DNA of 64,000 nucleotides from NCBI GenBank assembly GCA_963734635.1, contig CAVTIA010000008.1, positions 106,672 through 170,671 of the forward strand. Reading direction: 5' to 3'. Positions 1 through 64,000 of this stretch are shown here, one piece after another; position 1 is the first letter of the stretch; the number at the start of each line of letters is the position of its first letter. A program made the position numbers and the translations under genes. The notes under the pieces are model-generated. The model had not been told where the DNA came from. It saw only the letters and a list, made by a program, of their open reading frames with translations, and ran no database searches. The DNA comes from an uncultured Acidobacteriota bacterium. Lineage in GTDB: Bacteria > Acidobacteriota > Vicinamibacteria > Vicinamibacterales > UBA2999.

Positions 1-1
1 C

Positions 2-3000
2 TTTCCATTCGTCAACGTCAGCGTCGTGTATCCCGGCGCCTCACCCGAGGAAGTCGAAACGCTGGTCACAAGGCCTATCGAGGACGCGGTTGCCGGGATC
101 AATGGCGTGAAGCGCGTCGTGTCGAGCTCGACCGAATCGTTCTCGCGGGTGGGTTTGGAATTGCGGCTCGAGGTCGATCCGCAGGCGGCGGCGGCCGAGG
201 TGCGCGAAAAGGTGGCTGCGATCCGCAGCCGCCTGCCGGAGCAGATCGAGGATCCCACGATCGTCCGCTTCGACGTCGCCGCACTGCCCATCATGACGTT
301 CGCCGTTGGATCGTCACAGCGCTCCGACATCACACGGCGCCAGGTTGAAGACGACCTGAAGCCGCTTCTCGAACAGATCGACGGCGTAGCCGCCGTCGAG
401 GTTAACGGCGGCCAGGTGCGTGAAATCCAGGTAGAGCTCGATCCGGGTCGGCTCGAAGCTCTGGGGCTGCCCGTGTCTGTGGTTGCCGAAAAGCTCGCTG
501 CCGAAAACCTCGACCTTCCAGGCGGCCAGATGCATCAGGCGGCCCAGACGATCTCTTTGCGCACCAAAGGAGAGCTCGAGACCGTTGACGAGATCGAGCG
601 CGTCATTCTTCGGTCTGACGGCGGCTCGACCGTGCGCGTGAGCGACATCGGGCGCGTTGTCGATGGCTTCGAGGAACGCACCTCCACGACGCGGCTCGAC
701 GGCGCGGACGCCGTGTCGTTTTCAGTAAAGAAGCAGTCCGGCGCGAACACCGCGGCCATTGCGGAACGCGTACACGCGGCGCTCGCCCGCGTCGCATCGA
801 CCTTTCCACAGCTGCAGATCCGCACGGTCCATGATGACTCCGAGTACATCAACGAAAACGTCGCACAGGTCCGCGAGGCGATCGTGTTCGGTGCGTTGAT
901 GGCGGTGCTCGTCGTCTTCGTCTTCATGCGCGACTGGCGATCGACGCTGATTACCGCGCTCGCGCTGCCCACGTCGGTCATATCGACGTTCTTCTTCATG
1001 TGGATCGCCGGCTTCACGATCAACATGATGACGCTGATGGCACTGTCTCTCGTCATCGGCATCCTCATCGACGACGCCGTCGTGGTGCGCGAAAACATTT
1101 ACCGGCACATGGAACACGGCGAGGATCCGATGAAGGCGGCCCAGCACGGCACCGCGGAGATCGGCCTGGCCGTCATGGCCACCACCTTCACGATTCTCGC
1201 GGTGTTCCTCCCTGTCGGCTTCATGACGGGCATCGTCGGTCAGTTCTTCAAGTCGTTCGCGCTCACGATCGCGTTTGCCGTCGCGATGTCGCTGTTCGTG
1301 GCGTTCACACTCGATCCGATGCTTTCGTCGCGGTTCGTGCGTTACATTCCGCCCGAGGAGCGGGCGCGGACGCGGGCCGGACGTCTGTTCGAACGCATGG
1401 GTCGTGCGTACGACAGCCTGGACCGCGGATATCACCGGGTGCTGCGCGTGGCACTCAATAACCCCTGGAAGTCCTTGGCTGTCGCCGCTGCTGTATTCGT
1501 CGTCAGCCTCAGCAGCGTCACGGTCATGGGCACCGAATTCGTTCCGGCGGAGGATCGGGGCGAGTTCCAGGTGATTCTCGAGCTGCCGCCTGGCACCTCG
1601 TTCGACGAAAGCGTCGCGAACGTGGCGCGCGTCGAGCAGGCGGTTCGCCGCATTCCCGAAGTGACGCAGGTGTTCAGCACCGTCGGCACCGACGGCCAGG
1701 TTCGTTCATCGGCGCTTCGCGTAAAGGTAACGAAAAAGGATCAGCGTGAGCGCGATATCGGCGAAATCAAGGACCAGGTCCGCACGCTGCTCGCGGAAAT
1801 GGCATTCGTCGACGGCCGAGTGGGCGACCCTGAATTCATGCAGGGCGCTCCCTACGAGCCTCCCATCAACGTCTTCATACGCGGGGACGATCTCGCAACG
1901 CTGCAGCGCGTGGCGAGCGAAGTGCAGGCCAGGGTGAGCCAGATTCCGGGGGCTGTGGACATCAGCAGCAACCTGGAGAGCGGGCAGCCCGAAGTAGTTG
2001 CTCGTGTCAATCGATCGATCGCGGCCGACCTGGGATTCAGCGTTGGCGCCATCGCGACACAACTTCGCGGCATGGTCGAGGGCATCGTACCGACCCGGCT
2101 CCGCGACGGGGACCGCGAGCACGACATTCGCGTCCGGCTTGCACCGGAGTACCGGAACGACCCTGTCGCCGTGCTCCGCACCCCTCTGTACTCCCCAAGC
2201 GGCGCAGCCGTACGGACGAGCGACGTCGTCGCCTTCGCGCCCGAGGTCGGACCGAGCAACATCGACCGTGAACAGCGCCGCCGGCAGGCCAAGATCGGCA
2301 TCGACCTCGCACCCGGTTACGCGCTCGGCGATGTGACTGCGCAAGTGGAGAAGGTGGTCGCGTCGATCTCGATGCCGCCGACCTTCGAGTGGGGATTCGC
2401 AGGTGACGTCGAGCTGATGCAGGAATCCGCGGCAGCAATGGGCCTCGCGATGATTCTCGCTGTGGCATTCATCTACATCGTGCTGGCGTCGCAGTTCGAG
2501 TCGTTCCTGCAGCCGATGATCATCATGCTGTCGCTTCCGCTCGCCCTTGTCGGCGCGCTTCTTCTGCTCCTGGCCACCGGCAAGAATCTCGGTATGCCGG
2601 CGATGATCGGCGTGGTGATGCTGATGGGCCTCGTCACCAAGAACGCCATCCTGCTCGTTGACTACACGAACCACTTGCGCCGCGAAGGGTTGCCCCTCAA
2701 GAATGCACTCCTCTCGGCCGGGCCCGTGCGGCTCCGCCCAATCGTGATGACGACGGTGGCGATGATCCTGGGCATGCTGCCGTCAGCGCTCGGGACGGGC
2801 GACGGAAGCGAATTCCGGTCGCCGATTGCGATTGCGACGATCGGCGGACTTCTGACGTCCACGCTCCTCACGCTGGTTGTCGTCCCGGTTGCGTACCTCC
2901 TTCTCGAAGGGGCGGTGGAACGTGTGCGGGCGTGGCGGCGGGTGTCGATGCCTGCGGGACTTCGTGCGGCCGCGCGCGTCGCCGGGGTTCTGCTGCTCCT

Positions 3001-4366
3001 CGCCCTCTTGGGCGCGTTTTTGAGCGTCGCGTCGGTGTTCGCCGACACTGGGAACGAGCCGACGGCGATGATTTCGACGGCCGCTCGCAACGAACAGACG
3101 AGAGTCGAAGGCCAGGCTAACGCCGGCGGGCCGCTCACGATCGATCGAGCACTCGAGCTTGCGCTTACCCGAAATGAGGACCTGAAAGCCACCGGCGAAC
3201 GCCTTCGTGAGAGTCAGGCGAACGTCGCGCAGGCCCGGGCCGCATTTCTGCCGACGCTCGATGTGAATTTCCTTTACACGCCCACTCAGGCGTCTCCGGT
3301 CCTGCGCATTCCCGCCGGGATCTTCGGCCCGACGGAGCAGACCTTCCGAGCGAACCTGATTCGCGAGAACGTCGTTCGCTTCGACGTATCGCAGCCTGTT
3401 TATACCGGCGGCAGGCTTGCGCACGCCTACGGCGCGGAGGCTGCGACACAGGAGGCGAGCCGGCTCGACGTCGAGCGCGCACGGCAGACCGTCACGCTCC
3501 GGGTGTACGAATCGTTCTATGCCGCACTGATGGCCGACCAGGGCGTCGACACCTCTGACGAAGGTGTTCGGATCGCCGAGCGGCATCTCGAGCTCGCGCA
3601 GGTTCGCTATCAGGCAGGATCGGCGGCCCGGCTCGACGTGCTGCGCGCAGAAGTGGAACTTGCGAATGCACGCGCGCGGCTGATCCGCGCGCGCAGCAGC
3701 GCCGAGGTGTCGTACCAGGCGCTGCGCACCGCGTTGTCGCTGCCGCCTAACGAACCCCTGCTGCTTTCCGGCACGCTCGACGACCTTCCGAGCCTGCCGT
3801 CGCGCGAAGACCTCGACACTGCAGTCGCAGCTCGACCGGATTTGCGCGCGATCGGACAGCAGCGTGAAGCCGCCGAGCGGCTCGTCTCGCTCGCGAATGC
3901 CGATCTCAAGCCGACGGTCGCGTTCACCGGCAACCTGCAGTACCAGGAGGACGGCGTCAACCGGCTGTTCGATGGCTCGAACCGGAGCTTCCAGTTCGGG
4001 TTGGCCGTGCGTGTTCCGCTCTTCAACGCGCCGGTCGTCGCGGCCAGGCGCGCCGCCGCGTCCGCCCGCGTGCGGCAGGCCGAGCACCGCGCCAATGCGG
4101 CCTTCGACGGCGCGCGCCTCGAGCTCGCGTCAGCGTCGACCGAGGTGGACGCCGCGCGCGAGATTGTCGCCACACAGGAGAAGGCGGTGGAGCTCGCGCG
4201 TGAAAGCCTTGGGATTGCCGAAGTCTCCTACGAGAACGGCGTGATTACGGCGACGGAGCTGAACGACACGCGGCTTTCGCTCCTCGAGACCGAGTGGGAG
4301 CTGATGCAGGCCAAATACAACCAGATTGTGGCCGCCGCGCGAACGCGATTTGCTGCGGGTCTGTAA
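2..4366 (+). CDS. RND efflux permease (AcrB/HAE family) fused to a C-terminal TolC-family outer membrane factor; 5' end lies outside the window
   Basis: The frame is open from base 2 ([19 protein letters not shown]). Proton-relay motifs [19 protein letters not shown] and RLRPIVMTT are present. The last ~430 aa are OEP-like ([19 protein letters not shown]-type repeats, [11 protein letters not shown]). Confidence 0.92.
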
Positions 4367-4453
4367 ACGCCAACTCCCAATACCCAACTTCCAACTCCCA
4401 ACCATCAACGCCCGGGAGCATGGCATTGGGAGTTGGGTTTTGGGAGTTGGGAG
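4367..4453. repeat. Inverted pair of heptamer tandem arrays (CCAACTC-type / TTGGGAG-type)
   Basis: ccaactc-ccaatac-ccaactt-ccaactc-ccaac followed by ttgggag-ttgggtt-ttgggag-ttgggag. Confidence 0.8.
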
Positions 4454-4460
4454 AGTTAAG

Positions 4461-4487
4461 TACGTAGTGTCCGGCTTCAGCCGGACC
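4461..4487 (+). repeat. GTAG-type REP element
   Basis: TACGTAGTGTCCGGCTTCAGCCGGACC; recurs at 28976, 30684, 30735, 32725, 44538 and 52671. Confidence 0.9.
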
Positions 4488-4507
4488 TGCAACGGGCGAA
4501 GGCATCA

Positions 4508-4556
4508 AGACACGGAGATCAAAAGGAAGTAACTTAGTCGTCCTGACTCCGTGTCT
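4508..4556. repeat. Short inverted repeat AGACACGGAG...CTCCGTGTCT
   Basis: Perfect 10-bp arms at 4508-4517 and 4547-4556 around an AT-richer spacer. Confidence 0.55.
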
Positions 4557-4570
4557 CTGTCGTCCGTCTC

Positions 4571-6055
4571 ATGACTGATTTGCTCTCCCTCGTTCGCGGC
4601 TGCACCTTCGACGACTTCCTCTTTACGCCTCAGTACAGCGTGGTCGAGCGCCGCGATCCGGCGCTCATCGATCTGACATCGCACCTGTCACGTCGCCTCG
4701 CACTGAAACGACCGATCGTGTCGGCCAACATGGACACCGTCACACGTTCGGAGATGGCGATTGCGGTTGCGGAGGAAGGTGGCATCGGCATCATCGATCG
4801 CGGGTTTCGCAGCGGCGAAATCGAACCGCAGGTGCGCGAAGTCCAGATTGTGAAGCGCAAGCAGCACGGCATCATACGCGACCCGTACACGATTTCGTCG
4901 AGCGCCACGCTCGGCGACGCTCTGGCACGCATGCGCGACACGGGTGTCGGAACGCTCGTGGTGACCGACGACCAACGGCGCGTGGACGGGCTGCTCACGA
5001 CGAGAGATCTGCGGTTTGCAGACGAGCGCGGTACCGTCGCATCGCGGATGACGCCGCGCGAGAAGCTCGTGATGCACACCGGCGACACGGGCCCGGCCGT
5101 GGCCGAAGAGTTGATGCGGACACACAAGGTCAAGAAGCTGCCGCTCGTCAACGCGGACGGCACGCTCCGCGGGCTCATTACCGCCAAGGATCTCATCGTT
5201 CAGCGCCAGCTGCCGTTCGCAACGCGCGATGCGCATGGCCGGCTTCGCGTGGGCGCGGCGATAGGCGCGAAGGGCGACTACCTCGAACGGGCCGCCGAGC
5301 TCCTACGTGCCGAAGTCGACGTTCTCGTCATCGATATCGCTCACGCGCATTCGGCCGTCATGGCACGCGCGATCGAGGCATTTCGCAAACGGTTCGGCGA
5401 CGTCGAGCTCATCGCGGGCAACGTGGCGACGGCCGACGGGGTGAAATTTCTGCTCGAACGCGGAGTGGACGGCATCAAGGTGGGCATCGGGCCCGGCGGC
5501 GGGTGCACGACGCGTCTCAATACCAACTACGGAGTTCCTCAGGTGCAGGCGCTGGCGGAGTGTCGCGCTGCAGCCGAGGGCCGCGTGCCGCTGATTGCAG
5601 ACGGCGGGGTCAAGCGCCATGGCGCGTTCGTTCAGGCGCTGACGTTCGGCGGCGACACCGTCATGCTCGGTGGCATGCTCGCAGGCACGACCGAAACCCC
5701 GGGCGAGGTCGTGCAAAAGCCGGTCGTCGTGCCGGACTCCAACAAAACCGTGAACGTACCCTTCAAGGTATTCCGCGGAATGGCGTCGCTCGAAGCCATC
5801 GTCGATCGACTGGACGTCGAGGACGCCGAAGCAGCCGACGTCGAAGCGCTCGGGGCAGAGGGCATGGAAGTCAGTGTGCCCGCTCGGGGGTCTGTAAGAC
5901 CGTTGCTGCGGGACATCATCAAGCACCTTTGTTCTGCGATCAGCTACAGCGGCGCGTGCAGCCTGGGCGAGATGCAGGAAATGTTTCGAAAGGACCCCGA
6001 GCGCTACGTGATCAAGCTGAGCGAGTCGAGCCGGCGCGAATCGTTCGATCGGTGA
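4571..6055 (+). CDS. guaB: IMP dehydrogenase / GMP reductase family protein with CBS pair
   Basis: [20 protein letters not shown] insert, [18 protein letters not shown] (catalytic Cys), ADGG, RGMAS. Direction of the reaction is uncertain (see findings). Confidence 0.85.
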
Positions 6056-7000
6056 TCACGCAGTAGGCAGTTCGAGCGGACCGAAGTGCGCCTGGTAGCG
6101 CGTGGTGAACTCCTCCATCGTGTAGGCGTGGCTCTGGCCGCCGAGATGCTCCAGTGCATAGGTCGCAGCAACGCTCCCGAGCTGAGCGCATACCTGCAGC
6201 GGTAGACCGGCGGCCATACCCTTCATCAGCCCACCACGAAACGCGTCGCCCACTCCCGTGGGATCGACAATCCGGCGCGCCGGCACTGCCGCGACGTCCA
6301 GACGCCCACTGTTCTCATGAATGGAGCAGCCGTCCTCGCCTCGCGTGACAATCAAGGCGCCGGCCGCCTGGAGGATGTCCTGCTCGCCCATCGTCGTTTT
6401 CTGTCGGAGGAGCTCCAGTTCGTAGTCGTTGCAGATCACGATGCGCGCTCCGAGAACCCCGTCCTTCAGCTCGGGCCCCGACATGCGTGCGCACTGCTGG
6501 CCCGGATCGAAGACGAACGGAATGCGCAACGTTCGGCACTCCTCCGCGTATTGGATCATCGCCGCCGGATCATTGGGAGAGATCACGACGAGACCGGGGT
6601 CGGATATGGTGCGGAACGACAGCTCCGACGCGTGCGCCATGGCGCCGGTGTAGAACGAAGCGATCTGATTGTTTTCCGTGTCGGTGCTGCAGAAGAACGA
6701 CGCCGTGAACTTGTCTGGCACCTGCCGCACGAGCGATGTATCGATCCCCGCCGCCTCCAGCCATTGTCGATACTCGCCGAAGTCCTGTCCTGCCGTGCCC
6801 ATCAGGTACGGCCGCTCGCCAAGGAGCGCCAGCGTGTATGCGATGTTCGGTGCGCAGCCGCCTCGACGCTTGTCCATGGAATCCACGAGGAAGCTCAGGC
6901 TGACGCGCTGCATGTGCTCAGCCAGAAAATGCTCCGTGAACTTCCCCGGAAACGACATCAGATAGTCGTAGGCGATTGAACCGGTGACGATGAGTTTCAT
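6056..7000 (-). CDS. PfkB-family carbohydrate/nucleoside kinase (adenosine kinase-like)
   Basis: [35 protein letters not shown]. The ATG at 7000 overlaps the mtnP stop (ATGA). Confidence 0.88.
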
Positions 7001-7869
7001 GAATTTACGGACAGATATCTCCCGATTATCGGCCACAGCTCTCGCTTGACCTGATCGGGAATCGCATCCGGACGGGTGACGAGTGCGTATTTCAGCGCCG
7101 ATGCACATTCGCACGCTCGTGTGTACGGTAGCCTCGCCACGGTGCCGGCGATGATTTCCTGCGCCATCTTCGCGTTCTGCGTCAGATTGGCGATCACCAT
7201 TTCAACAGTGACCGAATCGTGGTCGGGGTGCCAGCAGTCGTAGTCGGTGACGAGCGCGAAGGTCGCGTAACAAATCTCCGCCTCGCGTGCGAGCTTGGCC
7301 TCCTGCAGGTTGGTCATGCCGATGATGTCCATGCCCCACGACCGATAGAGGTTCGACTCGGCCAGCGTCGAAAACTGGGGCCCTTCCATGCAGACGTAGG
7401 TGCCTCCGTTGTGTACGGTCGCGCCCGCCGACCGGGCGCTCTCATGCGCAAGGCCGCTCAAAATGCGGCAGAACGGATGCGCGAACCCGACGTGTGCGGC
7501 CAGTCCGCGCCCAAAAAACGTGCTCGCTCTCGCTTTCGTGCGATCGAAGAACTGATCCGGGATGACGATGTCGAGCGGCTTGTACTCTTCCTTCAGGCTG
7601 CCGACGGCGCTCGCCGACACGATGTGCTCCACGCCGAGCAGCTTCATGCCGAAGATATTGGCGCGAAAGTTGATGTCGGATGGGAGAAGGCGATGGCCGG
7701 CACCGTGCCGGGCCAGGAACGCGACACGTCGACCGCGCAGCGTGCCGAGCACGTAAGGACCCGACGGCTCGCCGAATGGCGTCGTCAGCGTGACTTCTTC
7801 GCGATCCGTGACGCCCGGCATGTCGTACAGGCCGCTGCCGCCGATGATGCCGATCTGGAGCTTTTCCAT
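6997..7869 (-). CDS. mtnP: S-methyl-5'-thioadenosine phosphorylase
   Basis: [48 protein letters not shown]. Confidence 0.93.
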
Positions 7870-7870
7870 G

Positions 7871-7910
7871 GTTGGTCGTTGGTTGTTGGTGGTTCGTAGT
7901 CGGTAGTCGT
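7871..7910. repeat. Heptamer tandem array (GTTGGTN / GTAGTCG-like)
   Basis: gttggtc-gttggtt-gttggtg-gttcgta-gtcggta-gtcg. Confidence 0.65.
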
Positions 7911-7931
7911 AAATGGAAGTCGATTTTACCG

Positions 7932-9197
7932 CTATAGCACCTGCTCCACGTACCGCCGTCCGTCCTTCTCCCGGATGTATCCGGCCGCGACGACAGGATC
8001 ATGCTCAAAGAAGATCAGGTACTCGCGCTCGATCGCCTCGCCGATGAACTGCCGCTTGAATGCCAGGGTGTCCATCGGATAGAGGTCGTAGCCCATGACC
8101 CATGGGTCGCGGATGTGTGCGGTTGTTGGAATAAGGTCAGCCGTGAACACCGCGGTCTTCCCGCCCGATTCGATGAAGACGATCTGATGGTGCGCCGTGT
8201 GGCCCCCTGTGCGGACGACGCGGACACCGGGCTTGATCGTCTGGTCGTCTTCGAAAAAGTCCACGGCGCCCGCATCCTTCAGCGGAACAAAATGCTCCTG
8301 AAGGTAGCTGGCCCTGTTTCGCTCGTTCGGGTGAGTTGCATCGTGCCACTCAGCGGACCGGATCACGTAACGCGCCCGCGAAAATCGCGGAACAATCCGG
8401 CCGTCCACTGGCGCGGTTGCGCCACCAAAATGATCGAAATGCAGATGCGTCGCGAGAACCACGTCGATACCGTCGGAAGTGAGCCCAGCCTGGGCGAGGG
8501 CGTGGTCGAGACGCTGCTGACGCTCCAAAGCGTAGATATCCCGCTGCTTCGCGTTCATCTTGTCGCCGGCACCGCAATCGATGATCATGCGGCCCCACTC
8601 TCCTCTGACGACGAGCGGACGCATAGCGAGCAGAATGCGATTCCGGTCGTCAGGCGGTGAAACGAGTTCCCAGAGCGGCCGCGGCACGACGCCGAACATC
8701 GCTCCTCCGTCCAGCCGGAATGTCCCGTCGTGCACACTCGTGAGCTCGAGACTCCCCCACGCCAGGCGCTTCGCCTCGAGCAAGTGCGGCGGCTGTGCCG
8801 CCTGTTTGAGCTCCACGAGCACGCCGTGCGCGGCCGATGGGTGAATGAACGCGATCATTGCGGCTTCTGCGCCAGGCCTTGGACGCTCATCAACGAGCCG
8901 GACGCCGCGGTTGCGCAACTCCGCCAGCGCGGCCTCGATGTCGTCAACGCGGAGCGTGATGTGATGCAACCCGGGACCGCGGCGTTCCAGGTACTTCGCG
9001 ACTGGAGAATCAGGTTTGACCGCCTCCAGCAGTTCAAGTGCAGACCCTCCGAGCAGCGGGATGACGTGCGCGCGTATGCCCTGCGATACCACGTCCTCGG
9101 GAGGATGGACGGCGAGGCCCAGCGCGTCCCGATAAAACGCGAGCGCCTCATCCACGTTCCGGACGGCGATGCCGATGTGATCGAGGGACGCTTTCAT
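7932..9197 (-). CDS. mce: Methylmalonyl-CoA epimerase domain fused to a YtnP-like metallo-beta-lactamase-fold hydrolase
   Basis: N-terminal [30 protein letters not shown]; C-terminal [17 protein letters not shown] (HxHxDH), GGHTAHH, FEHDP. The ATG at 9197 overlaps the meaB stop. Confidence 0.88.
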
Positions 9198-10183
9198 CGG
9201 GATCGGGGATCCGGGATCGGGGATCCGGATAGGGCTCCGGCGTTCAGCACGCGATTGATGAGTTCCGTCGCAGCCGCATACGGGTCGATGTCGCCTGCCG
9301 CAATGCGATCGATCGTACGGCTCAGCTCGCCCTCGGGCAACGAGCGTTCGAGACGCTGCAGGAACTCGTGTCCCAGCCGCTCCCGCAGCCTGTGCTCGTA
9401 CCGCTCTCGACGACGGGTGCCGACCGTCGCGGCGGACTGCGCGCGAAACCGCCCAATGGCGCTCCACAGCGCCGGAACCCCTTCACCGGTCGTCGCGATC
9501 GCTTTCAGAACAGGCGGCTTCCATTGCTCGGGCCCGAATGTCTGGAGCGCCAGGTTTGAGGTGATTGCCTGAACAAGGCTGTCGGCCCCGTCCCGGTCGG
9601 CTTTGTTCACGACGAAGATGTCGGCAATCTCCATGATGCCCGCCTTGAGCGCCTGAATCTCATCGCCGGTGCCCGGCACGAGCACCAGGATGGATACATC
9701 AGCGGTCCGCGTGATCTCGATCTCGTCCTGGCCGACGCCGACGGTCTCGATGATCACGACATCCTTGCCAGCCGCGTCGAGGATGGCTGCAACATCGCCG
9801 GTCGCGCGCGCCACGCCGCCGAGTTGGCCGCGTGTCGCCATGCTGCGGATGAACACTGCGCTGTCGGACGCATGGCGTCCCATGCGCACGCGGTCGCCAA
9901 GGACCGCGCCACCGGTAAACGGACTGGTAGGATCGACTGCAATCACACCGACGTGGCGGCTTTCTTTGCGCGCCTCGGCCGTCAGACGATCGACCAAAGT
10001 GCTCTTGCCCGCGCCGGGCGGCCCCGTGACGCCGATGACATACGCGCGTCCCGTGCCGGCATGAACAGCCTGGAGCAACTCGATTCCAGCCGGCGCTTCG
10101 TCTTCGACGAGGGAGATCGCACGCGCGAGCGCGCGGCCGTCGCCCGCCAGCACACCGGCGACGAGCTTCTGGTCAGGCGGCAA
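9194..10183 (-). CDS. meaB: Methylmalonyl-CoA mutase-associated GTPase MeaB
   Basis: GVTGPPGAGKST, AVDPTSPFTGGAVLGDRVRM, ETVGVGQDE, VNKAD. Confidence 0.95.
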   Translation of the reverse strand: MPPDQKLVAGVLAGDGRALARAISLVEDEAPAGIELLQAVHAGTGRAYVIGVTGPPGAGKSTLVDRLTAEARKESRHVGVIAVDPTSPFTGGAVLGDRVRMGRHASDSAVFIRSMATRGQLGGVARATGDVAAILDAAGKDVVIIETVGVGQDEIEITRTADVSILVLVPGTGDEIQALKAGIMEIADIFVVNKADRDGADSLVQAITSNLALQTFGPEQWKPPVLKAIATTGEGVPALWSAIGRFRAQSAATVGTRRRERYEHRLRERLGHEFLQRLERSLPEGELSRTIDRIAAGDIDPYAAATELINRVLNAGALSGSPIPDPRSR

Positions 10184-11315
10184 GGAGCTGACGGGCGATG
10201 ACCAGCCTCTGGATCTCGCTGGTGCCCTCGCCGATGGTGGTGAGCTTCACGTCGCGAAAATACTTTTCGGCGGGATAATCCTTTACAAACCCGTAGCCGC
10301 CGAAAATCTGCACGCCGTCTTCCGCCACTCGCACCGCGATCTCACTCGAATACAGCTTCGCCATTGCCGCTTCCAGCGTCGTCGGGCGACCGGCTTCGCG
10401 CATCGACGCCGCGCGATACGTGAGCAGTCGGGCGGCGTCGATACGGCCGCCGTTTTCGACCAGCTTCGCCCTGATGCTTTGAAATTTTCCGATCTCCTGG
10501 CCGAATTGTTTGCGTTCGAACGCGTAGTCGCGTGCCGCATCGTACGCACCCTGCGCGAGACCCACCGCGAGTGCCGCTATGCCGATGCGGCCGGCATCGA
10601 GCACCTGCATGGCGTTGATGAATCCCTGTCCTTCGGCGCCCAGAAGATGCGACGAGGCGACGCGGCAGTTCTCGAAGATCACTTCGCTCGTTTCGCTGGC
10701 GCGCATTCCGAGCTTGTCTTCCTTCTTGCCGGCCCGGAACCCTGGCGTGCCCCGTTCGACAATGAATGCGGATATTCCCCGGCTGCCACGCCCGCGAGCG
10801 GTCACAGCCATCACCACGATCAGATCGCCTGTCTGTCCGTGCGTGATGAACTGCTTCGAGCCGTTGATCACCCAGCAGTCGCCCTCGCGCTCGGCCGTTG
10901 TTCGAATGGCAGCCGCGTCGCTGCCGGCCGAGGCCTCGGTCAACCCCCATGCAGCAAGCTTCTCGCCCCTGGCCAATGGAACGAGGTATTTGAGCTTCTG
11001 ATCGCGCGTGCCGAACGCGGCGATGTGGGCCGTACCGAGCCCATTGTGCGCTGCCACCGAGAGACAGATCGACGGATCGACGCGGGCCAGCTCCTCGATG
11101 CACAGGCAATAATCGATCGCCGACATCTCGGCGCCGCCGAATTCTTCAGAAATCTGGATACCCATGAGCCCGAGCGCCGCAAGCTTCGGCCGCAGCTCGG
11201 AGGGAAAGTGTTGCCTCTCGTCCCACTCCATGACGTGCGGACGAATCTCGGCCTCGGCGAATTCGCGGATGCTGCGCCGCAGCAGTTCCTGTTCTGGTGA
11301 AAATCGCAGATCCAT
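10173..11315 (-). CDS. Acyl-CoA dehydrogenase
   Basis: WGLTEASAGSDA, INGSKQFIT, KLGMRAS, ERKQFG, IGEGTSEIQR. Confidence 0.95.
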   Translation of the reverse strand: MDLRFSPEQELLRRSIREFAEAEIRPHVMEWDERQHFPSELRPKLAALGLMGIQISEEFGGAEMSAIDYCLCIEELARVDPSICLSVAAHNGLGTAHIAAFGTRDQKLKYLVPLARGEKLAAWGLTEASAGSDAAAIRTTAEREGDCWVINGSKQFITHGQTGDLIVVMAVTARGRGSRGISAFIVERGTPGFRAGKKEDKLGMRASETSEVIFENCRVASSHLLGAEGQGFINAMQVLDAGRIGIAALAVGLAQGAYDAARDYAFERKQFGQEIGKFQSIRAKLVENGGRIDAARLLTYRAASMREAGRPTTLEAAMAKLYSSEIAVRVAEDGVQIFGGYGFVKDYPAEKYFRDVKLTTIGEGTSEIQRLVIARQLLAA

Positions 11316-11361
11316 GTGCCAGCCACCGGCTACGAAGCACTAACCGATCGTATCATTCGGT

Positions 11362-11871
11362 ATGCCTTACATTCGTTGTCAGCCCGGCGGCTGCACGCCA
11401 CGGATTGCGCTCGCGCTGCTCGTCGTACTGCTCCTGCCCTCGACTCCGGCGTTCGCGGATGCGACAGTCTTCCTCGGCAGCTCACTGACGCCGTCCAACC
11501 GGACGGCGAAGGGGATTGCGATCGGCGCCGGTCTGCTCATCGTCGGATTCGAGTTCGAGTTCTTCGACACTGGAGAGTCGCTGGAAAGCCTGGCACCCTC
11601 GCTGCGCACGGGCATGGGGAACGTCCTGTTCCAGACTCCCTTTCCAATCGCGGGATTTCAGCCGTACTTCACGAGCGGAACCGGCATCTATCGTGAGCGC
11701 CTGGATCCGCGTCAGGAAACGAATATAGGATTCAACACGGGCGGTGGCGCGAAGATTTCCCTGGTGGGGCCGATTCGTGCCCGATTGGATTACCGGGTTT
11801 TCAACCTGCGGGGTGAGCCGCTGCATTCAACGGTGCACCGCGTCTACGCCGGGCTCAATGTCGCGTTTTGA
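11362..11871 (+). CDS. Small outer-membrane beta-barrel protein (OmpA/PorT-like)
   Basis: Signal peptide ending AFA-D, amphipathic strands, ARLDYR, C-terminal Phe (YAGLNVAF). Confidence 0.75.
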   Translation: MPYIRCQPGGCTPRIALALLVVLLLPSTPAFADATVFLGSSLTPSNRTAKGIAIGAGLLIVGFEFEFFDTGESLESLAPSLRTGMGNVLFQTPFPIAGFQPYFTSGTGIYRERLDPRQETNIGFNTGGGAKISLVGPIRARLDYRVFNLRGEPLHSTVHRVYAGLNVAF

Positions 11872-11875
11872 CAAG

Positions 11876-12080
11876 CAGCGCGGTCGCTTTTTGCAGCGGA
11901 CGGGCGACTATGAGGGCCGCGACACCCGAAGCACAAAAACGCCGCAGCGGCCATATCGACCGAGTCCGTCCAACTCCCGTTGGGAGCATCGTCGCTCACG
12001 AGACAATCGTCGTCGGGCGGCTGCGAGCGTTTTTGCGCGGCGCGAATCGGAGACCGGCCGTGCAAGAAGCGATCGCGCTG
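11876..12080. repeat. ~205-bp nested imperfect inverted repeat between convergent genes
   Basis: Outer arms CAGCGCGGTCGCTTTTTGCA / TGCAAGAAGCGATCGCGCTG match at 18/20; inner arms GCACAAAAACGCCGCAGC / GCTGCGAGCGTTTTTGCGC. Confidence 0.65.
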
Positions 12081-12094
12081 TTTCGACCGTCTTC

Positions 12095-12727
12095 CTACTG
12101 CGGTGTGCCGGGCTGCGCCGGCGGTGTGTTCGGCTGCGCCGGGCGCGTGTCGGACGGCGGTGCAGCCGTCGGTGCCGAGCCTGACGTCGGCAGCGGCGGT
12201 GGCTGCACCGGCGTGAGATTCAACAGCGTCTGACTGGCCGGCCCTGCCAGTGCACCTTGATACAGCTTCCAGATCTGCTCGATCTGATCAGGGTAAGCAT
12301 CGCTGAGGATCGGTCCAAGAGCATAGTCAGCGCCAGCCACTGCCGGGTCGAGCAGGAATGCATACAGCACGGTGCCATTCGGCCCCGGCTCGGTCGCCTT
12401 GAACACCCTCCAGCCTTTCGCTTGTGCGCGCACCTGCGGATCTGTGGACTTCTCGAGCGCGCTCTGCACATACCCAACGACAGTCTCGAAGTCAACGACG
12501 CGCTCCGGGCGGACCGCGTGGAACACAATGCCTGTCGGGGCTGTAAACGTGCGTGCGCCGAGCGGCGTGGCCGGCACAATTGGCGCAGGTACTGTCGATG
12601 GACCGGGCTGCTGCGTCGAGGGAGTGGTCGGCGGCGGAGCCGCAGGCGGCGGAACTGTCTGCGCTGCGACCGGAACAGCTGTGATCAAGGTCGCAACGAG
12701 GATGATGCCAAGCGCAACCATTCTCAT
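12095..12727 (-). CDS. Secreted hypothetical protein with Pro-rich flanks; paralog of 12811-13272
   Basis: Signal peptide ending AAQ; shared core DFE..ALEKS..QAKGWRVFK..GADY..IL. Confidence 0.75.
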   Translation of the reverse strand: MRMVALGIILVATLITAVPVAAQTVPPPAAPPPTTPSTQQPGPSTVPAPIVPATPLGARTFTAPTGIVFHAVRPERVVDFETVVGYVQSALEKSTDPQVRAQAKGWRVFKATEPGPNGTVLYAFLLDPAVAGADYALGPILSDAYPDQIEQIWKLYQGALAGPASQTLLNLTPVQPPPLPTSGSAPTAAPPSDTRPAQPNTPPAQPGTPQ

Positions 12728-12743
12728 GAAAGCTACTCTATAC

Positions 12744-12781
12744 AAAAAAAGCCACGAGCGGCGGACTGCCGCTCGTGGCTT
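12744..12781 (-). terminator. Rho-independent terminator
   Basis: Minus strand GCCACGAGCGGC-agtcc-GCCGCTCGTGGC followed by T7, 30 nt after the stop at 12811. Confidence 0.85.
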
Positions 12782-12810
12782 AGGATCAAGGTGCGTCGGA
12801 CGCGGAACGA

Positions 12811-13272
12811 CTACTTCGAGAGGTCGACGACAGTGGTAAAAGCGCCGCCGCCGAGGCTCGCCGCGAATGCATCTCGGTACTTCTCGAAGATTGCCCGCTG
12901 CGCGGCCGGATCGGTAGTCGTCTCGTACAGGATCGCGAGGATCGTGTAGTCGGCACCTTTCACAACCGGATTGATCACGTGCATGTAGACGATGGTGCCG
13001 TCCTTCATTGGCGTGCCGCTCTTCACCACCTTCCAGCCGGCAGCTTGCTGCTTGCGCTCAGGCTTCTCCGACTTCATGAGCGCAGCGCGAACATCATTCA
13101 TGATCTGCTCGAACTCGGCAGTCTTATCCGGCTTGATGGCGACCGTCACAATTGCAGTGTCGCCGTCGAAGGTCAGCGCCTGGCCCTGCGCGCGGACACC
13201 ACCGTGGCCCTGCGAAAACGCTGGCAGCAACATGATCGCGCCAGTCAGTAGTAACCCGGATAGTCGTCGCAT
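12811..13272 (-). CDS. Secreted hypothetical protein (possibly a dimeric alpha/beta-barrel fold)
   Basis: GGAGG RBS before ATG 13272; signal peptide; core EFE..ALMKS..QAAGWKVVK..GADY..IL. Confidence 0.78.
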   Translation of the reverse strand: MRRLSGLLLTGAIMLLPAFSQGHGGVRAQGQALTFDGDTAIVTVAIKPDKTAEFEQIMNDVRAALMKSEKPERKQQAAGWKVVKSGTPMKDGTIVYMHVINPVVKGADYTILAILYETTTDPAAQRAIFEKYRDAFAASLGGGAFTTVVDLSK

Positions 13273-13292
13273 CGTCAAGCCTCCTGGGAGCA

Positions 13293-13348
13293 CCCGCCTA
13301 CGCGTTCACGCTTCGGCGAGGTCTCGCCGGAGCCTTGGCGAAGGCGGG
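13293..13348. repeat. Palindromic intergenic element (CCCGCCTACGC...GCGAAGGCGGG)
   Basis: Terminal inverted repeats with an internal GCTTCGGCGAG/CTCGCCGGAGC stem. Confidence 0.65.
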
Positions 13349-13360
13349 AAGGCGGATAAT

Positions 13361-14497
13361 CTACCGTACCGTTGAGCGGATGAAAACGGCCATCACTTCG
13401 TGAGCAAGAAGCATTCCCTGGCGCGGCATCCGCAGCGACCGGCCATCATAAACCAAAAGCCCCCCATCTACGAAGGGTTGGAGTTCGCGGCCGTATTCCT
13501 GCCAGACATCAACGGCGTAATGGCTTTTCACTTCCTGTAAATCGAGGCCGTCGATCAGACGAAGACCCATGAACAGCGCCTCCTCGAGTCGCTCCGCGTC
13601 GGTCAGGACGCGTCTCTCGGTGGCGGGCTGTCCTCCGGCCGTCACAGCCGAGATGTACTCCTCCGTAGCCGCGCGGTTCTTCCATCGAACGCCCCGCCGG
13701 GTGGAGTGCGCACCGCACCCGAATCCAAGCCACTCGCCGTCCGTCCAATATTTCAGGTTATGACGTGACTCCCGCCCCGGACGGGCAACGTTCGAGATTT
13801 CGTACTGGACGTAGCCGGCGCGGTCCATCCGCTCGAGACCGGAGAGATACATCTCCGCCGCGTCGTCCTCGGGGGCGACCGACCACGCGCCGCGCGCCAT
13901 CGCGTCGCGGAGCGGAGCGTTCGGATAGATTTCGAGCAAGTACATCGAGGCGTGCTCCGGACCGAGCTCGATCAGCGCATCCACCGACTCGAGCCATTGC
14001 GGCACGGACTGCTCAGGCAGCCACATCATGAGATCGAGAGAGACATTGTCGAAGCCGGCGACCCGGGCTGCTCGGAATGCTGCTGTGGCTTTCTCAGCCG
14101 AATGCAGACGGCTCAACCGCTGAAGTTCCGCATCGCTGAACGACTGAACGCCGATACTGAGGCGGTTCACGCCCGCCGCGCGCATACCGGCAAGGCGTTC
14201 GGGCGTGGCGGTTTCCGGGTTTGCTTCGAGCGTGATCTCAGCGTCGGATGCGACGTCCCACGCCTGACGACACTTCTCGATAATTGCGCGAACTTCGAAT
14301 GGCTCCAACAGCGACGGCGTGCCGCCGCCGAAGTAGATCGTATCGGCCGGCGAGCCATCGCCCGCCCCCGCAATCTCGGCGAGCAGCGCGGCGACGTACC
14401 GCTCTTTCAGCGCGGCATCGAACAGCCCGCGGTTGAAGTTGCAGTAGTTGCAAATAGCCGAGCAGAACGGGATATGGACGTAGAGACCGAGGCTCAT
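13361..14497 (-). CDS. hemW: Radical SAM heme chaperone HemW
   Basis: LYVHIPFCSAICNYC, YFGGGTPS, YEISN, HNLKYW. Confidence 0.92.
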   Translation of the reverse strand: MSLGLYVHIPFCSAICNYCNFNRGLFDAALKERYVAALLAEIAGAGDGSPADTIYFGGGTPSLLEPFEVRAIIEKCRQAWDVASDAEITLEANPETATPERLAGMRAAGVNRLSIGVQSFSDAELQRLSRLHSAEKATAAFRAARVAGFDNVSLDLMMWLPEQSVPQWLESVDALIELGPEHASMYLLEIYPNAPLRDAMARGAWSVAPEDDAAEMYLSGLERMDRAGYVQYEISNVARPGRESRHNLKYWTDGEWLGFGCGAHSTRRGVRWKNRAATEEYISAVTAGGQPATERRVLTDAERLEEALFMGLRLIDGLDLQEVKSHYAVDVWQEYGRELQPFVDGGLLVYDGRSLRMPRQGMLLAHEVMAVFIRSTVR

Positions 14498-14537
14498 TGC
14501 AGATCTTCGATTGATGATCGCAGATTTGCGGGGGGCT

Positions 14538-14571
14538 CCCGGGATCGGGGATTGGGGATGGGGGATTGGGA
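14538..14571. repeat. Heptamer tandem array (GGGATNG)
   Basis: gggatcg-gggattg-gggatgg-gggattg-gg; preceded by a degenerate array at 14498-14530. Confidence 0.7.
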
Positions 14572-15432
14572 CTACGACCCCGCCCTGCCGCCGGGCCACT
14601 TCAAGTCGGGAGCCGGCTCGGTTCCGCGAAAGCGCGCCTTGAGCTGCGATTTCGCACCCGGGCTCGGGAGGTGCTTGTGTGTCCGGCTTCCGCGCTGGCT
14701 CAGTTGGGCGAGCTGTTCCGCCGACGGGTTCGGCCCGGCTTCACGGTAGTCGAAATCGCCTTCCAGATGGACGAATTCCGCCATCTCGAACATGCGGGAA
14801 TACATCCGAAACCCGACGCGCTCCAGCAGGGTTTCCGCGTGCTTGGACTCCGACGGCGGCTCGATGGGATAGTTCGTCGTGAAAATCATCGGCCGACGAT
14901 CGTTGTACCGCGCGTTGACGATGAGATGGAGCATTTCTTCGACCCATTCCGTCGCGCGCTCCGCCCCGATGTCGTCGAGAACCAGCAGGTCCGCGCCGAC
15001 AACACTGTTGACGACGTCTCGCTCCGACTCGGTCGTTCTCGAAACGGGGTCGTACGACTGGCGAATGCGGCGAAGCAGCTCGCGCGTGTCGTAGAACACC
15101 CCGCGGAGGCCGCGGGCGTGAGCCGCAAGCTTCAGGCACGCAATTGCCACGTGTGTCTTCCCCAGACCGGGACGCCCGTGAAGAAGCAGCCCCCGATCGA
15201 CGGCCGGGAACTCTTCGACGAAGCGCCGTGCGCGCCCGACGGCCTTACTCAACGAATCGTTGTAGTCGTGGAAGTTGTCGAGGTCGCACTTTTCGTAGCG
15301 TGGAGGGATGTCGGCGTCGCGGGCCAGCCGATCGGCGGACGCACGCTTCCAGCAGTCGCACCGCACCACCCGCGACACACCGTCTTCGAGCACCGGCTTC
15401 CAACCGGTTCCATCGCAGATTGTGCAGGCCAC
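14572..15432 (-). CDS. DnaC/IstB-like AAA+ ATPase with N-terminal Zn-ribbon
   Basis: CTICDGTGW..RCDC, IPPRYEKC, Walker A GRPGLGKTH, Walker B LLVLDDIG, IFTTN, ERVGFRMYSRM. Confidence 0.88.
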   Translation of the reverse strand: MACTICDGTGWKPVLEDGVSRVVRCDCWKRASADRLARDADIPPRYEKCDLDNFHDYNDSLSKAVGRARRFVEEFPAVDRGLLLHGRPGLGKTHVAIACLKLAAHARGLRGVFYDTRELLRRIRQSYDPVSRTTESERDVVNSVVGADLLVLDDIGAERATEWVEEMLHLIVNARYNDRRPMIFTTNYPIEPPSESKHAETLLERVGFRMYSRMFEMAEFVHLEGDFDYREAGPNPSAEQLAQLSQRGSRTHKHLPSPGAKSQLKARFRGTEPAPDLKWPGGRAGS

Positions 15433-15480
15433 GAGTGATCGTAACGCTGAAACGGAGAATTCAAAATGCCAGACGCAAAA

Positions 15481-15921
15481 TTATTTTTGCGTTTTGACTT
15501 TTGAGTTCTGCATTTCTCCATCAGTGGCTTGGGGCGTGTGCCTTACGAGGTCCGTCGGCGACGACTTCACGAGCGCGGTACCGAGCCGCTGCTCCCAGTC
15601 GTCGATGCCGCGCGCAAGCTCGCGCTTGACATACTCCATGAACTCGTTGACCTCGCGCTGCATCTGCTCCATCTTGCGGCGCATGTTGAGAATGATTTCA
15701 ACGCCGGCGAGGTTGACGCCGAGATCGCGCGTGAGAGCGAGAATGGTCTCGAGCTGTTGGAGGTCCTCTTCCGAGTAGAGACGCGTGTTTCCCTCCGTGC
15801 GGGACGGCTTCAGCAGCCCTTCACGTTCGTACAGGCGCAGCGTCTGCGGATGGATGTCGTACTTCTGCGACACCGCGCTGATCATGTAGTACGCCTTCCC
15901 GCGTTCAGCACGCTTCGCCAT
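15481..15921 (-). CDS. hspR: MerR-family heat-shock repressor HspR
   Basis: YMISAVSQKYDIHPQTLRLYEREGLLKPSRTEGNTRLYS, LGVNLAGVEIIL; directly downstream of dnaJ. Confidence 0.92.
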   Translation of the reverse strand: MAKRAERGKAYYMISAVSQKYDIHPQTLRLYEREGLLKPSRTEGNTRLYSEEDLQQLETILALTRDLGVNLAGVEIILNMRRKMEQMQREVNEFMEYVKRELARGIDDWEQRLGTALVKSSPTDLVRHTPQATDGEMQNSKVKTQK

Positions 15922-15963
15922 GCTATTTCCTCGAGCGACGACGGCCACGGAACATTGGGAGCG

Positions 15964-17091
15964 TCACGGCTTCTGATCGTGTGACGGTGCGCCCGCGTGC
16001 GATGCCGCGTCCGGCAACGCTTCGCGGACACTCTCGCCGTTGATGCGACCGAATTCCTTGAGCAGCTCCTTCGAACGCTCGTCGAGGATCTTCGGCAGCA
16101 TCAGACGCACTTCGACGATGAGATCGCCGCGCCGTCCGTCGCGCGCCGAAGCTGCACCACGATCGCGCAGGCGAAACCGCTGTCCCGATTGGGTACCCGG
16201 CGGAACCCGCAGCCGGGTGGTTCCGCCGTCTGGAGTCGGCACATCCACGCGCGTGCCGAGCGCCGCCTCGTGCACCGCAATCGGCAGGATCACGTGAAAA
16301 TCGTCGCCCTCGCGGCGAAAGCGGGGGTTCGGAGCGACGTGGATGGAAATGTACACATCACCCGGTGCTCCGCCGTACAGGCCCGCATTTCCCTTACCGG
16401 GCACGCGAACCCGGTCGCCGTCGCCGATGCCTGCAGGAATCCGGACCTCCACAGTCTCGGTGCGGGTTTCCTGTCCCGCGCCGGCGCATTGCTCACACGG
16501 CCTGGGCCGCCGCTGACCGGTCCCGCCACAGGCGGAACAGCTGCGTGAGAACACCATGTGACCCCGTACGGAGCGAACGCCGCCGGTACCATCGCAGGCC
16601 GTGCAGGGGCTCGGGCTCATGCGGTTGCGGCCACTTCCGCGGCAGGTGCGGCAATGCTCGCGGCGCGTGAGTGTCAGCGTCCGAGTCGTTCCGGCAAACG
16701 CTTCGTCGAACCCGAGCTGCACGCTCTGATGCAAATCGGCGCCGCGCTCGGGCGACCGAGCCCGCGCACCGCGCGTGCTGAGCACCTCGGCAAACAAATC
16801 GCCAAACGTAGCCGAATGGTCGACGCCGCGAGTCGAGAAATCGAATCCCTCGAACCCGCTGGCGCGGCGCGCGTCCTCCGTGTCCGCCACGAGCCCCGAG
16901 TCGTAGCGCGAGCGCCGCTGCGGATCCATCAGCGTCTCGTACGCCTCGACGATCTGACGGAAGCGCACTTCCGACGTGTGATCCCCGGGATTCACGTCCG
17001 GATGAAAGCGCCGCGCCAGGCGCCGATACGCCCGCTTGATGTCGGACTCGGTGGCGCTGTGCGACAAGCCGAGCACAATGTAGAGATCCAT
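15964..17091 (-). CDS. dnaJ: Chaperone DnaJ
   Basis: J-domain HPD, four CxxCxGxG repeats, C-terminal PPGTQSGQRFRL. Confidence 0.93.
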   Translation of the reverse strand: MDLYIVLGLSHSATESDIKRAYRRLARRFHPDVNPGDHTSEVRFRQIVEAYETLMDPQRRSRYDSGLVADTEDARRASGFEGFDFSTRGVDHSATFGDLFAEVLSTRGARARSPERGADLHQSVQLGFDEAFAGTTRTLTLTRREHCRTCRGSGRNRMSPSPCTACDGTGGVRSVRGHMVFSRSCSACGGTGQRRPRPCEQCAGAGQETRTETVEVRIPAGIGDGDRVRVPGKGNAGLYGGAPGDVYISIHVAPNPRFRREGDDFHVILPIAVHEAALGTRVDVPTPDGGTTRLRVPPGTQSGQRFRLRDRGAASARDGRRGDLIVEVRLMLPKILDERSKELLKEFGRINGESVREALPDAASHAGAPSHDQKP

Positions 17092-17109
17092 GAACCTACT
17101 GATCGATGA

Positions 17110-19041
17110 TCACTTCTTCTCTTCGTCCACGACCTCGGCGTCGATGACGTCGCCCTGCGAGCCGCCGCCCGGCGTTGGCCCGGATCCAGTCGCTCCAGGT
17201 CCCGCCGCTCCGGACCCTCCGCTGCCGCCGCTCGTCCCGGCGCCCGCCTGCTTGTACAACGCCTCCGCGGCGCGGTGCTGCGCCTGCGTCAACTGCTCCA
17301 TCGCGCGATTCATGCCCGCGATGTCGTTTGCGGAGATTGCACTCTTCAGCGACTCGATCGCTGATTCGACCGCCGCCTTGTCCGACGCCGCAAGCTTCGG
17401 CCCCATGTCTTGCAGCATCTTCTCGGCCGCGTACAACGTCTGATCGGCGCGATTCCTGACCTCGATCTCCTCGCGACGCTTCTTATCCTCCTCGGCGTGC
17501 GACTCGGCATCCTTCATCATCCGGTCGACTTCGTCCTTGCTGAGGCCGCTGGATGCCGTGATGGTGATCTTTTGCTCCTTGCCAGTGCCCATGTCCTTCG
17601 CCGACACGTTCACGATGCCGTTCGCATCGATATCGAATGTCACTTCGATCTGCGGAACGCCCCTCGGGGCCGGTGGAATGCCGACGAGCTGAAATCGCCC
17701 GAGCGTGCGGTTGTCGCGCGCCAGCGGACGCTCGCCCTGCAGCACGTGCACCTCGACGCTCGTCTGGCTGTCGGCAGCGGTGGAAAACACTTCGCCTTTC
17801 CGTGTCGGGATCGTGGTATTGCGCGGGATCAGGGTGGTCATCACGCCGCCGAGCGTCTCGATGCCCAGCGAGAGCGGCGTCACGTCGAGGAGAAGGAGGT
17901 CCTTGACCTCGCCAGCCAGCACGCCTGCCTGAATCCCCGCACCAACGGCCACTACTTCGTCGGGGTTGACACCTTTGTGCGGATCCTTGCCGAACAGGTC
18001 CTTGACGATTTGCTGCACGCGTGGAATTCGCGTGGAACCGCCAACGAGGACGACTTCGTCGATCTTCGACGGATCGACACCGGCGTCGGAGAGCGCCTGC
18101 TTCGTGGGTCCAACTGTCCTCTGCAGCAGGTCGTCGACGAGCTGCTCGAACCGGGCCCGCGTGAGCTTCTGCTGTAGGTGCTTCGGTCCGCTCTGATCGG
18201 CGGTGATGAACGGCAGGCTGATGTCGGTCTCCATCACCGTGGAAAGCTCCATCTTGGCCTTCTCCCCCGCTTCCTTCAGCCGCTGGAGCGCCATCCGGTC
18301 CTTGCCGAGGTCAATGCCGTCGCTCTTCTTGAACTCGGCAATGATCCACTCGATGATGCGCTGATCGAGGTTGTCGCCGCCGAGGTGTGTGTCGCCGTTG
18401 GTGGCCTTTACCTCGACGACACCCTCGCCCACCTCGAGGATCGAGATGTCGAACGTGCCGCCGCCGAAGTCGTAGACGGCAATCGTCTCGTCTTTCTTCT
18501 TATCGAGCCCGTACGCCAGAGCCGCGGCCGTCGGTTCGTTGACAATCCGCATCACCTCGAGGCCGGCGATCTGGCCCGCCTCCTTCGTCGCTTGCCTCTG
18601 CGCGTCGTTGAAGTATGCGGGGACGGTGATGACCGCTTTCGTCACCGGCTGGCCGAGATACTCCTCGGCAGCCTGCTTCAGCTTCTGGAGCACCATCGCG
18701 GAGATCTGCGGCGGCGCGTATTCCTGGTCGCCAATCTTGATGCGGACGTCGCCGTTGGGCACGGCCGCCACACGATACGGGACCATCTTCATTTCTTCGG
18801 TGACCTCATCGAAACGACGGCCCATGAAGCGTTTGATCGAGAACACAGTGTTCTCAGGGTTGGTGACCGCCTGTCGCTTCGCGACCTGTCCGACAAGCCG
18901 CTCGCCCGCCTTCGTGAACGCCACCACGGAGGGGGTCAGTCGGCTGCCTTCCGGATTGGTGATGACGACCGGTTCGCCGCCTTCCATCACCGCCACCACG
19001 GAATTGGTCGTGCCGAGATCGATACCGATGATTTTGCTCAT
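17110..19041 (-). CDS. dnaK: Chaperone DnaK (Hsp70)
   Basis: [31 protein letters not shown]-terminal [10 protein letters not shown]. Confidence 0.98.
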
Positions 19042-19101
19042 GTCGTCGCGTCCCTTCGCGCGGGCCCAAGGCTCTGAAAGCCGATCGTTTAGCTGATTCT
19101 T

Positions 19102-19130
19102 ATTATCAAAATTGAGTGCAATATAGTCAA
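19102..19130 (-). promoter_or_regulatory. Sigma70-type promoter of dnaK
   Basis: Minus strand TTGACT (19130-19125), 17-nt spacer, GATAAT (19107-19102). Confidence 0.8.
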
Positions 19131-19131
19131 T
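19111..19131. promoter_or_regulatory. HAIR-like operator (HspR binding site)
   Basis: ATTGAGT-N7-AGTCAAT against the consensus CTTGAGT-N7-ACTCAAG; overlaps the -35 box; hspR is in the same cluster. Confidence 0.82.
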
Positions 19132-19209
19132 CTTTGGCAAAACACGTCGGCCGAAACAGGGCCGTAAGCGCTTATATCTCCAACGGTTATACTGAGCTGT
19201 CACATATCG

Positions 19210-21537
19210 ATGACTGAGTCCGACCCGTCACGCGCGCAGAGCCGACGCGTCGTCATCAAAGTCGCGCGGCGGGCGGGGATCGTCGCCCTGTTCCTGGTCG
19301 CCGCGGTTCTGGGTACGGTCAGCGGCGTGCTGTTCGCCTACACCGACGACCTCCCACAGATCAGCGCGCTCGACTCGTATCAGCCCAACACCATTACGCG
19401 GATCCTCGCCCGTGACGGCCGGGAAATCGGCGAGTTCGCAACGGAGCGGCGCGTCGTCATCGACTACGACAGCATTGCCCCGGTTCTCCGTCAGACGATC
19501 ATGGCGAGCGAAGACGCCGATTTCGAGCAGCACTTCGGCCTGAGCATCTCGCGGATCATCATCACGGCGATCAACGACATCGTTTACGGCCAGCGGTTCG
19601 GCGCCAGCACGATCACGCAGCAGGTGGCAAGAATGCTGTTCCTGCAGGACTATATGCAGGGCGGCGTGTTCCAACGGTCGGGCGTTCGCGGATTCGAGCG
19701 GAAGATCAAGGAAGCCATCGTCGCCATCCAGCTCGAGAAGCGGTACACGAAGCGCGAAATCTTCACCTTCTACGCGAACCACGTGACGATGGGGCACGGC
19801 GCATATGGGGTCGAGTCGGGCGCACGCCTCTACTTCAACAAGGCTGCAAAGGATGTCACCCTGGACGAGGCTGCCACGATTGCGGCCATCGTGCAGACAC
19901 CCGCGCGGCTCAGCCCGTTCGTCAATCCTGACCAGACGCTGGCCCGCCGCAACAATTACGTGCTGGCGCGGATGGTGGACGAGGGCTTTATCTCCGAGGA
20001 CGACGCCAAGAATGCCGCGGCGCGCCCTCTGCAGCTGCCCGGACAGCCCACCCCGGATCGATCGATCGCACCGTACTTCGTCGAAGAAGTTCGAAAGATG
20101 CTCGAACAGAAGTACGGCGCCGACGCGCTGTACGAAGCCGGCTTGCGCGTGCAGACGACGCTCGACGCGGATCTGCAGACGGTCGCGAACACGGCGATCG
20201 ATCGCGGGCTGCGGACCGTAGACAAACGACGAAGCGGGTATCGTCGCGCCACGCGGAACGTCGTCGCCGAAGGACACGACATCGCCGCCTTCACGATGCC
20301 TCGCTGGTCGCAGCCTCTGCATGTCGGAGATATCGTTCCCGCCGTGGTGACCGCGGTACCAGCACGCGGCGCGGGCGCGAGCGCGAAAATCCGCGTCGGC
20401 CCCTACACGCTCGACTTTCCACCGAGCTCGTGGTCGTGGTCGCGTCGATCGGCAGCAGATCTCTTCCGCGTGGGGGATCTCATCGAAGTCCAGGTGAGCG
20501 ACGTTCGTGACGGCGCGCCGCAAAAGGTGGCACTGGAACAGGAGCCCCAGCTCGAAGGCGCGCTCGTCGCGATCGACAACCGTACGGGCGAGATTCTCGC
20601 GATGGTCGGTGGATTCAGCTTTGAACGGAGCAAGTTCAACCGCGCGACGCAGGCGCATCGGCAGCTCGGCTCGGTGTTCAAGCCGATCGTATACACGACG
20701 GCAATCGACCGGGGCTTCACGCCCGTGTCGATGTTCGTCGACGAGCCGTTGTCGCTCGAGCCCGGACCCAACCAGCCGCTGTACGAGCCGATGAACTACG
20801 ACCGCAAGTTCGAAGGGCCGGTGACACTGCGCCATGCGCTGGAGCAGTCGCGCAACATACCTGCGGTCAAGGCGATGCTCGAAGTCGGTCCGCAGCAGGT
20901 GGTGAGCTACGCGGGACGCTTCGGATTCCCCGCCACGTTCTCACCATTTCTGTCACTCGCTCTCGGCTCGGCGGAGGCGACGCTGCTCGACGCAACCGCC
21001 GCATACTCCGTGTTTCCAAATCAGGGCGTCCGGATGACGCCGTTCGGCGTGACGGCGATAGCGGATCGCGAGGGCAACGTGCTCGAGCAGAACCGGCCGG
21101 AAGCGCACGAAGCCATTCGGGCCGATACATCGTTCGTCATGACGAGCTTGCTGCGGGGCGTCGTCCAGCGAGGTACCGCAGCCGCTGCTGCATCAATTGA
21201 GTGGCCGCTCGCGGGCAAGACCGGGACCGTGGACGATTACACGGACACCTGGTTCATCGGTTTCGATCCGAACATCACGGTTGGTGTGTGGGTCGGCTAC
21301 GACGAGAAGAAGCCGATTGGCGGCACCAGCAACGGTGAGACGGGCGCCACGGCTGCGCTGCCCATCTGGATGGAATTCATGCAGGCCTACATCGAACTGC
21401 GCGGCGACCGCGACAACCCACCGCAATTCGAGCCGCCCGGCAACATCGTGTTCGTGACGCTCGACTCAGGCATCACCGAAGCGTTCATCAACGGCACCCA
21501 GCCGCAGGGCGTCGCGGCGATCCCGGCGTCGGAGTGA
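19210..21537 (+). CDS. mrcA: Penicillin-binding protein 1A (class A)
   Basis: N-terminal TM; transglycosylase [19 protein letters not shown]; transpeptidase SVFK, SRN, KTG. Confidence 0.93.
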
Positions 21538-21572
21538 AAGTCTTTGGTCTTTGGTCTCTTAAAGACCAGGCC

Positions 21573-21788
21573 CTATGCATGCCGATGGCGCCGGCGAACC
21601 CTCCGACTCACGGCCAGCGCCGCGATGGTGAGTAACAGCAGCATGGCAGCGCCGGTCAGCACTTCCCACGGATAGAAGAACACGGCAAAAATCCCGGGGA
21701 TGAGGAGGATGGAGTTGAGTCCCAGGATCCACCATGCACCATCGCCTGAGACATGTTCCCCCATGTAGTCGAGGAGCGCACGAATCAT
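21573..21788 (-). CDS. Small two-TM membrane protein
   Basis: GGAGG RBS; two hydrophobic segments and a basic C-terminal tail. Confidence 0.55.
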   Translation of the reverse strand: MIRALLDYMGEHVSGDGAWWILGLNSILLIPGIFAVFFYPWEVLTGAAMLLLLTIAALAVSRRVRRRHRHA

Positions 21789-21949
21789 TCTGCCTACCTC
21801 CTCGAGGTCCGCGGGACCTCACTATGTAGTTGGACGCCTGGACTGCCCGACCTGACAGGCGCGGGCATTATGCACGGCTCACATCACAAATCACAAGTCA
21901 CAATCAAACGCCACGCCAGTGAAACCCGGACCAGGACCGAACCGCCCCG

Positions 21950-23647
21950 TTACGGAAACAGCTGGGGCGCTTCCCGGCGCCGAGTGGCCTGCTCGAACGC
22001 GTAAGCGAGCGCGATGAGCCGCGGCTCGCTGCAGGCGGTGGCCGTAAAGGCGACGCCGAACGGCGCCGGACGCGCGGCAAACCGTTGGGGAAACGGCGGC
22101 ATCGGCGCGTTCGCCACGAGCGCAAACGGCACGACGACGGTCGGGTATCCGGGTCGTGCGGCAATCGCTGCACCCGTGGCGCCCGGAAACAGCAACGCGT
22201 CGAGCTGGTGAGCCTTGAGCGCGGCGTCGATGCCCTGATCGCCGCTCAGCAGGATGTCCTTCTTGCGATCGGCCTCATAGCGGCCACGATCGCGCTCGAC
22301 CTCCATCTCGTCCGCGACATCGAGATTCTCCTGCGCGTACTTGAGTGCGCCGGCCGCGCTGTGGTCGAGATTCCACCGGCGAAGCCCCGACAGCGTTTTC
22401 ACTGGCGCTGCATCCCCCAGCGATGCGAGCCACGCGTTGAAATCCCGCTTCATTCCGTACTTGAATGCGACCGAGCAGCCGGAATCCCGTCCTTTCCGGT
22501 TGTCGAAGCCACCACAGATGTCCCAGGCCAGGAAATTGCGATCGCGGTCCGCATCCACGATGCTGGGAATATCTGCGGGATCGACGACCACCGCGCCCTC
22601 GTGCTTCAACACAGCAATGGCATCCTGCATCGCCGCATGCCGCTCGGGAGTGAGGCCGCCACGGAGCGCCGTGGTACCCGGCAGCGCGACGCGGTCGTAG
22701 AAGAAGGCGCGCGGCACGCCGATGCGAGCCCCCTTGAGCGCGGCGCGATCCAGGAATCGTGTGTAGTCGCGCTGCGGTGGCGCGTCGCAGCGGCCCGTCG
22801 CGGGATCGTTCGGGTCGCGCGACTCGCTTTCGATCGCGCCGAGCAACAGCGCGGCGTCCGTGACCGTGCGCGCTATCGGGCCCGCCGTGTCCTGGTCTGC
22901 GGTAATCGGAATGATGCCGTGTCGGCTCACGCGGCCGACTGTCGGCTTGATGCCGACGAGCATCGTCTGATTCGCAGGGTTCAGAATCGAGCCGGAGGTT
23001 TCTGTGCCGACGTTGGCCGCCCAGAAGCTCACCGCCGTGCCGACGCCCGAGCTGGAGCCGCCCGGCCCGAGTGCCGGACGCCCGTCGGCGTTGGCGCTGC
23101 GTGGATCCCGGCGCGGATCGTACGGATTGAAGCCGTAGCCGGTGAGGCTGTTGTAGTTTCCAGGCATGCCGACGGTCACCCAGTTCGCCAACTCCGTCAT
23201 CTGTGTCTTGGCAATCAGGATCGCACCCGACTCTCGCAGCTGTTTGGTGATCGTCGCTTCGTACGGCGGGATCAGCCCCGCGAACGCCAATGCACCACCG
23301 GTCGTCGGCATGTCACTGGTGTGTATGTTGTCCTTGAGCGCGATCGGAATGCCGTGCAATGGGCCGCGGATCTTTCCGGCGGCGCGCTCGCGATCGCGAG
23401 CCTCGGCCTCCTGCAGCGCACGCCGGTTGACGGTAATCACGGCGTTCAGCTGGTCTTCGTAGAGGGCGATGCGGGTGAGCGACTGCTGAACCAGGTCGCG
23501 CGAGGTGACGCGCCCTTCTGCCATCGCGGCCTGCATGTCGGCAATCGTCGCGTCGACGACGCTGAACGAATGAGACTGGGCGGCAGGGTTCAGAATGGCG
23601 AGGCCGACCACACACACCGCGATCGTCAGCGCCCGTGTCACTGGCAC
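21950..23647 (-). CDS. Secreted amidase-signature family protein
   Basis: Lys in GIPIALKDN, GGSSSG, GTETSGSI; signal peptide. Start codon uncertain (GTG at 23647 or 23641). Confidence 0.9.
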   Translation of the reverse strand: MPVTRALTIAVCVVGLAILNPAAQSHSFSVVDATIADMQAAMAEGRVTSRDLVQQSLTRIALYEDQLNAVITVNRRALQEAEARDRERAAGKIRGPLHGIPIALKDNIHTSDMPTTGGALAFAGLIPPYEATITKQLRESGAILIAKTQMTELANWVTVGMPGNYNSLTGYGFNPYDPRRDPRSANADGRPALGPGGSSSGVGTAVSFWAANVGTETSGSILNPANQTMLVGIKPTVGRVSRHGIIPITADQDTAGPIARTVTDAALLLGAIESESRDPNDPATGRCDAPPQRDYTRFLDRAALKGARIGVPRAFFYDRVALPGTTALRGGLTPERHAAMQDAIAVLKHEGAVVVDPADIPSIVDADRDRNFLAWDICGGFDNRKGRDSGCSVAFKYGMKRDFNAWLASLGDAAPVKTLSGLRRWNLDHSAAGALKYAQENLDVADEMEVERDRGRYEADRKKDILLSGDQGIDAALKAHQLDALLFPGATGAAIAARPGYPTVVVPFALVANAPMPPFPQRFAARPAPFGVAFTATACSEPRLIALAYAFEQATRRREAPQLFP

Positions 23648-23666
23648 TGAGCAAAGTACTACACGG

Positions 23667-25532
23667 CTAATACGCCATCGCATAGCAGTCGCGACGTGGA
23701 TCGGCCCCGGCAATACGGTTCTGCGTCGCCGGATCGACGATCACCGCGGTCGCGCATCCCGACATCCCGTAGACAGGCAATCGTCCGACGTCGTGCCCGC
23801 GCCGCTTCAACTCCTCGTACACCGCGTCCGGGACGTTGGCTTCGACATTCAGCTTGTTGAAGCCGGCATCATGCGGCCAGAACGATCCGTAGAAGTGCAG
23901 CGTCTGGACCCGAGGCCACTCGAACGCCTCGTGCAGGTTCGGGTACCACTCGGGCCAGAACTCGACGACGTTCAGGAGCGCCTGCAGGATGGTTTGATCC
24001 TGATTGTCGCCACCCGGGGTGCCGAGCGCCATGAACGGCGCGCCGTCTTTCAGGACAATGCTCGGCGTCAGCGTATAACGCGGTCTCGACCGCGGCCGAA
24101 GCTGCGCGGCGCGTCTAGTGTCGAGCCAGAACTGCTCGCCTCGCACGCTCATGCCGATTCCGGTCTCACCCAGAATGACGGCGCCGCCGATCCAGCCGCC
24201 GCTAGGCGTGCTGTCGAACACGTTGCCGTCCTTGTCGATGACCGCAATGTGCGTCGTGTCCTTGAACGTACCGCGAATGGGTTCGGCGTCGGGCCCCTTC
24301 GCGCCGGGCTGCACCGCGTCGGCCATGTTCGCCACCCAGAACGGCCACGTCTTGACCTTCGAGTCGAACGCCAGCGGGTTACCGGCGATGAAGCCTCTGG
24401 ATGCGTGCGACGGCGAAATCTGTGCCGCGCGGCCACGGGCGTACGGCTTCGACAGCAGTCCTTCGCCTGGAACCTGGACGAATGCGGGATCGGCGTAGTA
24501 GGTGTCGCGGTCCGCGTACGCCAGCTTCAATGCTTCGACGACCGTGTGCAGATAGTCGGCGCTGTTGTGCCTCATCGCACGGAGATCGAACTGCTCCAGG
24601 ATGTTGAGCGTCTGCAGAAGCACGGGACCCTGACTACCGAACGAATGCTTGTACACGTCGTAGCCGCGATACTTCGTCACGGCCGGTTCTTCGACCCGCG
24701 CAAAGAACTCGGCGAAGTCGGCCAGCTCGAACGGGGCGTGGTGCTGCTGAAGAAATGCCACCATCTCGGCGGCGATGTCGCCCTTGTAGAACCGGTCTCG
24801 CGCGGCCGCGATGGCGGCCTGGCGTCCCTTCGATCGATTCCCGCGCTCGGCCTCGACCATCCTCCGCAGCGTACGAGCAAGCGTCGGCAGCTTGATGGTG
24901 TCGCCCGGCACCGGCGGTGAGCCGTCAGGCTTGAGCCAATACTTCTGGTTGTGCGGCCAGCTCTTGAAGAACTCGAGGTTGCCGCGAATCGCCTGCGCCG
25001 TCAGCGGTCGCAACGCGAAGCCTTCTCCCGCGTACTCGATCGCACGAGCAGAAACCTGCTCGAAGCTCATGGTGCCCCAACGCTCCAGCACCGTCAGTGC
25101 TGCGTGCAGTGCGCCGGGCACGACCGCAGGATTGAGGCCTGCCCCATCGAGCGTCTTCTTCTGTGCGACGTACGATTCGACGGTGGCGCCTTTCGGTGCC
25201 CACCCCTGGCCCACGATCGAGGTCACCTTCCGGGCGCTGGTCGGGTACACAAGCACGAGCGCCTCACCGCCGAGGCTGTACAAGTCCTGCTCGACCACCC
25301 CGCCGACCAGCAACGCCGCCACACCGGCATCGAAGGCGTTTCCACCCTTCTGCAGGATTTCGATGGCGGCTGCAGTCGTCAATGGATGACCGGCCGAGGC
25401 GCCTGCGGTCCGGCCGATCACCGGAGGACGCTGGGTGGCGCCACCGGTCGCGCTGAACCAGACGGCCACCGCCATCGACGCGACTGCTACGATGGCGGCA
25501 CGTTTGTACGCGCGCGTGTTGAACACTTTCAT
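23667..25532 (-). CDS. Gamma-glutamyltransferase family (Ntn hydrolase), secreted
   Basis: GGNAFDAGVA, FYKGDIA, nucleophile in DTTHIAVID, GTPGGDNQ, GADPRR. Confidence 0.9.
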   Translation of the reverse strand: MKVFNTRAYKRAAIVAVASMAVAVWFSATGGATQRPPVIGRTAGASAGHPLTTAAAIEILQKGGNAFDAGVAALLVGGVVEQDLYSLGGEALVLVYPTSARKVTSIVGQGWAPKGATVESYVAQKKTLDGAGLNPAVVPGALHAALTVLERWGTMSFEQVSARAIEYAGEGFALRPLTAQAIRGNLEFFKSWPHNQKYWLKPDGSPPVPGDTIKLPTLARTLRRMVEAERGNRSKGRQAAIAAARDRFYKGDIAAEMVAFLQQHHAPFELADFAEFFARVEEPAVTKYRGYDVYKHSFGSQGPVLLQTLNILEQFDLRAMRHNSADYLHTVVEALKLAYADRDTYYADPAFVQVPGEGLLSKPYARGRAAQISPSHASRGFIAGNPLAFDSKVKTWPFWVANMADAVQPGAKGPDAEPIRGTFKDTTHIAVIDKDGNVFDSTPSGGWIGGAVILGETGIGMSVRGEQFWLDTRRAAQLRPRSRPRYTLTPSIVLKDGAPFMALGTPGGDNQDQTILQALLNVVEFWPEWYPNLHEAFEWPRVQTLHFYGSFWPHDAGFNKLNVEANVPDAVYEELKRRGHDVGRLPVYGMSGCATAVIVDPATQNRIAGADPRRDCYAMAY

Positions 25533-25535
25533 GTG

Positions 25536-27490
25536 TTACCTCGCGCTCGCTGACGTGGTCGTCGAACCTGCGACGAGCTCCCAGTGGGCACTCGCACGCT
25601 CGACTGCCGCGTCGACGTCCTCGGCGAGCATGTACCGGTCGCGAACGAGCGCGTCAGTGACGGCGCGCACCTTGGCGAGATAGTCGCCGCGGCTCGGATA
25701 GCGCTCTTCGATCGACGGCCGCGGATCCCGCCGTGCTTCGCGTTCTGTCTGCGTGCGGGCGAACGGAACATAAGAGCCCGTATTCCCGATCAGCCGGTTG
25801 GTTCCACCAATCTCGGCGTTGCGGAAATTCCAGCCCGTGTAGGTTGCAAGCGGCACGGCGACTTCAGGCAGGCGAATTCCGCTGACCTCGTTGCCGTCCG
25901 CATCGACCTGCGACACAAGAAGCGGCTGAACCGCGCCTTCACCACCCAACGACGGCAGCAGCGCATTGGATGCGCGGCGACCGGGCGCGACCATGCGCGG
26001 CGACTGGACGCCTGGAATGGCGGGGAACGCGAGATCCTGTGCGCGTACGAGTGTCCGATCCGCGAAGCGTGGATGACGACTCGTCGGCGGCGCTACGCCT
26101 TCACGCACCCAGCGGTCGAGCGCGACGAGCAATGCCCGCAGCGACAGCGAGTAGTCCAGCGGGTTCGCGCGCTGCTGGCCGCGGCCTCCAGCCGGCGGCG
26201 GGAACGCCCCCGGCGTGTGTTGGGCGCCAGCAAACAGATATGCGCGGACGTTGTCACCGAGCGTCGCGTCGCGAGCGCCATCGGGCGTGGTGTGGATGAG
26301 CGCCGCGGCGCGGCCGGTGTCGATCCAGGTACTCGACGCTGCTGTTGACCAGAAAGAGCTTCGGCTGATGGCGTCGAGCTCGATCGTTTTCGAGGAGGCC
26401 TTCTGTCACACCCGTCACCTGATCGCGCTGGGCGCGATCAGAAAACGGAAACGTCCCTACGAAGGCGCTGTCGGCGGTCGGGGTCGAACCGCGGCGGTTG
26501 ATGTCGATGCGGGCGGCGCCGGCAATTTGCGCGATTACGCCGTCGAACACGAGCCGCTCACGCTCATCGGCGTTGAACCCGAGATACAGGAACTCGCGCA
26601 GAAACCGCCCCGTCTGCGACCGCCCGTGCGCGTACACGTTACTTCGCTGGCGCGGCCGCGTCGGCGCTGTGCCTGGCCCACGTGGCAATATCGCGAACGG
26701 CTGCCAGCCCGAGACCGGCAATCGGCGGATTGGCTACGCGATAGGCGATCTCATAGACGCGTCCGGGTTCAAACCCGCCGTCCAGCGAGACGACACCATC
26801 GGAAAGCCGCCACAGGCTGCGCGGAATCGTCTGCGGAGCATCCGAGAGCCGGTCGCGCACCGTCAGCGCGCTGTCCGAACCGGCGGGATCGACCGCCGGA
26901 TACGCAGGTACGTCCTCGGTCAACTGGTAAGTCGGCGCGCGACGGTCGACTTCGATCAGCGTACGGACGATTCCGGTTGCGCCGTCAGCCGCGGGTACGC
27001 GAATGCGCAGCCGATCGCCGCCCGCCGGCAGGTCGAATTCCCAGCCGACCGCAATCACGGTGAAGCCGCGACGGAGCAGGAAGCCGTCGCCCACGTCGGG
27101 ATCACTGCCGGTTGTCACGCGATTGAACCCGCGGGTAACCAGGTTGCCGCGGTTCACGACGTCCACAATCGCGACACCATTGCCGCCGGTCTTCGGCCGA
27201 ATCGCATAGAAATCGGCAGAGAACTCGACGCGACCGTTTGCATTACGTGGGGCCTTGTCGATATCGACGATGACGCGATTGCGCGGATTGGCGGGATCGA
27301 CGGCGAAGAAGACCCGCCCCACAATCTTTTCGTAGCCGGCATACGGGAGATCGGCGCGGCTCACGATCTCAACGCGTGTGACCTCCGCGCGCGCCGACGT
27401 CGCCATGGATAGCAGCAGCGTTGCGAGCGCAGCGAGCATTCGAACTTGAACACGAACTGAGAATACAGAACCGAGAAGCGTGAACGACAT
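25536..27490 (-). CDS. Secreted alpha/beta-hydrolase domain protein (Abhydrolase_10-like), copy 1; two apparent 1-nt insertions (~26640, ~26329)
   Basis: AEVTRVEI, VVNRG, VGWEFD, GRSQTGRFLR, EYW (after correction), GAQH, QVDADGNE, DPRPSIEERY, spread over three frames. Confidence 0.85.
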
Positions 27491-27495
27491 GTTCT

Positions 27496-28923
27496 TCATC
27501 TCCTGGCCGCCAGTTCCGTTACCACGTCCCATGTGAATCGCACGAACCGGTGAAGCTCACTTTCCAGAATCCGCTCCTGGTCGCTGTGCGAGCCGAAGCC
27601 CTTGGGCGCGTCCTCCGCGTCGATTGCCGGCCCAATGCCGTAACACTCGACGCCTTTCGCCCGCAAAAATGCCATATCGGTTGCGCCTGTACCCATGATG
27701 GGCAGCGTGGTCGTGCCGTACTGCCGGCGCACGGCTGCCTCAATCGTTCGAAATGCGTCCGTTTCGAGTCGCGCCGCCGCGCCGGGCGGGCGCGAGTCGC
27801 GCGGCGCGAACGCGACGCTCACGGCTGGATCGTCAACCGCGTAGCGAATACTTTGCAGCACCGTATCGGGATCGTCATCCGGAAGCATACGCAGGTCGAG
27901 CTGCGCCTTCGCCTCGGACGGTATGACGTTCAGACGGTAGCCGCCGCTAATCATCGTCGGCGACGCGGTCGCATGGAGCACCGCAGCTTTCGCGGGATCG
28001 TTCGCATGGAAATAACGGTCGACGGACAACACCTTGTGCGGGTCCAGCACGTCCCGGTATCGCTGCGCCTCGGCACCTGAGGAACCCTCCGCGAGGCGGT
28101 TGAAATAGGCGCGCGTCGTCTCGTTGAGACGGATCGTCGAGTGCCAGTCGCCCAGTCGTTCAAGCGCTGCGCCGAGCCGCACGATCGGATTCGCCAGAAG
28201 CGGGACCGAGCCGTGCCCCGAGATGCCGCGGGCCGTCAGCTCCACTGCGCGTGGAATCTTCTCGAGCGTCTGGACGGTGGCAAATCGCACCTTGCCGCCT
28301 TCACGGATGCCCTGACCCGTTTCGGCGAGGCAGTACTCCGCGTCGATATCGGCCAGGTGCTGGTTCACCATGAACTGAATGCCGACGCGCGTTGAGCCCT
28401 CTTCACCCGACTCCGCGAGAAAGATCACGTCGCGATCGAGCGGCACGTTCAACCGCTTGAGCGTGAGCATCGTCATCAACGACGCGACAACGTTGTCTTT
28501 GTCGTCGAGCGTGCCGCGGCCGTAGACGTAACCGTCAGCGCGGGTCGCACTGTACGGAGGATGCGTCCATTTCGCCGCGTCGACGTTCACGACGTCTGTA
28601 TGGCCCATCAGCAGCAGTGGGCGCTTGCTGCCATTCCCTTTCAGCCGGGCGACCGCGTTCGGTCGATTGGGCTCCAATGCAAACGTCTGGACGGCGATGC
28701 CCTCCTTCTCCAGGACCTGTTGTAAGTAGTCAGCCGCGGGTTTCTCGTTGCCTGGTGGGTCACTCGTGTCGAATCGAACCAGCGCCTGAAAATGGCGCAA
28801 GGTTTCCTCCTCGACGCGGGGCCAGTCGGGACTGCCGGGCACGTTGACTTGAGTTGGCTGCTGCGCTGAAAGACCGGCCGATAGCAGAAGAACGACAGCC
28901 AGCCCAGCTGACCGAATGCGCAA
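27496..28923 (-). CDS. M20/M25/M40 family metallopeptidase, secreted
   Basis: MGHTDVV, GRGTLDDK, SGEEG, GHGS, GATD, SHSDQER; AGGAG 5 nt before TTG 28923. Confidence 0.9.
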   Translation of the reverse strand: MRIRSAGLAVVLLLSAGLSAQQPTQVNVPGSPDWPRVEEETLRHFQALVRFDTSDPPGNEKPAADYLQQVLEKEGIAVQTFALEPNRPNAVARLKGNGSKRPLLLMGHTDVVNVDAAKWTHPPYSATRADGYVYGRGTLDDKDNVVASLMTMLTLKRLNVPLDRDVIFLAESGEEGSTRVGIQFMVNQHLADIDAEYCLAETGQGIREGGKVRFATVQTLEKIPRAVELTARGISGHGSVPLLANPIVRLGAALERLGDWHSTIRLNETTRAYFNRLAEGSSGAEAQRYRDVLDPHKVLSVDRYFHANDPAKAAVLHATASPTMISGGYRLNVIPSEAKAQLDLRMLPDDDPDTVLQSIRYAVDDPAVSVAFAPRDSRPPGAAARLETDAFRTIEAAVRRQYGTTTLPIMGTGATDMAFLRAKGVECYGIGPAIDAEDAPKGFGSHSDQERILESELHRFVRFTWDVVTELAARR

Positions 28924-28975
28924 GTCTGCTCCTGACTTCATTCCGAGGGAGTATAGCTCGCAGAACTCAGCTATG

Positions 28976-29002
28976 TACGTAGTGTCCGGCTTTAGCCGGA
29001 CC
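28976..29002 (+). repeat. GTAG-type REP element
   Basis: TACGTAGTGTCCGGCTTTAGCCGGACC. Confidence 0.9.
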
Positions 29003-29055
29003 AATGCCAATCCGCTGTTTTTCGTGTCAGAATCTGCACCGACTTGGAGGTACGT

Positions 29056-30060
29056 ATGCGCTCGCCAAACATGCGGGTTCAGTGGGTTGTGTCGCTCGGC
29101 GCCCTCATCGTGACGGTCACTTTTTCGGCCGCGCAAACGCCCTCACCAGCGCGGCTGCTCGTGCTGCTCCGCGATGCAAGCGCGCTCGCCATCGTCGATC
29201 CAGTGAGCCGCAACGTGCTGGGGCGCGTGCCAACGGTCAAGGACCCGCACGAGGTCACCGTGTCGGCAGACGGCACCACGGCGTTCGTCGCCAGCCCGAG
29301 CGAAGGCATTGCCGTGATCGATTTGGCGGCCCAGAAAGAGCTGCGACGCGTCAATCCAGGCGATCGCAGCGCCCCGCATGACGTGCTCTTCGCAGACGGG
29401 AAGGTGTACTTCACCGCCGAAGGGTTCAAGTCGATTGGCCGCTACGATCCGGCGGCCAACAAGGTCGAGTGGATGCTCGGCATCGGTCAGGATGGAACCC
29501 ACATGCTGGTCCTCAGCAAGGACCGAAACACGATGTATGTGCCGAACAGGGGCTCGAACAGCGTGTCCGTGATCGAGGCGATCGCGACGGGCCCACCCAA
29601 GTGGCGCGTTGCCGCTATTCCAGTGCCAGGCAAGACACCTGAAGGCATCGACCTGTCACCGGATGGCCGGGAGTTGTGGACGGCCACCAGGGGCGACGGC
29701 GGGGTTTCGATCATCGACGTCGCCAGCAGGAAGGTGACACAGACGTTGAGCCTCGGGTTGACCGACGCCAATCGACTGAAGCTCACGCCCGACGGCCGGC
29801 TGGCGTTGATTCTTGACGGTGGCACGGGCTCGCTCATCGTATTGGACGCGCCGGGTCGCAAGGAGATCAAACGAATCAAGCTCGCCCCCGGCGATACGGG
29901 TGACGGCGGCATGATGGTGATGCGCGACAGCTCGCGCGTGTACCTCGGGCTGCGAGACGCGCATAAGGTCTCGATCGTCGATCTGAAGACGCTCGAAGTG
30001 ACGAACGAGATTGCGATGGGCGCCGGATCCGGCCCCGGCTGCATCGCGTGGGTGCCTTAG
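29056..30060 (+). CDS. YncE/YVTN-type beta-propeller protein, secreted
   Basis: GGAGG RBS; signal peptide; repeats PHEVTVSADG, PHDV, THML, PEGIDLSPDG, LTPDG. Confidence 0.85.
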   Translation: MRSPNMRVQWVVSLGALIVTVTFSAAQTPSPARLLVLLRDASALAIVDPVSRNVLGRVPTVKDPHEVTVSADGTTAFVASPSEGIAVIDLAAQKELRRVNPGDRSAPHDVLFADGKVYFTAEGFKSIGRYDPAANKVEWMLGIGQDGTHMLVLSKDRNTMYVPNRGSNSVSVIEAIATGPPKWRVAAIPVPGKTPEGIDLSPDGRELWTATRGDGGVSIIDVASRKVTQTLSLGLTDANRLKLTPDGRLALILDGGTGSLIVLDAPGRKEIKRIKLAPGDTGDGGMMVMRDSSRVYLGLRDAHKVSIVDLKTLEVTNEIAMGAGSGPGCIAWVP

Positions 30061-30095
30061 CTAGCTGGTAGTTGGTAGTTGTAGTCGGTAGTCGG
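30060..30095. repeat. Heptamer tandem array (GGTAGTY-like)
   Basis: ctagctg-gtagttg-gtagtt-gtagtcg-gtagtcg. Confidence 0.65.
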
Positions 30096-30102
30096 AGGCC
30101 TT

Positions 30103-30150
30103 CACCCCTCGACGTGCTCGTCGGGGTGGCCCTGAGCGAAGTCGAAGGGC
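30103..30150. repeat. Palindromic element of the GCCCTGAGCGAAGTCGAAGGGC type
   Basis: CACCCCTCGAC..GTCGGGGTG stem followed by GCCCTGAGCGAAGTCGAAGGGC; related copies occur inside lnt. Confidence 0.65.
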
Positions 30151-30180
30151 AGGCCTCCGGGTGGGCCACGCCGGGCAATC

Positions 30181-30438
30181 TTACGAGGGCTGCAGGCGTG
30201 CGACCTGCAGGGCAACACCGAGCAGTCCCAGAAGAAGCGCCACGAACATCCCGACGAGCCACGTGAATTTCTGATCCATTCGATCGAAGCGGAGATTCAT
30301 CTCCGACCGGAGCTCCCGGAAGTCCGCACGCATCTCGGCGCGCAGATCCCGCATTTCCACGCGAATGTCCGCCATCAACGCGGCGTGGTCTTCCATTCGG
30401 CCTTCCACATACGCGACGCGCTCGTCCAGATTCCGCAT
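30181..30438 (-). CDS. Small coiled-coil protein with C-terminal TM (DUF1640/CCDC90-like)
   Basis: GGAGG RBS; periodic EMRDLRAEMRADFRELRSEM; FTWLVGMFVALLLG membrane anchor. Confidence 0.75.
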   Translation of the reverse strand: MRNLDERVAYVEGRMEDHAALMADIRVEMRDLRAEMRADFRELRSEMNLRFDRMDQKFTWLVGMFVALLLGLLGVALQVARLQPS

Positions 30439-30492
30439 CGTGCTGCGTCCTCCGTCGGACCGCCTTGGCCCGATCTGTACATCGTCGTCATT

Positions 30493-30509
30493 AGCAGAAT
30501 CGGTACCGA
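30493..30509 (-). promoter_or_regulatory. Putative sigma54 (-24/-12) promoter
   Basis: Minus strand TCGGTACCGATTCTGCT, GG-N10-GC, ~55 nt upstream of ATG 30438. Confidence 0.5.
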
Positions 30510-30683
30510 GAACCTGCCCCTGTAACTGCCCCTTTCCGGCACAAACCCTTGGCTGATCGACGCCACGCGTCGCGAGACGTTCATTTCTGACGCGCGGCTT
30601 TCACGGTGTCCATGTCAGAATCTGCACGTTCAATCGAGCATCATGAGATTAGCTTCCATCCCCGATACATCGGTGCCTTCAAT

Positions 30684-30763
30684 TGTACGTCAGTGTCCGG
30701 CTTCAGCCGGACCAGCGATGGCGCCGAAAAGATCGGTCCGGCTAAAGCCGGACACTACGTACA
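30684..30763. repeat. Inverted REP doublet (REPIN/BIME-like)
   Basis: TGTACGTcAGTGTCCGGCTTCAGCCGGACC, a 21-nt spacer, then GGTCCGGCTAAAGCCGGACACTACGTACA. Confidence 0.88.
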
Positions 30764-30800
30764 GGCCGGCGGATCTTCACGATTCGATCGGAGGCGCAAT

Positions 30801-32721
30801 ATGAAGGCAACAGTCGCAGCGGCGCTCTGCATGTTATTGTGTTCGGCGCCGGTGTTCGCGGAAGTAACCAGGGTCACGATTGCGAGCCGATCGGCCGTCG
30901 CGAACGGACAGCCCTTCGGGGCGACTGGGCCATACGAGAAGCTCACTGGCACGATCGAGTTCGCTCTCGATCCACGCAACCCGCAGAACACGCGCATCGT
31001 CGATCTCGATCGTGCCGACCGGGCAGCGGACGGTCGTGTTCACTTCACTGCCGATCTTGTGGTCCTGCGACCAGCGGATCCGGCACGAGGCAACGGTGTC
31101 CTGCTGTTCGAGGTCGTCAACCGCGGCCGCATCGGACTCCTGACACGATTCAACAGCGCGCCTGGCTCAGTCGACGCGGTGACACCCGCCGACTTCGGCA
31201 ACGGCTATTTGATGCGCGAGGGATACACGCAGGTGATGGTCGGGTGGGAGTTCGACATCCCTCCTGGAACCATCCGCCTGGAAGCGCCTCGACTTGACGG
31301 GCTCCTCGAGCCGATTCACGTGAGTTTCGTGCTGGACCGCAAGGCAGACGAGGCCTCTCTCGACGATGCGCCGATGTATAGCCCCGTGGATCCTGCGGAC
31401 GGTGCAAGCACGTTGACCGTTCGCGATCATTACTGGGACGCGCCCACCCCAATCACGCGTGGCCGGTGGAAATTCGTGAACGGGGCCGTCGGCCCGCCGC
31501 GACTGGCGCTGGACGGGGGCTTCGAGCCCGGACGCATGTACGAGGTCACCTTCAAAGCGCGCGGCGCACGAGTCGTCGGCACCGGCCTCGCTGCCATTCG
31601 TGACGCCGCGGCGGCGTTCCGTTATCGAACCGATCTTCCGATTCAGGGGAAGGCCGCTTATGCGTTCGGCGTCTCACAGGTCGGACGGTTCCTGCGACAG
31701 TTCCTCTACGACGGATTCAATGCAGACGAGCGCGGCCGTCGCGTGTTCGACGCGGTCTGGTCGCACATCGCCGGATCGGCGCGAGGCACGTTCAACGAAC
31801 GATTCGGAATGCCTGTCGCCGGCTCGGTTTTGTTGACGCCGACGAGCTTCCCGTTCACCACGGACGAACAGACCTTCGCGGGCGAACGTGGTTCCTTGCT
31901 TCAACACTACAGTCCTGAGCAGCGCCCGAAAATCTTCTTCACGAACACATCGGTGGAGTATTGGGGCGGCGGTCGCGCCGCTGCGCTCATTCACACCAGT
32001 GCGGACGGGAAGCGAGACCTGGCGGTTCCAGACAACGTACGAATCTATCTGCTGGCCGGTACGCAGCACGGCGAGGCCGCCTTCCCGCCGACCCGCGCAC
32101 GCGGACAGCAGATGGACAATCCAGTGCCGCAACGCGAGGTCATGCGCGCATTGCTTCGCGGTCTGCACCGATGGACGAGCCAGGGCGTCGCGCCCCCGGA
32201 GAGCCGCTATCCAAGACTCACCGACGGGACCTTGACGCCCGTTGCCGGCGTTCGGTTCCCGTCCATCCCTGTAGTTGCCGACCCGCGCGTCATTGCTGGA
32301 CCAGGGCAGATACGAAATGGTCGCGTGCAGATGCTGCCGCACCTCGTACCCGCAGGTTGACGCGGACGGAAACGAGACTGCCGGCATCCGTGTGCCCGAC
32401 ATCGCCGTGCCCGTCGCGACAAATACCGGATGGAATTTTCGTTCACCGTCGGTTGGTGGTTCGACGGAGATTTACAACCTGCTCGGCTCGTACGTTCCGT
32501 TCGCGTTGACGAAAGCCGAACGGGAGGCACGAAACGATCCACGCCCGTCCATTGCCGAGCGCTATCGAAACCGGGAAGACTACCTCGCGAAGTTGCGCGC
32601 GGCTGCGGAGGCTCTGGTCACGCAGCGATATCTCCTCGGGGAAGACGTCGAGAACGTCGTCGAACGAGGAGCCGCGCAGTGGCAGTTCGTGACATCGCGC
32701 GCGACGACCTCGTCGCGGTAG
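30801..32721 (+). CDS. Secreted alpha/beta-hydrolase domain protein, copy 2; one apparent 1-nt insertion (~32350)
   Basis: GGAGG RBS; VFA-EVTRVTI, EVVNRG, GVSQVGRFLR, EYW, GTQH; PQVDADGNE continues in the next frame. Confidence 0.88.
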
Positions 32722-32724
32722 TAA

Positions 32725-32761
32725 GGTCCGGCTAAAGCCGGGCTAAAGCCGGACACTACGT
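32725..32761 (-). repeat. REP element with internal duplication
   Basis: GGTCC-GGCTAAAGCCG-GGCTAAAGCCG-GACACTACGT. Confidence 0.8.
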
Positions 32762-32771
32762 GTCGCTTCGC

Positions 32772-34620
32772 TCAATCGATACCGAACGCGAGGAGTACGT
32801 TTCCAGGCATTCCGCCAAACCGGGGATAGCCTGAGTTGACGTAGACCATGCCGCCGACGACGACGGGGCCGGCACCGTCGAGCGATCCGCCTTTCGCCTC
32901 CACTCCATTGACTGTCGTGTAGGTCACCGCAGTATCGACATCCCACAGAACGCGGCCGTCCTGCGTCGAGAATGCGCGCAGATGTCCGTCAAGCGAGCCG
33001 GAAAAGACAACACCGGGAATCGAAGTGAGAGCTCCAGGTTGCGCGGGACTGCAGCCGGGGCGAGACGGTGCGCAGGGCTGCGGCGCCGCGTACCAGACGC
33101 GCTCGCCGTTGTCGAGTCGAAGAGCGGTGAGGCCACCGCCCTGCATCGCGTCGAACCGCGCGTCGCCGAGTGGCGGAGTATCGGGACCTGGAGGGAGTCG
33201 CACCATGTCGGACACAGACGCATAGACGTTCCGGCCGTCGCTCGTCATTCCCCACTGCACGCCGCCGTTGGTGCCACCCTTGCCGACGCGAACCTGCCAG
33301 ACAATCTCACCTTTGCGATCGGGATCGAGCGCGTACACGACACCCGACTTCTGACCGGCCACCAGCACATCGCGACCCGCGCTCGTTCTGATCAGCATCG
33401 CCGCCGCACCGTAATCGTGGTCCGGCCCGCTGTCTTCGGGGCAATTCGGTCCCTGACTGCCGCACGACGAGTTGTACACGTCCGCGGGCGTCGTCTGCTG
33501 AGACCAGACGATACGGCCCGTTTTCAGGTTCAGCGCGACAATCGCGTCGCTCGTAGAAGTTGCCGGATGCGAATAGTTGTCTCCGGTCGTCACGTACATC
33601 ACGCCGCGATTTGGATCGACGGTTGGAGTGGACCAGATGCCGGCGCCCGACGGTCCAAAGGTTGCGGTGCCGCTCTTCATCGCTCCTGTTCGTCGAGGCG
33701 GATCCACCATGTACGTCTGCCACGCTCGCGACCCGTCGCGGACGCGAAGCGCGGTGACGCTGCCGCGGAAGGTGCAGCAGGCGTATTGCGGGTCGATGGC
33801 GCGAGTCTCTTCCCAGGATGCAGCCGGCACGAACACGAGATCGCCGTACGCCGCCGCAGTCGCCGTCAAACGCGTGGCCTCGTGATCGTCCACCCGCGTT
33901 TTCCAGATTTCCTTTCCCGTACGGGCGTCGAGCGCGTACACCCACCCGAGCTGATCGCCGAAGACGAGGTTGCGACGCGATCCATCCTGGATTGCGAGCG
34001 GTGCGGCGCGCACCGGACCGTTCGCGCGGTACGTCCAGTGCAGACAGCCGGCGACGGCGTCGATCGCATGAATGAGGCCGCCAGCACTGCCCACGAACAT
34101 CGTGCCGTTGACGATCGTCGGCGCCGCGAACGCCGTGATGTCGCCGTCGAAACCGAATGCCCACTTCAGCTTCAAGCGAGTCACGTCAGCGGCGGCGATC
34201 CCACCCGAATCCTGGAATCGCGTGTTCGATGACGCAGCGCTCCAGCCGTTCCAGGTGTGACGCGCGTCGGCGGCCATGATCGGTCGATCCGCCGGGCAGA
34301 AGGCGCGCGAAGACGGTGTGGCTTCGGGCGCTGACGTGCCGAGAAAGGCGGCGACCGCCTGTCGCTCGTCCCGTTGGAGCGGATATGCCACCGACATCAT
34401 CACGCCGAAATCGAGCGTTCGCAGGATCCGCGTCGCCGGCAGCTTGCGGAGCGCCTCGCGGCTGGGAATTCGCGGGCTCGTCTGATCGTGACAGGAGGCG
34501 CAGTACCTGCTTATAGGTCTGCTCGCCCGACGGCGCCGCGCCTTGCGCGCCCACGTCGCACGGCAACAGGAGCAGCATGCTGAACCCCGCAGCCATACAC
34601 GCAGACAGTCCTGCTCTCAT
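32772..34620 (-). CDS. PQQ-dependent beta-propeller dehydrogenase with N-terminal cytochrome c (polyvinyl-alcohol dehydrogenase-like); apparent 1-nt insertion at ~34507
   Basis: Signal peptide; YCASCH after frame correction; LKLKWAF, vicinal CCTFRGS, GIWSTP, GQKSG, GGVQWG, GNVLLAF. Confidence 0.87.
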
Positions 34621-34716
34621 GGGGTCGGAGTATAGCGGACACTGACCTTTGTCTGCCCAACGGCCGCCTTCCGCGACCGGCCCGGTACCGTTCGGCGAGA
34701 AAGCACGTATTGCTAA

Positions 34717-34732
34717 CTGGTATCTGCCTTGC
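34717..34732 (+). promoter_or_regulatory. Putative sigma54 promoter
   Basis: CTGGTATCTGCCTTGC, TGG-N10-GC with TTGC. Confidence 0.5.
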
Positions 34733-34745
34733 CTGTTCGGTCAGC

Positions 34746-35006
34746 GTGTCTGACTGGCTTGCGTATGAAGCGCAGACCGTGATGTGGCGGATGCAGCGCC
34801 CCGACGGCATGTCGTGCCATGCGATGATTGAGCCGCGCGCTGACGGAGCCGTCATCACGTGGTACTTCAATGGTCACGTCCTGGGGTATCGAGTCTTCGA
34901 CGACTGGACGGCCGCACTCGGTTGGAGCGACCGGTTGCAGGCTCAGAACTGGACCGTCGGTTGGCGCCTCGTACCGGAGTATGACGACGCGCCTGAGGCG
35001 GACTGA
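34746..35006 (+). CDS. Small Trp-rich hypothetical protein
   Basis: Fills the gap between the PQQ gene and prfB and follows a sigma54-like site. Start uncertain (34746 or 34782). Confidence 0.6.
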   Translation: MSDWLAYEAQTVMWRMQRPDGMSCHAMIEPRADGAVITWYFNGHVLGYRVFDDWTAALGWSDRLQAQNWTVGWRLVPEYDDAPEAD

Positions 35007-35012
35007 CTCGCG

Positions 35013-36150
<1,138 letters not shown>

Positions 36151-36170
36151 ACAAACCTCCCCGTTTGAAG

Positions 36171-37793
36171 TTACGTGCGTGGGGCGGATTCCGAGGTGAG
36201 TCGCCTCCGCATCGAGCCGCGGGTCCGCCGGACCCCCACAAGCGCTACTGCCGTCAACACAATCGACGCGTACGCGACGACATCGCCAATGGCCGCGTAT
36301 GTCGTGCGCCCTGTCAGGACGCGCGCCTCGCCGACCAGCCCTACCTGCTCAAAGATAGCCGACCGCTGCACCACCTGCCCATAAGGATCGACGATACCCG
36401 TGATGCCCGTATTGGCGGCGCGCACGAGGTATCGGCCCTGTTCGATTGCGCGCATCGACGCCAGCTCGAAGTGCTGATATGGCGCGGACGAGTACCCGTA
36501 CCACCCGTCGTTGGTAATCGTCGTCAACAACTGGCTGCCGCCGAGAACCGCTTCGCGAATGAGTGACGGGTACACGACTTCGTAGCAGATCGCGGTGTTG
36601 ACCTGGTGCGAGCCGACCGGGAGCATCACCATTGATGTGCCAGGCGCGAAGTCGGCGAGCCGCTCGACGAGCGGCGAGACGAAATAGAGCAGGTTCTTGA
36701 ACGGAATGTACTCGCCGAACGGTACCAGGTGAATCTTCCGGTAGACGCCTCCGGTCTCGCCCTCAGGCGTTATGAGAAACGCCGCGTTGTACAGCCGGAC
36801 GACGTTGCCGCTCCGATCCACCTGATCGCTACCGAACAGAATCGGCACGCGGAGCTCGCGCGCCAGATCGCGCACGGCCGTTTCGCCGACGTCATCTTCC
36901 TCGAACATGAACGGCGTTGACGACTCGGGCCAGATGACGAATTCCGCCCCGCGTCGTACAGCATCGCGCGTCATCGCGATGTAGGTAGTAAAGATGCGAC
37001 GCGCCTCCTGCCGGTTCCATTTGTCTTCCTGCGCGATGTTGGCCTGGATCAGGCCGACCCGGAGCGGTGTTCCCTCGCGCGTGAGCGATCCGTCAGATAT
37101 TCGCAAGACGCCCCACACGGCGACCGCAGCCACCACGAGCGCAGCCGCGCCGAACCCGACGAGGCGAGCGCGGCCGGCCGAAAGTGCCCCATACGCCAGC
37201 GAAGCACTCACGAACGCGACGAGCGCTGAAATGCCATACACGCCGAATACGCTCGCGAGCTGAGCAACAGGAAGGACCGTGACCTGGCTGTTCCCGAGCG
37301 GGACCCAGGGAAAACCGCCCAGCAGGTAGCCGCGCAGGTACTCGGTGGCCACCCAGACGGCGGGCGCCAGAAACAACGCGCGTCTGCCGGCGCCGCGGAC
37401 GAGATATGCCACCATAAGCGCCGTCAGTGCGGGGAACAGCGCGAGGTACAACGCCAGCAGCAACATCGCCAGGAGCGCCAACGCCATAGGCACCCCGCCG
37501 AATTGCTGGAGGACCTCGCCAGTCCAATACGTGGTGCCGACGAAGTACACGATGCCGCTGACGAGGCCCAGCCTGAACGCGCGCTGCGCGGTCACGCCCT
37601 GCCCTTCGACGCCGCTCAGACCGAGCTCATCGGCACCACTCAGGGCGCGCGCCCCGACCTTCGGCACACGACGCCAACCGGCGAGCGCGATGAGCAACGG
37701 CACCAGCGCAATCCAGGCAAACGCGGGATGGCCAAATTTCGGGAAGCTGAGAGCGAGAAGCACCCCGGAGAGGAGCGCCAACCCGTAATCCAT
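36171..37793 (-). CDS. lnt: Apolipoprotein N-acyltransferase
   Basis: GGFPWVPLG, WPESS, KIHLVPFGEYIP, ICYE, TNDGWY, RAANTG. Confidence 0.95.
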   Translation of the reverse strand: MDYGLALLSGVLLALSFPKFGHPAFAWIALVPLLIALAGWRRVPKVGARALSGADELGLSGVEGQGVTAQRAFRLGLVSGIVYFVGTTYWTGEVLQQFGGVPMALALLAMLLLALYLALFPALTALMVAYLVRGAGRRALFLAPAVWVATEYLRGYLLGGFPWVPLGNSQVTVLPVAQLASVFGVYGISALVAFVSASLAYGALSAGRARLVGFGAAALVVAAVAVWGVLRISDGSLTREGTPLRVGLIQANIAQEDKWNRQEARRIFTTYIAMTRDAVRRGAEFVIWPESSTPFMFEEDDVGETAVRDLARELRVPILFGSDQVDRSGNVVRLYNAAFLITPEGETGGVYRKIHLVPFGEYIPFKNLLYFVSPLVERLADFAPGTSMVMLPVGSHQVNTAICYEVVYPSLIREAVLGGSQLLTTITNDGWYGYSSAPYQHFELASMRAIEQGRYLVRAANTGITGIVDPYGQVVQRSAIFEQVGLVGEARVLTGRTTYAAIGDVVAYASIVLTAVALVGVRRTRGSMRRRLTSESAPRT

Positions 37794-37852
37794 CAGGACA
37801 TTGTCGCCTGAACGTCGGTGTGATTGCTCAGGCTCAGGGTTCCACCTACGCG

Positions 37853-37881
37853 TACGTGGGGCAGGTCCTTTCGGACCCGCC
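37853..37881 (+). repeat. Variant REP-like hairpin
   Basis: TACGTGG-GGCAGGTCC-TTTC-GGACCCGCC. Confidence 0.5.
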
Positions 37882-37897
37882 TGGTTTGATCCGTGTG

Positions 37898-39839
37898 TTA
37901 CCGCGCGCTCGCACTCGTCGTCGTGGCGCGCCGGGTCAGCAGATCCCAGTGCTCACCGGCATGACTGACGATGGCCGGGACGTCCTCCGCCAGGAGGTAG
38001 CCTTCCTTCACGAGGCGCGCTGCGGACTCCTGCACGAGCCCCACATATTGATCGCGCGATTTGTAGCGTTCCTCTATTGAGAGTCGTGGATCGCCGTTCC
38101 GTTCACGTTCGGCTTTCGTGCTCGCAAATGGAACGTATCCGCCGAGCAGCGGGAAGAACTGCTCGGTACCGCCGATCGCGTTACTCCGGAAATTCCACCC
38201 CGTGTAGGTAGCGAGCGGCACCGCCACTTCCGGGAGCCGGAGGCTGGCGATCGGATTCCCATCGCGATCGACCTGCGGCACAAACAGTGGCAGTGGTGTG
38301 CCGGCTCCGCCATCGCGTGGCAACAGCCGGTTTGGTCCGCGAACTCCCGCAAACGCCGTGCGAGGCGACGTCACCCCAGGCAGATTCGGAAAAGCGATAT
38401 CGGTAGCACGTACGAGCGTCCCATCCTGCAGCCGCGGATACCGGTTCGGCGGAGGCGCCGTCCCATCGCGCACCCACTTCTCCATCGCGACGAGCAGCGC
38501 GCGCAGCGAGAGCTTCAGATCGTACGGGTTGTCCGCAAGCGCGCCGTTGGTCGCTGCGGGCGGGAACCGGCCGATGTTATGCGGCGCACCCGCAAAGTGA
38601 TAGAGGCGCACGTTGGCCGGCGGCGCCACGTCCTTCGAACCGTCCGGCGTCGTGTGGCTCAGTGCGACCCCGCGCTCCCAATACTCGGTGTCCGAGTACG
38701 TGTAGAAAATCTTCGGCTGGTTCTCACTGGCGCGCGGGTTCTCGAGCAACCCTTCCTCGGCGCCCGTAACAGGATCCCGCTGCTTCACGTCAGAGAACGG
38801 AAAGTGCGTTGCCGTTTCCATCAACAGCGACGTTGGCGTGGACCAGCGCTGATTGAGCAGCACGCCGGCTGCGCCGCCAATGTGCGGGATCACCGCGTCG
38901 AACACCCGGCGATTACGCTCGTCAGAGTTGAAGCCCTCGTACACGAAATCCCTCAGCCAGCGGCCCGTCTGTGACGACCCGTACGCAAACGCGTACTTGG
39001 CCGACACCGTCGCACCGGCTGCGTACTTCACCCAGGCAGACGCATCGCGGACGGCGGCGAATCCAAGGCCGGCCACCGGCGGGTTGGTTGCCGTATACGC
39101 GAGCTCGTAGGTGTGTCCCGGCTGGAACCCCGCATCCATCGTGACCGTGTTGCCTGCCAACCGCCACGCGCTGCGCGGAATCGTCGTCCAGGCGGCGCCG
39201 AGCCGTTCGCGAACCCGAAGGGTGTTCTCGGCAGACGCCGGGTCGCTCGGCATGTAGCCAACAAGGTCGCCGACGGTGGCCTCGGTGCTGCGCGCGGTGG
39301 GAATGAACGTGGCGCGCACGAGCCCGGTAACGTCGACGGCACCCGGCACCTCGATTCGGACCGCGCCAGCACGACGAGCGTCGAACTCCCAGCCGACCTG
39401 AACAATCGTGTAGCCCCGGCTCAGGAGGAAGCCGTCGCCGACTTCCCCTTCAGGAGTTGTCGTGACCGGCCCGTTGAATGCAGCTGAGAGCAACCGTGCC
39501 ACCCCGATTCACGATGTCGAAAAGCGCAATCCCGTTGCCGCGGGACGGATCGCGCGGCCGCAGGATGACCAGGTCCGCCGACATCTCGATCTTTCCGGCC
39601 GCATTCTTCGGAGCTTTGTCGAGGTCGGCGATGACCTGATTGCGCCTGTTGGCGGGGTCGATCAGGAAGTGGAGCGTGCCGGCGATGCGTTCGTACGGAC
39701 CGACCGATCCAAACGAACGGCCGTTGGCGACATCGCGGCGCGACGTAATCTCGACGCGCGAGACCTCCGCACCGACGAGCGCTGGCACGATCAAGACGAG
39801 GAGCATCGACTGAACCGCGCGGCGAAGAATCGGGGTCAT
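37898..39839 (-). CDS. Secreted alpha/beta-hydrolase domain protein, copy 3; apparent 1-nt insertion at ~39485
   Basis: GGAGG RBS; VGA-EVSRVEI, DIVNRG, VGWEFD, GSSQTGRWLR, EYW, GAPH, PQVDRDGN, DPRLSIEERY. Confidence 0.88.
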
Positions 39840-39940
39840 CGGCTGCCTCCAGAAGACTTGAAATCCGCAAATTCGTGTTCTTCGCGGCAGGTTACATCCG
39901 GCGCGACATAATTCAAAATGCAAAATTCAACATGCAAACA

Positions 39941-40723
39941 ATGTCATCGGACTTGAACGCCGCACGAGCCGAGCTTGCTCCCAGCGGCACGCTCCGCGTC
40001 GGCATCAACTTCGGCAACGTGCTCCTCACGGGCAAGGACCCGGTCACCGGCGAGCCGCGCGGCGTGGCGGTTGATCTTGCGAGAGAGCTGGCGCGGCATC
40101 TCGACGTACCACTCGAAATCGTGCCGTTTGAGTCGGCCGGTGCACTGGCGGATGCGGCACCACGTGGTGCCTGGGACGTCGGGTTTCTCGGCGCCGAACC
40201 GCAGCGTGCGAATGACATCAGCTTTACGGCGGCATACGTGGAAATCGAATCGACGTATCTCGTGCCGCCCGGCTCGCCTGTCCGCAGCGTGGCCGACATG
40301 GACCGAGACGGCCTGCGCATCGCCGTGGCGGACAAGAGCGCGTACGACCTGTATTTGAGCCGCAGTCTGCAGCGCGCACGGCTGGAGCGCGCTTCAGGAT
40401 TCGAGGGTTCGTTCCAGCTGCTCATCGACGCAAGAGCGGACGCCCTCGCCGGACTTCGGCCTGTCCTTCTCACCTGCGTCGAAAAGCTGCCGGGCTCCCG
40501 CGTTCTGGACGATCGATTCACTACGATTCAGCAGGCGGTTGGTACGCCGAAAGGGCGCGAGGCTGGCGCGGCGTACTTGCGGGAGTTCGTCGAGAACGTC
40601 AAAGCGACCGGGCTCGTCGCACAGCTTATCGAGAAGAATGGCGTGCGCGGCCTTACCGTCGCCGTCGGCTCTTCTGATCCACGAGTTCCCGATACCGGAA
40701 ACACGTCGTCAGGTGGTCGTTGA
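39941..40723 (+). CDS. Solute-binding protein, family 3-like (no adjacent permease)
   Basis: LAPSGTLRVGINFGN, GVAVDLAREL, SAYDLYL, QQAVGTPK. Confidence 0.82.
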   Translation: MSSDLNAARAELAPSGTLRVGINFGNVLLTGKDPVTGEPRGVAVDLARELARHLDVPLEIVPFESAGALADAAPRGAWDVGFLGAEPQRANDISFTAAYVEIESTYLVPPGSPVRSVADMDRDGLRIAVADKSAYDLYLSRSLQRARLERASGFEGSFQLLIDARADALAGLRPVLLTCVEKLPGSRVLDDRFTTIQQAVGTPKGREAGAAYLREFVENVKATGLVAQLIEKNGVRGLTVAVGSSDPRVPDTGNTSSGGR

Positions 40724-41240
40724 CCATCCCCACGGCTTGCATGAACGCGTAGCAGATCGTCGAGCCTACGAAACGGAAGCCGCGGCGCTTCAGATCCTTG
40801 CTCAACGCGTCTGACTCGCTGGTGGTGGCCGGCACCTGACGAAACACGCGCCACCCGTTCTGCTTCGGCTCGCCGCCGACGAACCGCCACACGTACGCAT
40901 CGAACGACCCGAACTCGCGTTGAACCTGCAGGAACGCTCGAGCGTTCGACACAGTACTTTCGATCTTCAGACGATTCCTCACGAGATCGGGATCCTGAAG
41001 AAGGCGCTCGATTTTCGACGGAGAGAACCTCGCCACGGCCGCAGGATCGAAGTTTGCGAAGCTGCGTCGGTAACCGGGGCGCTTCTTCAGGATGATCGAC
41101 CAGCTCAAGCCTGCCTGGGCGCCCTCGAGCGTCAGGAATTCAAACAGCAGCCGGTCGTCGTGTACCGGGACGCCCCACTCCCGGTCGTGGTATTCGATGT
41201 CGAGCTCGGCCTTTGCCCAGGGGCAGCGTTGAACGGTCAC
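40653..41240 (-). CDS. tag: DNA-3-methyladenine glycosylase I
   Basis: RCPWA, YHDREWG, LEGAQAGLSW, RNRLKI, GFRFVG, NDHLTTC. Confidence 0.94.
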   Translation of the reverse strand: MTVQRCPWAKAELDIEYHDREWGVPVHDDRLLFEFLTLEGAQAGLSWSIILKKRPGYRRSFANFDPAAVARFSPSKIERLLQDPDLVRNRLKIESTVSNARAFLQVQREFGSFDAYVWRFVGGEPKQNGWRVFRQVPATTSESDALSKDLKRRGFRFVGSTICYAFMQAVGMVNDHLTTCFRYRELVDQKSRRRR

Positions 41241-41301
41241 AGCGCGGCACAGCCGCAACCAATCATACCGCGCTGTGACCGCGGACCAGCGCTGGCACGA
41301 A

Positions 41302-41362
41302 CGTGACACTAACGCGCTTGAGTTGTTTGTTAAGAAGACACATCCAGCGCGTTAGTGTCACG
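41302..41362. repeat. Perfect 17-bp inverted repeat with a 27-nt AT-rich spacer
   Basis: CGTGACACTAACGCGCT ... AGCGCGTTAGTGTCACG. Confidence 0.8.
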
Positions 41363-41386
41363 AAGAGAGGGTGAGTATAGTTCGCG

Positions 41387-41773
41387 ATGAATACTGTCGC
41401 ATGGGTCGGGCAAATTGTCCTTGGCGCGGCGTTTGTGGCCTTCGGGCTCGCGCACAGCTTCGGCGCCGCTCAAGCGCCGCTACAGCCGGGCGCGCGGTGG
41501 ATCGGTGACGTCCCGCCACACCTGCTCATCTTCATCTCGGTGTGCGAGCTCCTGGGCGGCTTCACGCTGATCGTCCCGTGGGTGACGAAACGACAGCCGT
41601 GGCTCACCGTGCTGGCGGCAGGGTTTATCGCTGTCCTTATGGCGTTCGCCGCGATATTCCACTGGACCCGCGGCGAACACCTCAACATCGTATTCAACGT
41701 CATTCTGGGAAGCCTCGCCGCGTTCGTCGCGTACGAGCGCTGGGTGATCGCGCCGAGCACAGTAACCAACTAA
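41387..41773 (+). CDS. DoxX-family membrane protein
   Basis: Four hydrophobic segments, CELLGG, AAIFHWTRGE. Confidence 0.82.
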   Translation: MNTVAWVGQIVLGAAFVAFGLAHSFGAAQAPLQPGARWIGDVPPHLLIFISVCELLGGFTLIVPWVTKRQPWLTVLAAGFIAVLMAFAAIFHWTRGEHLNIVFNVILGSLAAFVAYERWVIAPSTVTN

Positions 41774-41782
41774 CGGGCCGGG

Positions 41783-42169
41783 CTAGGTGACCAGCGTGTT
41801 GTGGAAAGCGACGATAGGCCAATCGTCCTGATCGCGCACCAGCACGAGTGAAAACAACGCCTGGTGCTCGCCCGCGAGCGGACCCGTGGGTACCTTGAGT
41901 GTGCTTTTCACGTGGGCCAGGAGAACTGCCGGCGCGAGCGTGCGCACCGCGGCCACCTGCAAACGGACGACGCTGCCCTTGTAGACACTGCTGAAAATAG
42001 CCTGGTGACCTTTCGCGATCGCTTCACGGGTCCGATGGTGCTCACCGCGGATGTTTACAAAGTCGGCATTCTCGGCGAAAGGCCGCGCGAAGGCGACGCC
42101 ATCGGCAGCGTTCCACGCGCTCTCGAGCTCGTTCACGATATTCGCAACAATCTGATCTCCAGGATCCAT
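41783..42169 (-). CDS. SgcJ/EcaC (NTF2-like, DUF4440) family protein
   Basis: AWNAADG..FAENADFVNIRG, WPIVAFHNT. Confidence 0.85.
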   Translation of the reverse strand: MDPGDQIVANIVNELESAWNAADGVAFARPFAENADFVNIRGEHHRTREAIAKGHQAIFSSVYKGSVVRLQVAAVRTLAPAVLLAHVKSTLKVPTGPLAGEHQALFSLVLVRDQDDWPIVAFHNTLVT

Positions 42170-42172
42170 CCG

Positions 42173-43549
42173 TTACCTCTTCATCGACGCTGCGCTCTGT
42201 TGCGCCCCGCCCTTCGCCTCCGCATCGACATCCCGCTCCCAGTCGGCCAGCAGCGGCTGCAGTTTCTGCGCGATGTCCTGACGACGCGACGCGAGGTCCT
42301 GGCGCTCGCTGATATCGGTGCGAATATTGAAGACAAAGGTGTGCGTACCGTCGATCACGACCTTCCAGTCGCCGCGGCGCACTGCCTTCTGCGATCGGTT
42401 GCCCGTCGTCGTGCGCCAGAAGAGCGTGCGTTCCACTTCAGGCGCCCGGCCCTCCAGGATCGGCATCAGGTTGATACCTTCGAGACGAGCATCCACCGGC
42501 ACCGCGGTGCCGGTCGCCGCAAGGATAGATGCGGTGAGGTCCATCGTGATGCCGACCTGATCGGACGCCTCGCCCGCCGGAATCCTTCCCGGCCACCGAA
42601 TAAGGGCCGGGACTCGGATGCCTCCCTCCCACACGGTCAACTTCCGGTTGAATAGCGGTGCATTGTTGGCCAGCCATTCGCCACCGTTGTCGTTGGTGAA
42701 GATAACGATCGTGCTACTTGCGACGCCACGACGCTCCAGGGCACGCAGCACTTCACCGACGCCGCGATCGACTCGCTCGACCATGGCGACATAATCCGCC
42801 CGTGTGCTCGTGATCGGGTCGCCCGGCATGACGTGTCGCCCGTTGTTCGGGGCGACTGATGGCTTGTCGGGCACCTGATACGGCCAGTGGGGTGCGTTAT
42901 AGGCGACGTCGATGAAGAAAGGGCGACCGGCAGTCTGCTCGATGAATTTCACGGCGCGTTCCGTGATGAGGTCGGTCATATAACCGGTCGCCTCGATGGG
43001 GCGGTCGTTCTCCCACAGGTCAGGCTTCCCGTTTCCGCTGTGGTGCGTGTAGTAGTCGTGGTACCCACTCTTCAGGCCGAAGAAGTAGTCGAAGCCGTGG
43101 GCGCTCGGGCTGTACTCCGCCTTGTAGCCGAGATGCCACTTCCCAACCAGAGCCGTCGCGTAGCCATTGTTCTTGAGCAGCCGTGGCAACGTACGGCCGG
43201 TGGCCGGCAGCCCGCGATCCGCTTCCGGCGCGCCCTCGTTCGGCAAGGCGATCTCGAGACCGTATCGCTGCTGATATCGTCCGGACATGAGACCGGCGCG
43301 CGTGGGCGTACACAGAACGCCATTCGAGTAGAAGTCGGTCAACTTGACGCCGTCGCGCGCCAGGGTGTCGATGTTTGGTGTCCTGATGTCTGGAGCACCA
43401 TAGCTTCCGATATCCGCCCAGCCCATGTCATCGGTCATGATGAGCACAACGTTTGGTCTTGCTGGATCAGCAGATTGGGCGGCGGCGGCGTACATAGACG
43501 AGGGAAAGAAGAACGTAGTCAGAGCGAGGATGCCGACATACGAACGCAT
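42173..43549 (-). CDS. Formylglycine-dependent sulfatase, secreted
   Basis: RPNVVLIMTDDMG, CTPTRAGLMSG (CxPxR), GKWHLG, NDNG, EGGIRVP. Confidence 0.93.
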   Translation of the reverse strand: MRSYVGILALTTFFFPSSMYAAAAQSADPARPNVVLIMTDDMGWADIGSYGAPDIRTPNIDTLARDGVKLTDFYSNGVLCTPTRAGLMSGRYQQRYGLEIALPNEGAPEADRGLPATGRTLPRLLKNNGYATALVGKWHLGYKAEYSPSAHGFDYFFGLKSGYHDYYTHHSGNGKPDLWENDRPIEATGYMTDLITERAVKFIEQTAGRPFFIDVAYNAPHWPYQVPDKPSVAPNNGRHVMPGDPITSTRADYVAMVERVDRGVGEVLRALERRGVASSTIVIFTNDNGGEWLANNAPLFNRKLTVWEGGIRVPALIRWPGRIPAGEASDQVGITMDLTASILAATGTAVPVDARLEGINLMPILEGRAPEVERTLFWRTTTGNRSQKAVRRGDWKVVIDGTHTFVFNIRTDISERQDLASRRQDIAQKLQPLLADWERDVDAEAKGGAQQSAASMKR

Positions 43550-43646
43550 GCGAATCCTCCCGGATGCGATCCTTGCGCAACAAGCAGACCGGCGCGGATG
43601 TTAGCACGCCGACGCTGACCACCAGATCACCTTGCGGGGAGTCAAG

Positions 43647-44453
43647 ATGGATGAGCGAGTGGACCTCTATGACAACGTCTACACCGACTTCGGGAGCCGC
43701 GCCGAAGCTGAGGTACGCCGTGACGCCTTCGGTGAGGACATCGGGCAAAGCAGTTGGTTGACGTCTGCGGAATGGCTTCGGTTCGCGGACCAGGTGCAGG
43801 CGCGCGAGCAGGCGCACGTGCTCGAAGTCGGGAGCGGCTCCGGCGGACCTGCGGTCTATCTCGCTTCTGCACGAGGCTGTCGCGTGACCGGTGTTGATAT
43901 CAACGAGCATGGCATTCGCAATGGCGAACGATTGGCGTCGGTCCAAGGCGTCGCGGATCGCGTGACGTTTCGCGCTGTAGATGCAGGCAAGCCGCTGCCG
44001 TTCCCGGACGCCAGTTTCGATGCCGTGCTATCGAATGACGCGATGTGCCACATCCCCAATCGTCTGGACGTTCTCAGCGACTGGCACCGCGTGCTGCGGC
44101 CCGGCGGGCGCATGCTGTTCACGGACGCGATGGTCGTCACCGGTCTACTGTCGAATGAGGAGCTTGCCGTCCGCAGTTCCATCGGGTGGTATCTGTTCGT
44201 ACCGCCCGGAGAGAACGAACGACTGATCGAGCGTGCAGGGTTCACGCTGCTGTCCAGCGAGGACATGACCGCGTCGGCTGAAGTGATTGCGGAGCGCTGG
44301 CACGCCGCAAGGGAGCGACATCGGGAGGAACTCGTCGCGCGGGAAGGTCAGGCGAACTTTGCCGGTCTTCAACGGTTTCTCTCGTGCGTGCACCGGCTCT
44401 CGGCGGAGCGTCGCCTTTCACGGTACGGCTATCTCGCGCAGAAGGCTGCGTAG
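43647..44453 (+). CDS. Class I SAM-dependent methyltransferase
   Basis: VLEVGSGSGG, VTGVD, LPFPDASFDAV, RVLRPGG. Confidence 0.9.
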   Translation: MDERVDLYDNVYTDFGSRAEAEVRRDAFGEDIGQSSWLTSAEWLRFADQVQAREQAHVLEVGSGSGGPAVYLASARGCRVTGVDINEHGIRNGERLASVQGVADRVTFRAVDAGKPLPFPDASFDAVLSNDAMCHIPNRLDVLSDWHRVLRPGGRMLFTDAMVVTGLLSNEELAVRSSIGWYLFVPPGENERLIERAGFTLLSSEDMTASAEVIAERWHAARERHREELVAREGQANFAGLQRFLSCVHRLSAERRLSRYGYLAQKAA

Positions 44454-44537
44454 CCGAGCTTCAACCTCCGCCGTGGGCGAATTTGCGGCCGGAGTTGTGA
44501 TTTGCAAGACTGCTTCGTCGATCGCGAAAGGAGTCGG

Positions 44538-44563
44538 ACGTAGTGTCCGGCTTCAGCCGGACC
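44538..44563 (+). repeat. GTAG-type REP element
   Basis: ACGTAGTGTCCGGCTTCAGCCGGACC. Confidence 0.9.
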
Positions 44564-44572
44564 GGCCGTCAG

Positions 44573-46948
44573 CTAATGCACCCCGATCCGCAGTTCCGCG
44601 CGGACACTGCGTGGGGCGCCGAAATGCGTCCCGCTGAACGGGTTTCCAAAGTTCAGCGCGTAGTCTCGATTTGTGAGATTCATGACACCAATTCGCACCG
44701 ATGTTTCAGTTCGGCTTCCTCGGTGCAACGTTTGGGCGACTGCCAGGTCGATCACTGCGTAAGGGCGAACACGACCACTGCCGAAATTCACGAGCTCGGC
44801 GCCTGGACGCTCCATCAAGTCAACGAGATCATCCTCTTCGACCTCGAGCGGCGTGCCGCTTTGGTAACGCGCCGCAAGCGATGCTGAAAAGCCGCCGTTG
44901 GCATACGTCACTCCGCCGGCGGCGACATGACGCTGATCGTGATCCGGCGTAAAGCGCGTTCCCGGGCCGATGTCTGGAATGTTCTCTTCCAGAAACAAGC
45001 CTCCGTTGATCGGGCCCGTCTGCTCGACCTTTGATAGGGTGTAACTGACGTACGACGACCAGCCGCGATATCGTGCCATCTCGAGCCGCACATCAAATCC
45101 ACGCGCGGTTCCGCTCGCCACACTGTTCGGAAAGATGATCGTGGTGCCAAAGAACACGTTCGGGTCCGCGTAATTGCGCACGTGACGGGACCAGAACGCC
45201 GCATCCAACCTGAGCGCACCGCGGAACCACTGGTCAACGCCCACCTCCCATGCGGTCTGACGTTCCGGTTCAAGTTCAGCACCTCCCGTTGCATCAGGAT
45301 CATCGTCGTCTGCAAACGGTGACAGCGCGCGCGCTTCGGCCGACGATGACAGAAGTAAATGTTCGGGCTGGGGTGGTTGAAAGAACCGATTCAGTGATGC
45401 GCGAAGTGTCGTCGCACTTCCCGGCCAGTTATACGCAACACCGATGCGGGGACTCCATTGCGACGCGGGAACGAGCAGGTTTGTGCGATCAAAGCGAATT
45501 CCAAAGTCGGCTGTAAAACGATCCGTCGCGCGAAATGTATCCTGGACGTAGAAGGCCCACTGATTCCGATTCGCACGGTCGTTGAACAGGAATGGGTCTT
45601 CGATGGTGAATTCGCTGGCACGCTCGCTGATCTCCGCGGCCTCAGCCGCCTCGAGGTCGGTGACGGCGAAGCTGAAATGCTCCCGCAGCGCCAATCGCGT
45701 CGCTTCCAAGCCAGATTTCAACGTGTGACGACTTCGCTCGTACGTCAGACCACCAAGGATGCCGACTCGGCTCTGCTGCCTGTCGGAGCTGGCCGACAGT
45801 GGCACATCCCTCGGGCTGTTTTTCAGATTGCCGTCGATAGAGCGCCGATAGGTTGACAGCTGCGAAACAACGGCGTCAGACCAGAACCGCTGCCATGAGC
45901 CGGATTGCGAATCCTGCAGCAGGCGCTGCCGCTGCTCCTGTCCGGCTTCTTCCTGCAACTCGCCATGAGGGACCTGATAGTTCGACCGCGCTCCAGTGAC
46001 GTGGAGCTTCAAAAGGTCATCGTCGGATGCCAGCACACTCGCGTGTGCCTCACCCGAAACAACGCGACCTTCGTTGTGAAAATTGTCGGGGTGGGTCGCA
46101 TCGAGAAATCGATCCGACCGCTCGGACGATACGCTAACACCAAGACTCGCACGCGTCGAAAGAGGTCCTCCGCCGAGGGCTCGGATTGAGCGCAGTGCAT
46201 CACTCCCGACTCCCGCGTCGACCGTCGTCATCCACCCTGTGCGTGCGGCGGTTGACGACTGGACTTCGATTACCGCCCCGGACTTGAGCCCGTACTCCGG
46301 CGGAATGTATCCCGTCAGGACGTTCACGCTGCCGATGCTTGCGGCGTCGGCCGCGATGCCAAACAGGTTGTCCAGGCGGTCGTACACAGGGACGCCGTCC
46401 TCGACATACAGGAACCCGTCATCGACACCGCGCACGTGGAGAAGGCCGTTATCCTCGCTGGCAAACCCTGGCAATGTCGCGAGCGCCTGCTGCAAGGCTC
46501 GACTCGGCAGTCGTGTCGGCATCTGGCGCAGGGTTTCACCGCCGATAGTGATGCGGGTTGTCACCGGCGGCGGTTCCGCTTCGCCTCGCACGATGACGCT
46601 TTCCGCGATCCGATCGACAAGAGTCAACTGCACGTCGATCGGCAGAGCCCCCTGCACCGTGACAATCCGCGCGTCGGAACGCTGCGGCGTCGCCTCGGCA
46701 AACAAGGTGTAACTACCCGGCGGCACCTCTTCGAACTGAAATCGGCCATTCGCGTCGGTGCGGGTCGCGGCCAGCGATGTGCCTACGCGGTCGAGCAGCG
46801 ACACTGTCGCGCCGGTCGCTGGTTGTCCATCGACAGCCGATACAACGCCACGAATGATCGCGGATTGCTGCAGCGCGTCGAGTGCGGGCACCCAAAGCGC
46901 CAGCAGGGCCAGCACACTCCACCCCAAACATCGTCTCGAGCGGTCCAT
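44573..46948 (-). CDS. TonB-dependent receptor with N-terminal carboxypeptidase-regulatory-like domain
   Basis: TDANGRFQFEEVPPGSY, ESVIV, plug LHVRG..YVEDGVP, YVQD, SPRIG, NLTNRDY. Confidence 0.9.
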   Translation of the reverse strand: MDRSRRCLGWSVLALLALWVPALDALQQSAIIRGVVSAVDGQPATGATVSLLDRVGTSLAATRTDANGRFQFEEVPPGSYTLFAEATPQRSDARIVTVQGALPIDVQLTLVDRIAESVIVRGEAEPPPVTTRITIGGETLRQMPTRLPSRALQQALATLPGFASEDNGLLHVRGVDDGFLYVEDGVPVYDRLDNLFGIAADAASIGSVNVLTGYIPPEYGLKSGAVIEVQSSTAARTGWMTTVDAGVGSDALRSIRALGGGPLSTRASLGVSVSSERSDRFLDATHPDNFHNEGRVVSGEAHASVLASDDDLLKLHVTGARSNYQVPHGELQEEAGQEQRQRLLQDSQSGSWQRFWSDAVVSQLSTYRRSIDGNLKNSPRDVPLSASSDRQQSRVGILGGLTYERSRHTLKSGLEATRLALREHFSFAVTDLEAAEAAEISERASEFTIEDPFLFNDRANRNQWAFYVQDTFRATDRFTADFGIRFDRTNLLVPASQWSPRIGVAYNWPGSATTLRASLNRFFQPPQPEHLLLSSSAEARALSPFADDDDPDATGGAELEPERQTAWEVGVDQWFRGALRLDAAFWSRHVRNYADPNVFFGTTIIFPNSVASGTARGFDVRLEMARYRGWSSYVSYTLSKVEQTGPINGGLFLEENIPDIGPGTRFTPDHDQRHVAAGGVTYANGGFSASLAARYQSGTPLEVEEDDLVDLMERPGAELVNFGSGRVRPYAVIDLAVAQTLHRGSRTETSVRIGVMNLTNRDYALNFGNPFSGTHFGAPRSVRAELRIGVH

Positions 46949-47047
46949 GATTCGACCGTAGAATCCTACCAGCAGCACGCTCAGCTTTCAGCCCCGACAA
47001 TTCGCGCCACTCGACACGCTGCGGCTGGAAGGTGAGCGATGGGCCGT

Positions 47048-47805
47048 CTAGCGCTGGACGGGTGGACGCAGACCGTCTTTCGTCAACTTCGCCCGCCCGC
47101 CGGGACCGGTAATGAGAGTGACAAAATCTTTGGCCGCGGCAGAACTCGTCGATGAGTACCACAGGGAAAAGGTCGTGGCGAGATCGAACTCCGCCGGGAA
47201 GGGTGCCCAACAGTGCGTCCGGGTTGGCCTGGATGATTTCGCTGACCTGGGTCACACCCAGGTCGACCTTGTCCTGCAACACAAGACGCATGGTTTCGAC
47301 ACCATCCGGAGCAAGCGTCGCCTTCTTCAACACCGCGTCCTTGATGCCCATCGACTCGATGACTCTCATGAAGTGAGTTCCGATAGTGGCACCGCGGGCA
47401 GGGTCGGAAAAGGCGATGCGGCGAGCCGACAACAGCGCCGTCTTGAGTTGTTCCGGCGTGGAAATGTTCGGTTTGGCGGATCCGGGCGGGACGGCAAAGC
47501 CGCCGACCGTATCAGCCAAGCCGATGCGTCGTCCCGTTCTGAGCCTGCCGGTTTTTTCCGCTTCGCTGATCAACGTCTTGCGATGTGATCAACAGCGTGG
47601 CCCCCGAATCGTCACGAAATCGTTGCGCTGTCGCCCCGGCGGTGTCGAAGACGCACGTCACTTTGTGTCCCGTAGCCGCCTCGTATTCCGCCGCCAGCTC
47701 CAGAAGCGGCGCCTTCACCGCTGCGGCCGCGTACACCTTCAGTTCTTCACCAAAGACAGACGAGGAAAACACCAGACTCAAAAGCAGCGGCAGCATCGTT
47801 CTCAT
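47048..47805 (-). CDS. ModA-like substrate-binding protein; two apparent 1-nt insertions (~47580, ~47206)
   Basis: Signal peptide, KVYAAAAVK, KPNISTPEQLK, FSDPARGATIGTHF, TQVSEI; the corrected frame ends DGLRPPVQR-stop. Confidence 0.75.
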
Positions 47806-47892
47806 CTCAGTCGCTTATACACCTTCCCGTCTCTCCGGTCCTTCTCTTTTCTGCTGAACAGATGCAGAATCTCCTCGCAGGGGAGGCAGACA

Positions 47893-48327
47893 ATGAAACC
47901 CAACGTGCTCGGCGCACTGCTCGCGGCCTGTGCGCTGTCCTGGCCGGCGTCGCCTTCGATGGCGCACCATTCGTTTGCCGCCGAGTTCGACTCCAACAAA
48001 CCGGTCACGCTCACCGGAACGATCACCAAGGTGGAATTCCAGAACCCGCACATCTACTTCTACATCGACGTGAAACAGGCGGACGGCAAGGTGGCCAACT
48101 ACGCCGTCGAAGGCGGCACGCCGAACCAGCTACGGCGCCAGGGCTGGGGCCGCGACTCGCTCAAGATCGGCGAAACCGTCACCGTTCAAGGCTTCAGTGC
48201 CAGAAAGCCTGACGTGCTCGTCGTCAACGGGCGCACGGTCATCCTGGCGGACGGCCGCCGGGTGTTCGGTTTCAGCGGTGGCGACGAGCCGGGAACCAAC
48301 CAAGGGCGAGCCCCCGATAACCCCTGA
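47893..48327 (+). CDS. DUF6152-like secreted protein
   Basis: GGAGG RBS; SMA-HHSFAAEFD, VTLTGTITKVEFQNPH, LKIGETVTVQG. Confidence 0.85.
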   Translation: MKPNVLGALLAACALSWPASPSMAHHSFAAEFDSNKPVTLTGTITKVEFQNPHIYFYIDVKQADGKVANYAVEGGTPNQLRRQGWGRDSLKIGETVTVQGFSARKPDVLVVNGRTVILADGRRVFGFSGGDEPGTNQGRAPDNP

Positions 48328-48347
48328 CCGTAGAGCAGGAGTTTGTG

Positions 48348-49163
48348 ATGACCAGGCGCCTCTGTTCTCTCGCCGCTGTTGCCGCTATCGTCTGCGCCTT
48401 CGGCGCCTCCGTGGCGGCGCAGCAGGGCGGACGCGGCAATCAGCCGCCTCCGGCCACGGACCGGCTCGCACCACCGAAGCCCGCGCCGGTCGGCGCGTGG
48501 TGGCACACCGGTGGTACGCCTGAGCGGCAGGCAGGCCGTCCCGATCTGACCGGCGTGTGGTTTGGCGGCGCCAGCGGCGATCTGTCTCGAGCGACGCTGC
48601 CCGGTCAGGAGCTGATCCTGACGCCATATGGAAAGCAGCGGTGGGACAGCGTCGATCACGCAAAGGATCCGAACACGGCGTGCCTTCCACCCGGGCCGGC
48701 GCGGATGATCATGATGGCCCATCCGGCCATGATCGTGCAGCGCACCGACGTCGTCGTCGTCCTCACGGAGTCACAGCGCACATTCCGCATCATCTACACG
48801 GACGGGCGTGGGCACCCGCACGACATCGGCGATTACCCCGAGTGGATGGGGAGCTCGATTGGCAAGTGGGACGGCGATACGCTGGTCGTGGACACCGTCG
48901 GCATCAACGAGCGCTCGTGGCTCGACACGGCCGGCCACGAGCACAGCGGTAAGCTCCGGATGACCGAGCGGTTCCGCTTCGCCGACCCCAACACGCTCGA
49001 GCACGTGGTCACCTACGATGATCCCGTGTTCTTCGTAAAGCCGTTCACGACACGCCGGCTCTTCAAACGTCAGATCGGCGACCGGATTCTGGATCACTCG
49101 TGCCTCGAGAACGAGAAGGATCAGGATCTGCTCGTTCCAACGCTCGGCGACGCCGGCCGCTAG
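48348..49163 (+). CDS. Secreted hypothetical protein (PDLTGVW / GxSxGxWDGDTLVVDT family)
   Basis: AGGAG RBS; signal peptide; CLPPGP, RIIYTDGRGHP, CLENEKD. Confidence 0.82.
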   Translation: MTRRLCSLAAVAAIVCAFGASVAAQQGGRGNQPPPATDRLAPPKPAPVGAWWHTGGTPERQAGRPDLTGVWFGGASGDLSRATLPGQELILTPYGKQRWDSVDHAKDPNTACLPPGPARMIMMAHPAMIVQRTDVVVVLTESQRTFRIIYTDGRGHPHDIGDYPEWMGSSIGKWDGDTLVVDTVGINERSWLDTAGHEHSGKLRMTERFRFADPNTLEHVVTYDDPVFFVKPFTTRRLFKRQIGDRILDHSCLENEKDQDLLVPTLGDAGR

Positions 49164-49202
49164 GGCCATCGCGAGGCGGCGCGGAACAGCTCGAGATCAC
49201 GG

Positions 49203-50192
49203 TCAGACAAGGTCACCGGAGGGAGCGGCCGTCGCGGTTGTCCTTGCTTGCGAGGCCGCGGCTCTCTCGTTGATCACTCGCTTGTACCACCACGCGGTCA
49301 GGAGCGGCGTCAGGACCGCGGTGACGATCACCGACGCGGCCACCTGAACGGTGGCGGCGCCCGCGATCGGCGCAAACGAGGTATCGGCCAGGGCCACGGC
49401 TTGAGGAACCGCTGCGGAATTGCCGGCAGTGCTGGAGGCCGCCGCTCCAGCGATGCCTGTCCCGCCGAGCAGCCGGTCGACCACGATACACACAAACCCG
49501 GTCACGGTCACCACAGTCAGGCCGAGCACGACGCCAGGGAGCCCCGCCGTCACGACGGACTTCAGGTTGATCGTTTGTCCAAGAGTGAAGGCCATGAACG
49601 GAACGATGATCGCTTCATGAGATCCGAAGAAGTCCTTGATGTCTTCATCCAGGTTCCCCAGAATCGCGCCCGCGACAATCGGAGCAATCACCGAGACCAT
49701 CGTCAAGTACGGGATGACAGCCAGACCCGTCCCGACAAAGATCAACATGGTCAGGAAGGGTCCGGTCTCGATGCTCTGCACCACGTAGGTGCCGGAGTCG
49801 TCTTTGCTGCCCATGACGCTCGTCAGCGCCAGGAACATGCCACCGTTGGTGTCGCTCATCGCCACCATTACCGCCAGCGTGCTCAGGCCGATGATCTCGC
49901 CATCGAAGAACCGGGCGACCGCGAGTGCGAAGATCGTCGCGATGCCGACCTTCGCTGTCAAAATGCCGAAGCCACGCATCAACATCCGCGGCGCAGCCCT
50001 CACCGTCATCTTCGTACCGACGGTGAAGAGGTACATGCCCAGAACGGTCGGATATCCCACACCTGTAAGCGCCTGGGTGAACCCGCCAATCTTCAGCAGA
50101 TCGGGAAAGAACGTGTTGAGCACCATCCCGATGAAGAGCGGAACGACCATCATTCCGCCGGGAACACGATTGACAGACTTATAGATGTTCAC
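49203..50192 (-). CDS. kdgT: 2-keto-3-deoxygluconate permease
   Basis: VPGGMMVVPL, DTNGGMF, ETGPFLTM, SSTAGN, ATVQVAASVIVT. Confidence 0.9.
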   Translation of the reverse strand: MNIYKSVNRVPGGMMVVPLFIGMVLNTFFPDLLKIGGFTQALTGVGYPTVLGMYLFTVGTKMTVRAAPRMLMRGFGILTAKVGIATIFALAVARFFDGEIIGLSTLAVMVAMSDTNGGMFLALTSVMGSKDDSGTYVVQSIETGPFLTMLIFVGTGLAVIPYLTMVSVIAPIVAGAILGNLDEDIKDFFGSHEAIIVPFMAFTLGQTINLKSVVTAGLPGVVLGLTVVTVTGFVCIVVDRLLGGTGIAGAAASSTAGNSAAVPQAVALADTSFAPIAGAATVQVAASVIVTAVLTPLLTAWWYKRVINERAAASQARTTATAAPSGDLV

Positions 50193-50254
50193 GATCAGGC
50201 CGTCGGCGGGTGAATGCTACCATCGCCAGCATTTCCCGAGAGAAAGGCCTTTCC

Positions 50255-51224
50255 ATGAGCGCAGCAAAGCCCGCGGTCCTCGTCACCCGGAAGCTGCCGG
50301 CGGCCGTGGAGGACCGCCTGCGACGCGATTACCAGGCGCGGCTCAATCCGGACGATCGTCTCTACTCCCAGGACGAGCTGATCGAGAACGCCAGGGGCGC
50401 GCAGGCTATCCTGCCGTGTCACACCGAGCACTTCTCGGCGGAGGTCTTCGAAGGCCTGCCGGACGAGGTCAGGATCATCGCCAACTTCTCGGTTGGCTTC
50501 GACCACGTGGACATCGAGGCGGCCAGGAGAAAGGGCGTCGTCGTCACGAACACGCCCGACGTGCTGTCGGATGCGACGGCCGAGCTCACGATGATGCTGA
50601 TGATCGGCGCGGCCCGCCGCGCAAGCGAGGGTGAGAGGCTAGTGCGCGACGGCAGGTGGAAGGACTGGAGCCCGGCATTCATGGTCGGCACTCAAGTGAC
50701 AGGCAAGCGCCTGGGCATTCTCGGTATGGGTCGCGTGGGCCAGGTCGTGGCGAAGCGCGCCGCCGGCTTCGACATGACGATCCACTATCACGACGTTCGC
50801 CGGCTACCGCCGGAGCGGGAACAGGGCGCCATCTTTCACGAGACGCTGGAAGACATGCTGCCCGCAGTGTGACGTCCTCACGGTTCACTGCAATGTCACG
50901 CCTGCCACGCGTGGGCTGATGACGGCCCGTCTGTTCGACCTGTTGCCACGGGGCGCGATCTTCGTGAACGCGGCTCGCGGTGCCATCGTCGATGACGACG
51001 CGCTCGTCGACGCGTTGACGTCGGGCAGACTGCGGGCCGCCGGGATCGACGCGTTCAACCACGAGCCGCATGTCGACCCACGGCTCGTTGCCCTTCCCAA
51101 CACCTTCCTGATGCCGCACATCGGCAGCGCCACCGCCGAAACCCGTGATGCGATGGGATTCCGGGCGCTCGACAACCTCGACGCCTTTTTCGCGGGCCGT
51201 GAGCCTCGCGATCGTGTTGCGTGA
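50255..51224 (+). CDS. D-2-hydroxyacid dehydrogenase (glyoxylate/2-ketogluconate reductase-like); apparent 1-nt insertion at ~50862
   Basis: SVGFDHVD, NTPDVL, GMGRVG, VNAARG, EP, PHIGSAT. Confidence 0.88.
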
Positions 51225-51398
51225 CCGCGAGACCGCAGGCCTGAACGAGGCGACGCTCTGTGGAACGATTCCGAGACGTCGGTGCCCAAAAAGCAATAAA
51301 AAGTGTAGACTCCGTCAGGCGGTCTTCGAGCGCGCGCAGGCACCGCGTCAGTATCCTGGTCGTCGGGTCCGGTTGTATTACCTCGAAGGGCTTGGACG

Positions 51399-52571
51399 AT
51401 GAGAAAACTGGTCTTCATCGCAGTTGTCGGCCTGTGGGGTCTCACAGTCATGGTGTCGGCCCAGGCTCCCACCGCAGCCCCCATTTGGACTGTATCCCCC
51501 GTCGATCGTTCCAACGTTGACTACACGCACATGCCGCTGTGGGCATACGGTGTAGCTGAGAGACCGCACGCTACCGACCCGCAGGCGGTGCAGCGCGCAC
51601 CCGGTGCCGCGCCCCCCGCGCCGATCCCGCCGGCGGAGGCCACGCGCAAACGGCGCGTCGAGGGGAGCCCGCTGACGTTCACTCTGCCTGAAATACGCGG
51701 GAACGTGGTGGATTGGTTCCCCGACGATCACCCGAATCCGATGCCGGGCATCATCAAGCAGGGCCCGGTTGCCCTCGGCAGCGGAACCAGGCCCTGTGGC
51801 GCATGCCACCTCTCCGACGGAAGCGGGCGCCCGGAAAACTCCTCTCCCGCGGGTCTGCCGGCGAAGTACATCCTTCGGCAGTTGGATGATTTCAGAAACG
51901 GCCGCCGCCACAGCGTGGAGCCTGGAAAAGGAAACTCCAACACGATGGTCATGCTGGCAAAAGCGATGACCGACGAGGAGATGAAGCAGGCGGCCGATTA
52001 CTTCTCCGCCGTCAAGTGGCGTCCGCACGTGAAGGTGATCGAGACCGACATGGTACCGGCCACGCGCATCCAGGGTGAGCTGTTCATCCCCACGGTGAAC
52101 AAGGCGACCGAGCACAAGCTGACCGAGCCGATCGGCAACCGCATCATCGAGGTCCCGACCGACGTCGACGCGAATCAGATCCTGAGAAACTCGCGTGGGA
52201 CCTGGGTGGCCTACGTGCCCGTTGGCGCGATCGCGCGAGGCAGGAACCTGGTCACGACTGGCGGCTCATCGATCGTGAACAATCAGATTGTCCTCGGGAG
52301 AGCGACGGCCTGCACCACGTGCCACGGGCAGGACCTCAGGGGCATGGGGGCAGACATGCCCCCGCTTGCCGGCAGGTCTCCAAGTTACCTCGCGCGCGAG
52401 ATCTTCGACATCCAGCAGGGCATGCGTGCTGGCTCGTACCCGGTGATGCCACTGATGAAGAAGGCCATCGAGAAATTGACTGCGGAGGACATCATCGACA
52501 TCACGGCGTACCTGGCGTCGCTACCCGTCGACGGCCCGGCGCCGGCGAACCTGACCCTCACTCAACGCTAG
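51399..52571 (+). CDS. Periplasmic diheme cytochrome c (c4/c553-like)
   Basis: Signal peptide; CGACH and CTTCH; YILRQLDDF, LAGRSPSYL. Confidence 0.88.
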   Translation: MRKLVFIAVVGLWGLTVMVSAQAPTAAPIWTVSPVDRSNVDYTHMPLWAYGVAERPHATDPQAVQRAPGAAPPAPIPPAEATRKRRVEGSPLTFTLPEIRGNVVDWFPDDHPNPMPGIIKQGPVALGSGTRPCGACHLSDGSGRPENSSPAGLPAKYILRQLDDFRNGRRHSVEPGKGNSNTMVMLAKAMTDEEMKQAADYFSAVKWRPHVKVIETDMVPATRIQGELFIPTVNKATEHKLTEPIGNRIIEVPTDVDANQILRNSRGTWVAYVPVGAIARGRNLVTTGGSSIVNNQIVLGRATACTTCHGQDLRGMGADMPPLAGRSPSYLAREIFDIQQGMRAGSYPVMPLMKKAIEKLTAEDIIDITAYLASLPVDGPAPANLTLTQR

Positions 52572-52598
52572 CGAGGCTTCGCCTCCGGACCGGTGAGC

Positions 52599-52695
52599 GC
52601 TGATTTCATTCGTACGTAGCTGGTTTCATTGGTACGTAGTGTCCGGCTTTAGTAGCTGATTTCATTCGTTCGTAGTGTCCGGCTTCAGCCGGACC
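52599..52695 (+). repeat. Tandemly amplified REP plus flank
   Basis: Three copies of ~CTGATTTCATTCGTACGTAG, followed respectively by no, a partial and a complete TGTCCGGCTT(C/T)AGCCGGAC. Confidence 0.8.
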
Positions 52696-52980
52696 AGAGG
52701 CACGCGAGTTCACGCGCGCAAGCCACCACACGGTTGCTCCAATCATCGCGAGCGGCAGGAGCGTGAGCATCGCGCTCATCGCCTGATACGCCCATGTGTT
52801 GTCGCTGGAGCCGATCAGGCCGCACACCGGACAAGCCAGCGCTGAAGCAGGCGTGGCCGTCAGCAGTGCCGCGGCGAGCCACCGGCGCGATCGCGCACGC
52901 TGAAGCGTGCGCTCTACACGCAGCAGCAACGGTAGCGCGCAGGCTTCAGCCTGCGCGACCCTAGAAATAGACTCGCGCAT
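52606..52980 (-). CDS. Small CPxC-motif membrane protein closing the cox operon (start uncertain)
   Basis: Signal-like segment ending ALA-CPVCG, then a TM segment; the C-terminus is REP-derived. Confidence 0.65.
   Translation of the reverse strand: MRESISRVAQAEACALPLLLRVERTLQRARSRRWLAAALLTATPASALACPVCGLIGSSDNTWAYQAMSAMLTLLPLAMIGATVWWLARVNSRASGPAEAGHYERMKSATKAGHYVPMKPATYE
52932..52957 (+). repeat. Second GTAG-REP type
   Basis: GTAG-CGCGCAGGC-TTCA-GCCTGCGCG. Confidence 0.7.
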
Positions 52981-53569
52981 ATATCACCGGCCAGATCAGA
53001 ACGACGAAGTACCAGAACGTCTGTGCGCCGAGAAAGAATCCGTACGACAGTCTGCCTGCGCGCAGCCTCCACCAGGCCACTCCGAGACCAGCGAGCGCAG
53101 CCGCCGCGTGCACCGCATGCGTCCCGACAATGACATAGAAGAACGCCCCGAGCGCGCTCGACCGCAGCGTCACGCCATGGCCGATCAGGCCCACCCATTC
53201 TCTCCCCTGGAGCATGACGAACAGTGCTCCGAAGAAGATGGCCGCGAGCAGGCTCTGCGTCGCGGCCGAGGAACGTGTCCGGTACTGGCGTCCGGCAACC
53301 CAGAGAAGCGCGCCGCTGGCGAAGAGCGCAACGGTGTTGAATGCCGTCGACACCAGCGGCAGCACCTGGCCGGCGGGCAGGTTCCATGCATCCCTTGGAG
53401 CGCCCGCCTTCGAAATCGTGAACGCGCTGATCAGCCCCGCAAAGAACATGACCTCTGTGCCGACGAAGATCACCATGCCGAGGAGGCCGCTCGGGACCAC
53501 CTCCTGCCGGGCAGCCGGCCGAACGATGCGCATGGTCTGCTGCATTCTGTTCGTTCGCATCACGGCCAT
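52961..53569 (-). CDS. Heme-copper oxidase subunit III-like (second copy)
   Basis: FVGTEVMFFAGL, FNTVAL, QGREW, GTHAVH, FWYFVVLIW. Confidence 0.88.
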   Translation of the reverse strand: MAVMRTNRMQQTMRIVRPAARQEVVPSGLLGMVIFVGTEVMFFAGLISAFTISKAGAPRDAWNLPAGQVLPLVSTAFNTVALFASGALLWVAGRQYRTRSSAATQSLLAAIFFGALFVMLQGREWVGLIGHGVTLRSSALGAFFYVIVGTHAVHAAAALAGLGVAWWRLRAGRLSYGFFLGAQTFWYFVVLIWPVIYARVYF

Positions 53570-53597
53570 CTAGTGGACCGTATCCAACTAAACACCA

Positions 53598-53957
53598 CTA
53601 ACGTTCGCCACCAGCCGTGGCGGGTTCCACGTACGTCTTCTGCCATCGCAGCCCGTCACGGGTGAGCACGTCCGGCGCCACTCCTCCGAAAAAGACCAGC
53701 ATGAGCGCCAGCATGAAGCCGAGGATATAGGTCACCCACTTCTTCTCGATGCTCAGGTGCATGAAGTACCTGCACACCACGTACGCTTTGACGATGGCGA
53801 TGCCAAAGGCCGTGATCAGGGTAAGGAGCCGCACACCGACCATCGGCCCGAGGACACTGATGCCAAGCAGGACGCAAAGAACGCCCCAGATCGCGACGTA
53901 GTTGGTTTCGTCGTGGTGAGCTGCGTCGGCGTGTGCGGGCTGAGCCATGGCGGTCAC
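53598..53957 (-). CDS. Cytochrome c oxidase subunit IV family protein
   Basis: YVAIWGVL, IAIVKAYVVCRYFMHL. Confidence 0.88.
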   Translation of the reverse strand: MTAMAQPAHADAAHHDETNYVAIWGVLCVLLGISVLGPMVGVRLLTLITAFGIAIVKAYVVCRYFMHLSIEKKWVTYILGFMLALMLVFFGGVAPDVLTRDGLRWQKTYVEPATAGGER

Positions 53958-54530
53958 TTGGCGATGTAGAGAAGTGGGAACAGGAAGATCCAGACGACGT
54001 CGACGAAATGCCAGTAGATACCGACGTTCTCGACGCGATGGAGCTCCTCGTTGCGCGCGGCCGTCAGTGACACGATGAACATGATGACCATGCCGGCAAC
54101 AACGTGTGCGGCATGAAGGCCCGCCGCCGTGTAGTAGAAGGACCAGAACAGGCCCGAGGTGATGGTGAAGCCCTCCGTGATTTCATGAGTCCACTCGAAG
54201 GCCTTGACCACCAGAAACAGCCCGCCGCCGACGAATCGTGTAGCGCAGCAGACGCGCCGCCTTCGGGCCGTCTGCCCGCCCGGCGGCCTGGTGCGCCAGG
54301 ACGGCAGACAGGCTCGAGGTGAGCAGCACCAGCGTGTTGAACGCGCCCGCCCACGTGTTGGTGTTCGCCGCCTGGTCGGCCCAGGCGTCATGACGCAATC
54401 GCATCATGATGTAGGAGCCAAGGAGACCGCCGAAGACGACGGTTTCCGACGCCAGCACCCACCACATGGCCAGCCGGCCGGTAGGCACGTCCATCACGCT
54501 GCGCGTCGTTGCGATGGGCCGTGAACTCAC
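53954..54530 (-). CDS. Cytochrome c oxidase subunit III; apparent 1-nt insertion at ~54236
   Basis: WVLASE, NTLVLLTSS, KAFEW, GLHAAHV, YWHFVDVVWIFLFPLLY. Confidence 0.9.
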
Positions 54531-54557
54531 TGATCGCTCCTGTGGGTACGCCTACGC

Positions 54558-56291
54558 CTACCGCCAGCCGACGACGCTGGCCGCCGGCGCCGGCGCTGGC
54601 GAATCGTCGGGCACGTGCTGCGGCCAGAAGTCTTCCTCCCGATCCTCGGTGCTGTACTCGTACGGACCACGGTAAACCTCCGGCAGTTCCGCGAAGTTGC
54701 CGTGGGGGGGCGGCGACGGGGCCGACCACTCGAGCGTGTTCGCGCGCCACGGGTTCGCGTCGGCGACCCGGCCCCGGACCATGCTGCGGATGAAGTTGAA
54801 GAAGAAAACGGGCTGCACGGCCAGCAGGGAGACCAGTCCCATGGTGGCGATGATCCTCAAGCGCTGAAGGCCCGGCGTAGCCAGATCGGGGAAGCCCGAA
54901 TAGTCGAAGATGCGGCGGTGATCTCCTGCAGCGCCGGTCATGAACAGCGGAATGAAGATGAAGTTGAACGCGATGATCGTGCCCCAGAAGTGAATCTTGC
55001 CGAGCCGCTCGTCCATCATCCGGCCGAACATCTTCGGGAACCAGAAGGTGATGCCGGCAAACGCACCAATGATCGCAATCGGAAAGAACGTGTAGTGAAA
55101 GTGGGCGAGCACGAAGTACGTGTCGTGCAGGTAGATATCCGCCCCGGCCGCGCCGAGGAAGATGCCGGTGACGCCTCCGAGCAGAAACTCGGCCACGAAC
55201 GACAGCGCCCAGAGCATCGGCGTCGTCAGCGTGATCGATCCGCCATACAGCGTGGCGATGTAGACGAAGAGCATTTCGGCGATGGGGACCGAGATGATGA
55301 GCGTCGTGATGGTGAACAGACTGGCCATCCGGGGATCGATGCCGGCAACGAACTGGTGATGCGCCCACACGAAGAAACTGATCACACCCGTGGCGACGGC
55401 CGTGTACACGATAGTCCGGTAGCCAAACAGTTTCTTGCGCGAGAACACCGGGATGATTTCGGCAACGATGCCCATCGCCGGGAGCAGTACGACGTAGACC
55501 TCCGGGTGGCCGAAGAACCAGAAGAGGTGCTGCCAGAGGATCGGGTCCCCGCCGGTTGCCGGGTCGTAGAAGCCGGTGCCGAGCACCTGGTCGAAGAAGA
55601 GCATGGCCGCGCCGGCGAGGAGTGGACCGACCGATGCCATGAAAAGGATGCTCGCGATCACGATCATCCAGACGACAATCGGCACGTCGAACATCCGCAT
55701 GCCTGGTGCCCGCGAATTCATCGCGGTCGTGATGAAATTGATGCCGCCCAGCAGGAACGCTACGAATTCGAGTGCGACCGCGACCACCCAGACCGTGGCG
55801 CCGTATCGCGTCAGGTTGTACACGGCATTGGCCGACAGCGGAGGGTAGGCCGTCCATGCGCCACCGAACGGGCCACCCGGAACGACAAACGACGCCACGA
55901 GCACGACCGCGCTGAGCAGGAAGATCTGATACGACAGGCGATTCACTTTCGGAAACACCATGTCGTCGCAGCCGAGCATGAGCGGGATCAGAAAATTCCC
56001 GAACGCGGCGAGGAGCACCGGCATCGCCACCCAGAAGATCATGATGGTGCCGTGCATCGTGACGAGTGAGTTGTACTGGCCAGCCGACACCCGTCCGAAC
56101 AGCGGCACGGATTCGCCGGGAAAGGCCAGCTGCATCCGGAACACGTAGACGGCGAAGCCGCCGATGAGCGCCATGAGCATCCCGGTGAACAGGTACTGCA
56201 TGGCGATGACCTTGTGATCCGTCGACCACAGATACGTCCTGACGAAGCCCGCGTCGTGGTGAGCAACGGGCGGCGCCGCGACGCTGGTCAT
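54558..56291 (-). CDS. ctaD: Heme-copper oxidase subunit I (A1-type GHPEVY, atypical K-channel)
   Basis: STDHK, TMHG, WFFGHPEVY, WAHH, HDTYFVLAHFHY, HRRI. The ATG overlaps the subunit II stop. Confidence 0.95.
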   Translation of the reverse strand: MTSVAAPPVAHHDAGFVRTYLWSTDHKVIAMQYLFTGMLMALIGGFAVYVFRMQLAFPGESVPLFGRVSAGQYNSLVTMHGTIMIFWVAMPVLLAAFGNFLIPLMLGCDDMVFPKVNRLSYQIFLLSAVVLVASFVVPGGPFGGAWTAYPPLSANAVYNLTRYGATVWVVAVALEFVAFLLGGINFITTAMNSRAPGMRMFDVPIVVWMIVIASILFMASVGPLLAGAAMLFFDQVLGTGFYDPATGGDPILWQHLFWFFGHPEVYVVLLPAMGIVAEIIPVFSRKKLFGYRTIVYTAVATGVISFFVWAHHQFVAGIDPRMASLFTITTLIISVPIAEMLFVYIATLYGGSITLTTPMLWALSFVAEFLLGGVTGIFLGAAGADIYLHDTYFVLAHFHYTFFPIAIIGAFAGITFWFPKMFGRMMDERLGKIHFWGTIIAFNFIFIPLFMTGAAGDHRRIFDYSGFPDLATPGLQRLRIIATMGLVSLLAVQPVFFFNFIRSMVRGRVADANPWRANTLEWSAPSPPPHGNFAELPEVYRGPYEYSTEDREEDFWPQHVPDDSPAPAPAASVVGWR

Positions 56292-56980
56292 CGGGTGGCC
56301 GCCCGCGCGGCAAGCGACGCTGGCGCCGTCTCCATCCATGCCGCGTGTGCGGCCGCCGACCGAATCCGCACACGCCCCGGCATCAGCCCGTGTCCGATCC
56401 CGCAGATCTCGGCGCACTGGAGATCGAACTCCCCGATGACCGTGGGCCGGAACCACCCCACGATCGCGCGCCCTGGCACCGCGTCCTGCTTGAGGCGAAA
56501 TGCGGGCACGGAAAAGCTGTGCAGCACATCCTTCGAATGCAGCTCGTAGTGATAGAGGCGGTTGACCTGCAGGTTCAGCACGTTCACCGTGCGAATGTCG
56601 TCGGCGGTGTCGAGCCGGCCGTCTGGTCCCGCGTGGACGAAGGTCCACGCCCACTGCTGCGCGATGATTCGGACGCGCTCCTCGGCGGGCGGGAGATCGA
56701 TCTTCACGTCGGACCACACCCGAAGCGCCGCCACGACGATGAGGATGTCGAAGACCAGGACAAGATAGTGCGGATAGTTCACCCACCTCGTCTCGCTCGG
56801 CTTCTCGCCGGTTATGTATCGAGCCTTCACGCCGGGACGCGCGCGGAACTTGACGATGAGCCAGAGCAGGACGAACTCGGCAGCCAGGAAGAAACCGCCG
56901 ACGATGAGAGCGATCAGCAGGAAGAGGTCGTCGATGTCGGCCGCGTACGACGACGCCTGGGTGACGTACCAGGAAATCAT
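56288..56980 (-). CDS. ctaC: Cytochrome c oxidase subunit II (CuA)
   Basis: Two TM helices, QQWAW, DVLHSF, CAEICGIGHGLM. Confidence 0.95.
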   Translation of the reverse strand: MISWYVTQASSYAADIDDLFLLIALIVGGFFLAAEFVLLWLIVKFRARPGVKARYITGEKPSETRWVNYPHYLVLVFDILIVVAALRVWSDVKIDLPPAEERVRIIAQQWAWTFVHAGPDGRLDTADDIRTVNVLNLQVNRLYHYELHSKDVLHSFSVPAFRLKQDAVPGRAIVGWFRPTVIGEFDLQCAEICGIGHGLMPGRVRIRSAAAHAAWMETAPASLAARAATR

Positions 56981-57100
56981 GAGCCCTTTCTCATGAAACC
57001 AGCAGGTAAGCCGCAAGAGCGAAGGCGAGCGCGCTCGCGACCGTAATCAGAAACACTCGGCGCCCGATGAAGACGGGATCCGGCTGGGGGTCAGGGCGCG

Positions 57101-57766
57101 TCATCGGAGAGTGCCTTGCTCACTGGACAGGGCGTGCACGTAGGCCGCGACCTGGTTGATGTCCTCGGCCGACAAGGGTGCTGCGACGGCCTGCATCACG
57201 GGTCCGAACGCATCGTCGGGCATCACGCCGCGCACTCCGCTCTTGAACTTCCGGATTTGGGCCGCCACGTACCAGTCGTCCATGCCGGCCAGCGGTGGGA
57301 CTTTGCCAGCTTCAAACCCCCTCCCGGTGACGCCGTGGCACGAGGCGCAGAGGAAGTACGCCCGCTGCCCCGCAGCAGCGTCGCTACCGCCGATCGCTGC
57401 GGTGCTGGTGACGTGGGGCAGCGATGCGACGTGCCTCGCTACTGCCATCGTCTCCATCTCGGAGCGCAGCTGTCGAGACATCGCCTGCATCCGAAGGCCC
57501 TGGACATCGTCGGCGTGCTGACCTCGAACTCCCGTCTGGAACCGCTCGAGCTGTGCCGAGACGTACCAAGCGGGCAGGCCCGCGATCGCCGGCGCACCCA
57601 GAGTCGATGAACCCTCGCCGGCGGCACCGTGGCAGGGAACGCACGCTTCGAACAACTCGGCTCCGGAGATCGAGGCGGTGACGGAACTACGTGCGCAACC
57701 GGTGATCGTCAGGACGCCCGTGAGACTGCCGACGGTCGCAATCATCCGTACGAATGAAATGCCCAT
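57101..57766 (-). CDS. Diheme cytochrome c4-like lipoprotein
   Basis: ITGC lipobox-like motif; CVPCH and CASCH; PAIAG..YVSAQL. Confidence 0.88.
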   Translation of the reverse strand: MGISFVRMIATVGSLTGVLTITGCARSSVTASISGAELFEACVPCHGAAGEGSSTLGAPAIAGLPAWYVSAQLERFQTGVRGQHADDVQGLRMQAMSRQLRSEMETMAVARHVASLPHVTSTAAIGGSDAAAGQRAYFLCASCHGVTGRGFEAGKVPPLAGMDDWYVAAQIRKFKSGVRGVMPDDAFGPVMQAVAAPLSAEDINQVAAYVHALSSEQGTLR

Positions 57767-57982
57767 CAGTTGTTCGCTTCACCGGATCAGGATGTGCGCG
57801 CATGACACGCCGGCGACAACGAGGCACCGCGCGGTTTGTCGCGCGGAGCTTAGCATAGGCAATCCGCGGGTTTACACCTCTGCCGGCATCGCCCAAGATA
57901 GACTCGGCGGGATACCGCGTTTGGCGGAAGCCATGTCGAGAGGTGGCTCTTCGACGTTGTCCGTCAAGGAAGTTCCGCGCCC

Positions 57983-59024
57983 ATGGACCAGACACCGTCA
58001 TCGGCACCGAGCATCACGACCGTCGACATCAGCGGTCCAGCGCGCGCTCTGGCTCTCCTCCGGTGGAGCGACTACCTGCTCGTTGTTGTCTGCGGACTGG
58101 AGCTGCGAGCGTCGCGGCCGATGTCATCCGCGCGCTCGTCGAAGCCCAATGGGTGGAAGCCCTCACATCATCTGCGTTCGTCGCCGTGTTCACGCTCGTC
58201 TTCCGCCGGGCGGCGCTCGACTTCGGACGTGCTGACACAGCTCTGGAGCCGCGGCTCGCCAACCACTTTCATCGCTTCGAGGCCGTTCATCGCAATCGAG
58301 TCGCCCACCGATTCGATTCCGCAACCCGGCGCCGCGCGTGTGCGGCTTGGAGACGACCAGTGGCAGAGGCGTGTGCTGGGATGGATCCGGGAGGCCGACC
58401 TCATTCTGATGCAATGCAGCACGACGCGCATGGGTGAGCTGGGAGCTGCGTCAGGTGATTGAGAATGGCCGTGCGGCCAATCTGATTCTAATGTGTCCCC
58501 GAGATCCAGGCCTGGCGGCGATCGAAGCGCAACCAGGATATCGGCGCGGTATGGAACAGATTCGCAAGGCGTTCAAGGACACGCCCAGGAACGAAGAGTT
58601 GATGGTGTTCGACGACTATCCAGTCTGCGTGCGATGCTGTTCCGCGAGGACGCGTCGATGGTCATGATCCGAAGCACGTCGCGCAGCCGCGACGATATCA
58701 TCTGGCCGCGACTCCAGGCCCATCAGCGGCTGATCGACCCGAAGAGCGCACTGCTGACCACGACAGCCGATGCGCCCCCGGCGTGCTCCACGCTGGGTCT
58801 TCGCCGGCGCCGCCGCCACGCTGGCCCTGGCGCTGATCGGATCCGTTTACAATTCGCCCCGAGGCCCGGCGAACGCCAGGCTCACGTTCAAGCAGGGCGA
58901 GCTCTACGACGCCGATCCCGTGACGGAGGAGGATGCCGCGCAACGGTCGGACGAGACACCGTATCGCAGCAGAGCATTCTTCTGCGGACGACCATTCCGC
59001 ACCGTCCAGCGGACGCCTGCGTGA
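57983..59024 (+). pseudogene. Fragmented hypothetical membrane protein (several frame changes)
   Basis: AAGGAA before the ATG; protein-like blocks switch frames (TM segments; PQPGAARVRLGDDQWQRRVLGWIREADLIL; WELRQVI; a further TM). Confidence 0.45.
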
Positions 59025-59052
59025 GCGCGCGACGGGATTTCGATCACCAGAA

Positions 59053-60018
59053 TCAGCCGGCGACAGTCTCTCTATCCGATTTCTGCCGCACAAGATCAGA
59101 TTGAAGTCGTTCGCCGTACTCGCGCACGACGTTTTCGGTTGCTCTCGAATACTGAGCCGATCGACGACAGCAGAACAACAGAGGAATCCAGCAGGCGATG
59201 AACACCACCGTCGATGCAAGAAAGAATGGCGCTCCAGTTCCCGGCGGATCACCAGGCGTAAACGGGTCGGGCTGAAAGAACGAGCGCCTGTCGAGACCGA
59301 AGACAAGGGCCGATGCGGCAACGGGAAACCAGAAGAAGAAATCACGCGCAAATGACAGCGCGTGTCTGTTCAGCGTGCCTTTCGTGCCCGTGGCATCCCT
59401 GGCCAGGAGTTGATTCGGACCGCGAAGCGAATCGATGCGAGACAAGGAGCGATCGAATGTCACGAAGACGCTGTTGGCGACAATCGTGTGAAATATCAGC
59501 CAGCGCTGACCGCTCGAGTACGAGCTCTGCTCCTCGGAGAGTCTGGGGCTGCCACTTGCAAACACAGGTTCCTCGCCACCGAGAGGGGTGTCCGTGTCAC
59601 GCAGCAGGGAGCCGACGGTATGGTTCTCCCGTCGAGTGACGAGCAGGAGCCATAGAGAAACGACGAAGAGCGAAATCGTGCCCAAGACCGGTATGTCATC
59701 TACGGAAACACGAATGCCCAAGAGGTCGATCGTGGCGTTTCTCGACGCGGCCCAATCCTGGAGTGCCTGGTGTGTAAGGATGTCTTCGACGGTGAAGGCG
59801 CTGTCGAGCGGCGCAATTCCCTTCGTGGTGCGGGCAGCAAGCCAACCGAGGTCATAGGACAGGTAGGCGTTGTACGAGAGAATCAACATCATCATCGAGA
59901 TGAGGGCCATCATCCCGAGTGTGAAGCGGGTCTGCCGTTGAGCCTCGCGCGCTCCGTCCAATCGTGCGACGATCGACTCGCGCGTTTCGGCGATCCAGTC
60001 CTCGAGCTGGCGAGCCAT
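59053..60018 (-). CDS. Hypothetical membrane protein (~4 TM)
   Basis: GAGGAG RBS; 321-aa ORF with about four hydrophobic segments; family not recognised. Confidence 0.7.
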   Translation of the reverse strand: MARQLEDWIAETRESIVARLDGAREAQRQTRFTLGMMALISMMMLILSYNAYLSYDLGWLAARTTKGIAPLDSAFTVEDILTHQALQDWAASRNATIDLLGIRVSVDDIPVLGTISLFVVSLWLLLVTRRENHTVGSLLRDTDTPLGGEEPVFASGSPRLSEEQSSYSSGQRWLIFHTIVANSVFVTFDRSLSRIDSLRGPNQLLARDATGTKGTLNRHALSFARDFFFWFPVAASALVFGLDRRSFFQPDPFTPGDPPGTGAPFFLASTVVFIACWIPLLFCCRRSAQYSRATENVVREYGERLQSDLVRQKSDRETVAG

Positions 60019-60389
60019 TCAGTACGCTCCTCGCAAAGCAGGTAGTTCCGAACTCCGAGCCCAAACTATAGACCATTCGTGTTCTCGTGAAGCCGTTCAC
60101 ACCGCGTCGGCTTTTCAAACGTCACACTCCTGAATGATGTGTCTGCAAAGCGGGGTTCCCCGCAGTCGCGCCAACAGCGTTCTCACCCGGCCACCGTGCC
60201 ACGATGTGGCCAGTCACGAAATGTCGTGAGTACTGCGGATGTGCAATGACCGAGACTGGAGCACGATCAATTGGTTCGTTGACTTCGGTACCAGATAACA
60301 GCACCTGGACGATGAGGAGGAAGAGCCGGTGAATGGCCGGAGTCGTGGGTCGGTGGGTCTTCCGTTTGCATCCATGCGGAGGCCCCAGC

Positions 60390-61151
60390 ATGACGACGCC
60401 GACCAAGGCATCGAGCGCCGCTTGCGTCCTGCAACGCCTGCGGTTCAGCACGTGTCTGCTCGCAGCCGGGCTGGCGCTGGCGGTGCCGCTTGTCGGGTGC
60501 AACCTGTTCCACGCGGATTTCGATATTGCCGTCGGCAACCGGACGGCAAACACGGTGTCGGTCTTTGCGAACGGTGGAAAGATCGGAGATGTCGGTTCGA
60601 ATCTGACCGCAACGTTCACGGTCGAAGAGACCCCGATCGGACGGAATACGATCGATTCCACCGGGAACCCAGTCTCTCCGCGACCGATCGCCCAAGTGAC
60701 CTTCTCCGCTCAAGACTTAGCGACGGGCGTCTTGTCTGCTGGAGTGGCCGCCACACTCGTCAAAGACATCACAACCTATATTGACATCGCACCGTGTCTC
60801 CCGATCGACGCGGGATCGGCATCGCCTTGTCTCTCGGTGGCAAGCGGGACTCTACCCGTGCCAAGCGGGACGACCGGTTCACAGGGGCAGGACTGCACCT
60901 TCTCGCTTTCAGGGTCTGCTCAGTCGTTTAGCGTAGTGGGTGGAACCGGGAACGTGACCGTGACCACATCGACCGCCGGTTGCAGGTGGAGCGTGACCAG
61001 CAGCGAAAGCTGGCTCACCGTGGTCAGCGGGGCCTCGGGAACCGGCGCCGGCGTTGTCGCGTTCCAGGTCGCACCTAACACCACCGGGCAGATGCGCACC
61101 GCGTTCCTGTCCATCGGGGGCCAGACGTTCACGGTCAATCAGGCTGCCTGA
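60390..61151 (+). CDS. Lipoprotein with C-terminal BACON-like (Ig-like) domain
   Basis: GGAGG RBS; LVGC lipobox; CRWSVTSSESWLTV..GTGAGVVAFQVAPN..RTAFLSIGGQTFTVNQA. Confidence 0.8.
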   Translation: MTTPTKASSAACVLQRLRFSTCLLAAGLALAVPLVGCNLFHADFDIAVGNRTANTVSVFANGGKIGDVGSNLTATFTVEETPIGRNTIDSTGNPVSPRPIAQVTFSAQDLATGVLSAGVAATLVKDITTYIDIAPCLPIDAGSASPCLSVASGTLPVPSGTTGSQGQDCTFSLSGSAQSFSVVGGTGNVTVTTSTAGCRWSVTSSESWLTVVSGASGTGAGVVAFQVAPNTTGQMRTAFLSIGGQTFTVNQAA

Positions 61152-61457
61152 GTAGCCCGCCTTCGCCCGTCTTGAGCGCTGGTCGAGAACGCAACGATGC
61201 AGTCCTCGTGACTTGCCTCCGTTTGCCTCGATGACACGCCGGGACGGGACGTTATCGGGTCAGTAGTTAATTCAACGTAGGAAAGACCTTCAGCACTTGC
61301 ATGGGGAAGCAATACTGTGCGATCCACGTGCGTCTGCGAAGGCTTTGTACATCTCGCAGATTAGCCGGACACATTAGTCCGGGCCGAGACCGAAGGATCA
61401 GTGGTGTACCGCTCGCCGGCCGAGACGCGAAGAGGTCGGAGCGTCACGAGCCAGCCG

Positions 61458-63726
61458 TCACTTGCGAGCAGGTTCGAAAAGAACCGGCGACTGCCCAAAG
61501 GGAAACCGCACCGGGGTCAACCTGAAGTTCTCCACGACGAACGCGCGCTCGCCTACAACGCTTGACGGATACCGACGCGGTGCGTTCGATATGAACCGGA
61601 CCTCGTGCCGACCCATCGGCAGTGGCAGAATCCTGTCGATGCGCGGGCTGTCGCGATCTACAGGCACCGGTTCGCCGAACACCTCAGACAGGATAGTGAC
61701 CTGGCCATCGCTGGGCGTGATGGACATTTCCACGCGCACGTTTTGGGTACTAGCAAGATCATTGACCAGCGTCATCCGCGCCTCATGCATGCCCCAGCGC
61801 CGCCCCGATCCGTATTCCTGATCGGAAAACCCGCCCTGCCAGACGGCCAGCGGCGGATGGATCGCAGCTTCGCGCCGGGCCGCCCGCTCGTTGGGTGGCG
61901 TGCGCTGTTCCAGCCGTCTCTGATACTCCTTCAAGCCGTAGAAAGTCAGCTCCTCGTTCGGACTCTGAATCGGGAGGCTGCCAAGCAGGTCGCGAAGTTC
62001 GCGCTCCACACCCGCTCCGTAGTCGGCGAAGCCTCGGCGATTGATAGCAATGCCGCTGAAACCTGCCCAACCCAGCCTCTCGATCAGCTGAGGGGTCGGC
62101 AGCGCCGCGGTCTGTCGAAACCAGGCGTTTGGCTCGCGTCCCCGAATCGTGCCGTATGTCCAGCGCAGATGGTCGCTGTGAAGGTACCCACGCGCCAAGT
62201 CGTAATCCTGCATGTTGGCGAGCGGCGCACTCTCTGGAAATGTGACGAACGGCAACTGAAAGATCAGTGCGCCGCGCGGCACAGTCCGTTCGATCGCTCG
62301 CACGAACGCAGCGTCGCTCTCAAACTGCAATTTGACGTTGTGGTAGTCAGGCAACGCCTTCGGACTGATTTGATCGGTACAGCCCCAGGACGGTCGCGGC
62401 CGCAAGTACACAGCCAAGCCCAATTGCCCGCCTTCGCGTAATCGCGTAGCGCCGTGCCACCTGGTCCAGCCATAACGCCAGCGCAAAGAGCGCAAAAAAG
62501 GAGAGAAAAACGCCGATGCGGTTGTAGGCGCGGATCTGGGGCAGGCCGAAGAATGCGACCAACGAACCAAGACCGCCGATCGTCCCAAAGAGCAGCCCGG
62601 CGACGTTGAGAATGCTCAAGTGGTGAAGCAGGCCTGCGGTTCCGGGCTCGCCCAGGCTATCCGCCGCTGGTTTTCGAAAGAAAAACCACCACAAGAGGCC
62701 CACAAAGCCGAACGCACCCGCAAAGCCGAGCGAGACATGGTTGTTCTCGTTGATGAGTGGGCGCAGGTTGTATACCGCCTTCATCTGCTCTAACGCCGCC
62801 ACACGGTGGCCGTCGACTGGCAACAGGAGCTGCGCGATCCGCAAACCATAGGAATCAGCGTCGCCCGCGTCGCGCTGTACGATTGCCACGGTGCCGTGTT
62901 GCCGAAAATGCTGCAGACTCGGCCACAGGTTGACAATTAGGCCAACGCCGATCACCGCAATCAGCGCGACACCAGGCCACAATCTGCGCAGGCTCCTGCG
63001 CCGGGCAGCAGCCGACACGCTTGCCACCGCCAGAAAGAAACAGGCAAAGAAGGCGTAGTAGGCACCGGTGGCGGCCAGCGTCAGCGAGATCACCACGCTC
63101 AGCCACACTCTTGCACTGCTCCAGGCCTGGCGGTCCGGGCGATCCGGCCACAGTTCGTCGCGGCTAACCCACAGGGTTACAAGCACAGCCAGCGGAATCG
63201 GCCAGTAAGCAGACAAGAACAGGTGATGCTCGCCGCGCAGGATATGGAACGGCGCAAACGCGTAGAGCAGGCTCACACAAACGCTCGTCCACCAAGTCAC
63301 ACCGAAACAACGCAACACCCAGAAGGCGCACAGGAACACGGCAGGAAACGTCAGCAGATAGAAGGCGTTGAGGACCGACGGGTAGTGCGATGTGGTTCGC
63401 GCCAGCAGCCACAACGTCAAGATGTGCAGATTGTTGTCAGAGGTCGGCACGTCACGCAGGTCAAGTGTCCCCGGTGCGCTCAGGAGGGGCACATCCAGAA
63501 ACCAACCGTGACCGATCACGTTCTTGGTGATTAGGTGGTAGAACATGGTGTCGCCCCGGTACGCATACGGCCACCTGCGCGCCTCGTTGCGCAGGTCGAA
63601 CACGGCGCCGAGCACGAGCAGGCACAGGACGAGGGCCGTCGCATGCTGACAGGCCGCGCGCACGCGCGTCGCCGAGCGAATCGCGACGGTCGGGCGTCCC
63701 GTGGGCTGGGATTCCACGGTCACCAT
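61458..63726 (-). CDS. Polytopic membrane protein, YfhO/GT-C-like; apparent 1-nt insertion at ~62377
   Basis: Many TM segments; YRGD, YAFAPFHILRGEHHLFL, YYAFF, QIRAYNR, then LYDQ..FQLPFVTFPE..YLHSDHLRWTYG in the next frame. Confidence 0.72.
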
Positions 63727-64000
63727 CGAATCATCGTCTGGGTGTCGAACCGCCGCCTTTGTATACCAGAGTTGCGCTCTTGGATCCATCCTGTCGCACG
63801 GCGACCCACCGCTGGAATCCTGCGGGCATTAGCGCGCTGCTACCAAAAAAGGAAGCAGAGCCTCAGCCCTCGAACTCTGAGGTGAAAGCAACATGCACCG
63901 CACTTTCGCCCGTATCGTGTCGTATGCAATCGCGGGCGGCGATCTTTCCCTTGCCCAGGAACAGACAGCCGCGCATGACCGCGTCATTCCGCAGACGTTT

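Follow-up and report, generated by a model that had tools for sequence, protein, structure and literature searches.

We describe a branch of A1-type heme-copper oxidases in which the K-channel lysine is gone, glutamates stand at conserved positions of subunit I, and a histidine and an aspartate stand in subunit II. The example analyzed is encoded in a 64,000-nucleotide stretch of DNA from a soil bacterium (the window), and it amounts to a natural K362M enzyme that strong selection appears to have maintained across at least five phyla, with invariant, putatively buried acids and a histidine spread over two subunits. Judged from its sequence, the enzyme is most likely a working O2 reductase with rebuilt proton uptake. 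The reading that we favor, with confidence a little short of even, is that a Glu/Glu/His(/Asp) cluster replaces the K-pathway at the interface of subunits I and II, while the D channel carries the remaining protons. The need for two proton channels in heme-copper oxidases is still debated, and this widespread but unstudied branch offers a natural test case for proton uptake in these enzymes.

The catalytic subunit and its operon

The catalytic subunit is encoded by coxI (54558 to 56291, minus strand; open reading frame and translation, 577 amino acids), whose ATG shares bases with the stop codon of coxII in an ATGA overlap. The product matched Pfam PF00115 above the family cut-off (5.9e-130, 434.5 bits) and scored 586.3 bits against the NCBIfam equivalog TIGR02891, below its cut-off of 670.75. 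In HMMER comparisons with PDB chains the best matches reached ∼1e-125, the top-scoring chains being those of M. smegmatis CtaD (7RH6/6ADQ; E 9.5e-125 for chain 7rh6), and R. sphaeroides 1m56_A matched at 7.6e-121. An AF2 model of the product had a mean pLDDT of 91.8. Residues of the window's protein (P0001) convert to R. sphaeroides numbering by a constant offset of +28, which fits H102, N121, D132, N207, H284-Y288, H333/H334, P358 and H419/H421; the landmark residue numbers used for this mapping are those that we take to be standard for R. sphaeroides. Their usage agrees with that in PMC10341450.

A sequence-only reading of this DNA, made by eye, had placed all six histidine ligands, the cross-linking tyrosine and the arginine pair in the protein, and translation and alignment agree. 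The ligands of heme a, heme a3 and CuB are H102, H284, H333, H334, H419 and H421, the CuB histidine pair lies in the context WAHHQF, and R481/R482 are present. HPEVY, which holds H284, E286 and the cross-link Tyr288 (55494 to 55508, minus strand; translation and homologue alignment), was found in 120 of 121 homologue sequences; the His/Tyr ligands are retained in 121 of 122 clade proteins and E286 in all 122. The cross-link residue (Tyr-I) sits in helix VI, and HPEVY is the A1 type rather than the YS motif of A2. On these features we assign the coxI product to the A1-type heme-copper oxidases of the A family. The B family, as defined in PMC3084760, is without the D-channel residues and has an alternative K channel (Thr, Ser, Tyr); these traits were not matched, as the D-channel Asp, Asn and Glu are present and the K354, T351 and S291 positions hold M, I and A. 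Nor were those of the C family (cbb3), the cross-link Tyr being in helix VI rather than VII and a CuA subunit being present. Some homologues carry the name 'cbb3-type', a generic label of the source databases. According to PMC3084760, cNOR and qNOR are without the cross-link Tyr and have the motifs H-X-Arom-X-E and HH-X-Arom-Arom-X17-E; inspection of the coxI product by eye revealed neither, with HPEVY and WAHHQF found instead.

The operon, which lies on the minus strand, is headed by a gene for a dihaem cytochrome c (57101 to 57766, minus strand; two CxxCH motifs; PF00034, 7.6e-21), the likely electron donor. Of the 19 clade loci, the 18 that retain sequence upstream of coxI all have a cytochrome c gene there; the other (L018) begins within coxI. 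Between this gene and coxII is a 37-amino-acid, single-helix open reading frame (56991 to 57104, minus strand), a candidate small subunit that had no match in Pfam; a crude scan of the 19 clade loci showed a comparable short frame with one membrane helix in the corresponding spot in 11 of them. Downstream of coxI are coxIII (53954 to 54530, minus strand; located by tblastn), coxIV, a caa3-type subunit IV kept in the clade loci (53598 to 53957, minus strand; TIGR02229, 42.9 bits, above the cut-off; PF03626), and a second subunit-III-like gene (52961 to 53569, minus strand; PF00510, 5.3e-16) that has the same position in the clade loci. The last gene of the cluster encodes a small membrane protein with a CPVC motif (52606 to 52980, minus strand), for which tblastn gave matches at E≤1e-5 in 7 of 19 clade loci and Pfam a sub-threshold match only. 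The genes for cytochrome c, coxI, coxIII, coxIV and the second coxIII form a gene set shared across the clade loci.

The indel errors mentioned in the sequence-only reading are real: coxIII is split over two frames by a +1 frameshift, a single-base indel near 54229-54234, and a neighboring dehydrogenase gene is also split into two frames. With subunit III of a relative (L013) as query, tblastn matched coxIII in frame +2 and then in frame +3 at 74-75% identity, and coxIII of the relatives is one unbroken frame. No −24/−12 sigma-54 promoter was found upstream of the operon, and the 17 matches with two mismatches across the whole window fall short of the chance expectation of 25; a scan of 52400-58600 yielded no sigma-70-like promoter. 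A link to a sigma-54/low-oxygen regulon was rejected, given this lack of a −24/−12 match and the fact that the operon treated in PMC11841059 is the cbb3 operon of M. xanthus.

Changes in the proton channels and in subunit II

In helix VIII the sequence-only reading had T359 replaced by I, K362 by M and S365 by V, and alignment to PDB chains confirms these changes and adds S299A. In P0001 the corresponding residues are I331, M334, V337 and A271, while E333 and E362 take the places of I361 and L390. The 7rh6 alignment sets 'svpiaemlf' opposite 'avptgikff' and 'fvaefllgg' opposite 'flitfllgg'; it is free of gaps across helix VIII, helix IX and the connecting loop, and the single gap between HPEVY and AHFHY amounts to two residues in the helix VII-VIII loop. 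No lysine was found anywhere in helix VIII of P0001, and a proper alignment brings out none at or near 362. Of the K-channel set of PMC3084760 (K354, T351, S291, Y280), the tyrosine alone is kept and the others are M, I and A. At the DNA level, the minus strand of 55140-55340 contains ISVPIAEMLFVYIATLYGGSITLTTPMLWALSFVAEFLLGG, in which GAA at 55275 to 55277 encodes E333 (position 361), the codon at 55272 to 55274 encodes the Met at the K362 position and GAG at 55188 to 55190 encodes E362 (position 390), all on the minus strand; both glutamate codons are where the earlier reading had them.

We compared 122 clade proteins, defined as close homologues at ≥75% identity, with 128 other family representatives (81 Lys-bearing and 47 lysine-less) drawn from the best 150 of 2002 matches at E 1e-30. 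Both glutamates are invariant in the clade proteins: E361 occurs in 122 of 122 versus 0 of 128 other representatives and E390 in 122 of 122 versus 1 of 128, and position 362 is M in 115 and L in 7. Among 18 clade genome loci, E361 is present in 17 and replaced by I in one, and position 390 is E in 14, T in three and D in one, giving the 361/390 variants E/T (three), E/D (one) and I/E (one; L014, from the isolate Puniceicoccaceae bacterium K14). Position 390 is T, Q, N or E in 15 of the 81 Lys-bearing representatives. Alignment and clade conservation thus support the suggestion of a distinct, conserved subfamily without the canonical K-pathway. Co-variation of the glutamate pair with loss of the lysine did not hold in any simple form, because the relatives L022, L023 and P0123 have neither the lysine nor either glutamate, L038 and L046 carry E390 alone, and the clade loci include the variants just listed.

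The conservation pattern assigns E361 to the outer side of helix VIII, the variable one, at an angle of 39 degrees to the variability vector; for positions 359, 362 and 366 the angle is 139-179 degrees. This analysis predicts that E361 points away from the former channel lumen. In the bovine enzyme, cholate binds at a transmembrane surface shared by helix II of subunit II and, in subunit I, by helices VII and VIII (PMC6778200). Two turns further along the helix IX stripe of position 390 is G398, described as a K-channel volume corner in PMC10341450. Mutual information between helices VIII and IX (213 sequences) ranked the 361-390 pair 62 of 600, with a signal confounded by lineage, and no specific covariation of the pair was found. 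The top pairs have i+j values of 747 to 759 (R. sphaeroides numbering), seven of ten falling within 747-752, which fits an antiparallel helix VIII/IX register with 361 and 390 level.

The D channel was said to be present, and this stands for N121, D132, N139 and E286 but not for S197, S200 and S201, which are E, A and F. N121, D132, N139, S142, N207 and E286 are conserved together in 122 of 122 clade proteins. Seven of the eight residues in the D-channel list of PMC3084760 (P. denitrificans D124, N199, N113, N131, Y35, S134, S193, E278) are present, namely D132, N207, N121, N139, Y33, S142 and E286 in R. sphaeroides numbering, the eighth being S193 (S201), now Phe. All three changed serines belong to the D-channel lining given in PMC10341450. 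The new acid at the top of the channel is E169 of P0001 (position 197, helix IV; 55767 to 55769, minus strand; codon checked), followed by F198, A200 and F201, so that the changes relative to R. sphaeroides are S197E, G198F, S200A and S201F. E197 is found in 122 of 122 clade proteins and in the lysine-less relative P0123, and E or D occupies position 197 in all 23 lysine-less rows of the lineage (the window, 18 clade loci and 4 outgroups).

Subunit II is encoded by coxII (56288 to 56983, minus strand; PF00116, 1.4e-14; 1m56_B, 9.1e-24), and its CuA site is intact, with the H and the CxExCGxxHxxM motif found in DVLHSF and CAEICGIGHGLM. A coxII with the CuA motif is present in 18 clade loci, and the oxidase is predicted to take electrons from cytochrome c via CuA, not from quinol. 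The sequence-only reading had seen no obvious entry motif in this subunit. However, 'pSEtrWvnyP' of coxII lies opposite 'pLEiaWtivP' of 1m56_B, in a weak alignment (15-bit N-terminal domain), which puts a glutamate (E64) at the E101 position and rules out simple absence of the entry Glu from the window's subunit II. The second transmembrane helix (TM2) also holds H72 and D79, and the codons of all three residues were verified. All 38 Lys-bearing relatives have E101, as against 3 of 19 clade members and none of the 4 outgroups. The His in TM2 is shared by all 19 inner-clade sequences but missing from the 4 outgroups and the 38 Lys-bearing relatives, and the TM2 Asp, with a helix longer by 4 residues, marks 23 of 23 members of the lysine-less lineage versus 0 of 38 Lys-bearing relatives. 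By helical geometry E101, His (+8) and Asp (+15) would share one face of TM2. Subunit II therefore co-varies with the change in subunit I.

The 18 clade genome loci span at least five phyla, with Gemmatimonadota, Myxococcota, Bdellovibrionota, Verrucomicrobiota and Eisenbacteria represented at 70-77% identity and Vicinamibacterales/Acidobacteria among the named homologues; the hosts are ordinary soil and sediment lineages. At least 120 matches each represent their own 90%-identity cluster, some clusters holding hundreds of members. The clade is common in soil metagenomes and thus bears on the respiration of abundant Acidobacteriota, Gemmatimonadota and Myxococcota. In a FastTree tree of 47 rows (SH-like support only; fragments and most redundant Lys-bearing loci left out), the inner clade is monophyletic (SH-like 100) within a lysine-less lineage (100) that is nested among Lys-bearing enzymes. 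The tree indicates that the clade derives from Lys-bearing ancestors and that E361 and E390 are late additions within a lineage already lysine-less. Outgroups inside this lineage include a Calescibacterium sequence (L023) and an Oligoflexia MAG (L038). The basal members L022, L023 and P0123 are without Lys, E361, E390 and the TM2 His, which implies that the cluster is dispensable for persistence of a lysine-less enzyme. Within the literature searched, which took in Tables S1 and S3 of the survey discussed below, we found no description of the clade or of Glu at 361/390, and no expression or assay of any clade member.

Possible routes of proton uptake

Under the reading that we favor, the canonical K-pathway has been abandoned in both subunits, through S299A, T359I/V, K362M/L and S365V in subunit I and through an entry Glu that is no longer conserved in subunit II. 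The gains came in three steps: first Glu 197 of helix IV, next to E286 near the upper end of the D channel, along with the TM2 Asp; then E390 in helix IX; and finally E361 of helix VIII (outer face), along with the His on the TM2 face that normally bears the entry Glu. We infer a protonatable cluster, made up of E361, E390, the subunit II His and possibly also the Asp, level with K362, where helices VIII/IX of subunit I would meet TM2 of subunit II. This cluster could assume the task of supplying or buffering substrate protons of the 'K-type', and the remainder would enter via the D channel as remodeled with E197. Because the upper K-pathway positions S299 and T359 are hydrophobic in the clade, no obvious path leads from the cluster to Y288. 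There is a precedent in sNOR, which has a relocated Glu in the K-channel region (PMC11214002). E197, E361, E390, His72(II) and Asp79(II) are a defined, testable compensating set.

A rival account, which we consider possible but doubtful, is that the K-pathway was lost without replacement and all protons pass via the D channel, adapted by the helix-IV Glu near E286, while E361, E390, the His and the Asp form a buried, hydrogen-bonded cluster that joins the two subunits or tunes electrostatics and conducts no protons. Consistent with this idea, the acid at 197 marks every lysine-less member of the lineage examined, even those without E361 and E390; of the 47 lysine-less representatives, 16 have an acid at 197 or 198, compared with 0 of 81 Lys-bearing representatives and 0 of 56 Lys-bearing loci; and these 16 are scattered over four or more distinct places in the tree. 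The former channel lumen is now lined by A, I, M and V, and E361 is assigned to the outer face of helix VIII. However, four invariant buried ionizable residues would be costly if purely structural, and the new residues appear to occupy the TM2 face, and the depth, of the former proton entry. The other 31 of 47 lysine-less representatives are without a helix-IV acid, so that this residue is no general requirement, and S201F and G198F add bulk at positions in or adjoining the D-channel lining (S197, S200, S201), which may narrow the channel or help it.

The three other explanations concern the ion, the substrate and the integrity of the genes. The Glu/Glu/His/Asp cluster might be a cation site (Na+ or a divalent metal) that alters the coupling ion or regulates the enzyme, since metals are commonly bound by a His and two or three carboxylates, and Cd2+/Zn2+ bind at the entrance of the canonical K path (E101/H96 of subunit II). 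We think this improbable, as the oxidase has no sequence feature found to be specific for Na+ coupling, its D channel, E286 and Arg pair are as in proton pumps, and the clade's hosts are ordinary lineages. Reduction of NO or peroxide instead of O2 is very hard to credit: the proton channels are remodeled, as in several NOR families (PMC11214002), but the cross-link Tyr, the three CuB histidines and HPEVY are found in at least 121 of 122 clade proteins, CuA is intact and the NOR motifs of PMC3084760 are absent. Nothing spoke for the NO, peroxide or Na+ function raised by the sequence-only reading, the active site and CuA site being canonical. Decay of the window's operon into a pseudogene cluster, to which the frameshifted coxIII might point, seems equally remote, because coxI, coxII, coxIV and the second coxIII are intact and comparison of sequences indicates strong purifying selection on the clade as a whole. 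Moreover, the coxIII shift is one base in a GGCGGCGGG run and an unrelated neighboring gene is split as well, which points to assembly indels.

A broader proposal, which we consider possible but less likely than not, is that a redesign that arose repeatedly and convergently lets A-family oxidases work with no K-pathway at all, with a helix-IV carboxylate beside E286 and, here, also a Glu-Glu-His-Asp relay along the subunit I/II interface. If true, heme-copper oxidases would have a third architecture for proton input in addition to the K pathway and its B-/C-family analogues, and pumping stoichiometry or the coupling ion could possibly change.

Comparison with known oxidases

The enzyme shares with the canonical A1 aa3 oxidases (R. 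sphaeroides 1M56, P. denitrificans 1AR1/1QLE) the twelve-helix subunit I, the six histidines, HPEVY with its cross-link Tyr, D132/N121/N139/S142/N207/E286, R481/R482, the H411/D412 motif, a CuA subunit II and subunits III and IV. It differs from them in S299A, T359I, K362M and S365V, in the new E361, E390 and E197, in S200A, S201F and G198F, in Q335 after the CuB histidine pair and H480 before the Arg pair, in an unconserved subunit II entry Glu with TM2 longer by four residues and bearing His and Asp, and in its sub-cut-off TIGR02891 score.

That K-channel-less variants might already have been surveyed, as the earlier reading suspected, is correct: lysine-less A-family COX1 proteins were tabulated by Degli Esposti et al. 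(bioRxiv 10.1101/2020.03.01.968255; Front Microbiol 2021, PMC8239418, Tables S1 and S3). The lysine-less groups there include 'A1 KC channel' (Elusimicrobia, Calescamantes, Methylacidiphilaceae) and 'Oligoflexia', which share with our clade the A1 HPEVY, a hydrophobic residue at K354 (P. denitrificans) and loss of COX2 E78. The 'KC-channel' class is defined by equivalents of V. cholerae CcoN S240, S244, H247 and Y255 (Degli Esposti et al. 2021); our comparison with it covered K354, T351, S357, S291 and E78(II). The tables include relatives of the clade, but the Gemmatimonadota/Myxococcota/Vicinamibacterales clade itself is not listed in them, the K channel of the group that they call 'Gemmatimonadetes' has the score 'generally yes', and positions 197, 361, 390 and the TM2 His/Asp are not tabulated. 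Lysine-less A-family oxidases are thus already known, whereas the clade with the Glu/His/Asp signature is absent from the published tables.

Three further systems share some traits with the clade. In the rus-operon aa3 oxidases (Acidithiobacillus, Acidiferrobacter), as described, the Lys has given way to I, V, M, L or F, another residue substitutes for the COX2 entry Glu and the D channel is kept, but they form a separate table group with extra N-terminal helices and acidophilic iron-oxidizing hosts and are set apart by that description. COX operon subtype a-III of Degli Esposti also has two COX3 genes per operon but is scored as K-channel-bearing. The K-channel region of sNOR (Murali et al. 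2024, PMC11214002) likewise has a conserved Glu, which stands at a 'structurally different location' in place of the canonical hydroxyl residue; however, sNOR is a relative of the B family with an altered active site, while the active site of the clade is that of an O2 reductase.

Subunit I and its operon

The subunit I gene (coxI, 577 residues, positions 54558-56291, minus strand) holds both intramembrane glutamates flagged by the sequence-only reading. It matches Pfam COX1 at 5.9e-130, and among solved structures it is closest to CtaD of M. smegmatis (chains of 7rh6, 9.5e-125) and to subunit I of R. sphaeroides (1m56_A, 7.6e-121). Because it scores 586.3 bits against the NCBIfam CtaD/CoxA equivalog model, below the cut-off of 670.75, we regard it as a clear but atypical family member. 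The HMMER alignment with the solved chain was ungapped across helix VIII, helix IX and their connecting loop, pairing 'svpiaemlf' with 'avptgikff' and 'fvaefllgg' with 'flitfllgg'. R. sphaeroides numbers were obtained by adding 28 throughout to those of the window protein, an offset consistent at H102, N121, D132, N207, H284-Y288, H333/H334, P358 and H419/H421, which we take to be the R. sphaeroides landmark positions. Usage in the available text of PMC10341450 agrees with this numbering.

With this constant offset, the substitutions T359I, K362M and S365V and the glutamates at 361 and 390 were confirmed, and direct reading of the DNA gave the named codons (GAA at 55275-55277, GAG at 55188-55190). 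S299A is an additional K-channel change, and of the four residues by which PMC3084760 defines the A-type K channel, three are hydrophobic. The six His ligands, Y288, E286, R481/R482, N121, D132 and N139 are present as claimed, as are S142 and N207. Two clade-specific residues (the clade being the close homologues of the window coxI) adjoin functionally sensitive sites: Gln335 (protein residue 307), which immediately follows the two CuB His (WAHHQF versus WAHHMF), and His480 (residue 452), directly before the Arg pair (DHRR versus MPRR).

The gene order, found again in clade loci, is dihaem cytochrome c, a 37-residue one-helix ORF, coxII, coxI, coxIII, coxIV (caa3 type), a second coxIII-like gene and a small membrane protein with a CPVC motif (52606-52980, minus strand). 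The 37-residue ORF (56991-57104, minus strand) has an ATG that overlaps the stop codon of the cytochrome c gene and may encode a small oxidase subunit missed in annotation; in a crude scan, 11 of 19 clade loci had a similar short one-helix ORF in this position. Of the 19 clade loci searched by tblastn, 7 have a match to the CPVC protein (E 1e-5 or better) beyond the second coxIII, on its downstream side; in Pfam this protein has just a sub-threshold match. The window coxIII has a one-base frameshift in a GGCGGCGGG run near 54229-54234 (minus strand; overlapping ORFs 54183-54530 and 53954-54391), where relatives have one uninterrupted frame. A neighbouring D-2-hydroxyacid dehydrogenase gene (50210-51224, plus strand) is split into ORFs 50210-50872 and 50919-51224, probably by a second indel error, so that assembly indels are the likely cause of both.

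The genome encodes three A-family subunit I proteins, the window's included, and a heme A synthase gene found elsewhere in it is consistent with a predicted aa3-type enzyme. One of the other copies is 41% identical to the window coxI, is of A2-type caa3 and keeps the lysine; the second copy, 47% identical, likewise lacks it. This lysine-less copy (L002, G000:C5:203465-208168) has WFLAHPEVY, reads IPSVVILT in helix VIII and lacks a helix-IV acid; upstream of its subunit I gene lies a cupredoxin-like gene (HxxH...CxxHPWM) with no obvious coxII, and an ACIII-like membrane gene lies nearby.

Conservation and descent of the three glutamates

The glutamates are conserved: both were present in all of the best 120 matches in the 90%-clustered library (75-98% identity), and one alignment of 122 clade proteins had E197, E361 and E390 in every member, with M (115) or L (7) at position 362. 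All 122 kept the D-channel set and 121 of them the His/Tyr ligands. Clustering of the library at 50% reduces the clade to one full-length representative (76% identity) and five fragments of 197-340 residues (P0124, P0132, P0201, P0229 and P0254; 76-86%); among the matches listed, identity then drops to 66% for the following full-length representative and to ≤48% for most others. Named close homologues point to Vicinamibacterales (Acidobacteriota). At 70-77% identity, genome records also place the clade in Gemmatimonadota, Myxococcota, Bdellovibrionota, Verrucomicrobiota and Eisenbacteria. The clade operon (70% identity) is also borne by L017, a contig attributed to a Klebsiella pneumoniae MAG, an attribution that appears to stem from misbinning or misnaming.

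In a FastTree tree of 47 rows (SH-like support only, program-drawn midpoint root), the inner clade was monophyletic (support 100) and enclosed, with L022, L023 (Ca. Calescibacterium), L038 (Oligoflexia), L046 and P0123, in a larger lysine-less lineage (support 100). This lineage is nested among lysine-bearing enzymes of Binatia, Gemmatimonadota, Verrucomicrobiota and Acidobacteriota, which, with the midpoint root, argues that loss of the lysine is derived and not ancestral. The Glu pair does not co-vary simply with loss of K362: L022, L023 and P0123 lack the lysine and both glutamates, and L038 and L046 have E390 without E361. The pair is thus a late addition, made after the lysine had been lost. 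The inner clade carries both, except that among its 18 loci position 390 is T in L006, L015 and L017 and D in L016, and position 361 is I in L014.

The third buried glutamate, E197 in helix IV, had gone unremarked in the sequence-only reading. It is followed in the clade by F198, A200 and F201, and the D-channel-lining residues named in the available text of PMC10341450 include S197, S200 and S201. The D channel, earlier described as present, therefore keeps N121, D132, N139 and E286 but is remodelled in its upper part. An acid occupies position 197 in all 23 lysine-less lineage rows (the window, 18 clade loci and 4 outgroups) and in P0123, and in none of 56 lysine-bearing loci. Among 128 family members of ≥500 residues, analysed from the best 150 of 2002, an acid stands at 197 or 198 in 16 of the 47 without the lysine and in 0 of the 81 with it. 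These 16 occupy at least four separate tree positions (the clade's own lineage, a Q/H362 lineage with E198 and E207, P0244 and P0240), but the other 31 lysine-less representatives have no such acid, which counts against a general rule. The Q/H362 lineage (P0147, P0150 and P0170-P0260; mostly ~790-860 residues, P0150 having 652) is another rebuilt-channel family, with E198 throughout, E207 in all except P0147, and N121 replaced in all except one.

Subunit II and the setting of E361 and E390

Subunit II (coxII, 56288-56983, minus strand; PF00116 match; 1m56_B, 9.1e-24) has an intact CuA site. It had been said to lack an obvious entry motif; a Glu does occupy the E101 position ('pSEtrWvnyP' aligned to 'pLEiaWtivP'; the domain match is weak, at 15 bits). 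Just 3 of 19 inner-clade members and 0 of 4 outgroups retain this Glu, versus 38 of 38 lysine-bearing relatives. TM2 is longer by four residues and has an Asp (D79 in the window) in 23 of 23 lysine-less lineage members, and a His follows the conserved Pro (H72) in 19 of 19 inner-clade members, 0 of 4 outgroups and 0 of 38 lysine-bearing relatives. With E64, H72 and D79 spaced i, i+8 and i+15, helix geometry would place all three on one TM2 face, probably that bearing the entry Glu in ordinary enzymes.

Subunit I was modelled with AF2 (mean pLDDT 91.8), and the direction of its two glutamates was judged from indirect evidence. By conservation, the face of helix VIII that varies within the clade lies 39 degrees from E361, with 359, 362 and 366 at 139-179 degrees, so E361 should lie on the outer face of the helix, outside the old channel lumen. 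According to the accessible part of PMC6778200, helix II of bovine subunit II shares a transmembrane surface with subunit I helices VII and VIII, and it is on this surface, at the entrance to the K path, that cholate binds. K362 is roughly 10 Å above E101, as derived from hydronium positions in the portion of PMC10341450 at hand, and H72 is eight residues, about 12 Å along the helix, above E64; from these heights E361 would plausibly face H72 at one level. E390 lies to the side of helix IX, at 109 degrees to its variable face, in a stripe shared with G394 and G398, the latter one corner of the K-channel volume in that same portion of PMC10341450. Of 81 lysine-bearing representatives, 15 have T, Q, N or E at position 390, which suggests that its surroundings tolerate polar residues. 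Positions 361 and 390 are equally far from the VIII-IX loop, a register supported by a mutual-information scan; the scan gave no specific 361-390 signal (rank 62 of 600).

Proton supply and relation to published oxidases

The active site, CuA site and cytochrome c partner point to a predicted O2-reducing cytochrome c oxidase, and the parallel decay of the subunit I K-path residues and the subunit II entry Glu argues from sequence that the canonical K-pathway is no longer used. The earlier interpretation is partly supported: a distinct subfamily that lacks the canonical path and conserves both glutamates is borne out, and nothing favours altered ion coupling or another substrate. Na+ or metal binding finds little support and is unlikely, and a different substrate such as NO or peroxide, given the signs of O2 reduction, is very improbable, as is gene decay, also with little in its favour.

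We tentatively favour a new protonatable cluster at the subunit interface (E361, E390, subunit II His72 and perhaps Asp79) that would, together with a D channel modified by E197, supply the protons that normally pass K362. The main rival, an enzyme using the D channel only in which the cluster is structural, seems to us somewhat doubtful; it draws on the presence of E197 throughout the lineage and its convergent appearance elsewhere, the basal members without the Glu pair, and the outward placement of E361.

As the sequence-only reading had suspected, lysine-less A-family oxidases are already published: the available text of Degli Esposti et al. (bioRxiv 10.1101/2020.03.01.968255) describes them in iron-oxidising acidophiles and relatives, where the COX2 Glu is lost as well. 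K-channel variants over bacteria and archaea are tabulated, and several independent losses inferred, in PMC8239418, whose Tables S1 and S3 contain neither the window clade nor positions 197, 361 and 390 nor the TM2 His/Asp. Literature searches, with the supplementary figures of Degli Esposti et al. and bioRxiv supplements outside their scope, found no other description of the clade. The 'A1 KC channel' group of Degli Esposti et al., in the part available, includes Calescamantes and is separate from an 'Oligoflexia' group. In our tree Calescibacterium and an Oligoflexia MAG are both outgroups of the clade. In sNOR, the accessible text of Murali et al. (2024, PMC11214002) reports a conserved Glu that has moved within the K-channel region, which is no more than an analogy to the clade. 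We conclude that the clade is a variant of the already published lysine-less A-family oxidases, with a Glu/His/Asp signature that is absent from those tables.
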